Shown piece by piece: positions 1 through 64,000 of a DNA stretch of 64,000 nucleotides. The notes under the pieces are model-generated. The model did not search any database. It was not told where the DNA came from and saw nothing but the letters and a program-made list of their open reading frames with translations. The stretch comes from Fimicolochytrium jonesii (Eukaryota). The stretch lies in contig NW_026515685.1 in assembly GCF_025526975.1 (NCBI RefSeq), positions 310,001 through 374,000 of the forward strand. Direction: 5' to 3'. Positions within the stretch are counted from its first letter, which is position 1, and each line of letters starts with the position of its first letter. The translations under genes were made by a program, and so were the position numbers.

Positions 1-672
1 ATCTTCGTGGCATGTTCGGGACCATCGGCGAGTCAAGCGAGGGGAGGACCTCGCAGTCTGCGACGCTGCCAACCTCCCAGCGTCGCCAGCGTCGCCAAAT
101 CATACTGTCCCAGTCAGCAACAGCCAAACCTTCTCCCTTTCTCTGTGTTCTCTTCAACTTTTCGTTTTATGTATTGTACAGTACAAACAGTTGTGGCACA
201 GAAGTGACGAAAATGAAACTCAACGCGCACAAAATAGCTTTTTATACGTACATTGGACCATATTGAACACAGATGAGCCTGATGATGGACCTCCCAAGGC
301 TCCCATCGAACCTCCACCGTCACTGTGAGCGGCTAATTCCTTCGCATTCCACAGGGCTTCTTCTGTTTTTTTTTTCATGTTGAAGGGATATTGAAGGGAT
401 TTGCGGCGAGCTCTTCCAGCGAGGGCTTCCATGGAAGAAAGAGGGAGGAGGTATGGGGGCAAGGGGCGAGAATGAATTGGCAGACTCATCAACGCGGTGA
501 CGGCGGGATGAAGGCTGCAACGATCAATGCAAGCGTGAGCGGGAAATGAAGCACAAGGAGAAGATCGGTGTCAGCTTTACGAAATTGGAGACTCACCCGA
601 GCTTACGAACAACCCACCGCTTGGTCGCCAAGGGAGGAGGGTACGCTCGACGGTCGTCTGATCCGGTTCGTC

Positions 673-680
673 TATAAAAG
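673..680 (+). promoter_or_regulatory. TATA box (TATAAAAG), putative Pol II promoter of the hairpin-cluster transcript
   Basis: Consensus TATAWAAR about 70 nt upstream of hairpin 1. It is followed by a pyrimidine-rich stretch (~697-735), with no convincing protein ORF downstream. Confidence 0.5.
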
Positions 681-749
681 ACGGGGTCTGGAGCTCATCC
701 CCACCACTTTTCTTCATCCGAGTCCCCCAACTCACATCGTTCAGCAAGC

Positions 750-850
750 GCGATTACTGTTCTTTCGCATTCAGGTTCTGTCTTGCACATCAAAAGACAA
801 TACGCAGTGGTGTGCGCAACACATAACTTGGAGCGGAGAATAGTAATTGC
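750..850 (+). ncRNA. pre-miRNA-like hairpin 1 (putative guide 824-847 UAACUUGGAGCGGAGAAUAGUAAU)
   Basis: 750-763 GCGATTACTGTTCT pairs fully (2 G-U) with 837-850 AGAATAGTAATTGC. The stem continues with small bulges to 792/808 and closes a 15-nt loop. Confidence 0.65.
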
Positions 851-905
851 TGTCGTCGGCAACATCAGTTTCCGCTTTTTCTGAACCTGTCAACCGCCCA
901 GCTTC

Positions 906-1034
906 CCAGATACCACATCATCACTGTTCCTTCATTTCTGAGTTTGGTCCTGACGAGCTTTTGCATACGGCTTTCATTCGGCCTGTTGCCCATACGTCAG
1001 CACCTAACTTGGAATGGAGAATGGTAATGTCTGG
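906..1034 (+). ncRNA. pre-miRNA-like hairpin 2 (putative guide 1005-1028 UAACUUGGAAUGGAGAAUGGUAAU)
   Basis: 919-955 pairs with 995-1029 (G-U pairs, 2 single-nt bulges, 3 mismatches). Basal CCAGA/TCTGG at 906-910/1030-1034. Confidence 0.65.
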
Positions 1035-1094
1035 TCTTGATACATTGGCAAGGCCTTGACATCTTTACGGTCGTCTTTTCGATTTTTATTTTGT

Positions 1095-1222
1095 GTCGAG
1101 GTTCCGGTTACTGGTCTTTTCATTTCCGGGTTTTGCCTTGACGCTTCATGCGGCCCCATGTCGGGCCGGAGATGGCGATAATGCATAACTTGGAATGGAG
1201 AACAGTAATCAAGACTTCCGAC
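1095..1222 (+). ncRNA. pre-miRNA-like hairpin 3 (putative guide 1186-1209 UAACUUGGAAUGGAGAACAGUAAU)
   Basis: 1106-1136 pairs with 1183-1210. Basal stem 1095-1103/1213-1222 and an apical GGCCC/GGGCC helix. Confidence 0.65.
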
Positions 1223-1651
1223 GTTCTTTGGAATGTGACCATTTGCCTCGGTTACCCATCACTGGCAACCGATTAGCATCTCAAATTCAGTATGAATGAC
1301 ATCCAAACCATCCACGATCATTGAAGTCTGGCTTTCCTCAGTACCATCTCATTCGCATTCCAAAAACTTGTATTTCCAACAGCGTAATGGTATGCACCAC
1401 AACAGTCTCCCTCCCCCGCGAGAATGGTATATACACATAATCAAAAGGCACCACCGGGAATCCCGAGTCCTTTATCACAACAAAGAACCGCAAGCGCTGA
1501 TAATACCGTTCGGAGCAAAACTGGAGCCCCCGTCACTCCTCTCTCCTGAAGGCACCACCGGTAAACCGGGTCCTTATAGCAAACATAAACCGCAAGCACG
1601 ATATAACCCGACCGAACACAAACTACGGCCCCGTCAACGATTTTTTTTCCT

Positions 1652-5344
<3,693 letters not shown>

Positions 5345-6903
5345 GACTTTAATTAAACGAACGGGTACAGGGGATGGGGAGCGTTAGAAGACAGTCCTAA
5401 CAGTGCAATGAGGGAATTTGCTGTTCTTACCGGATTCAAGTGCAGGCGAAACAGCATCAGCGGGAAGATCGTCCATAGGCACTGCAACAGGATCAGATTT
5501 TTAGCGACGGCGGTCAAACATGACGGCTGAGATGACCGCACCTTCGTCGGGAGCAACGTGGACAATGCCCCACACGGGGCCATCCTGTTGACGCGGGCGA
5601 CGACGAAAACAGCAAAAGGGACGGGACAGCTTTGCGAGGAAACCCATGGTAGATGTAGAGAATGCTAAATCCGCGATTGTCGGAAGAAAGGATACCGCTG
5701 TGCACCTACGATGTGAGGTGCGAAGGATGAAGGATGGAGGAGAAAAACAGGGAAGGATACCTGAAAGGCCGACATTGCGGCGTCGGATCTGGGACTGACA
5801 GCGTAAACAATGTTTACTAATGGAATCCCGAGTTAGCAGAATGGGAACCATTATATCTCCGACATATGAAATGACAGGGACATAATCGAACTATGGACCA
5901 GCACTAGCAAACACAAAGTCCGCTCGATATCGTAAGCCGCGTCGGTCACGTGCTCGTCCAGCGTTGTTGGCGAATTCGTCGAAGTCCGCGTTCACATTCT
6001 TCAGAATTCATCACTGACTACTGGCGAGACGGCTCGGGAGTTCGTTGAAAGTACCGCTTAGCACACTGGTAAATCTGGATGTGCCGGTGTACAAGGAGTA
6101 GAGGACATCTGCCTCCGAACGAGCATCAAAAGATGGGAGGTGAAAAGGCATGGTCTGGCGAGAGCACAGAAAGTCCAGATTCCCAATGCAGAAATGGACT
6201 TGCCCGATCTGTCCGCCTTTGATGCGGAGGAGAGGTGCGCGAGTGGGGGTGCGCGGCATGGTTGGGCTTGTCCGGTCCCTCGGCTCGGTTGGGTGACTTT
6301 GTGAGCATTGTCTCCCGTATTTGTCTCGGCCCCCGGTAACAGCTTCAGCCAATAATAAATAATAAATATTAATTTTATGCAATTTCTGATGGGTCACGGG
6401 GTCTGGATTCAAATATGAATTTGCTTAGGCAGCACAAACAACCAGAAACTCCTCCGAAAAAAGTTGTCGAATGAACTCATCTCAACATCCATGCGCCGTG
6501 CGATGCGGACATTGGCAACCTCCAATAAGAGCTGCCCCACAAATCGATGAGCAAGCCGACTGGGATTAAATGGAACAAACCGTAGCCCCACCCCATCCCG
6601 GCCGCCTCCCAGCCATGGGAACTTCACACGTCGCGAACATGGGCAAATTGCGCGGCCCCCCAGCGAATGGATGTGGGTCGAAGCCGATATTGTTACTGGC
6701 GGCGGCTTACCGTTCGATATCTGCATGCCGAACTTCAAAGCAATCATCGAAGTGAACGGCAACTACCATTTCAATGACATCGCGGGCTGGATGTGGCCAT
6801 CGGCCAAGACAAAGCAGAAGTCGTCGGGAGTCGGAAGTAACCCGAGCAACATGAAGAAGAGTCGAGGAAAAAGAAGCCGCAGGACAGCCGACTCTGGTTT
6901 GTT

Positions 6904-7023
6904 CACCGCCCATCCATCATCCAGCTATACGACGTTTATGACAAATGTAACTGGCTTTTGGGTTATGGAGCTGGTGGGAGGTGTCGAACTCTGTGGCCAC
7001 CTAGTCCAGCATGGCCGTCCGGG
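6904..7023 (+). pseudogene. Degenerate inverted copy of a kinase exon (subdomains IV-V)
   Basis: Reads HRPSIIQLYDVYDKCNWLL/(frameshift)/VMELVGGVELCGHLVQHGRP, versus HHPAIIQLYDVYDKENWLFLVMELVEGGELFDHIIQRGRL at ~4855-4973 on the minus strand. Confidence 0.75.
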
Positions 7024-8598
7024 AGACGAGGAGAGGAGGGAGGCTTCCTCATAAGTAGATTGAGAATGTGATTCTTTCTTGCGTGAGTAGCGGTTGTGTC
7101 AGTCGGGCGATGATGTACTGATTTTGTGCGGTTCTCGTGCCCAGTACCAAGCGTGCTTCTGAAGCATCCAGTATCAGGCTCAACTCGACGCGACCGCCGT
7201 CAGAGAAGCCGCGAGGGACGCGAGAACGTCCCGGTTGAAGGACGGGGACCCCGCCGAAGCGTCGCCGGTTCAAGGCCAACGGCCCCACCACATCTCCCCC
7301 CCAGTACCAAGCATCCGCGACGAATTGCTGACCGCGGTTGCCCGGATGCAAGCGGCGAACCTGGAAGAGGACGCGCGACCTCCGCTTGGAGTAAGAGGTC
7401 GCCCTCCTCAGGCACAGCGACCTCCATTTGAAGGCGAGTCCGGTCCACCTCTCCCCGCGCGGTCAGTAGAGTCACCAGATTGTAGGTGCACACTGCACAG
7501 TGGCATCAGTTCCATCATCGCTGCTACAATTGGTCACATACAAATCCACCATGTGTCTCCCATGGGTCTTTGTCATTACAACTTCATCAGTAGTCATCAA
7601 GATCGTGCTCTGAGTAAACCCAACACCATCAAATGCGCGCCCCTACGTAGAGAGCAAGCACAAGAACTACCTGCCTTCGCAGCATTGCAATCAAGCGGCA
7701 TCCTGTCTCAGGTGGTCCGATCGTGCTTCATTCCTTTGCCAAAGCTCCATTCATATTCATGTTCAGACGGTTGTGCAGCATTTCCGTCCCATGCAGCTAC
7801 TCTCAAACAAATCAGGTGGTGCAACCCGCTGTTTGCCATTTGAGTAAGCCCCACAAGTAGATACTTCTAGTTATCGGGCCGATGATTGATTGATACTCAT
7901 AAAGACCCAGAAGACAAAGAAAAGCTACTGAGCAAATAACATCAGACTTACCTCCGCAGTTGACTCTCATGTCCAGAGTGCCGTCGCGCAAACCTGCCTA
8001 CGTCTGCATCTCCTTCGTCGGCGTCCAATGTCACGAGTCCGACATCTATACATACATCCAACACCAAATCCTGTCACATTCCTGTCAAATATCCATCCTC
8101 CCAGACCTCCACAGCCAAGGGGGCAGTGCTCATTTCCATGCCAGGCTGGTGTTGTGAATTGCTGACGCACAGGCACAACCCCGATCCGCAAGGACGCCCA
8201 AAATTTTACATCTTGCGGATCCCACTTCTTGACCACATAACGCGTTGTAACACCTCGCGCCTGGTGCGGCTGCCAGTGCGCGTCCTTGCGAGGGCCCACG
8301 CGAAAGTTCAAGCGCAAGGTGCGCTGCTGCTCACGGGGCCTGGTGCACCTGGCGGGGCTTGGGGCGTGGAGATGCTCGAATTAAATAATCATTGGGATAC
8401 TTTTAAAATTTAAGGCCTGGCTGGCATGGGCCCCCTGATCTCGTCTCAAATTGACAAAGCAAAAGGGCAAGGAAATTCTGCGGCTGCAACCCTCGAACGC
8501 AACACAAAAGTGGCAGCTCCAACGCATACCCTCCGTTCCGGCTGCAGCTGCAAACTATGAGGCACCATCTACGGGCAGGACGAACGCAACGGCGAGCA

Positions 8599-9864
8599 AT
8601 GAGAACCCAGGTCGCCCTTGTTTTGGCGTTGACGACAGCGACGCAGGTTGCCGCGCAAGGTACAGGCGTTTGTGTCGGTGAAAACCAGGTGTTCTGCCGA
8701 CAAATGTGCTGAACATTCCCTTTCATATTCGCAGCGAGTGCTTTCACGTTTTCTTATTCCGCAAATGGAGCATGGCAAGCCGGTCAGCCCGAAACGGTGA
8801 CATTCGTTCTCGATCGCCTCGTTTCCGACACACTTTTCGTCGATGCCATATATCTCAGCCCGTTGGGTGCGCCGGCGGGAACTGGCCGTATTCGAGCATG
8901 TGCCAATTTGCTGTTTGATGGAGCGCAGAAGAATGCACCATGCGGTGCAGGGTTCTGCACAACGGTGACATGTACGACGACGATTCCTTCCGGGTACCCT
9001 GCCGTAAACTCGTTCGATGTGTCGGCTGAATGGAAGGATTGCAAGAAAATGCCGCTGTTGGATGTTCCTGTGCCTTTCTGTAACGGAGAAACGAGCGTTG
9101 ATCGCGCGGCTCCCGTTCATATTAGCAGTGCTGGTGAGTCTTGGGTGTTTTCGCAGTTTTTATCTGAGAGAGGAGGAGGATTTACCAATCTCATTTCTCT
9201 AGGTCCAGCATCTACAACAAGTGCTTCTACTTCCATCGCTCCGGCCACTTCTTCATCTATTATTTCATCGATAACGTCAACGTCGACATCAGCCAGCACG
9301 ACCGCATCGTCTACGTCCTCGATATCGTCTGCCGCCAGCACGTCCTCTGCGGCCACTCCTTCCTCATCCTCAAAAGTTACGGCCATGGCCTCCTCATCTG
9401 CAACATCCATCGCAACGAGCGCCCCAGTGAACGCGAACCCCGACAGCTCTTCCAGCGGGTCGAACACACCAGCAATCATTGGCGGCGTCATTGCAGCGCT
9501 CGCCGTGCTCTTCGCAGGCGGAGGTCTGTTATGGAGACGGGCCCGCCGGGACAAACAGCTAGACTACGAATTCGAAACGGCCAAACAGCGTCCGTTCTCC
9601 CTCCTCAAGGGCGGCGTGCCACCCCTCATGAACGCTCCTTCGAACGCCTCAATGTCTCAGCCATCACATTTTGCGGACAATCGTGACTCTTACCAAGCGT
9701 ATCCAAGTTTGGGACGGGGACCCGAGATGGGTTATCAGTATGATCCTACGGCGTATGGACCTCCATCCCCGCGTATGCAGAACATCAACATGGTGCACAA
9801 TGTTCCAGCCCATGTTCACCCGGTGGCCACTGACAGACCGCTGGGTTTGCATATTGTTAATTAG
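8599..9864 (+). CDS. Single-pass type I membrane protein, Mid2/Wsc-like architecture (signal peptide, Cys-containing ectodomain, Ser/Thr stalk, TM, cytosolic tail)
   Basis: MRTQVALVLALTTATQVAAQ signal peptide; introns ~8660-8734 and ~9134-9202; S/T-rich stalk; TM AIIGGVIAALAVLFAGGGLLW followed by RRARR. Confidence 0.75.
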
Positions 9865-10127
9865 TTCTGCCTTTTTTTTTTTGTAACATCCCTTTGTAGG
9901 TAGAGAGACTGGGATAGTGTTATCCCAGATTCCGTACTGTAGCAAACCATATTCCCCCGGTATCCACCCCTGTAGACACATAGACTCCTGCTTCCCCCTT
10001 ACATAGCTAGCGACACTTGTAATGTACTGTATATACACCGCGAAATAGGCATGACTTTCGGAAAACCTATCCGCCCGAAAGCTAGAGCGTCCGAGTCGGT
10101 CTGACCACCGCCCAAATTCAAATCCGC

Positions 10128-10139
10128 GTCACGTGACTC
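10128..10139. promoter_or_regulatory. Palindromic E-box GTCACGTGAC(TC) upstream of RPA135
   Basis: 266 nt upstream of the ATG at 10394. An identical 12-mer lies upstream of RPA190. Confidence 0.55.
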
Positions 10140-10393
10140 CACACGATCCGAATTGAACGTTGAAAGCAGAATGACAGCTTTTTGCCTGAGGTTTTTGCAA
10201 AACAGGACCATCGGCTGCTGGTGAGCGGACCGCCCTATGATCAGAAGTGTCCTGTGCATAACGTAGACAAACAGGGAGAGCGAACCGATAAGGAAGGGTG
10301 GACAGGGCAGTGTTCGAAAAAGCCACCGGAAGTTTGAGATTTGGAGCAGCCGACCTCCAGCACGACCCTCAGTTCCAGTGACACCAGCCCGCC

Positions 10394-13300
10394 ATGGCTC
10401 CCTCACAAACAACAACCACCTCCAAAAGGAGAACCGACACCTCGACTTTCCACACCCTCGACCGGCAACAAGCCGCCGTCTACCCGTCCAAAACCCGCCC
10501 GCAGTACCCGGAGCTCGCCAAGCTCTCCGCGCCGCATGTCGAGAGTTTCAACAGCCTGTTTGCGCATGGAACGGCGTCTAGTGGGCTGCTGGATAGGGCC
10601 GTGCAGGATATCGGGAAACGGGTGGTGTTTGATGGGAAGCCCGGGGAGAGTGGACGGAATAAGATTGAATGTGAGTTGGTTTTTAGATGCGGGAGTGCCT
10701 CTGGTGTGACGAATAGCGTACTGATCCAACGAGACCTTTTCAGTATGGCTATCGAGCGTAAGCGTAGGGAAACCAGTAATCGAAGCGGGCGGTGGTGGGG
10801 TATCAAACCAGCTGTTTCCTTCAGAATGCCGCGAACGAGGAATGTCCTACAAGAGCGTGATGCAAGTCCGTTTAAACTGGCGAGTGAACGGCGGCACGGT
10901 GCAAAGCGAAGTGCGATCTCTCGGGAAGCTGCCTGTCATGGTTCGGTCGCTCCGCTGCAACCTGGAAGGCAAATCGCCTCGCGACCTCATCAAACATAAC
11001 GAGGACCCCGACGAGTTCGGGGGCTACTTTGTCAGCAATGGTATCGAGCGTTTGATCCGGTTGCTAATTGTGCCCAGGCGCAACCACCCAACCGCCATCA
11101 TCCGAAACTCGTTCCAGAACCGTGGACCGACCTACTCGCCGTACGGTGTCTCCATGCGGTGCGTGCGACCCGACCAGACCTCCCAGACCGTCACGATGCA
11201 CTACTGCACCGACGGACCCGTCACCCTGCGGTTCTCCTACCGCAAAAACGAGTACATGGTCCCCGTCATGCTCGTCCTCCGCGCCCTCTGCGAAGCCAGC
11301 GATCGCGAGCTCTTCGAACGCCTCACGATGGGGCAGACCTCCAACACCTTCCTCACCGACCGCGTCGAGCTGCTCCTGCGGAGTTTCCGCCGATACGCGG
11401 TGCACACCAAGAAGCAGTGCACGGCGTACCTCGGCGCCAAATTCGCGGTCATGATGGACTCCCCCGACGATATGTACGAGGAGGAGGTCGGCGAGGAGTT
11501 CCTGCGCCGCGTCGTGCTTGTGCATCTCGACGACCCGAGGGAGAAGTTCGATATGTTGATCTTCATGATGCAGAAGCTGTACGCTCTTGTCGCGGGCGAC
11601 TGTGCGGGCGATAACCCGGATTCGCCGCAGCATCAAGAGATCCTTTTGCCCGGCCACCTGTACTTGTCGATCATGAAGGAGAAGATGGGCGACTGGTTGA
11701 CCGCGATCAAGATCCAGATCCAGCAGGATATCCGTTTGAAACCCACCCAGGTCGACTTTATGGACAAGAAGTACATTGTTAAAGTGCTCAGCAAAACGTT
11801 CGGGTCGGCGGATATCGGCCGCAAGATGGAGTACTTCCTCGCCACGGGCAACCTGGTCTCCAACACGGGTCTGGATCTGCAGCAGACGTCCGGTTACACC
11901 ATCGTTGCCGAGAAGTTGAATTTCTACCGATACATCTCCCATTTCCGGTCCGTCCACCGTGGTAGTTTCTTTGCGGAGCTGAAAACGACCACCGTGCGGA
12001 AGTTGTTACCCGAGAGCTGGGGGTTCCTGTGTCCGGTCCACACGCCCGATGGAAGTCCGTGTGGTCTGCTGAACCATTTGGCGCACCTGTGCCGGATCGT
12101 GGTGGATAAGATCGATGTCAGCAAGGTGCCTGCGCTGGTAGCGAGTTTGGGCGTCGGGCAGATGAGCGGGATGGGTCCGCGGACGCGGAACGAGGCGTCG
12201 AATGCGGTGCCGGACGAAACGGATGCGATGGAGATCGATGACGAGGAAGATGATGAGTTTGATGACGTGGAGGACGACGAAGACGAGCTTAACGCGCTGG
12301 ACCCGGAATCGGAGATGAAGCGTCGGAAGAACGTCACTGTTTCCGTGCAGCTGGATGGGAAAGTCATTGGATGGTGCAGCGCCTCGATGGCCGCCAAGGT
12401 CGCGCAACGGCTCCGGCATTGGAAGGTTACCCGCACGCGGCCTATTCCGTTGGATTTGGAAATTGGATACGTCCCGCCTACAAGAGGTGGACAGTATCCC
12501 GGTCTCTTCCTCTTCTCTACGCCGGCGCGCATGATGCGGCCCGTCAAGCACCTCGCGACGGGCGAGCGGGACATGGTGGGCCCGTTCGAGCAGGTGTACA
12601 TGGACATTGCGTGTCTGAAGGAAGACGTGGTCCCCGGCACGACGACACATATCGAAGAATCGCCCACCAACATCCTCAGCGTCGTTGCGAACCTGACGCC
12701 CTTCTCGGACCACAACCAGAGTCCGCGAAACATGTACCAGTGCCAGATGGGGAAACAGTCGATGGGAACCCCCGCGCAGAACTTGCCTAACCGGACGGAT
12801 AACAAGCTGTACCGTCTGCAGACGGGGCAGACGCCTGTTGTGAGACCTAAACTGCACGACGCGTATGGGTTGGATGGGTACCCGAACGGCATGAACGCCG
12901 TGGTGGCGGTTATTTCGTACACGGGCTACGACATGGAAGACGCGTCGATCCTCAACAAGTCGTCGCATGAGCGCGGGTACGGGCACGGCACGATCTACAA
13001 AGGCGAGTTTATCGATCTGAGCGACAAGCGCAAGAAAGGCGAGCCGATGACGCTGCATTTCGGGATCATGGCCGAAGGCACCGCCGCGTTGACGTTCAAA
13101 GACGCCGACAAGATCCTGAAATTCCTGGACGAGGACGGGTTACCGATCATCGGCAACCGCATCACACACGGCGACCCATACTACGCGTACGTCGACGACG
13201 TCACGGGTAAAGTCACCGTCGTGCCCTACAAGGGCATGGAAGACGCCTACATCGACCAGGTCCGGCTGATCGGCACCGACACCGGCGACCAGGAGCTGCA

Positions 13301-14194
13301 GAAGATCCACATCAAGCTCCGGATCCCGCGGCCGCCCGTCATCGGCGACAAGTTCTCGTCCCGGCACGGCCAGAAGGGCGTCATCTCGCAGAAATGGCCG
13401 ACGGTGGATATGCCGTTCAGCGAGACCGGGATCGTGCCGGACGTGATCATCAACCCGCACGCGTTCCCGTCGCGCATGACGATTGGGATGTTTGTGGAGA
13501 GTTTGGCGGGGAAGAGTGGCGCGTTGCATGGGAAGGCGCAGGATGCGACGCCGTGGACTTTTTTGGAGGGGGATGGCGAGCCTGCGGCGGATTATTTTGG
13601 GGAGGAGTTGAGGGAGGCTGGGTTCAATTATCATGGGAACGAGGCGATGTATAGTGGGATTACCGGGGGGGAGTTCAAGGCTGATATTTACATTGGGGTG
13701 AGTTTTTTTTCGTGGAGGGGTGGGTGCTTTGGTGGCTGGTTGTTGGGGAGATTCATTGACTGATTGAGCTGCCCTTTTTTTTTGGGATGTGTTAGGTGGT
13801 GTACTATCAACGTCTCCGGCACATGGTCTCTGACAAATACCAAGTGCGCACGATCGGCCCGGTGCACAACGTCACGCAACAACCCATCAAGGGCCGCAAA
13901 CGGGCGGGCGGGATCCGATTCGGAGAGATGGAGCGCGACTCGCTCCTCGCGCACGGCGTGTCGTTCCTCCTGCAAGACCGGCTGATGAACTGCTCTGATT
14001 ACAGCCAGTCGTGGTGCTGTTCGCAATGTGGGAGCCTGGTGGGTGTGGAGACGGCGCTAGGCAAGCATCGCGCGGTGTGCAGGACGTGTGGGGATGGGAA
14101 GGGCGTGGAGATTGTCGCGGTGCCGTTTGTGTTTAGGTACCTTGTGAGTGAGCTGGTGGCGATGGGGGTCAAGTTGAAGTTGACTGTGGAGTAG
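10394..14194 (+). CDS. RPA135: RNA polymerase I second-largest subunit (A135)
   Basis: [84 protein letters not shown] and a C-terminal Zn ribbon. Introns ~10671-10743 and ~13698-13795. Confidence 0.97.
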
Positions 14195-14513
14195 GGGGGG
14201 AGATGTAAAGGAGGGGGAAGATGCATACGCACGCACACGGTTTGCTTCGACCGACACATGTATTTATTTCATATAGGTTTTCCTTGTCGACTATCTATCT
14301 TTATTTTGCACATCACGGAAAAAAGAAGCAAAAAGATATGTGTGCAATTGGAACGAAATCGGTTTCCCTTCATCTATTTACAACGAACGACTCGCTATCA
14401 TTCGGAACCCCCTCCACATTCCTGTGCCTCCGGCCCTGGCCCAGCCCTCAAGCCTTTCTCCTCGCGCATCGCCCGTCCCTCCCACTCCTCCCACACCTCG
14501 CTATCGCCCGTCC

Positions 14514-14684
14514 TTATATCTTCTTGGGCCTGACGTTGACCCCGGGCGGCGGCGGAATGACGTTTGAACCACCGAATCCGCTAAACAGGCCGAAGTAGCG
14601 AAGTAAGCGGGAGACAAAGACGACTCCAAAGAGGGCGCCGAAGAGGATGACGGGGAAGTATTTGTTGATTGTTTCTGGTTCCAT
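14514..14684 (-). CDS. Putative 56-aa single-TM microprotein
   Basis: MEPETINKYFPVILFGALFGVVFVSRLLRYFGLFSGFGGSNVIPPPPGVNVRPKKI*. ATG in an A-rich context (CAAAAATGG). It is below the 60-aa ORF-track cutoff. Confidence 0.5.
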   Translation of the reverse strand: MEPETINKYFPVILFGALFGVVFVSRLLRYFGLFSGFGGSNVIPPPPGVNVRPKKI

Positions 14685-15185
14685 TTTTGTTTTCTTTTGG
14701 CGAGAGGAGAGTGAGGGAGTGAGTGAGTGTGAGGAAGAGTGGGTGGGTGGGGTGCTGTGTCCCGAGTGGTTGGGGGGTGTGGGTGCTGTCTGTACAGTAT
14801 GTGTTGGTGTTGTGTTGAGGCCAGCCGCTTGTTACTGTATGTCTGGTTGACGAAGGAAGAGAGAGAAGAGTCAGGAGAAGAGAGCAGAGGGAGGAAAGGG
14901 CGCGAGGTGTGACAAACAACCCCCCCTTTTCCATCGCCGCCTTTTTTCCTATTCGTTGCAACGCTACACACAAACTAACTTTACGCTTACCTCCACTACT
15001 CTCACCCTCCCTGCAACCCCCGTCCAACTCGGAAAAGCTTACACCATGTACGTCAGGCGAGGACTTCCAATAGTGGCTTTCAAAAAAGTCACTTCGCGTC
15101 GCCGTGCGTATTACCCCCATCCTCCGCGCGGTCATCTTCGCAACCCGTGGCGGCGACTTCCAGAGCTTTGACACAACGAGGAAAC

Positions 15186-17840
15186 ATGGTCGCAGCGGTA
15201 AAAGCGCCACTGGTATCGCACCGTCAAACGGTCAACGACAACGTAGAGGGCCATTCTGGCGGCGGCGGCGGCGGCGGCGGCGGCAGAGGCGCTCGTGCCG
15301 ACCGAGCACGCACTACTGGAGGAACAACTACCCGGGGACCAAAGGCTGGTGGTGGCAATAATGGAGGAACTACGCTGCCACCCCTGGATATGACCGACCC
15401 ATCGTCGAAATCCGCACACGCTGAGGCGGACACGGCGAACGAGGATGGCACGATACGACGGCACTCTGCGGCGGTGGCGGCTGAGAGTGATTCAAAGGGA
15501 GAGAACAATGGTGTTGGATCTGGAGGAAGAGTGCCGTTGTTGTTGAAGGATAAGTTGGGTGTCGAGCATAGGACCCCTATGGGGGAGTATGTGCCGCCAC
15601 AAGGGGGATTGCCGCTTTCGAGTCTTGGTAAGTGATGCAAGTGCGAGCGGAGTGCGTAGCGAGCCCCAGCGTGCGTAGCGAGCCTCAGCGAGCGAAGCGA
15701 GCTACGCCCCGCCCACCGCATCCCAACATCCTCGTCGCGAGCGGAGCGAGCAGGGTACTGTCTGTAGACAATGTTGATGGTGGTTGATCGTGGTTGATGG
15801 TGGTTGATGGTCGATCCTAACACTCCTCATCATTACAGCCCTCCCCACCCCCTCCCCCCAATCCTACACCCCCCTCCTCCCCCCCAACGGCCGTCAAGTC
15901 TCCATCCTCGGCAAACACCCCGACCCCTCCTCCGACTCCACCAACGAAGGGCCCGGCCCGTCAAAGTACAACACCGACCCCATCAAAGTCGTGTTTGAGG
16001 AAGCCCCCAAATGGAGCTTTGCGGGGAGTCGTGGGAAGGAGAGTCATGCGCTTGTGAAGAGGGAGGGGGAGGAGAGTTTGCCCGGTGCGGCGACGTATTT
16101 CCCTACGGATAGGACGGTCGGGAGGGACGCGCCCAGCTTTTCTTTGAGTGGGAGGTTTGAGACGCAATGTATGTTTTGTGACTGATCGTGAGGGGATCGA
16201 TCGTGAGGGAGGTTGTGACTTATGCATGGGTTATGTTTAGTTCCGGAAGACCCCGGACCAAGCGCCTACTTCCCCAAAGCAACTGTCGGGCGAACCACAC
16301 CGCCTAAATACTCCTTTGGGCGGAAGTACATCTCCATTGGTATGTCACTCGGAACGCGTCTCCACCCATACGAGTCCCATCATCAGTGCAAACTCATCCG
16401 CTGCGACTCTCCCCTACCCTGTAGACGACTCAACGCCAGGCCCGCAATCCTACGACGTCGCATCGCATAAACTTCCCCCGCACGCATCAACCGCGCCGGC
16501 ATTCACGTTCCGGCCAAAGTTGGGCGGTGACGTGTTTGAGACGTCGGAAGCTGGTATGTGTTCCCTGCATTTTGCCTGGAATCCCATCGTCCTGCCATTC
16601 CGATTGGTTTGGTTTAACGGTTCTCGCCTTGTATAGGTGGAACACCTTCACCAAACGCCTACTTCCCAAAACTCCCCTGGAACGAACGCGCCGCGACACT
16701 GAAAGGCTGGTATGCGGAAAGCAAGGCCCTGAAGACGCCCGGCCCAGCAAGTTTCCTCATCAAAGATCAGTCCACGGGCCCGCAGTTCTCGCTGAGGGGG
16801 AAGCCTCGTATGTGTACTACCTCGCCGTAGTACACGACAGTAGCTGGCAAAGATTTGACCCGTTTTCGTCTTTTTCCTTTTTATTAGATACACCGGGAGC
16901 GGCGGGCGACTCCCCCGGCCCGGCAACATATAACCCGAACCTGAATGGGTCGATGGAGAAGCGGCCGGCGTATACGCTGGGGGGGAGGCCTGGGAGTCAG
17001 AATGGTGAGTGGTATTCGACGGCGCAAATTGCCAACACAGATGGATCCGTCTGAACAAGTGCATCAACTATTCCAGGCGGGGCGTCCCGCCCGACGACGG
17101 CAGCAGCGGGCCCCGGCCCGTCGGAGTACACGCCGCGCGACAGGCAGGTCAGAAGCAACGATGGGCCGAAGGTCACGTTGAAGGGGCGGTGGAAGGTGTT
17201 TGCAGGTAGGGCCAATCTGCAACACACTGCTTGGGGGAGCGAGATGCCTGGGCTGGGGAATGTGCCTCTGACCTAACTTGAATCGTAAACGTGTTCCCGG
17301 ACCCATGACATGAATAGCAAGCACCCCCGGCCCATCAGACTACAACGTCCCCCAACGCTTCCTCACACCCCTGCAGCTCGCGCGGTTCGAGGAGGCGTGC
17401 AGGAAGCGGAAGGAAGCTAAACAAGCCGGTATGTACTCTTCTCATCGTATACATCGTTGTCCCCGCTTTTCTCTTCGCCCCCGTCTATTCATTTCTTAAC
17501 CCCCCTGTCCATCCTCTTAGGTACCCAACCCCCCACAACCACCCCCCAAGTCGACCAGCACACGACCCCCGGCCCGGGGACGTACACCCACATCGACACG
17601 AACGTCGTCAAGCGCGCCGCGCCGGCGTTCTCGCTCGGGAAACGGCTGCCCACTGAACTCTCCCGTCTTCAAGCGCGGCAGCAGACACCACATGGGACGG
17701 CCAAGGCGGTTGTTGAGGATAGCGGGGAGGGTGAGAAGGGCAGGAAGGGAAGTAAAGGCCCGAGTTTGAAGAGCCGGATGTCGCCGTTTGTGACCATCTT
17801 CCCGAGTACGAGGATGGATACGTTGAGGGTGCGGGGTTGA
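15186..17840 (+). CDS. SHIPPO/PG-rich repeat protein (ODF3/CIMAP1/STPG-like ciliary protein), multi-exon
   Basis: Repeated [ST]PGP..Y motifs (EGPGPSKY, DPGPSAYF, TPGPQSY, SPGPATYNP, TPGPGTY), each followed by AP.FS/YT..R. Start codon uncertain. Confidence 0.8.
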
Positions 17841-18629
17841 TAGGAATTTTTGGCAGGATCGGGGGGGGCGGGGGAATTTTTTTTGGGAAGGGGCGTTTCC
17901 GGGACGAGATTGGGGGAGATTACATGAGGATACAGGACTAACAGGTAGAATTGAGGTAATGATTAGGGATAGCGAGGAGTGGAAGGGGTTCGTCTTGGTA
18001 GCAGTGAGACTTTTGGGAAGCTTTACATAATGGAGACTGATATAAACCACCAGAATATAGAATGAGCTACGGACGGGCAGCTTGGCCTCGTGTAGGTACC
18101 CAATGCAAGAACATCCAGACTTCCCCCTTCGGAAGCAGGGTGAGATTTAGCCCTCATGGGAATTCTAAACGGCGCTCGAGAGGGGGCCACGCGAGACGGT
18201 GGCTGCAGGGCCGTATTTTTATCTTTCGTGGATGCAGGTCCAGCTTCGCATTATTATTGGCGGGGACGCCGGGTGAGCGCAGAGGGTCGACTGACTGACA
18301 GTGAACGACGCGTGAGTCAGCCGCGGTCTCGCTGTCATTTGTTTCTTCGCGTCTGTCGATGTTTTTTCATTCGGAGGACTGGGGCGGAGATCGATCGAGT
18401 GTTCTGAACGGAGAGTGGGCTGCCGATTGAAGCACCCAGAGAGCATCAGAAACCTAGAGTTTTGGAGCTAAGACATACGGGAAATCGATCTTGTTGGGCG
18501 GCGCCAAAGTTCTGTTCGGACCTAGTGGGTCGTAGAAGGTACGGCCCAATCCTCAACGGCTTGGTAGTAAAACCCTCGTCCACATGAACCCCATTGCTAT
18601 ACTCATCCACACCCCCACAGCCCCCCAAA

Positions 18630-21600
18630 ATGTCGCACATCCTAGCCCAATGGCTCAACCACGACGTCTCCCTCTCGCACCACGCCTCGGCCTCGACCCT
18701 CGACCACCAATTCGCCTCGGGCCACCTCCTCGCCGAACTGCTCAGCAAATTCAACCTCCAGCCGCCACCCGATGCGACCACCGCGACGTACGATACGAGC
18801 AACGTGGACGCGCTCGTGCGCAATTACGCGCGGGTGGAGCACACGTTGAGGGAGAAGCTGGGGATCGAGTTGAGCAGTAATGCCGCGTGTGATTTGATCA
18901 GGGAACGGCCGGGGGGCGCCGCGAAGTTGTTGTACGTTACATGCGGGGGTTGGGAGTCGAGGGGGTTGGTCGGGCGAGAATTGGGATACTGACTATGGGG
19001 GTTGTATGGGGATGTAGGTATCAGATCAAAAGCGCCGTCTCGACACAGGGCATCCACCCGGCGACCAAACCGCACACCCGGCTGCTCACAGCAGCGCAGG
19101 GCGGGGTGCCCAAGCTGCCGTCGTACCCGAACAGCCCTCGAGGTGAGGAATCAGATCCATCCAACCACTTTCCCTCCCAGGCCAACCCCTCATTGATAAA
19201 CACCGGCATAGCACAGACGGCAGCCCAGTCCCGGACCTCGCGCCGGTGGCCGAGAGCTCGAAACGGATCGCGATTGAGCAGGACCATGAGTTCTTTGCCA
19301 AGATGTTGAAGAACAAGCTGTCGAAGATGGAGAATGCGAAACATGTTAAGCGGACGACGCACCATCGGCATGTGGTGGATAAGGTATGCCGTGTCGTCTT
19401 GTCACGCTTGATGGAGGGGCAAACGTGGAGAGAGTGCTGATAGCAACACTTTTGGATGTAGGTGAAGGAACCGATCTACTACGCCGACGTGACGAGGTCC
19501 TACCATGTCGGCGAATTGACGCAGCAGCCTACGACGGAGCCGGAGGAGGCGATTGTGCAGAATGTTGCAAAGCACGTGGAGAAGCTGCATCGGCAGCAGA
19601 TTGCGAGAGGGAGTGCGGCGCGCTCGGGGAGGAGGAGGGAGAGGCCTACGCATTATGCGGGGGAGGTTTGTGTGGATTTCCGTCCATGGTGGTGTTTGTA
19701 AATAGATCGAGCAACACATTTATCTTTCTCCATAGGGCATGGTTGACACCATCAAAGCGGAAGTAGAGTCCTTTGAGAAGCGGCTGAGGGTTCTTACACA
19801 TCACGAGTCACCGACAACAGACTCCGCCAAAGCGGGCCATCCCGACGACGACGATGCCGAAGAAGGTGCACCGCTCGACCCCAACGCCATCAAAAAGTTC
19901 ATCGTACTGCAAGCCAACATGGACCCGCTCAACCACCTCAAAATGATGTCACGCTCGCTGCCCCCCCTCGAGTCCATGCACAACCAACGCCGCGACTTCC
20001 TCGAATCCATCCGCAACAAGAAACTCGAAGAAGAGGCGTCGCGGCGTGAACGCGAGCAGCGCCGCCGCAAGCGTGCGCTGCAGGAACAGCGGGCACAGGA
20101 TGAGCGTCAGATCGCGCAGATCGAGGAGGTCGCGCTTGCGAAGCTGTTGCGGCAGTCGAAGCAGGAGCGGAGGATCGCTGAGCAGCTGCTGCAGGTCCGG
20201 CATGAGCGGGAGGTGATGCGGCAGAATCGGATCTTCTTGGAGGAGCAGTATGCCCAACGGCGGCAGAAGGATTATGAGGAGGCGTTGGCCCAGGAGTATG
20301 AGCTGTGTGAGAGGGAGAGGCTGGATTATAGACGGCAGACGGCTTTGCAGGTCGCTCAGCATGAGGAGATCTTGAGACAGAAGGCGCAGGCGAAGCATGA
20401 GGCGAGATGTGATATGTGTTTGGAGGTTGTGAATGACATCTTTGATTTGGCGATGAAGGTGAGGAAATCACATTGCATGGAACCAGCGTCGAAGGATAAG
20501 GAGATCTGATGTATTCATTTCGCAGATGGCCGACTATCGAACACTAAACGATGGCCGCGACGCGCCCAAAAAGTTCGTCGACGAATGGAAGCTACTCTTC
20601 AGTCAAGGCAACTCCCTTACAAAGCAGTACACGATCGACTTGGAGAAAGATGTCATCGAGCCGGCAATTTACGAGATCGATGTGCCTGCTGATCAAAGCG
20701 CATTGACTCCTGCGGCGAAGAAGGAGGCTATCGGGCCCGGAGCTAAAATTTTGGACGATAAGGAGTTCGAGGACTATTTGCATGGGCGCGGTGATTGGTC
20801 TTATCCGAACGACTTGTAAGCTTCGTCTTTCTCTCTGTCGCTGAGGCAAGCGTTCGGGAGTCTAATCCGACGTTTGCCAGATCATCACGATTACTACGGA
20901 ACAAAGCGCTGAACAAGCTCATTAGCACCATCCTCGAGATCACGGCTCCTCCGGAACCCGTGGTCGAGACTGCTCATCTCCCGCCGGTTCCGCTCAAATT
21001 GGCATTGATCGGAAAGCCGTTTGCGGGCAAACGGACGCTGGCCAGGAAGATTGCCGCCAAATACAAGTTGGCGGTCATTTCGGTCGATGAGCTGATGCAG
21101 AACGCCATCAAGTAAGCACAGGGCTGATACTCTTCGAGACCTCAATGCCCTTGCTCAATAATGTGTTTCAGACAAGCCGACATGAACGCCGCAGCCCCAC
21201 CTCCCGCCGATCCCGACAAAGGGCACCCAACAAAAGTCCCCAACAGAGCTGTCATTGGTGCAAAACTAGAGATCAACATGCTCGAAGGAGGGAGCCCTGA
21301 TGACAGCCTACTAGTGCTGCTGGTCGTCGACGCCATCCAGCGCATCTTACCAGCAGACCAGCCGACCGAGTATGGCGGCGTCATATTGACGGACTTCCCC
21401 AGGACACGGGCGCAAGCCCAACTACTAGAGAAGGAACTCTCTGGGTGCGTTTGGCCAGACCGTTGGTATTGCGCTCGAGTTACCACAGTGAGCTGAGACA
21501 CCGTTCCATTGCAGTTATGAGGACCCGAAACCCATTAAACCCGGGAACCTCAAGCGCACACCTCGCGACAAAGCCAAGATGCGCTCGCAGATCGCCCCGA

Positions 21601-24600
21601 GCGATGCACCCCAGCCGGAAATCAAGCCAGGCTCGGTGGTGAGCGGCATGGACGCCATCGTCATGATCGATGTGTCCAACGAGGTTGCGTACGATCGTGC
21701 GGCGGGAAGGCGGTTGGATCCTGTCAGTGGCCATGTGTACCACTTGACGATGGATCCGCCGCCGACCAACGACCCGGTGGGTTTTGCGGGTCTCTGGTAT
21801 TCGCCTCGATTGGAGTGCACCTATTCATCATGTTCGGTTTCTACTTTAGGGGTTGATGGAGCGGCTTGTTCCGATAAACGACGATGAGAGCGAAAGCAGC
21901 CAGCTTCATTACCAAGTCGCTGCGTTTGAGGATCAACAGGAGCAGATTAAGGACTGGTATACACGTTTTGACAACCTCCAGGTAGGTAGCTGCCGTCATC
22001 GCTTCATATTGGGTAGAGAGCAGACTACAGATTTTTTCAATCTTTACTGAACGCACTGACATTTCTCAGACCGTTGACGGAAATACCGATGCCGAACTGA
22101 CGTTTGACACTGTGCAAGATATCATTGTGGGCATCATTGATCGCAAAGAAAAGGAGAAGGAGCGCAAGGCAAAGGAAGCCATGGAGTTGTTGGAGAAGGA
22201 TATTGGCCCTGAGAATGGGGCCAAGGAGGAAGGTGAGTTTCAGATCATCTTTAACGCCGTGCATCAAAGGGACAAAACTCTCAACATTGTCGCCGCTCTG
22301 GGTTTGGTTTAGATCACTCCGCAACCGCAAATCCTGAAGAGGGGTCTGACGAAGGCGGATCCCGGCCCTCTGGCCAAGCAGCAACTGGCCCAGAAGACGG
22401 GCAGACAGTCAAAGCACCAGTCGCGGCCGCATCGGAAGCGGAACTAAAAACCGTCATCAGCCATCTCGACGACGATAAGAAAGCCAAGGCGGCGTCAGGA
22501 AGAGTGCGCCTGACCACTCCAGGGACCGCCAAAGGCGAGAAACCCACCGCCGCAGCAGCTGCTCCTACACCCGCTGCTGCTGCGGCCCCTGCCAAAACGG
22601 CACCTGGCGCCGCAAAAGACCGAGCATCTACAGCGGCCGATGCAAAGAAAGGCACCCCGCCCGCACCCGGCACCGCTCAAGGCGATCGCCCGTCCACGGA
22701 GGCTTCCGAACGCACCTTCGAGATCTCACCCATCACCCTCACGCGGGCGACGACGGCCGACGGCAAGAAACTGCCTTCCAAAGAACTAGCCGAGGTCCTC
22801 TCCGACGAATGGGTAACGATCGAGACCACCTTCACCGACACGATGAAGTTCAACTTCCGATCCCTCCGCCGCGAACGCGAAGCCGTCATCCGATACTTCC
22901 ACGCCGCCAAAGTCAACTTCAAACGCTTCCTGGAGCGGCCGGACCATAAACAGCAGCTGGTGGACCTGTTCCAGATGGAGTTCAACAGCGTCGAAGATGA
23001 TTTGAGGTCTGACCCCGATGCGAAGGCGGAGTTGCATCAGCGGTCGGAGGACCTGAGAGACAAGTTGTGGGATATGTCTGATAGGCGCAAAGAGGAGGCT
23101 GAGATTGAGAGGGTCACCATTATTGAGGATAAATGGGTTGAGGAGCATTTCATTATCATCGCCAATATCTACATAACGATGATTCAAGCGGAGATTGATC
23201 GGTATTTGGGCACGAAGGTCATGGCTGCGGATTACTACAAGGACGCTTATGGGGCGGTACGTGTTGATGATGCAGCGTTGCGTATTTATGCCAAGTAACT
23301 CATTGAGTTTTTTCTTCAGGTTCTGAGCGAAGGCAACAAGCCCGCCGTCAAACTCCCTCTCATAAGCCCTACAGCCCAAGCGTCCATCGACATCGGCTCC
23401 ATAGTCAGCACCGGATCGCTTGAGAGCTCTCACAAACTTCAGCGTCGTGATGCCACAGGAAGCGCCGACCCGCGCCAAGCGACCGCACCCATCCGCGGCG
23501 CCGGTGGTAAAAGCGGCAACATCGGTGGGGCAGCGGTCCCGGCAGGGGGCGGTGCACCGCCGCCTGCTGCAGGTGGAGCGGCTCGCAAGATGGTGCCTCT
23601 TGCGCGCAACGCGTCGGTCGTGGAAGCCAATAAGCATTCCATGGCGGGTCCGTTGGGACAGATGGAGAAGGATGCGTCGGCGGTGGAGGCCGACATGTCT
23701 ATTTACGCGGATGTGCTGAACGCGTGCGATGCGGTTCTGGGATTGTTGGCGCAGCATGATGGGGATAGTGTTCCGACCACTGCTGATAAGGATAAGAAGG
23801 ATAGGAAGAAGCAGGTCATGGATGTTGCGGAAGTCAAAGGTGAGTTCGATTCTTACTTTGGTGTAGTTCAAGCCTTGGGATCTAACAAAGTGGTATAAGG
23901 GGACGCCGACATGGAATCCATCCCCGAGTATCACCAAATAGTCGAGCGCGAGGACCAGATCCTTCGTCGCAAAGTAGAGCGCATCCGCCAGCACGCCCTC
24001 GACAACCTCCGCTCCCTCCGCGCAAAGGCCATCGAAGTCTTCACGCTTCTCGACGACTGGATCGTCGCGCGATTCGGCGCGGAGATGGATGCCGTGAGGG
24101 ATCTGATGACGGTCATCAAGGAAGCCGTCGAGGCGGAAACGAAACTGCCGAACCGGCTCGTTCTGGCCGGGGAGAAATTCAAGGTCGATTTTGGGATTGT
24201 TACGTATGAGCCGGAGCCCGAGCCTAGGCCGCCGAGTCCTGTCGAGAAGCCAAGTAAGGACATGTCCACATCATGTCAGGGAATAAACCGTGCTAAATCT
24301 ACTTCTACGTTACAGTGCCAGATCAGTTCACAGTCGTCCAACTCGTCAACATCGCATCCCAATTCCGACATATCTCATCGCCATCGGGACTGATCAGCTG
24401 CAAAGAATTTATCGACTGCTTCCAGCGTCTCGCAAACGTGTCCTCCACAGGCGCAGAGACCCTACCCGATCAATATGCCACCTTGGATGCTGCACAGCTA
24501 CAGCAGGTAATATCCAAAAATATGCATCCCCATCCTCTCCGCCCTTCAATCAGTGACTCAATGATTTTCTTGCAATATCCAGCTCTGCTCTATCTTGGAC

Positions 24601-25990
24601 CCATACGAGACTGGGTTTGTGTCGTGGCGTCGCTTTGTGCTGCTCAGCACTCGCATATTGCCCGTCCCGTCGCTGGACTACCTGGTTGATCTCAAAAAGG
24701 CGTACCGGTACGCAGCCGCAAATGGAAGCAAAGACCAAGGATGGAGGGTAAGCGCATGATTGTTGCTCCCATTCCACCGATGATGCGGTTCTTCTAACAT
24801 CCCACCCATCTTTTAGATCACCCAATCAGACTACCGCGCCATCCCCCTCTGGTTCGAAGACGGCATCTCCACATTCAACGGCACCCCCAGCGGCATCAAC
24901 ATCGCCGGCAACGACCTCATCCGCGCCCGCAGCACCACCCCAGCTCCCTCCGACTATACCGACGACTCGGAACAGAAATTCAACCGCGCCGCCAAGATGA
25001 AGGAAGCCATCTTCACTTTCTTTGAGGTCAACCCGGCTGCTGCGTCGGGGGAGTCGGTGGAGACTTCGGAGACTGCGGACGAGGGTTTGGGGCTGGGTGA
25101 GATTGGTCCGGAGGGCGAAGGGGTTGGGGAGGATGGAGCGGGCGAGCACGGCGAGAGGAATGACCAGGGTTCGAATGTGTCACTGCAGGGCCAGCCGCAT
25201 AGTGCGTCGGATGATACGAGCCGGGTGAGCACTGCTCCGGAATCGATTATTGCAGGGGCCAAGTCACCGGCACATGCGCAGAGCGGTGAGGAGATTAATG
25301 CGGTGGGCAAGACGCTGACGCAGGAGACAGCGGATGGTGAGGACGTCGTTGCATCGCTGGGCGTCGAGGCAGAGTCTGCAGCGACGGCGACGCCAAACGA
25401 GCCGATGTTTGATGCGTTAGCGTTCTTGATGTGCTGCTCGCTGGACCCTTCGCCGAAAGTCGGGCTCCAGAAGGCGTTCACCGTGATGAGCGAGAATGGG
25501 GACGGGGCTTGTACGCTGGCGGAGATCTATCAGATCCTGCATACGGGCCTGACGTTCGTTGACGAGACGCACCGGCTTGGGAGCGGGGCTAGCATTGAGG
25601 ATCCGTTCCCATTGGTAAGACCCCATACGATGTATTCTGCAACATCAGCACTTGTACCTGACCGTATTGATGTCCCCCACAGGATCTTCTCGCCCGAATC
25701 TTCGAAGACCTCAACATCCCCAGCGGTCTTCCTCCGGGCTCCACCACCCTCTCACCATCATTATTGAGCCAAGGCGGGCGCAGAGGGGGCGGCAAGATGA
25801 CGTTCGAGGCGTTCGCCAGCGCGTCGGAGCCGTATCCTCAGTTGCATTCTTGCGGGCTGTTTCAACTGGATGTGAGTATCATTGGGATCGTCACTAGGAT
25901 GCACTGCGCGAGAAATTGACTGTTTTCGTTGTTTAGGAACTTCCGGTATTTGGAAGTAATAAGCAGTCACGGCCCTCTTCGGCTATGTGA
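18630..25990 (+). CDS. SPEF2: Sperm flagellar protein 2 / CPC1 central-pair protein, multi-exon
   Basis: N-terminal CH domain (MSHILAQWLN..FASGHLLAELL), coiled coil (LLRQSKQERRIAEQLLQVRHEREV), adenylate-kinase-like P-loop GKPFAGKRT, DFPRTRAQA, lid-like RRLDPVSGHVYHL and DLRSDPDAKAELHQRSEDLRDKLWD. Confidence 0.88.
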
Positions 25991-26255
25991 ACGAGGAGGG
26001 TTATACATGCGGAGTGAGAAACCCGTTTGACGAAGAAAGCAGATTAAACGACGCATGTGTAGATTCAAGAGCCATATGTATTGTGCATGTTGCTACAAAT
26101 GTGGGATACATTCAAAACCTTGTAGATACAGTTTGGGTGCTGGCGCGCATCCAATCCAAAATGCAATGAAAACCTATCGCATCCTCGGCGCAACTGTTCG
26201 CGCTCGTTGTTTTGATATTCGCGGGCACCAGGGATATATCTGTTCGACTCCCCTC

Positions 26256-27246
26256 TCACTTCCCCGCAAACCCCTTCTTTGCCCTCAACTGCTCCTGCCT
26301 CTTCTCCAAATCCGCCGCCCACATCGCCGCCGCCACCGCATTCGTAAACTTAGTTACAGTCGAGACTATCGGGACAGCCTCCAGCGCCGCGGCCACAAAC
26401 CCAAACTGTGAATACTCATCCCGATGTCTCAACACCCACTCGCCCCGTTCCTCCGGCTGCATCTTCTTCAGCGTGAACAGGCGGTGGTGAGCTTCGATGC
26501 CTGTTCGCTCGCACTCGAGGTAGGCGTAGGCTAAAGGGCCGACGACGGGGACGAACTCGAGGGCGTACCCGAGGGCGGCGCGGGGGATGCGGGAGGGGTG
26601 GAAGATGTCGGTGGCGTTGGGGCGGTAGGTTGCGAGTTGGGCGAATTCGTGGATGCTTTGGCGTTGGGCGGAGAGCGCGGTAGGGGTTTCGGGGGTGGGG
26701 AGGACGGCTTTGGGGTCCGCGACGTAGGGGCCGATTCGGACGTTAGAGCGCCTGCAGAATGGAGATCAGTACCATTCAATGGATCGACGTTCCTCCCAAT
26801 GCAGCGGGTGGCTTACTTGGTCAAAACATCGTCGAAAAGGCCAACGCGAGTCGAATCCAGTTTGCTCCCCAGCGTGAGCATGACCACCAGCGACGCCTCG
26901 CCCATACACAGAAGAAGCGCGATCCATTTCGAGAGCCTTATTCCCAACACCGAAACTGAACCCAGACGGATATCGAGGCCGCGGAGGAAGCTGGCGACAC
27001 CCTTTGCTTGGAAGTTGAGGGTCAAGAGGACGAGGGGACTGTATGTGTAGGTTAACGCAAAAGAGATGATCAGTTTGTGATGAGCAGACTTCGTTCATTG
27101 AATGGTCTGAGTACTTACATGACGGTCGCTAGGGATGTTCCGAGAGCGATGCCCAGAGACTTTGCGACGGGTGTTGCGAGATCTTTGAAGTTGGTGGCCG
27201 TGTACAGAATCGCCAGAAACGGATATGCGGCGGGTGGGTAGGACAT
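26256..27246 (-). CDS. EI24/Rrt8-Lds-like multi-pass membrane protein, multi-exon
   Basis: MSYPPAAYPF start, hydrophobic segments, GLFDDVL, and a C-terminal YSQFGFVAAALEAVPIVSTVTKFTNAVAAAMWAADLEK typical of the family. Confidence 0.7.
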
Positions 27247-29150
27247 CTTTGCTTTGCTATGCTTGGCGGTTACGGTACGATGCTTTCAGGTGAAAGAGGT
27301 AGACTTTTCCGATGCTCTAAGGTTTCTTGGTTTTCCAAGAGGAACAGAAGGTCTCCCACGAGCAGGCCTGGGCCTTATATATGCCTGCCACTTGGTGCCC
27401 TCATTTGGTTGCCGTCGCCGACTTCCCGAACCCACAGCCCTCCATGTTCATTTTGCGTAGCCAGAGCGTCATGAGGGTTTTTTGACAGCCAGGTTCCATG
27501 CATAATATATGATATGAATGCCTTTTGGCATATATCCCCGGTCAATGGGGGTACCCCGTCATGGCTGGTTCCTGGTGATGTCATTATGCTGTCGCCCGTT
27601 GAACGATGCGGGATTTCGACAGCGCGTTGGCGCGTGCTTTTTTTTCCTAAGCCAGCCAGCTGCATGAGACCTTTCGACTGTGCAAGCAGATCCATCCGCA
27701 GGTGGACGTCCTTGACCGAGAACCGAGATATAATACGGTCACACTATACAAGGCTCTTAAAGGGTTCGGATATACCAGATATGTGAGCCCCGAACTTTGG
27801 TGGTTCAAAACGCTTTCGAAGTGCGGAATGATGCTCGTCGAGGCCGGACGGCCGTCTTGGCTTCTGTGGTTGCAAAGCAAGGCGACCGGTGCATGGGCTT
27901 TGCTTGCAATACATGGTGTCGAAATGCTCCTTCTGGCATGAATGAACCTTAACGTACATCCATTCAAGAGGTCCAATGGGCATCCTGCCCACATATGTGG
28001 GAGAACTTGGGAAGTCTTTTGCCGAACCTCGCACACATCTTTCTGCTTACCGTGTATATGTAGACGCGAGGATGTCCGATGCACATCTTGGTCGACTGCA
28101 AGTAGCAATTTGCCGCAATCAGTCCGACTCCACCTGCATGTGTGTGAAGCGCATTGAAAATCCTTCGAGGTATTTATCATCGGACGTTCAACGAGGGGAT
28201 GGGATAGTATACGGCTGGACACCAAACGAACAGCGTTATGCATCGCGTTGCCCGGAGGGTACAGTACGCATCGTCGGATTGGACGGATTGGACGGTGGAT
28301 GGGGTGAATCCATGTACGAGGTCCATGCACGGGGAGTCGGCGATCGCCACGGAACCTCACTCTGGTGAGTCTGGTCGTACTCCACCTGCACATGGGGTGT
28401 TGGCGAAAGTCGCAATCGATGCCAAATCCATCGAGTTTTTGCAAGTGCCATGCCCCACCCAACAAAAAAAAATGGATCTCCGCTAGATAGCTCAACACGA
28501 TTGGTTTCGATTTCCCGACCACCCAAACCCGTCGACTGGATCCAAAGTCCGCATCGAACGTCCACTAGTCACCAAGCTTTTTGTTCCAGCAAGCTGGACG
28601 CGCGTGAAGGATCCCGAGCGGAAAGACCGTTTTGCAGTCATCACTGTTTCACCGAATACTCGTGCAAGCTTGCATTGGGAGGCGTGTGGTGACGAGCGGG
28701 ACGGGTTAGTTATCAATTAGTGAGTCCGTATGGAGGGCGGCTTTGCTTTCCTGTGTGGTCTCCCGCCGTGGATCGTCTGTGTACGCAAGCGTGAATCACT
28801 CCCTGTCACTTCCCACCCGTCGAAAGAGTAGGACGCCAACGCGTCGTGCGGGAATCGCGCCTCCGAGGACAACTCGCCCAGAACTAGAACTGAGAGAAAG
28901 CACTCTCCGTGGTATGGGTTCCTACGGATACGTTGGGCAAATATCCACCACTAGCGAGAGGGTGAGAGAGAGAGAGGGAGAGAGAGAGAAGCAACGCTGG
29001 CCGTCGCTCCCGCATCTCAAGCAGCTGGCTGGACCCCCTCATTCTGCGGTCGTGTTCCTAGAGTCTAGAATACAAATACATACGTAGAAGTGGAACGCTG
29101 GCTCGTTTCTCCAACCGCTGTCCATATCCACCGCAAGCCTCCCGCCAGTC

Positions 29151-29875
29151 ATGGTCGCTTTCACACCGTCCCTTTCAGCCCTGCTGGCAGCGCTGCCATT
29201 CCTTCTCGGTCTCGCTCGTGCCGAAGTCGCCGCAACCGACGACTTATCAACCAACTCTACCCTCACCTGGGAACAGCAATACGGAGTCGTGGACGCCCCC
29301 GAATTCGCAATCTTTCCGTCCGACGGTAGCTCTCGCAAGAAGTATGTGCGGGCACCCCCCGGAGCTTTCCAAGGCCCACAAAGCGGCATTGGCTCTTGGT
29401 TTCGAGCGAACAGCAAATCGGATAGTACCACGGGAAAGAGTTGGTGCGGGTATAAGTACTCGGATTCGACGCCTGGGTTTGCACCGGTAAGGATCTTATC
29501 GTGCTTTGAGGTTATTCCAGTTGGCGGAATGTCTCTAACGAACCTTCTCGCTGTATACAGGACATCAGCCAAATGACCGAATGGACCAACGCCGTCTATC
29601 CAAACGCCAAGTGGTCCAAATACGCCAGCATGTACTGCGGCCGCGAAGCGCAAGTCACCGACCCCCAAACCGGAAAGACGAGCCTGCTCTTCATCACCGA
29701 TGCCTTCGACCACCAGTGGGTTAGGTCGCCCGGATCCATCGATATCCATCTGAACGCGTGGCGGAAATTGAAGAACTCGCAGACGAACGATAAGAACACC
29801 GTTATCAAGCCGGTGAACTGGCACCTTACTGGACGGATTAGTGCTCAGTATGCTTTCAAGGGGAAAGGGGGCTAG
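29151..29875 (+). CDS. Secreted RlpA-like double-psi beta-barrel (expansin/loosenin-like) protein
   Basis: Signal peptide; SWCGYKY, YCGREAQVTDPQTGKT, ITDAFD, SIDIHLNAW..L and VNW motifs; intron ~29487-29560. Confidence 0.65.
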
Positions 29876-30341
29876 GTGTAGGCGTAGGTGTAGAAAGATA
29901 GAGTAGAGTGTTTTGAAGGGCAAATCTCGGCAGCGTAGTGCCGTAGGGCACGGCATTTGTAATAGTTGTGGACGGTGTCGGGCATCCGCAGAGGTCCAGC
30001 TGGCTGGGTTACTGTTGGCGGCCTGTATGGGCAGCAAAAGACTTTCCGGCGTATTCCAGCGCTCCGTTCGAACGTCCTCTCTGTCAAATGCCGTGTGGTT
30101 CGTCAAAGTTTTGCATATCAATGAAATACACTGTCCCACACATCAAATTCAAAAGTCCAATACATGTACATGTGAGAACCCTCCAGGGGATAAATACATG
30201 CATCGCTCCAAGGTCCACCAATTCCAAAAACACCAACAGGAAAAACCTCCGATCCAAAAGCGAAAGCGAAGCACAAAGTTTACATCCCACTGTCTCCAAA
30301 TAACGCCCCTTTTCTAAATATCTCAACACCACATCGCCCAT

Positions 30342-32019
30342 TCAGTAAACCTGTCGCCCAATAACATCCACCTGAAACCCAATCTTCTTCATCTTGGTGG
30401 TATCCAGGATCAACCGTCCGTCGAAGATAAACGCGGGCTTGTTCATGTTGCGGTACACCTTCTCGTAGTCGAGCGTCTTGAACTCGTCCCATTCGGTTAG
30501 GATCACGACCGCGTCCACGTCCTGTGCACAGCTGTAGGCGTCGTGGTGGATGGTTACGTGCTTCTTGACTGTGAGGGGGGGAGAGAGAAGAGATGGGAGG
30601 GTTAGTGTTGCGATGGCGTGAGGACAGGATGGGGATGTATATTACGTACATTCAGCGGGTGTAGCGACACTCGGATCCGTCAGATCCATCTCGATCTGCG
30701 CATCGTCCACCTTCGGGTCATAGATATGCACGTTGGCCTTCTCCTTGATAAACTGCTTGACAAGCGTGATGGCCGCCGACTCCCTCGTATCCCCCGTATT
30801 CTTCTTGAACGCAAACCCATAGATCGCTAGATGCTTGTTGGTAACCGTGTTGAACAGCCGACGAATGACCAGCTCAAAGAACCGCGTCTTCTGGTACTCG
30901 TTCATTGTCACGATCTGCCGCCAGTAGTCCGCGACCTCGGGGAGATGCAGGCTCTCGGAGAGGTACACGAGGTTGAGGATATCTTTCTGGAAGCAGCTGC
31001 CGCCGAACCCGACGGATGCTTTGAGGAATTTCGGCCCGATGCGTGAGTCCAGCCCACAGGCGTGCGCGACCTCGTCCACATCCGCGCCGGTGGCTTCGCA
31101 GATGGCGCTGAGCGCATTGACGGAGGAGATACGTTGCGCGAGCAGCGCATTCGCGGCGAGTTTGGAAAGCTCCGACGACCACAGACCCATGGTGATGATG
31201 TTTGCGCGCGGCACCCAGTTGGCGTACACGGCCGCGAGCGCCTGCTGGGCCCGCTTCCCCTCCTCTGACTGCAACGACCCGATCAGCACACGGTCGGGTT
31301 TCAGCAGGTCGGGGATCGCCGTGCCCTCGGCCAGAAACTCCGGGTTGGAGAGGATATCGAAATGGATGTTTTCGCGTGAGTTGGCCTCCAGGATCGCGCG
31401 CATGCTCTCTGCGGTCCGGCACGGCACGGTCGATTTCTCCACCACAATCTTGGAGCTTGTCGCGATCCGCGCGATGCGGCGGGTGGCGGACTCGACATAC
31501 GCGAGGTCGGCCGCGAGCCCGGCGCCGATGCCTGATTTCTTGGTGGGCGTGTTGACGGAGACGAAGATGAGGTCGGCTTCGAGGATGCCCTTGTCGACGT
31601 CGGAAGAGAAGAAGAGGTTGCGGCCGCGGCAGGCGCGCACGATCTCGTCCAGCCCGGGCTCGTAGATGGGGAGCGTGTCGGAGTTCCAGGCCGCGATGCG
31701 CTCGGCGTTGAGGTCGACGATAGTGACTTGAATGTGCGGGCATTTGAATGCGATTACCGAGCAGGTTGGGCCGCCTGGTGAGAATGAGAAAGAGGAGAGT
31801 TTGTGTCAAAGAACGGGTTACGACGAAAAGTGTACTTCGTGCACCCAGACTGCACGCGTTTTGAGCGCCGACGACGTTCGGACGAGAGCATCGCGCGTCG
31901 AAAAACGTGTGGGGCCATGATCGACACACCGGAAGGGAACACTCACCGACATAGCCAGCCCCAATACAACAAATCTTGGTAACGGTAGTCATATTGCTCT
32001 CTTTGGTAACGGTAGCCAT
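30342..32019 (-). CDS. UGDH: UDP-glucose 6-dehydrogenase
   Basis: [49 protein letters not shown], catalytic [10 protein letters not shown] and [14 protein letters not shown]; 2 introns. Confidence 0.96.
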
Positions 32020-33710
32020 CTTCGCTCAATAATAACGTTCAACGCAGGTGGCCAGGTAGATAGAAAAAAACGACGGAACGTATAGTCCGAGAAGATGGCA
32101 ATGGCGAAACCCAACAAAGATCGCAAAACTCAGAGGAAAATCCAGGAAGTAAGAAAGAGCTAGCACAGGGCACCCGTGGGTTTTATGGGTCTGAAGCGGA
32201 ACTCGATTTCAGAAGGGAGGCTGGTAGAGGAGTGACAAAACGATGTTCAATCCGGTGAACGCCCAAATTGCAAATCCGACAACTCTATTTCAGCAGCCCA
32301 AAGAGGGTCCCGGCAGCCAAATCTACAACTCCCATAATCACAAACCCCATACGGGAAAGCCAAGACACGTTCACGGGCATTGAAGCGGGCGAAGGAAAGA
32401 ACGTTTTTCGAGGACGGCCTACGCGTGGTGGGGCAAGGGTTCGATAGTTCGACAATCAAGGGGGAAAACAGCTGCAACGCGTCAATTGGATTAGGTAAGC
32501 ACGAAGGCGTCGAAGGGGTCTTGGCTGGGTTTGCAAAGGGTGCAGAAGAGATATTATCCGGTGGGAAATGCGAAGTGCTTTGCAATAGTGGGAAGACGAC
32601 ACTGTTTGCTTGGATAAGATATAAAATAGCTTTGTGGCGTCCACACAGCGTTATGGTAATAATAAGGAGTGTGTGTAGTACAGTAACGCACGGCTTCAGG
32701 GATGTTTAGCGTCCGTTTTGGCATCAAGCTGCGGCTTGATCAGTCGTCCTAAGGCATTTCCAAGTGGGTCTCAGCCGAGTGACTTCCATATCCCGGCCAT
32801 TGTATAGATAGCACGCCATATTTCAACAATGTATGTATGTAAAAGATGAACATGTACAGATTTGGGATATGGCGCAGGTTGCGCCTTCGGATAACGGCCT
32901 ACTGTGGCTGTTCCCGACATCAAGTGTTCGTTCGATTGTGGGCGAGTACGTGGGGAGTTGGGGTATGTTCTGTTTGGGAGGACATGTGAGAACAGTATTC
33001 AGATGCTCATAGCTTGGGGAAATCCTGTCTCAGAGAAAAGAGCACCTCAGTATAACTCCATTAAGCATTCGGATCCAGCCACGTGACCAAGGACGGCACC
33101 GCTCGCTCGCTCCAATGTGCCTGCCTAATGAATGGCGGGTATGGACCACGAAACCGGTTCCCACACGAATCAACTCATAAGGTAAGGAAGGAAGCTGACC
33201 ATCCATCCATCCATCCATCCATCACAGCCATCCGTCGGCAGAGAGCGTACGTTGGCGCAGGGACGAGAGAGGGGCCGAATGAAGAGGGCAGGCGGAAGCT
33301 ATGAACGATTGGCCGAGGGTTGGAAATGGAGGGCGACATGCGGAACGAGCATGGACAACGAAGCGGCAGGATGCGAAATACGAGTGTCTTTCGAAAGGAA
33401 ATTCTGGGGCATTGCAACAGATCATCGAGCGGCAGACGGAGAGAAGGCCTCAGGCGGTCATGCAGTGGGTGTGGGAATTGCGGATTGCGAATTGCGAATT
33501 TGCCGTCTACGGCGGAGGCGTGCTTTGGAACGACGGAAGTAGAGTGGGAATAGCGACGACGACTGCGAGAGCGGAATGGGGGCGGGTGGAAAAGACGGCG
33601 ACTCTACTCACCGTCTGGAAGGGCAAAATTCAGAAACGGAGGTCTGGGAATGGGAATGAATGCTCATCACTTGCATTCCCGTTTCAAATTCACAGTGGAA
33701 AACGTCAGAA

Positions 33711-34493
33711 ATGGCCCACGCCCCCGTCAACTCCGCCATCGTGCCCGGCGTCAGCCGTTTCTCTCGCTCGGCTTCTTACGCCAAGAAGGCCCTCTTCAAG
33801 AAGGAGAAGAAGACCGTCGCGGCTAAGGCTTCTGCCCCGGCGTCCCACAAGACCGTCGAGGTCGGTGGTGCCAAGAACGGAAAGTCCCGCAACGTCCCCG
33901 TCGCAAAGGCTTCCCGTTGGTACCTCGCTGAGGATGCGCCAGTCCCCAAGAAGTCCCGCAAGGCCCCCAAGCCCGCTAAGCTTCGCGCGTCCATCACCCC
34001 CGGCACCGTCTTGATCGTTCTGTCCGGAAAGTACCGTGGAAAGCGTGTTGTCTTCCTGAAGCAGCTCGAGACTGGCCTTCTGCTCGTCACCGGACCCCAC
34101 AAGGCCAACGGTGTCCCCATCCGTCGTGTCAACCAGGCCTACGTGATCGCCACCTCCACCAAGATTGACATCTCTGGTGTCAACACGGAGAAGTTCACCG
34201 ACGCCTACTTCAACAAGGAGAAGGACGCCAAGAAGGGTGCGACTGAGGAGGCTTTGTTCGACGCCAAGCAGGTTGGTGTTGATTTTATTTTCAGTTCTCA
34301 TGATCGCATATTGCTCACATAGCTTTACGCAATTCTACAGAAGAAGGCTACCCCCGCCTCCCGTGTTTCGGACCAGAAGGAGGTTGACAAGGCCATCCTT
34401 GCCGTCCTCAAGAAGGATCGTGTGTTGAAGTCTTACTTGAACGCCAGCTTCGCTTTGTCCCGAGGGCAATTCCCCCACTTGTTGAAGTTCTAA
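33711..34493 (+). CDS. RPL6: 60S ribosomal protein eL6
   Basis: [52 protein letters not shown] and a PHLLKF* end; intron 34272-34340; strong codon bias. Confidence 0.97.
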
Positions 34494-35086
34494 ACCGACC
34501 GTCGACATCTGTGTGGAAAATTTGAGAGTGAATGAAAAAGTTGTAATGGGGGTGGTCCAATACGAATTCTGTACATAACATCGTTATGTTCACGTTCCCG
34601 ACAATTTGAAGAGTTCGATCCCCCGGTCTTTTCCATTCTCTTGTTCGGTTTCGATTGAAGTGAAGGGCTCCAGAGGAGGTAGATGCGCAATGGGCGGAAT
34701 GGAAGATGGAGAGGCGGAAGTAGACCACCGCTTTCGTCATGAGGTCTTCTGGACGTCTGTAGAAGCATTTTGTTTTGGAAATTACATGGCGTTTGTCCAC
34801 ACAACTTGGAGGAATGGAGGGGTATGGCTTTCAGACGCTGTGTGGTTACCGGTGGGAGTGCGATTGTCGGGGGGTATTGGCAGCGGGGCTGCAGCGGATC
34901 AACCTCGTAACAGGCGTCGTCGAGTGATGTCCATGCCCTCTCCCGGCACATTCCATGTCCGCCTACATATATAGGCACAGTTCATATTCGCAACATTTAC
35001 AAGGGTATGGCTATGTACAAGGAACTACGCAAACTACACAAAACTCCGATACACAACCCGAAGGGTATCCGTACATGTGACACCCC

Positions 35087-37250
35087 TCAATGCAACTCCC
35101 CACCCCTCTCAAACATCATCTTTTCCCTCTTCGCCCTCTCCTTTTCCTCCCTCATCTCCTCCATCCCCCTCTTCCTCTCCTCCTCCCTCTCCCTCGCCCC
35201 TCTCCGCAACTTCGTCAGCACATCCGCCGCCTTGCCCTTCGTCCACCCGTCATAATTCTCCACTCTCATCTTCTTCAAATACTCTATCTGCGCGTTGGTC
35301 GGGGCCTCACGGCGCCACGGGGCGGAACGGAAGATGTGCGGCGAGGCGAGGCCGTGGGTGCGGAGGTAGGTTTCTGCGGAGTGTAGCGCGAGCCGGAAGT
35401 CGTCGAGGGTGCCGAGGGAGGTGCGTTTCGTGAAGAAACGGGGTTTGCGCGGGTTGTGGAGGTGTTTGTAGGAGGAGGCGATTTCTATCAGGTGTTCGAG
35501 GGTTACGTCGCACAGCAGCTCGCCTGAATCGGGATGGGAAGGGATGAGTGGGGGCTTATGTGTACAAAGCGCGAACCGTGTGTATGTTGCCTTACCGTCC
35601 GGCCCGTTCTTCTGGGTAACCAGCACGGCCTTCCTCTTCTGCACCTCCAACGCGCAACTGGCCGGCCCTGTCCTCACCCACGCCATTTTGGTCTTCATCC
35701 TCCTAAACTCCTCCGCCTCGGTATCAAACACCTCATGTTTTGGCACCTCGTCAAACAAAAACGGAGACGAAAAGAACACCACGCCGGTCCGATATGTGTA
35801 CATCTGCGCGACCCGCTCGATCTCCTCCATGTTGGCGTACTGGTGTAGATCGTACCCCGCGAGCCGGTACCGTTCGGTCGCTTCGTTGACTTTGCGCACG
35901 GATTTGCCTGCGAAATCAAAGTCGCGGGAGAGGCCGAGGAGGGTGGGGACGGTCGCGAGGGAAGTGTGGGCGTTGACGTTGTCGCAGATGTCGATGATGC
36001 GGCAGGAGGTCTTCCCTGTGGCGGGGGAGGTTCGCAGGCCGCGCCCGATCATTTGCTGGAGTAGGCCGACGGACCGCGTGGGTCGGCCGAGTATCACACA
36101 GTCGATTTTGGGGATATCTACGCCTTCTGTCAGAATCCCGCAGTTGATGAGGACCGGGACGTCCCCATTCCTGAACGACTCGAGCGCTGTGGCCCGTTCG
36201 AGTGGTTTCAAGTCGCTATACACGACTGCAACGGGCACGCCATTATCCTCAAACTCCTTCTGGATGTGCTTGATATGCTGTACATCGACCGCAAAGATGA
36301 CGGTGGATTTACACCCATGCTTCTCATACGCCTCCTGCCATCCCTCCGTAATCGCTCTATTCCGCCTTATGACATCCACGCGCTCCCTCAACTTCTTAAT
36401 ATCGAAGTCGGGTCCAGTAGACGGTAAATCCTCCAAGGATACATCCGAGTGTAAGCGGTGGTAAGTAGCATCGCACAGCCAGCCTTCGTCCATCATCTGC
36501 TTAATGGACCGATGGAACACGATCTCGTCGAAGGCGGATTTGAGCGTCACCCCGTCATGCCGGCGCACCGTCGCCGTGCATCCCCACACCAGCACGGGCG
36601 ATTCAGGCACATCGGCGCCAAAATGCTTGAGGATGCGTTGGTAGGTAACCGCCGCAGTATGATGCGCCTCGTCGATCACGATCGCTTTGTAGAGGGACGG
36701 ATCGAACCTCGGTTCTTGCAGCCGGGTGGATCCTCCTCGTCCTAGGCTGTTGACTGAGGCGAAGATGACGTCTGCGTCGTCTTGCGCTCTTTTTGAACCT
36801 TCTTCTACGTCGGGAATCAGGTGGGGGAAGTCCCGCTTCAGGGTGAGGCGGGCTTGTTGTATCAGCTCGGTTTTGTGGGCGAGGACTAGCGTTTTGGTGG
36901 CTTTGGGTGTTGGCGGCGGGATTCGCGAGATGAGGTTTGTGAAGATGGTGGTTTTTCCACTTGCGACGGGTAGACTGACAAGCTTTAAGGAATCAACACA
37001 CTGTTCCTGCAGAAAACGAAGGCTACTCCATTACCTGCCGCCTCACGCCATTCTGGAAAGCCTGCAAACAAGTCGTTATACATTCCTCTTGATAATCTCG
37101 CAGTTTGATAGGATTTATATGTGGGGGCGTAGGCGACTCGGCGACAGCCGCCGCTGCAGAGCTGTAGAGCCGACTCCTCCGTATGGAGAACAATCGGATG
37201 GGGAACCGCATTCTTGAAGCTGGGTTGAAGTGGAATGCCATCTTGCGCAT
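35087..37250 (-). CDS. IRC3: SF2 DExD/H helicase, IRC3-like (probably mitochondrial)
   Basis: KLRDYQEEC Q-motif, SGKTT, DEAHH, GCTATVRRHDG, LTEGVDIPKID, QMIGRGLR and C-terminal WRREAPTNAQ..TKGKAADVLTKL. The N-terminus is Arg-rich and presequence-like. Confidence 0.85.
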
Positions 37251-38231
37251 GTCCCAACGCGTGAACGAGGCGGCCCAAGTCCGAAACCAGCTTCAAAGGG
37301 GGAGACTTACTACTAGCCTGCAGCTGAGCTGGCTTGAAATCCCTGAATGATAGGATGTGGATGGCGGGGTTGCCTGGAGTTCTCATAAAGCGTCTACGCA
37401 TTCCTCAGTCTATGACCGAAAGGACTCGCTCTCCGCAAACGTCTCTCCGCCGGCGCGTGAGCGTGTCCGAACCCACCCCGCACACAAATGAACCCTACAC
37501 CAGCTGCATCGCGCGATTGCACGTACAGTAAGAGAGCCAAATCTAAGTCGTCCCAAACAGTAGCATGCGGCGGCGGGCTTTTCAGAGATTCATTCTCCTT
37601 GTTTGTTGCCGAAGTTCGTTTGAAGCTTAAAATGTTGGGAGGGCCTGGAAAGCCTTTCAAGAACTCTGATGACGCGCCGCACGTAAGCAATCGGAAATAG
37701 AGGTGACGGCAAAACGTCAAAACGCAATAAGAGTTAGCTGCCAGCACATCTGGGGCCAAGACCCAAGACAAATGCGTGCGTGCCAAGTACGCGCATGAGA
37801 CTCGCCAACTTTTTCAAAGTTAGCCAACCTGCCCTACTTCACCATCGCCTAGCGAAAAACATTCCTTATCCGGACGAAGAAATCGCTTTGCAAGGCCTGT
37901 CGACCATTGACCAAATTGAGACACCCCGTGCGGCACAAAGGCGCCGCTAGAGTGATCAATAGAGAGAAAGAGCGCCAAGCATACGGCACTCGTCGGAACA
38001 ACTCCCAGCACGAGGCCTCGGCGAGGACCCTGCTGTTACACTTACAAGTAGCTGCCAGCAAAACCTAAGCGCTCAGGTCTCGCTTTGACATCACTTTTAT
38101 TGACAGGTGAGGCCTGGGATTCTTATTTTTGTCATTGGAACCTATGGGGAAAGAAAGATCTTTCATATGACGAGTACTCAAACGGCACACCATCTCAGAT
38201 CCCTCTCATCGCAACCGGGCCGAATCCAAAG

Positions 38232-38882
38232 ATGGGCAAAAAAGCGCCAAACCGAAGCGACCTCCCACTGCACAAAATCATCATGGTCGGCTCCGGCGGC
38301 GTCGGCAAATCCGCGCTCACCCTCCAGTACATGTATGGCGACTTCATCGAAGAATACGACCCGACAAAAGCCGACTCGTACCGAAAAAAAGTCATGCTGG
38401 AGTCGTCAGGGGGCGGCGGGGCGGGCGGGACTGCTGGGAGCGGCCCCCAAACAGAATGCTTCATTGATATCCTCGACACGGCCGGACAGGAGGAGTACGC
38501 GGCCATTCGGGATAATTACTACCGTTCTGGCGAGGGTTTTCTGTGCGTGTTTTCGATCTGCGAGCATGAGTCGTTTGTGCACACGCAGGAGTTTCGGGAT
38601 CAGATTTGTCGGGTGTTGGATGACGAGGCTGTGCCGTTTGTGTTAGTGGGGAATAAGGCGGATTTGGGGCATTTGAGGAAGGTGCAGGCGAGGGAAGGCG
38701 AGGCGAAGGCGAGGGAGTGGGGGTGCCCGTACATTGAGACGAGTGCAAAGACCCGACAAAATGTGGAGGAGGCATATCAGACTTTGATGCGGAAAATCAG
38801 GGATCGGAAGGAGGCCAAAGGTGGGGGCAAGTCGACTGGGGGGAAGACCGCCAAGAAGTCGAAAGGCTGTTTGATTCTGTGA
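38232..38882 (+). CDS. RAL: Ral-subfamily small GTPase, intronless
   Basis: [39 protein letters not shown] (Ral-type effector loop), [31 protein letters not shown], polybasic tail and CLIL CaaX. Confidence 0.88.
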
Positions 38883-39307
38883 TGTTCGTATCGAGAAAGA
38901 TTCCGCGCGAATCGTGCCTGTGAGACATCGTCGGGCACAACAGCGTAGGCCGAGGGGAATAACATACCCTCCGAAGACCGGCTGTCGCTCAACTTCTCAT
39001 TGTCATACCCTCCCACAATCCACCGGCACATGTAGACGATGGGTCATCAAGGATAGATGTATGATGCTTGCTTTTCCTTTCTTCTTGTGTAAATACATGA
39101 ACTGTTCGCCTTAATGAGAGGCAGTACATTCAACATTGCTCGTTGTAAGCTAGTGTGGCTAAGTGTTTGAGCGTGGGGGCCGCCGATAGCAGCCACTAAA
39201 CCGGTAATCCCCATTTCATTTCCAAAATTTTATGCTATCTACATAGGTTGCAGCTGGAGTCCTAGCCAAGCTGCATGAAAGACAATAAATCGTTTCGCCT
39301 TTCCATA

Positions 39308-40293
39308 TCAGGCCCTGGTATCCATCGCATCTGCACAAGTCGAACCCCTGGCGTGAGCCCATATCATAGAAAAGGACATCATTTGTGGTTTCTCACCTTT
39401 CCCTTCCTCCTCCATAAGCATTCCCTCTTCCTCCTCCTCCTCTTGCGGCGGTGTAGGCGGCTCTTCCGCATAGCTTTCCTCCAAATTCCTCGCCTCATCC
39501 GCCTGCCTATCATCCGCAATGGCGTCCTGTATCTCATGTATCGCAGTGACCAGGGTCAACAACTGCTTCCGTCGAAGTTCCTGCTTTTGTCGCACTGTTT
39601 CTGTTTCGTTTATCGTTTTCTCGATCTTGACTTTCAGCTTCGCGGCGGTTCTGAATTTGGAATACATCAGCACGGTGCGTAAAGGTTGAAGAACGAGAAC
39701 GTAACTCACTCTATGCTCTTCCCTCGTCGAGGGAACCCTAGTATCTTCTCTGCCAAAGCGTCGTACTGCAGTTTGTTTGCCCTTATCCGCTGCGCTTCTA
39801 TCAACTGCTCTTTGAGAATCGCAAGGTCCTTCGTCCGTTGTTCGATGTCCAAGGCTGAAGTGGCGCGAAGTCTGTGAATGGTTTTACTCAGAGATAAACG
39901 AATACGACTCTTAAACTCTCACCAATCTGCTCTTTCGCCTCATCATATCGCCGTATTTCTTTCTCAGTCATATCATGTATAAGCTGGTGTTTCTGCAGCC
40001 CCACCTCGAGTTGAGCGAGGTCCCCAAGGAAGAGGGTTCTGCACTCTACCATTAGCCTTAATCAAAGCGAAAATAGAGAGAATTCTCTGCGGCAACTTAC
40101 GAGTCATTCTCCTTCCCGGAAGCCCCTTGTAAGATATACCGGCGAATGCATTTCTTCAGCTGTCGGTTATCGAATAACAGGCGGTTTTTCACAATGGAAT
40201 CTGGAGCCGAAATAAAGTGATGTGAGCATAATATATACGACGCACAGGTTGCTCAAGCCCTCCGCTATGCGCACCTTCTGTTACTGCTGCCAT
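39308..40293 (-). CDS. THOC7: THO complex subunit 7 (Thoc7/Mft1), multi-exon
   Basis: LKEQLIEAQRIRANKLQYDALAEKILGFPRR and ELRRKQLLTLVTAIHEIQ match the THOC7 pattern (AKRIRKNRQEYDALAK..P.R; ELRRKQF..L...IHELQ); acidic tail. Confidence 0.8.
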
Positions 40294-40386
40294 GTTTGCC
40301 AGTTCGGAGTGTGTTGGTTCTGTCTCAGCCGATGATCGTCCAGTCGAGAATGGGAAGGGGAAGTCAACGCTTTCAACACTGCAACA

Positions 40387-40398
40387 GTCACGTGACTC
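40387..40398. promoter_or_regulatory. Palindromic E-box GTCACGTGAC(TC) in the THOC7/RPA190 divergent promoter
   Basis: 227 nt upstream of the RPA190 ATG, within a 320-bp bidirectional intergenic region. Confidence 0.55.
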
Positions 40399-40613
40399 GC
40401 GAACAGAAACTGTCAAACGGGATTGACTTTTGGAAGGTCGTTTGCATTCACACCCCCTTCTGGCATTACCGATCGACACTGGCCAGGACCCAATAGAACT
40501 TCAGGCATCGAGAGGACAGCACGACGACGTCGCCTGCGGTTTCTCAGTACAACAAGCTGCCGGTTCGGCTCTAAGGGGGCGTGGACACGGTGTCTTTTGG
40601 AATTTAGTCGAAA

Positions 40614-43600
40614 ATGAACATTTCGAACCCGGTGCCGAAGGAGGTCACTTCGGTGGCCTTCTCGTTCTTGGACAACAAGGATGTTCGGAAGCTTTCGGTC
40701 AAGCAGATAACGAATCCTATTCTCTTTGACAACCTCGAGCATCCGACTACAGGCGGTCTTTATGATCCCGCGCTAGGACCTCACGACAAAAATTCTAGGT
40801 AGGCCATCGCAATTTTGCGCCGTATGAAACTCTTCACTGATAACGAAAACACTCCGACTATAGGTGTACGACATGTTCCCTCGGGCACTTCTCTTGCCCA
40901 GGACACTTCGGCCACATCGACCTTGCAGCCCCCGTTTACAACCCTATCACCTTCCGCCTTATGTACAAACTCCTCCAATCCCTATGTTTCTACTGCCATC
41001 ATCTGCGTTCCTCGCGGGTTGCGATCGCACATTACTCAGCGAAGCTTAAGCTCATATATGCTGGTCTGATCACGGAGGCGGCAGAACTCGACACGCTTGT
41101 TTCGACGAAAGCCAGCGCGCCATTGAAAAAGGCGAAGAAGGCAAAGACGACCAAATCCACACAACGGAACGAGTTCATCGAGGACGAGGCGGAGGAGGTG
41201 GATGAGGACGAGGAGGAGGAAGGAAGGGAATCTGAAAACGAGGACTCCATGGACATTGATGCTGAACTTGGTCTTGGGCCACGGACAGCTGAACACATGA
41301 TTGCCGAGATCGAAGACTACGTGCAGGAAGTTTTTGCGAAGGAACGTCCCGGCGCAGTTCGAAAGACAACTCTGGTGATCGAGGCACTTCGAAAGCTGGA
41401 AAGGCAGTTCTTGGGCTCCATTCCAGCGCAAAGTTGTGCTGGCTGTAGGGGACAAAGTCCCAAGTTTCGTAAGGAAGGCCAGCTCAAGATCTTCCAAAAG
41501 CCGTTGAATCCGAAACAGAGGCACGCTATGGACGCGAAAGGGCTGAAGTTTGAATCGCTCTTCTCCACCGCGCCTGAAGAGGCCGAGACAGATCCATCTC
41601 TCGGTCACGGCAACTCTGCAACGAACGGGATAAGCGCGACTGAGAAGGCACGAGCAGTTCTGGCAATGGAGGTACAGATTACGGAAGCAGACCTGGACGC
41701 TGTCGCCGTCGAGCAAGCTCCCGTCCTCAGCAAGGATAAGTTCTTGACACCATTAGAAGTACAACAACATCTGAAGATGCTGTGGGAGCGGGAACAAAGC
41801 ATACTCGACCTTCTTTATGGATCCACGTCCGTAGAGACTGGCAAGAGAACATCCTCGTACCGGATGTTCTTCTCCGACGTTGTTCCCGTTGCCCCAACCC
41901 GCTTCCGACCGATCTCGAAAATGAACGATATGGTCTACGAGCACCCCCAAAACACGCATCTGACAGAGATCCTGAAGGCGAATCTCGCCATCCAGGATAT
42001 TCGAGCTCAGGAGCAAGTTGCTCTTGCTGCTATTCCCGACAAATCATCAAACCTATATTACGAGAGAAGATCGGAGTTCCTGAAAAGGATCGTTGATTCC
42101 TGGATCAGGTTGCAGATGAGCGTCAACAACAACATCGACAGCTCAAAGGCACCACCAGGCCCCGGAGGCAAAGCACCGCCCCTTGGTATCAAACAGCTGC
42201 TTGAGAAGAAGGAAGGTCTCTTCCGAAAGCACATGATGGGAAAGCGTGTCAACTTTGCGGCCAGGTCTGTCATCAGTCCGGATCCGTACATCGAGACGAA
42301 CGAGATCGGGATACCACCCGTGTTTGCTACCAAACTTACATATCCTGAACCGGTGACGCATCACAACGTCAAGGAGTTACGGAGAGCAGTCATCAACGGG
42401 CCTTTGAAGTGGCCTGGCGCGTCACATGTCGTCACGGAGGATGGAACGGAAGTCAATCTGGCTACCTTCGACGAGGCGGGACGGACAGGGATCGCAAACC
42501 AGTTGTTGACACCGAATATCGGTGTGTCTGGCAATAACCAACACACGCATGTCAACAAGAAAGTTCTCCGACACTTGCGGAACGGTGATTTCCTCCTCCT
42601 CAACCGTCAACCAACTCTGCACAAACCATCCATCATGGCACACACCGCCCGTGTCCTGCCCGGTGAGAAAACCATTCGAATGCACTACGCCAACTGGTAG
42701 GAATACAATATTAATAGCTAAAGTACCCACAACAATGTGTCCAATTCTAACATAATCCATAATCAACAGTAACACGTACAACGCTGACTTCGACGGAGAC
42801 GAAATGAACGCGCACTTCCCGCAAAACGAAGTGGCCAGAGCGGAGGCGATGCTGATCGCTCGCACGGATAAGCAGTACCTTGTCCCCACAGATGGAGGAG
42901 TTTTGCGTGGTCTCATTCAAGATCACGTTGACGCTGGTGTGCATATGTGTTGTCGGGACACCTTGCTGGGAAGGGAGGAGTACATGCAGTTGGTGTACGG
43001 ATGCCTGCGGCCGGAGGGTATGCGCGGTTTCGGGACCGTTGGAAATGGCAACATTGAGGAAGAGCTGGTTATCGGAGAGCATGGCAAGGTCATCACTATC
43101 GAACCTGCGCACATGAAGCCCAGGAGGTTCTGGACGGGGAAGCAAGTTATCACCACCGTCCTTTTGAACTTGACTGCGGGAGCAGAACCCCTTAACATGA
43201 TCTCCAAAGCGAAGATCCCCGCAAAAGCCTGGGGACCGACTGGAAAGGAAGAGCAAGGAGTGCTCTTCATGGACGGTCACCTTTTGACTGGTGTGCTGGA
43301 CAAGTCTCAGTTCGGTGCCAGTGACAACGGTCTTGTGCACGCCGTCTACGAGACTTACGGACCCGCTTACGCCGGAAAGCTTCTCTCCATCCTCGGACGG
43401 CTGTTTACCGGGTACATGCAGATGTTCGGGTTCACGTGTAGAATGGACGATTTGCGTTTGACTGGCAAGGGTGACATCAAGCGACGAGAACTCATCAACA
43501 AGAGCAAAACGATGGGTCGGGAAGCCATCGTTGAGTACGTGGGTGCAGAGAAAGCCCGCACGGACCTTTCCCTCTCGCTAAGCATGGAGAGTGTCCTCCG

Positions 43601-46252
43601 CGTTGACGAGAAGATGGCCGGCCTCGACTCCGCGATGAAGAGCAAAACGAACCGAGTCACGTCCGAGATCATCTCGTCCACTGTTCCCGATCAGCTGCTC
43701 AAGCCGTTCCCGCACAACAACATGCAGATGATGACGGTCTCGGGAGCTAAGGGGTCGAACGTCAACGTGTCGCAGATCTCGTGTTTGCTGGGACAGCAGG
43801 AGTTGGAGGGTCGGCGTGTGCCTACGATGATCTCGGGGAAGACGCTGCCGAGTTTCCCGGCGTTTGATACGGCCGCACGAGCGGGAGGATATATTACCGG
43901 ACGGTTCTTGACTGGAATCAAACCTCAGGAGTACTTCTTCCGTAAGTCGTAGGCGATTGGTGTTTGTGGCAAGCAATCCTTCGTTTGTCTAACCATTTTC
44001 ACTTCCTCGAAATAGATTGTATGGCTGGGCGAGAAGGTCTCATTGACACAGCCGTCAAAACATCTCGATCAGGTTACTTGCAGAGGTGTTTGATCAAGCC
44101 CCTGGAAGGCCTCCGGGTCCACTACGATCACACTGTCCGTGATTCCGACGGAAGTATCGTTCAGTTCCACTACGGCGAGGACTCGCTAGACGTGACCAAG
44201 CAGAAGACGCTCACCAAATTCGATTTCTGCGCCATGAACTACCTCGCGCTGGTTGAGCGCTACAACCCTACTCGTCTTGCTAATGCCTCTATTGACTCGG
44301 AGAAGGTGGAGAAATACCGAAAGAAGCAGAAGAAGAGAGGGATCACAAACACCACGCTTCTGGAAAAGTTCTCCCCGTCTCGTTTCCTTGGAGCGGTCAG
44401 TGAGGGTTTTGCAAACGATCTGGACGCATACATCGAGAAGAACCCCAGCAACCTCCTCACGAACAAGAAGGCGAGAAAGGAAGGCAAGAAGCACAAGGCA
44501 TGGTCCGGCGACGCTGTCAAGGACTCCCACTTCAAGCTCCTTATGAACCTCAAATACATGAACTCCCTGGTGGAGCCCGGTGAAGCCGTCGGTCTGCTTG
44601 CGGCGCAGAGTATCGGCGAGCCTTCGACGCAGATGACGTTGAACACTTTCCACTTTGCTGGATTCGGTGCCAAGAACGTCACGCTTGGTATTCCGCGTCT
44701 TCGTGAGATTATCATGACGGCGTCCGATAACATCAAGACGCCGATGATGAGGTTACCGATGCTGCCGAGCGTCACACCGGCGCAGAGCGAGGCGTTCGCA
44801 AAGAGTATCTCGAAATTGGTGCTGTCGCAGGTTATGGAAGGCGTTAGTGTGAAGGAGCTGCTCAGCACTAAGGGGACTGACTTGTTGAGGAAGAAGATCT
44901 TCACCGTAAGACTGAGGTTCTGGAAGCCGGAGGATTACAAGGCTGATCACGGGATCACGCAGGAGGATCTTGGGCGGGTTATTGAGAAGGGTTTCGTGCG
45001 GGCACTGGATCGGGCTATTACCAAGGAACTGAAGGCTAAGAAGAGGAAGGAGGATGATGTTGATGATAACATTGGGGTTGGGACCACTTCTCCTGACGCT
45101 GTGCGACCTTCTCGATCGGGCGACGGCGAGGAAGGAAGTGACCGCCAGGCGGTTATGGACGACGAAGACGACGCCGGGTCGGACATTGAAGGAGACGATG
45201 GCGATGCGGTCAACACCAAGCAAACAAAGGCGCGGATGCAACTATCCAGCTACGACGCTCCCGACGACGATGATGAGGAAGTGATACGCCGGGTGGATCG
45301 CCAAATGAGCGACGATGAAAACGAGGACGACTCTGCAGGGAACGCGCAGCAGGCTGACGAGGACACTTCTGGCGCCACCGACGCCAGCGGTCTGACACGG
45401 GAAGAGCGGATTGTAACCAGCAGCCGCTTCGTGGTCGGATACAAGTTCGACCACGCGCGCGGGCGGTACTGCGACATCAAGCTTTCGTTCCCGGCCACGG
45501 TCAAGAAGATGCTCATGGTCTCCCTTGTCGAGAAAGTGTGCCGCAGCGTCGTGATCCACGAAGTCGACCGCATCTCCCGCTCGTACCCGTTACCCAACGA
45601 GGCCGAGAACGACAAGTCGGTCAACATCGGCACCGACGGCGTCAACCTCAAGGGCATGTGGGAGTACATGAACATGATCGACGTCTCCAAGATCTACACC
45701 AACGACGTTGCCGCGGTGTTGCGGACGTACGGTGTCGAGGCGGCCCGCGCTGCGATCATGCAGGAGATCGCGGGCGTGTTCGCGGTGTATGGGATCAACG
45801 TCGACAAGCGCCATTTGTCGTTGATTGCGGATTTCATGACGTTTGAGGGCGGGTATAAGCCTTTCAATCGGATGGGAATGGGCAGCAACCCGAGTCCGTT
45901 TGCGCAGATGAGTTTCGAGACGACGACGCAGTTCTTGACTACCGCGACGTTGTAAGTACTCACCCATCACCTCACACATGTCATTGGTCTTTGGAGATTG
46001 CAACGTAAACTAACGAGACATGATTCATCTTACGTTCACAGATCCGGAGACTTCGACAACCTCGAAAACCCCTCCGCCCGGCTCGTCCTCGGCAAAGTCG
46101 TCAAGGGCGGGACAGGCTCCTTCGAGGTCCGCCAACCCCTTAACGTCCGCGTCAGCGGCGTACAGGCGGCGGGTACGATCGCCGCCGAGGCACAGGATTT
46201 CGTCGCTAACCGCGCTACGAATGTTGTGAGGGATGTTGTTGTGGAGGCGTAG
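40614..46252 (+). CDS. RPA190: RNA polymerase I largest subunit (A190), multi-exon
   Basis: [55 protein letters not shown], catalytic [48 protein letters not shown] and an acidic expander region. Confidence 0.97.
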
Positions 46253-46569
46253 GGATGAGAGAGGGATTCGGAGTCCACCACGGATAGCGGGCTGCCATCG
46301 CACCACAACTCACACACCAGCAGCAGCAGCAGCTGATATACTTTTTGCTCGGTTATTGGCGCCCACGCCATTCATTTGTATTATTTATGTAGACACATAT
46401 TTCCCATTTGCATTTGTATCCACATTGATTTTTTTCTGTACACATATAGCATCAAGAGCCTGCTTGATCGAATATCATTATCTGACACAAAAAGCGTTCG
46501 CGATATTCCAGAAACACAACATTGCTTGTGCTGACAACGATTGGTCTTCCTCTAAGCCGCTGTGCTATC

Positions 46570-47978
46570 CTACAATACATATCGCAAGTTATAAACCCCA
46601 ACGCCCACCGCCCCCGCAACCCTCCTAACCTCAAACACCCCCTTCGCACTGCCCCAAAACGCCTCCTCCCCCTCCCCACGCCACTTATACGCCACCAACA
46701 CCTCCGCCCCGGGCCGATGAGCGCAGATACTTGTAATGGTATCGAGAAACACGCCGTGCGAGGCGACGTTGTACAGCACGTCGGCGGCTATCACCAGCGG
46801 CGGGAGAGGACTCTTCCCATTGCCGTCGGTGGGTGGTGCTAATCGAGCAACGATGTCCGCGTCTAGGAATCCCCACTCGAGGATATCCGCTCGACATTTC
46901 CCTCCCGTGTCTGCGTACTCGGTCTGTATGATATTGTTGCCCACATCGATGTTGTGCTGCAAACACGAGTCAGCGGGGTTATCCAGGTCCGTGCACACCA
47001 CATCGCCGCCGAGAACGGCGCCGGTTATGCCCGTGAGGCCGCAGCCGGCGCCCAGCTCGATTACCTGTCGTGGTGGTGTGGAGGAGCACGACGGGGGGAA
47101 GTATGAGTGGGCGTGGCAGGTGAGGTAGAGGGCGAGGATGGGCGCGCAGTCCCAGATGTGGGTGCCGGTGCTGAAGGTCATGTGGGCGTGTTCTGTTATG
47201 GGGATGACGAGCGGGAGTGTCCTTGGGAGGCGATCTGAAAGTGGATTGGCATGGCGGGGCATTTGGAAGCGGAAGTGGCGTTCGTTGGTTTGGACTTTGC
47301 CGCCTGAAGAGCGTCCGTTAGTCAGCTTGGATAGTTTGGACGTTGGTCGGTTGACGGAGTCACATACCTTTCGCATCCCGTCCCGCCGGCATCACTCTAC
47401 ATTCCCCCGAATAAACCCCGAGCGGAACCACCACTCGCATCCCTCCCTCCAAATCCGTCTTCACACCCCTCGCACCAACCGCCTCACAAACCCCGCTTGT
47501 AAGATCCTCCACACCCTCCTCCACATCCCCATCTTCCGTCGGATCTACGCACGCGGCGTTATCCACACCCACATGGAAACAGACAGGTTTGGGCTGCCGG
47601 AAACTTTTGCTGCATGTTATTGTTACGTCGATGGTGATGGATGGTTGGCCGGTTGGAGATATGATGAAGGAAGAGGCAGGTTTGGAGAGGGTGAGAGTTA
47701 GCGAGGGGATGGGGGTGTGGGAGCGTGCGTCGAGGAGGCGGAGGTGGACTGTGGTAGGGGAAGGTGGGTTGAGCTACATAAAACCAAGAAGCTTTAGCTG
47801 CCGTACAACGGCACTCTTCTTATTGAGGAAGGGGAGTCGGGTACTTACGAGGGACGGTTATGGCTGAGACGGGCACGCGGAGATCATCGGTGAGTGAGAT
47901 TGTGAGCGGGAAGGGTTTGCCGAGAGCGATTTCCTGCGGTGGGGGCCGCGTGAAGTGGAGGCGAAGGAGGCGGGGCAT
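46570..47978 (-). CDS. Family-16 (METTL21/Efm-like) SAM-dependent protein methyltransferase with an N-terminal extension
   Basis: TGTHIWDCAPILA, VIELGAGCGLTGI, VVCTDL, LEWG and VIAADVLYN motifs; upstream exons start MPRLLRLHFTRPPP. Confidence 0.8.
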
Positions 47979-48377
47979 AGATGCCTGACTGGCCACGCTG
48001 GGGGGGAAGTGCACCAGGCGTCTCTGGGCTGATGTTGCTTCAGAGGCTGCTTCAGAGGAGTTCGACCGAATTCTTTCTGAGGCCAAATTTTTCAAGCCTC
48101 GATTCTCTGTTTCTATCTCCTGATTCTCCAGCCCGACTGGACCTCTGGGACCTGGCCTCGTGAAACGCACCGTTGAGCGTCCTTTACATACATCCTGACG
48201 ATCGCGTCCCATTCTCCCCTTCCGGCACCGGCACGACAAGAACCCTGAACAACTCGCATATCAACTTCTTTTCGACCTTTGAGGAAGCAGCTGGCCGGTG
48301 GTAAAAGGAAGACGTGGAGCGTGTGGCAGCTTTCTCACAAGCTGAGTTCTGAAGCATCTGTTGACCCTTCTTGCACC

Positions 48378-49299
48378 ATGGCTGCCACCCGGAAGACACC
48401 TAAGCAAGCAGCTGGCAGCTATATATTCCCTTCCATCCACGACTTCCCTCCCTTCTACACGTAAGTTACGACTTTTCTAAGATGCCCAGGATGTCCAAAG
48501 GGTGGGGATGGGAGCAGTGATCACACCCGGAAGAACTCACTCTCACGCCCTTGACGTTTTCACAGAATACAACCGACAATATCCACCCGCACAAAGCAAC
48601 TACAGTTATGGTGTGAAATACTGCTGCAGTACTGTGCAGCGACTCGCACGTCTGAGTTGCTCGTTGCGCCGGCCGCGATGAACCAAGATCCAATGACGCA
48701 GGCCGTGTTTGCCAACGAGAGGATAAGACGTAATGTATCGGTGGGGAAGTGAGGGTCTGCGGGGCAGAGCGGAATTAGATCGGCGTTTGTTCGGAAACCT
48801 CACGCCGGAGCTTTCGATTTGCCTAGGAAGGTTGAACAGGGAAGCGATACAACAGATCGTTGATGAGCTAGTGCAGCAAGGTAGGCTGATACCCTGTTGG
48901 CACGATGTCCCCAGTTTGGTTGTCCGTTTCCGCCGGCTGACGAAAATCCTCAGGTCAAGCCGAATGGGACTCACCTGCCAAGGACCAATGTCTCATCTAC
49001 TGGCGGAAGCCGGAGGATTGGGGAGCGCAAGTCTACAAATGGGCTTTCGACTCTGGATCGACGGGATCCATTTGTACCGTTTACGAGCTTCTGCATGGCG
49101 AATACACTGAGGGACAAGGTGGGTCATCTCCTTGCGTGAATTATGCCTGTCGGTCGTCCTCATGTGGTGTTGTTTCGCAGAATTCCATGGACTGAACGAG
49201 AAGACCATGGTGAAGGCATTGGAAGCGCTCGCAAAGTTGGGAAAGGCGCAGCTGTTTGTTGGCAGTACAGACTTGGAGATGGGCGTGAAGTTTTCATGA
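48378..49299 (+). CDS. VPS25: ESCRT-II subunit Vps25, multi-exon
   Basis: FPSIHDFPPFYT.IQP, W.EILLQYC, CLIYWRKPEDW, ICTVYELLHG, EFHGL and GVKF end. Confidence 0.92.
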
Positions 49300-49945
49300 G
49301 TGGCCGGTGGCAACGATCTCTCGTATTTCTAAACATCCCCTTCCATCTCAGTGGAAGGTTGGTTGTTGGTCCTTGGAGCAACACTCTGCCCGAACCCGAC
49401 TCAATGAAAAGAGCATATTCTCCATATGCTTGGAGGGCTTCACCCCTTGCCTTCTGCAGCGGACTTGAGTTTATTCCGGGAGGCAGCTCAGAGACGACAA
49501 TCACTGCTGTATCGTGAGTTCCCGTGCGGGCTGCCCTTCGCTGTATGACGGCTCGCTGGACTCTTACGTTGGAGGTGAATCCACCCTCATCACCTCGTTC
49601 TCGCTAAACTCATGTGATGGAAGCCATGCCCTCAGCGAACAGCTGCAACCCTAGGAACATCTGAACAGAAATATCTGATGTACATATATGTCGATGAAAA
49701 TCTTGCTCAAAAATCATTGTCATAAGTTTAGTCGCTACGAGGCCACAGTAGCTGGAAAATGGATGGCCGTAGGTTCATGCGGCATTCTTTGCGTTCTTTT
49801 AAACAGTGGGTCGGGGTCCAGCGCATCGTCCGAGTCCTTACGGCTCTACAGCTGGAGGCCTGTGGTTTCAATCGCGTAGAAAAACTTGGAAAGTGGTGAC
49901 GAGTGGACCATCTATTTACATCCCCAAGAAAACCCACCACCCACA

Positions 49946-50459
49946 ATGACGCTAAACCTCACTCTCCAATTCAGGTGCAGACCTCGCCCCCATACCATCG
50001 CTTGCCCTGTTCGTCAAACCTCTTCCACGCCTAACCTTGTTTTGTCACCTTCGCAGCGGAGGCATGGAACTCCTCTTCTCCCATCAAAAAGAGCTCGCCC
50101 TCCAAACCACACCCTCCGACCTGCTTGCCCACTACGCCAAACCCAATCCGTCAGAGTCAACTTTAACCTCGGAAGCAGAACTCCGCCATCTCCTCCCTTA
50201 CATCCGCGACACGCTGCTGACCGAACGGGCCGAGCTGTTCATGCAGGGTGATACCGTGTACGTATCCCCAAAAACAAACCCCCCGTTATCATGCTTGGGG
50301 AGCGATGGTAATACTCGTATACCGGTTACTGCTTTTCTTAGACAACCGGGAATCTTAGTGCTGATAAATGATGCGGACTGGGAACTGGAGGGGGAGTTGG
50401 ATTATGTCTTGAGAGACGGGGATGTGATTTTTTTCATATCGACGCTGCATGGGGGTTGA
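49946..50459 (+). CDS. URM1: Ubiquitin-related modifier Urm1
   Basis: [41 protein letters not shown] and FISTLHGG*; 2 introns. Confidence 0.95.
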
Positions 50460-51077
50460 TGAAGTTTGCTGGGTCGAAAACAGGTGCGATGGGGTCAGGG
50501 GAAGGGGGAGGAAGGGGAGGAGGTGGTTGGAGCGGGTTCGGGAAAATGAAAATCTGGAGCGGAAGCCCATAGGTTGCCGGAAAGAGCCCACGGCAGGCAA
50601 TATGCACACAGCGGCTACGAGACATACCGGGGGGTCAATAGCCCGCTTCTCGGCGCATCAAGCAATGCCGGAAACATATGGGCGATCACCGAAGCGTCTG
50701 GCGGCTCGATGCCAGCGGGTCGGCATTCTGGATCGTCGAAATCGAAGACCTTGTAGATGTGTGAGCATAAGCACGCGTACTGGGGCGTTCTGGCGGTGAA
50801 GCTCTCAGATGAGAAATGTGGGGAGGGCTATGAGGGAAGGTGTACTTGACGGGGAGTGGTAATGCACAACTGCTGAGGCGTGGGTATATGCGGGGTATAC
50901 GCGGGAATCTGCCTGCAAACGCCCGTTTTCCGATCTGCTAACTGGTAAAAGCCGGCAAAAGTCAAACACTCATTCGGGATACGTGTATCGCAGCGGTTTA
51001 ACCTGATAGGCTCGATGAACAGCGAGTATTATCTGGGTAATATATATGTACATGAGTCGTCGGACCCATCACTGGTC

Positions 51078-52015
51078 CTATGTCTTCCGCCGGGTGAGAT
51101 GGTCATATATGACGACCTGGATATGCTCATCCTTCACAATATGTGTTACGGTTGTTTTATCCCCCGGTTTCGGTTCCTAAACCCCTCAAAGGGAAATCAG
51201 TTCACCGGCCAACCCATACCACCACCCAAAAGATATGGCCTGAAAACATCCCCTACCTTCGGATCGACATTAATTATCTTCCGATCTCGCTTATTTTTGA
51301 ACAGTATCCCGCTCTCATTGTCTGCAATCACCTGGAAATTGGGCATCGCGTTGCTGGTGCATGTCTGCGTCTCCCAGTTATAGAAGCTCATGTCTGTCGT
51401 GCGTGGCATCAATGCCCGTGTGCGGAGGAAGTAGGGCTCAAAGTTTTCGGTTTTGAGACGGTGCGCGTAGTCGATGTAACCGCTGATTTCCTGGTTTTTG
51501 GCGTTGTAGGTGCCGATGAAGATGATGGACTTGCATTGGAAAAGCAAAATGATTTCAATATCATATATATGTGTCGGAGTCCATGGCATCTCTCACTCTC
51601 ACCGTGAGTTTGCCGCTCCGATTGGATTCCTCTCTCTCAGCCAGTGCCTGCAAGAATGGATATCCGGAAAGGTCTTTTGCATACGATGCAAGCACCTTGG
51701 TGGCCAAGTGCTTATTCAGACGGAAGTTCTCGGCCGCTCGTTTCTTGGCCTCGAACTCCTCTCGTTTCAATGGCTCGCCTGAGCCCCGGTACCCGAGCTC
51801 GACTTGTTGTCTTGCTAGCTCTTTGTCCTGGATTATGAGGGTTAGGTTGTGAGTGATGGGTCATCGAGCATTCGAGGGTTTAGACTTGACGAAACCTCGA
51901 GAAAGTATAAGTCGGTATTGCTTATTTGACTGTCCAGATATTCCTCGTACGTCGCATGATCGGCGACGGCGCTGTCGCCTATGCCGCTCTGGATGTCGGC
52001 GAGCTCATCACTCAT
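51078..52015 (-). CDS. CFAP299: Cilia- and flagella-associated protein 299 (DUF4464/C4orf22)
   Basis: TYEEYLDSQI..DLYFLE, QLVELGYRGSG, LAEREESNRSGKL, IIFI..NAKNQEISGYIDYAHRLKTENF, FKNKRDRKIINVDP and VVIYDHLTRRKT*. Confidence 0.92.
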
Positions 52016-52697
52016 GCCTGCGCTCAGTTGTCCGGTCAGGTCGTTCGAATTGAAGAATGCAAAGAGAAACACTAACAAAACCCCCTGACGAGAGATTCGC
52101 TGTCGAAATCGGGATTTTTTATGGGCAAGGCTTGGAGGCTTGGAGGCTGGGACAAGCGATACAGCAGCCACGGCAGGCTGATTCGACAGTGTGCACCGGA
52201 ATCACCGGATTATCAAGAGCTAAATGGGACAGAGCACAAAGGTCGCACCAATATCACTTCGGGGATAGGGGAGAAAAGTGAAAATCGATTGCGGAGCTGG
52301 GCGAGAGCTGTCAGTCGTCTCTCGCCTGCGGCCTCACGTCTCTCGCGTCAGGCCGTACGTAACCCACACGGCACGGTAGAATCGCGCGCACCAGCCGCAT
52401 CGTTGTCTATGATGCATAAAAGCTCGACGTGTCTCACGTGTCGAAGCAGACCCGCGGACTGAGGGTCCTTCGCTGCTGCCATACCGTACAGTATATTGGG
52501 AACGGGGCATATTTTAAATACAAACGATAGGGGGAGTCGTAGGAGGTTCTGTCCTAAAGCGATTGCGAGAGCACTACGAACACTTCCCTAAGGGACACAG
52601 AGCTATAAGCCATCAAGTTGTTCCGTCCGGGGGTCGAGATATGAGGTTTTGAGAACGCTGAGAAGCGTCAAACGGACTAGGAACGTGCACACTTCTC

Positions 52698-54113
52698 TCA
52701 CACAACCTCCTCCGTCAAATCCTCCTGCGGCACAGGCGGCCGCCGGCACCCCGCGAAGGGTGGTGGGGAGACAACGTCGTTGAAGAGGAATGTTCTGCAA
52801 GAAGACAAGTTAGATACGGGTGGATGGGATGGGTGGAGGCACCCCTGTGAGGGGCGGGGGAGGGCTTACCCGTAGATGAGAATGACGAATCCAAGAACTT
52901 GGAGCCATCGGAAGTGTTCCCAGCCGAGGGAGAGGGATATTATCCAGATGAAGAGTGTTCTGCGGGGAGGGGAAGATGGTCAGTGGTCAATGTCAGGAGA
53001 AAATCACGATCGGGGTGCATGGCCGGGGAGTGTATGGACTGACCTGCAAGTATCGATCGTACTCCGACTAGTCGCGCTGATACTCCTCGTAACACTCAAC
53101 CCAAACCAATTGAAACTCGCAATCGAAAACGTGATCCCCACACCCGCCCAGAAAACCTGACTGAACCCAAACAACTGGCTAAACCCCACCGGCAAGTCAA
53201 AAAAGTTGCCCGTGTCCTTTCCCACAGTGAAATACAGGACGGGCATGAGTGTGCCCGTGGTGATGAGCCCGAAGATTCCCTCGAGCCCGACGGCTTTCAT
53301 GGCGGGGAGGTGGAAGTGGGACATGATTTTTTCCTCGATGACGAATTGGAGGGCGGTGAAGGTTTGGGCGAGGATGACGAGGAGGACGCCGATGATGGAC
53401 CATGTGCTTGGTTTTGTGCCCATAAGGTATGGATGCTCCGCGTCGTTGTGGGAGTCAGCTGGGGGTGGGGATGATGCGTGCTCGACGATGCTGCTCATCC
53501 CGACGGTGGCGACGCCGAGGAAGACCATGACGAGGGCGAACCATCGGTAAAGCGGGTGGCGGCGGTTGAGAAAGAGGACGGAGAGGGTGCCCGTGAAGAG
53601 GACGACGGAGCCGCGGAGCATTTGGTACACGGAGGCGGAGATGTGGATCAGACCAACGTTCATGAGGGTTGTTGCGATCATGTCGCAGAGCGTGGGGAGC
53701 CAGAGAAGGAAATTGTAGTAGCCTGTCATGGGCTGAGGTGTGTGCGCGACGAATGTTGGGGGGATGAGGGGGGATGTCTCTTCGCCTGCGACGTCGTCGG
53801 CTGTCGCGACGCCGGGGGAATCGGGGTGGACCACTGCAACCCCGGCCGCTCCAGCAGCTGCCGCTTCGGCCTCCCTCGCGATCCGCTTGTTCTCCCTCCA
53901 CACTCCCACGTAGTAGACAATAAGGCAGAGAGATTCACCCAAGAACATGTTCACTGTCTGCCATAGCGGCTGTTCGAACAGGTGTCGCCTTTTCGGATCC
54001 GGGTCATCGCAGTTCTCCACGCAGGTGTTGTCTTGGAGTTTGTTGAGGATTGTATTGACAGTGCCGGTCAACAGCATGCCCACCACCAGGACGAGGACGA
54101 ATATTGGTTTCAT
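52698..54113 (-). CDS. SLC35F6-like DMT/nucleotide-sugar transporter family membrane protein
   Basis: MLLTGTVNTILNKLQD, FEQPLWQTVNMFLGESLC, LPTLCDMIATTL, YQMLRGSVVLFTG, QFVIEEKI and SATSRSTIDTCRTLFIW. Confidence 0.85.
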
Positions 54114-54770
54114 GGCTGTGTAGAGGCGGGATGGTATTCCGTGGGAATTTGTGTGGGAGGGTGCTGTGCTCGACTGCTTTGCCCCTGACAGGTTCGCGTG
54201 GGAACAAAGGGCAGGCGAAAACTTGGACTTGGATAGTTTTGGAACCTTATGCGGCGTCAACAGAGACGAGCCTATTCACTAGGTCACTGTGAAGAAAGAT
54301 AAATATGAGTGCAAGTTCGGTGGGAAGATTGCGCAATGGGTATGGACCTTACAAATGCGAAAGCTGACGGAGGTCTCCTCGCGATAGAATTGCGAACAGA
54401 GTACAGACTTGCACGATATCAAATTCTTATGAGACGTAGAGCGGGCGTGAGAAGGAGTATTGTGCGGTCGTGGGAGTTGGGAGTTTGGAGTATGGAATGG
54501 AAGAAGGCAGGGAGCTTGGCCACGGGAATGCAGCAAGGTCAGGCAGTACAGTAATACATATTTGAAGCCCCGCTTGGCTCGTTTGTTTACTTGCTCTTTG
54601 TTTAGCACGCGCAGCAGGCAAGTTGGGAGATGGGTGATCAGGCTTGCTAAAGAGATTGCGCCATCCTTGTGCGCAGAATGATTAGCGGGCTTTTCACGCG
54701 TTTCATTAGCCACACGCCAATTAGCCTCATTGCGAACTTTCGATAAGGCGTGGCGGTATGACAGCAGGGC

Positions 54771-54792
54771 GGGGGGGGGGGGGGGGGGGGGG
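54771..54792. repeat. G22 homopolymer
   Basis: Direct reading; lies in the divergent intergenic region between the transporter and Yippee. Confidence 0.85.

Positions 54793-64000: not shown

What the first reader, a model, noticed from the sequence alone, without database searches (positions are those of the whole stretch)
750..1222. Polycistronic microRNA-like cluster: three hairpins sharing a 24-nt U-initial 3'-arm sequence at exact 181-bp spacing
Seen directly: TAACTTGGAGCGGAGAATAGTAAT (824-847), TAACTTGGAATGGAGAATGGTAAT (1005-1028) and TAACTTGGAATGGAGAACAGTAAT (1186-1209) are 21-22/24 identical, with invariant positions 1-9, and start 181 and 181 nt apart. Each copy is the 3' arm of a 30-45-bp imperfect stem. 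The partner 5' arms (GATTACTGTTCTTTCGCATTCAGGTT, CATCACTGTTCCTTCATTTCTGAGTT, GGTTACTGGTCTTTTCATTTCCGGGTT) are more divergent but keep pairing, largely through G-U wobbles. These work only on the + strand, which implies selection on RNA structure and gives the direction. Loops and spacers are unrelated. In all three, the first U of the conserved segment faces a mismatch. Established knowledge: a conserved guide, drifting star arm, free loop, 5' U and weakly paired guide 5' end are the signature of Dicer/Argonaute miRNA families. Fungal milRNAs are known mainly from Dikarya and Mucorales. Inference: this is a pri-miRNA encoding three paralogous small RNAs with one seed (AACUUGG) in a zoosporic fungus. 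I am not aware of such a cluster being described in this group.
Basis: partly seen in the sequence, partly recalled or inferred. Interest (0 to 1): 0.92.

Follow-up and report, generated by a model that had tools for sequence, protein, structure and literature searches.

The report
MicroRNA-like hairpin trio in a chytrid
Three neighbouring fold-back sequences in a soil chytrid fungus each carry nearly the same 24-letter stretch and are likely a gene cluster for one microRNA-like small RNA, which would extend such RNAs to a fungal phylum where our literature searches found none.

Summary
Three hairpins (750-850, 912-1035, 1099-1217) carry a 24-nt U-initial 3' arm, 21-22/24 identical. Each folds better than 200 of 200 shuffles on the + strand. 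Conservation falls from 3' arm (88-92%) to partner arm (70-74%), upper stem (46-57%) and spacers (background). The arm duplexes hold 14 G-U pairs against 1 A-C, all bulges lie on the partner arm, and nucleotide 1 is unpaired in all three. A TATA box lies 77 nt upstream; no coding, Rfam or tRNA signal was found. The host is Fimicolochytrium (Spizellomycetales). Best reading (0.62): a precursor for three same-seed, roughly 24-nt microRNA-like RNAs, cut by a Dicer from the loop side, in geometry like plant MIR156. The closest known case is a seven-locus cluster in Rhizophagus irregularis. Not shown: expression, precise processing, Dicer or Argonaute in this species, orthologues, any target. No reads, genome or relatives' DNA were available.

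The parts
673..680 (+). TATA box (TATAAAAG), candidate promoter; start of transcription inferred near 700-710
   Evidence: Only TATAAAAG in the window; TATAWAWR has 8 matches in the window against 2.8 expected; first ATG downstream is at 1014
750..850 (+). Hairpin 1 (H1)
   Evidence: -44.8 kcal/mol for 750-852, z -6.4, 0 of 200 shuffles; best MFE index of 8,520 110-nt windows on both strands
753..778 (+). H1 partner (star) arm, 26 nt, 2 bulged bases
824..847 (+). H1 conserved 24-nt arm, predicted mature small RNA 1
876..880 (+). T5 run after H1 (possible RNA polymerase III stop)
   Evidence: seen in sequence; function not tested
912..1035 (+). Hairpin 2 (H2)
   Evidence: -42.9 kcal/mol, z -4.2, 0 of 200 shuffles; not among the 30 best windows by MFE index
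920..945 (+). H2 partner arm, 26 nt, 2 bulged bases, one A-C mismatch
1005..1028 (+). H2 conserved 24-nt arm, predicted mature small RNA 2
1083..1087 (+). T5 run after H2 (possible RNA polymerase III stop)
   Evidence: seen in sequence; function not tested
1099..1217 (+). Hairpin 3 (H3)
   Evidence: -51.1 kcal/mol for 1100-1216, z -5.2, 0 of 200 shuffles
1107..1133 (+). H3 partner arm, 27 nt, 3 unpaired extra bases
1186..1209 (+). H3 conserved 24-nt arm, predicted mature small RNA 3
1428..1441 (.). TA-rich element, candidate 3'-end signal shared with the convergent kinase gene (inferred)
   Evidence: seen in sequence; not tested
1652..5231 (-). Neighbour, not part of the element: convergent spliced protein-kinase gene; stop codon inferred at 1654-1652
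   Evidence: Pkinase E 2.8e-22 in 4719-5231; last intron and exon read

Best explanation
The locus is likely a microRNA-like gene cluster: three paralogous hairpins, each predicted to release one U-initial small RNA of about 24 nt with the same first nine bases. Shown: the three hairpins, their shared origin, the conservation gradient, RNA-type pairing on the + strand, and the lack of any coding or known-RNA signal. Inferred mechanism: (1) RNA polymerase II starts about 30 nt below the TATA box at 673 and reads all three hairpins as one non-coding RNA of about 700 nt. (2) A Dicer cuts each hairpin first on the loop side. The structured top of 45-59 nt is long, while the stem below the duplex is only a few pairs. 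This cut sets the 5' U of the 3' arm. (3) A second cut, or 3' trimming, frees a 24-nt guide paired with a 26-27-nt bulged partner. (4) The unpaired 5' U selects the 3' arm for Argonaute. (5) The guide silences RNAs encoded elsewhere through its invariant positions 1-9 and 12-17. Three copies would raise the dose and slightly widen the target range.
For: Folding: z -6.4, -4.2, -5.2 on +, 0 of 200 shuffles each. Strand: with an aligner blind to strand, the three duplexes hold 54 Watson-Crick pairs, 14 G-U, 1 A-C and 3 mismatches, all at position 1. Counting each position once gives 8 G-U against 1 A-C, p 0.02. Structure kept: 88 of 90 cells paired over 30 pairs, 6 pairs with changes on both sides, 0 of 500 shuffles as high (the structure came from these same sequences). 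Asymmetry: 3' arm 88-92%, partner 70-74%, upper stem 46-57%, spacers at background. All 7 gaps fall on the partner side. Variable columns are 4 of 24 against 12 of 28 (hand count), p 0.04. Position 1 is unpaired in 3 of 3. Context: TATA box at 673; no Rfam family at gathering score in the window; 0 tRNAs; 0 of 10 short ORFs in the protein collection; codon score at or below 0 in all six frames from 721 to 1710. Host is Fimicolochytrium (100% identity). Relatives Powellomyces hirtus and two Spizellomyces species each list 3 Dicers (PMC12663654 supplement rows). Small RNAs of 24-26 nt, about half U-initial, and miRNA-like hairpins of 102-226 nt in a same-strand cluster exist in Rhizophagus (PMC6399891).
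Against: No expression or processing data at all. Dicer and Argonaute were not tested in this species; it is absent from the Dicer table, and its relative Geranomyces variabilis is listed as 'No Dcr detected'. No orthologue was found: 3 metagenome and 2 viral matches of the arm lack a partner arm, and 0 of 5 match the covariance model. No target in the window: 9 non-self seed sites against 8.0 expected. The best non-self duplexes (-22 to -25 kcal/mol against -37 to -39 for a perfect match) beat 6 of 6 shuffled guides each, but by only 0.2-1.4 kcal/mol. The minus strand also folds above chance, and over 690-1450 the strands are nearly equal (-227.8 and -225.8). Well-supported fungal loci have under 20 nt between the duplex arms (PMC9757828 section 11), against 45-59 nt here. 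T5 runs after H1 and H2 fit separate polymerase III units as well as one transcript. Three paralogues give little statistical power, and the codon test is weak: kinase exon windows scored only 0.25 or below.
Confidence: 0.62

Rival explanations
1. Uncut structural element. The three hairpins stay intact in a long non-coding RNA or an unusually long UTR, and the conserved purine-rich arm is read by an RNA-binding protein or switches pairing partner.
For: Explains RNA-type pairing and compensatory change equally well. The gene upstream of 670 could not be identified or oriented, so a 3' UTR is not excluded. An earlier AI note on another fungus (e1-7567398, unchecked) placed a similar array in a 3' UTR. 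A guide-like 12-mer at 1227-1238 can pair with 1353-1364.
Against: The conserved block is fully buried in a helix and ends sharply at 24 nt with an unpaired first U. Protein-binding elements usually conserve loops or bulges (established knowledge), and here the bulges move between copies. A TATA box lies just upstream. No + strand branch-point and acceptor pattern was found in 1-1900.
Confidence: 0.17
2. Hairpin siRNA source. A Dicer cuts the hairpins imprecisely, giving a spread of small RNAs that act on chromatin, transposons or viruses rather than one defined guide.
For: Long stems of about 35-40 pairs with long tops. Fungal loci show lower cutting precision than plant or animal miRNAs (PMC9757828 section 11).
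Against: Only one 24-nt block per hairpin is conserved and the rest drifts. Imprecise products would not be expected to give a sharp boundary at U1.
Confidence: 0.1
3. Neutral relic. A small foldback element (MITE-like) was duplicated in tandem and is decaying; the arms look conserved only because they were inverted repeats.
For: The units share ancestry beyond the arms (upper stems z 2.1-2.7). The minus strand folds above chance, and DNA energies show no strand preference. Copy number elsewhere in the genome is unknown because no genome was held.
Against: G-U exceeds A-C 14 to 1. One arm is conserved more than the other. The pair just below the block differs in all three copies (G-U, C-G, G-C), whereas terminal repeats are conserved at their ends (established knowledge). 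No target-site duplication at 5 of 5 boundary choices inspected by eye. No further copy in 64 kb.
Confidence: 0.08
4. DNA-level motif cluster. The repeated core (GGAATG, whose complement CATTCC is recalled as a TEA-domain factor site) is an enhancer and the hairpins are incidental.
For: CATTCC occurs 5 times in 340-1365 counting both strands, of 43 in the window.
Against: H1 lacks the motif. The motif does not explain 24-nt conservation, pairing or G-U excess.
Confidence: 0.03

Closest known systems
Rhizophagus irregularis miRNA-like cluster, scaffold 28 (PMC6399891; passages and section 8 read)
   Same: Early-diverging fungus; several same-strand hairpin loci of 102-226 nt; 6 of 7 matures start with U, lengths 19-24 nt, with related 5' ends.
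   Different: That cluster has 7 loci over 8.3 kb with differing matures and read support. Here there are 3 hairpins in 470 nt with near-identical arms, a different phylum, no visible sequence likeness to the 10 listed matures (by eye), and no reads.
Plant short loop-to-base miRNA precursors, MIR156 and MIR160 (PMC3787264; passages read)
   Same: Structured top above the duplex rather than a 15-pair lower stem; asymmetric bulges that make the star strand about 2 nt longer than the guide.
   Different: The top here is 45-59 nt against about 42; the guide would be 24 nt against about 20; no near-perfect target was seen in the window; no sequence homology is claimed.
Neurospora crassa milR-1 to milR-4 (PMC3547838; passages read)
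   Same: Intergenic stem-loops, one-arm products with 5' U, TATA-like element, downstream T runs.
   Different: Those are single short polymerase III transcripts (about 170 nt for milR-1). Here H3 has no T5 run until 1641, and the copies are paralogous and tandem.
Animal polycistronic same-seed miRNA clusters (recalled; Microprocessor distribution from PMC6206976 passages)
   Same: Several hairpins with one seed; invariant positions 2-8 and 13-16 with variable positions 10-11 (three change events only, not significant).
   Different: Drosha and Pasha were not found in fungi; the lower stem is short and the top far longer than an animal loop.

Membership tests
microRNA / fungal milRNA gene | Single-stranded precursor folding into an imperfect hairpin | tested here: met
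   z -6.4, -4.2, -5.2, 0 of 200 shuffles each; predicted folding only
microRNA / fungal milRNA gene | 20-26-nt guide in one arm, well paired to the other arm | tested here: met
   21-23 of 24 positions paired per hairpin, with 2-3 extra bases on the partner arm; H3 exceeds strict plant bulge limits (recalled)
microRNA / fungal milRNA gene | Guide more conserved than star, loop and flanks, with structure kept | tested here: met
   Among three paralogues only
microRNA / fungal milRNA gene | 5' U on a weakly paired guide end | tested here: met
   U1 unpaired at probability 1.00 in 3 of 3; the true 5' end is inferred from the conservation boundary
microRNA / fungal milRNA gene | Not from coding sequence, structural RNA or transposon | tested here: inconclusive
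   No Rfam or tRNA hit, 0 of 10 ORFs on record, weak codon test negative; no repeat library or genome to exclude a transposon
microRNA / fungal milRNA gene | Expressed, stranded small RNA with a precise 5' end and a star read offset by 2 nt | not testable with these tools
   No reads could be laid on the locus
microRNA / fungal milRNA gene | Dicer and Argonaute present and required | tested here: inconclusive
   Species not tested. Three relatives list 3 Dicers each and one lists none; Chytridiomycota average 3.3 Argonautes and 3 Dicers (PMC4290597 table passage)
microRNA / fungal milRNA gene | Conservation in related species | not testable with these tools
   No chytrid genomes can be searched; metagenome and viral matches lack the hairpin
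microRNA / fungal milRNA gene | Targets in trans | tested here: inconclusive
   64 kb only: seed sites at chance level, no near-perfect site
Known Rfam families (miRNA, snoRNA, snRNA) | Score at or above the family's gathering threshold | tested here: not met
   0 in the window; best of 5 weak matches in 500-1800 has E 0.58, and two miRNA models score E 4.5 and 9.2
C/D snoRNA or polymerase III type 2 gene | Box C, or internal A and B boxes | tested here: not met
   No box C, A-box or B-box pattern in 690-1450; three isolated CTGA
MITE / foldback transposon | Conserved terminal inverted repeats with target-site duplication | tested here: not met
   The pair below the block differs in all three copies; no duplication at 5 of 5 boundaries inspected
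MITE / foldback transposon | High dispersed copy number | not testable with these tools
   No genome; no further copy in the window

The most novel reading that the evidence does not exclude
Chytrids make precisely cut microRNAs. One compact polymerase II polycistron yields a same-seed family of 24-nt guides, excised without Drosha by a PAZ-bearing Dicer working loop-first as in plants. This would be the first microRNA family in Chytridiomycota, combining plant-like excision with animal-like seed conservation.
Probability: 0.35. Interest if true: 0.85.

Novelty: new member of a known kind. Interest (0 to 1): 0.62.

Why it matters
Whether microRNA-type regulation arose once or many times in eukaryotes depends on lineages near the base of fungi and animals. 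A 41-species re-analysis covers Ascomycetes, Basidiomycetes, Glomeromycota and Microsporidia, with no chytrid mentioned. Spizellomycetales keep three Dicers, some with the full domain set, with no role given in the table rows seen. This locus gives exact predicted ends (824, 1005, 1186) and a predicted cutting order. One small-RNA library could confirm or reject it, and the sequence is a ready probe for orthologues.

Tried and rejected
No whole genome was held. The sequencing-run search listed no run and no RNA holder; this is no evidence either way. The metagenome scan gave 3 matches and the viral scan 2. None has a partner arm and 0 of 5 match the model; one is the antisense of a tRNA-Gly 3' end. 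All were read as chance. No match in phage records. Earlier-finding look-ups: 4 of 5 were empty; one gave a note on another genome. The best predicted target sites for guide 1 fall in the neighbouring kinase gene (near 3390 and 4750). From the sequence they lie in pyrimidine-rich intron ends, so they were rejected as compositional. The region near 54900-55200 looked star-like but follows a TATA-like site, and the covariance model found nothing there. No fourth hairpin was found: next model hit E 0.32. To obtain a chytrid Argonaute as a query, two motif scans were run. They returned a virus-borne Argonaute and Argonaute-like fragments judged animal-like or ascomycete-like by eye, none usable for this species, so the path was dropped. 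Two searches for the upstream gene found nothing (weak evidence). The original Neurospora milRNA paper was not held. The short core of the guide was searched in 9 supplementary files of PMC9757828 (one cut); the places shown were unrelated loci and 5 of 7 places in one file were not viewed. Claim of absence from print: paper searches listed no chytrid microRNA paper. Only open-access text is searched, and bioRxiv supplements were not available.

Full report
Observation. The three 24-mers lie at 824-847, 1005-1028 and 1186-1209. They differ at positions 10, 11, 18 and 19 only, giving 21, 21 and 22 of 24 identities. No other match exists in the window at up to 3 mismatches, and 0 of 100 shuffles give one. 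Each is the 3' arm of a long hairpin. + strand energies are -44.8, -42.9 and -51.1 kcal/mol, z -6.4, -4.2 and -5.2, with 0 of 200 shuffles as good. The 700-1300 stretch gives z -5.2 on + and -3.1 on - (20 shuffles each). Hairpin strength alone is not unique. H1 ranks first of 8,520 windows by MFE index and H3 tenth, but H2 is outside the top 30, and by longest stem H1 is listed fourteenth. The repetition of one arm is what sets the locus apart.

Host and setting. A window protein matches a Fimicolochytrium record at 100%, followed by Thoreauomyces, Powellomyces and Spizellomyces at 84-86%, so the host is a Spizellomycetales chytrid. The window holds ordinary housekeeping genes. A spliced protein-kinase gene on the minus strand ends, by my reading of its last intron, at 1652. 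The only TATAAAAG of the window is at 673, 77 nt above H1, and the first ATG after it is at 1014. Of 15 ORFs of 40 aa or more in 1-1700, 10 were looked up and none is on record. Four short frames have no Pfam match. A codon model scores all six frames at or below zero from 721 to 1710, but it is weak. There is no Rfam hit at gathering score, five weak ones at E 0.58-9.2 and no tRNA. What lies upstream of 670 was not resolved.

Selection on RNA structure. With an aligner that treats G-U and A-C alike, the three arm duplexes hold 54 Watson-Crick pairs, 14 G-U, 1 A-C, 3 mismatches and 7 gaps. All three mismatches are at position 1 and all gaps are extra bases on the partner arm. Shared wobbles are inherited, so the fair count is 8 positions against 1, p 0.02. 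On the consensus structure 88 of 90 cells pair, 6 of 30 pairs change on both sides and 9 on one side; 0 of 500 shuffles reach this. The structure was derived from the same three sequences, so this control leans in its favour. Against a strict one-strand reading, the minus strand also folds above chance (z -2.5 to -3.8).

Selection on one arm. Identity falls from 88-92% in the 3' arm to 70-74% in the partner, 46-57% in the upper stem and background in the spacers. The hairpins therefore arose by duplication and diverged everywhere except in a 24-nt block. Pairing alone would constrain both arms alike; the hand-counted contrast is 4 of 24 against 12 of 28 variable columns, p 0.04. The block starts at a U that is unpaired with probability 1.00 in all three. 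The equal 181-nt spacing is the sum of unequal parts and is best treated as coincidence.

Mechanism. The stem below the duplex is a few pairs long, while the top is a structured 45, 59 and 52 nt. Plant precursors cut from the base need about 15 lower pairs. Those cut from the loop have a structured top of about 42 nt, and MIR156 releases a star about 2 nt longer than its guide (PMC3787264 passages). Fungi lack Drosha and Pasha (PMC6206976 passages). I infer a Dicer cut on the loop side that sets the 5' U, a second cut or trimming at the base, and loading of the 3' arm into Argonaute. One polymerase II transcript is inferred from the TATA box and the C-rich leader. T5 runs at 876 and 1083 keep a Neurospora-like polymerase III route open (PMC3547838 passages). 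All of these steps are inferred; none was observed.

Machinery. Fimicolochytrium is absent from the fungal Dicer table. Powellomyces hirtus and two Spizellomyces species list three Dicers each, and Geranomyces variabilis lists none (PMC12663654 passages and supplement rows). Chytrids average 3.3 Argonautes (PMC4290597 table passage). The species itself could not be tested.

Targets and relatives. Seed-complementary 7-mers outside the locus number 9 against 8.0 expected. The best duplexes are far from perfect and only marginally above shuffled guides. The five outside matches of the arm have no hairpin. A covariance model finds only the three hairpins and their antisense images in the window.

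Comparison and novelty. The closest known case is the Rhizophagus cluster of seven same-strand miRNA-like loci (PMC6399891 section 8); Gigaspora has one such locus and Mucor circinelloides none (PMC7082362 passages). A re-analysis of 41 species names no chytrid in its text or in the 9 supplementary files searched (PMC9757828 passages, sections 7 and 11). A 2026 review has no occurrence of 'chytrid' (PMC13136243). PMC11258239 was read in passages and gave nothing on RNAi in this species. Seven searches aimed at chytrid small RNAs listed no such report (listings and abstract starts only). The top here is longer than in well-supported fungal loci (under 20 nt), which is either a real difference or a warning.

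Verdict. A real, selected RNA-structure triplet that works most probably like a microRNA cluster (0.62). Membership is unproven because expression and processing are untested. It would be a new member of a known kind in a phylum with no reported case. Interest 0.62; 0.85 if precise loop-first processing of a polycistron is shown.

Noticed in passing
window 1443-1540 and 1547-1640: Two-copy tandem repeat of about 100 nt at 104-nt spacing, 60 of 106 columns identical in blocks, in the inferred 3' UTR of the kinase gene. No folding signal on either strand (z -0.7 to 1.2). Unexplained.
   Followed up: partly
window 1227-1238 and 1341-1364: A guide-like 12-mer just after H3 can pair with a downstream stretch that is also partly complementary to guide 2. 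The enclosed domain folds at z -2.1 (+) and -2.7 (-). It did not reach the 14 best duplex sites. Possibly a decayed copy or chance.
   Followed up: partly
window 337-349: 13-mer matching the H1 partner arm at 11 of 13 positions, upstream of the TATA box.
   Followed up: no
L006 1446-4121: A viral contig carries an intact 891-aa Argonaute (ArgoN, L1, PAZ, L2, Piwi) next to Bro-N and per os infectivity factor genes, suggesting an insect DNA virus with a captured host Argonaute.
   Followed up: partly
L009, L011, L012, L016: Eukaryote-type Argonaute fragments inside contigs of bacterial metagenome-assembled genomes, probably contamination.
   Followed up: no
L004 501-520: The H1 arm is complementary to the 3' end of a phage tRNA-Gly over about 14 nt. 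It does not hold for H2 or H3; read as chance.
   Followed up: partly
window 10725-13763 and 40844-45955: Genes for two large RNA polymerase subunits lie 27 kb apart in the window; the first has the polymerase I-specific Rpa2 domain, and the second is probably its partner RPA1 (inferred).
   Followed up: no
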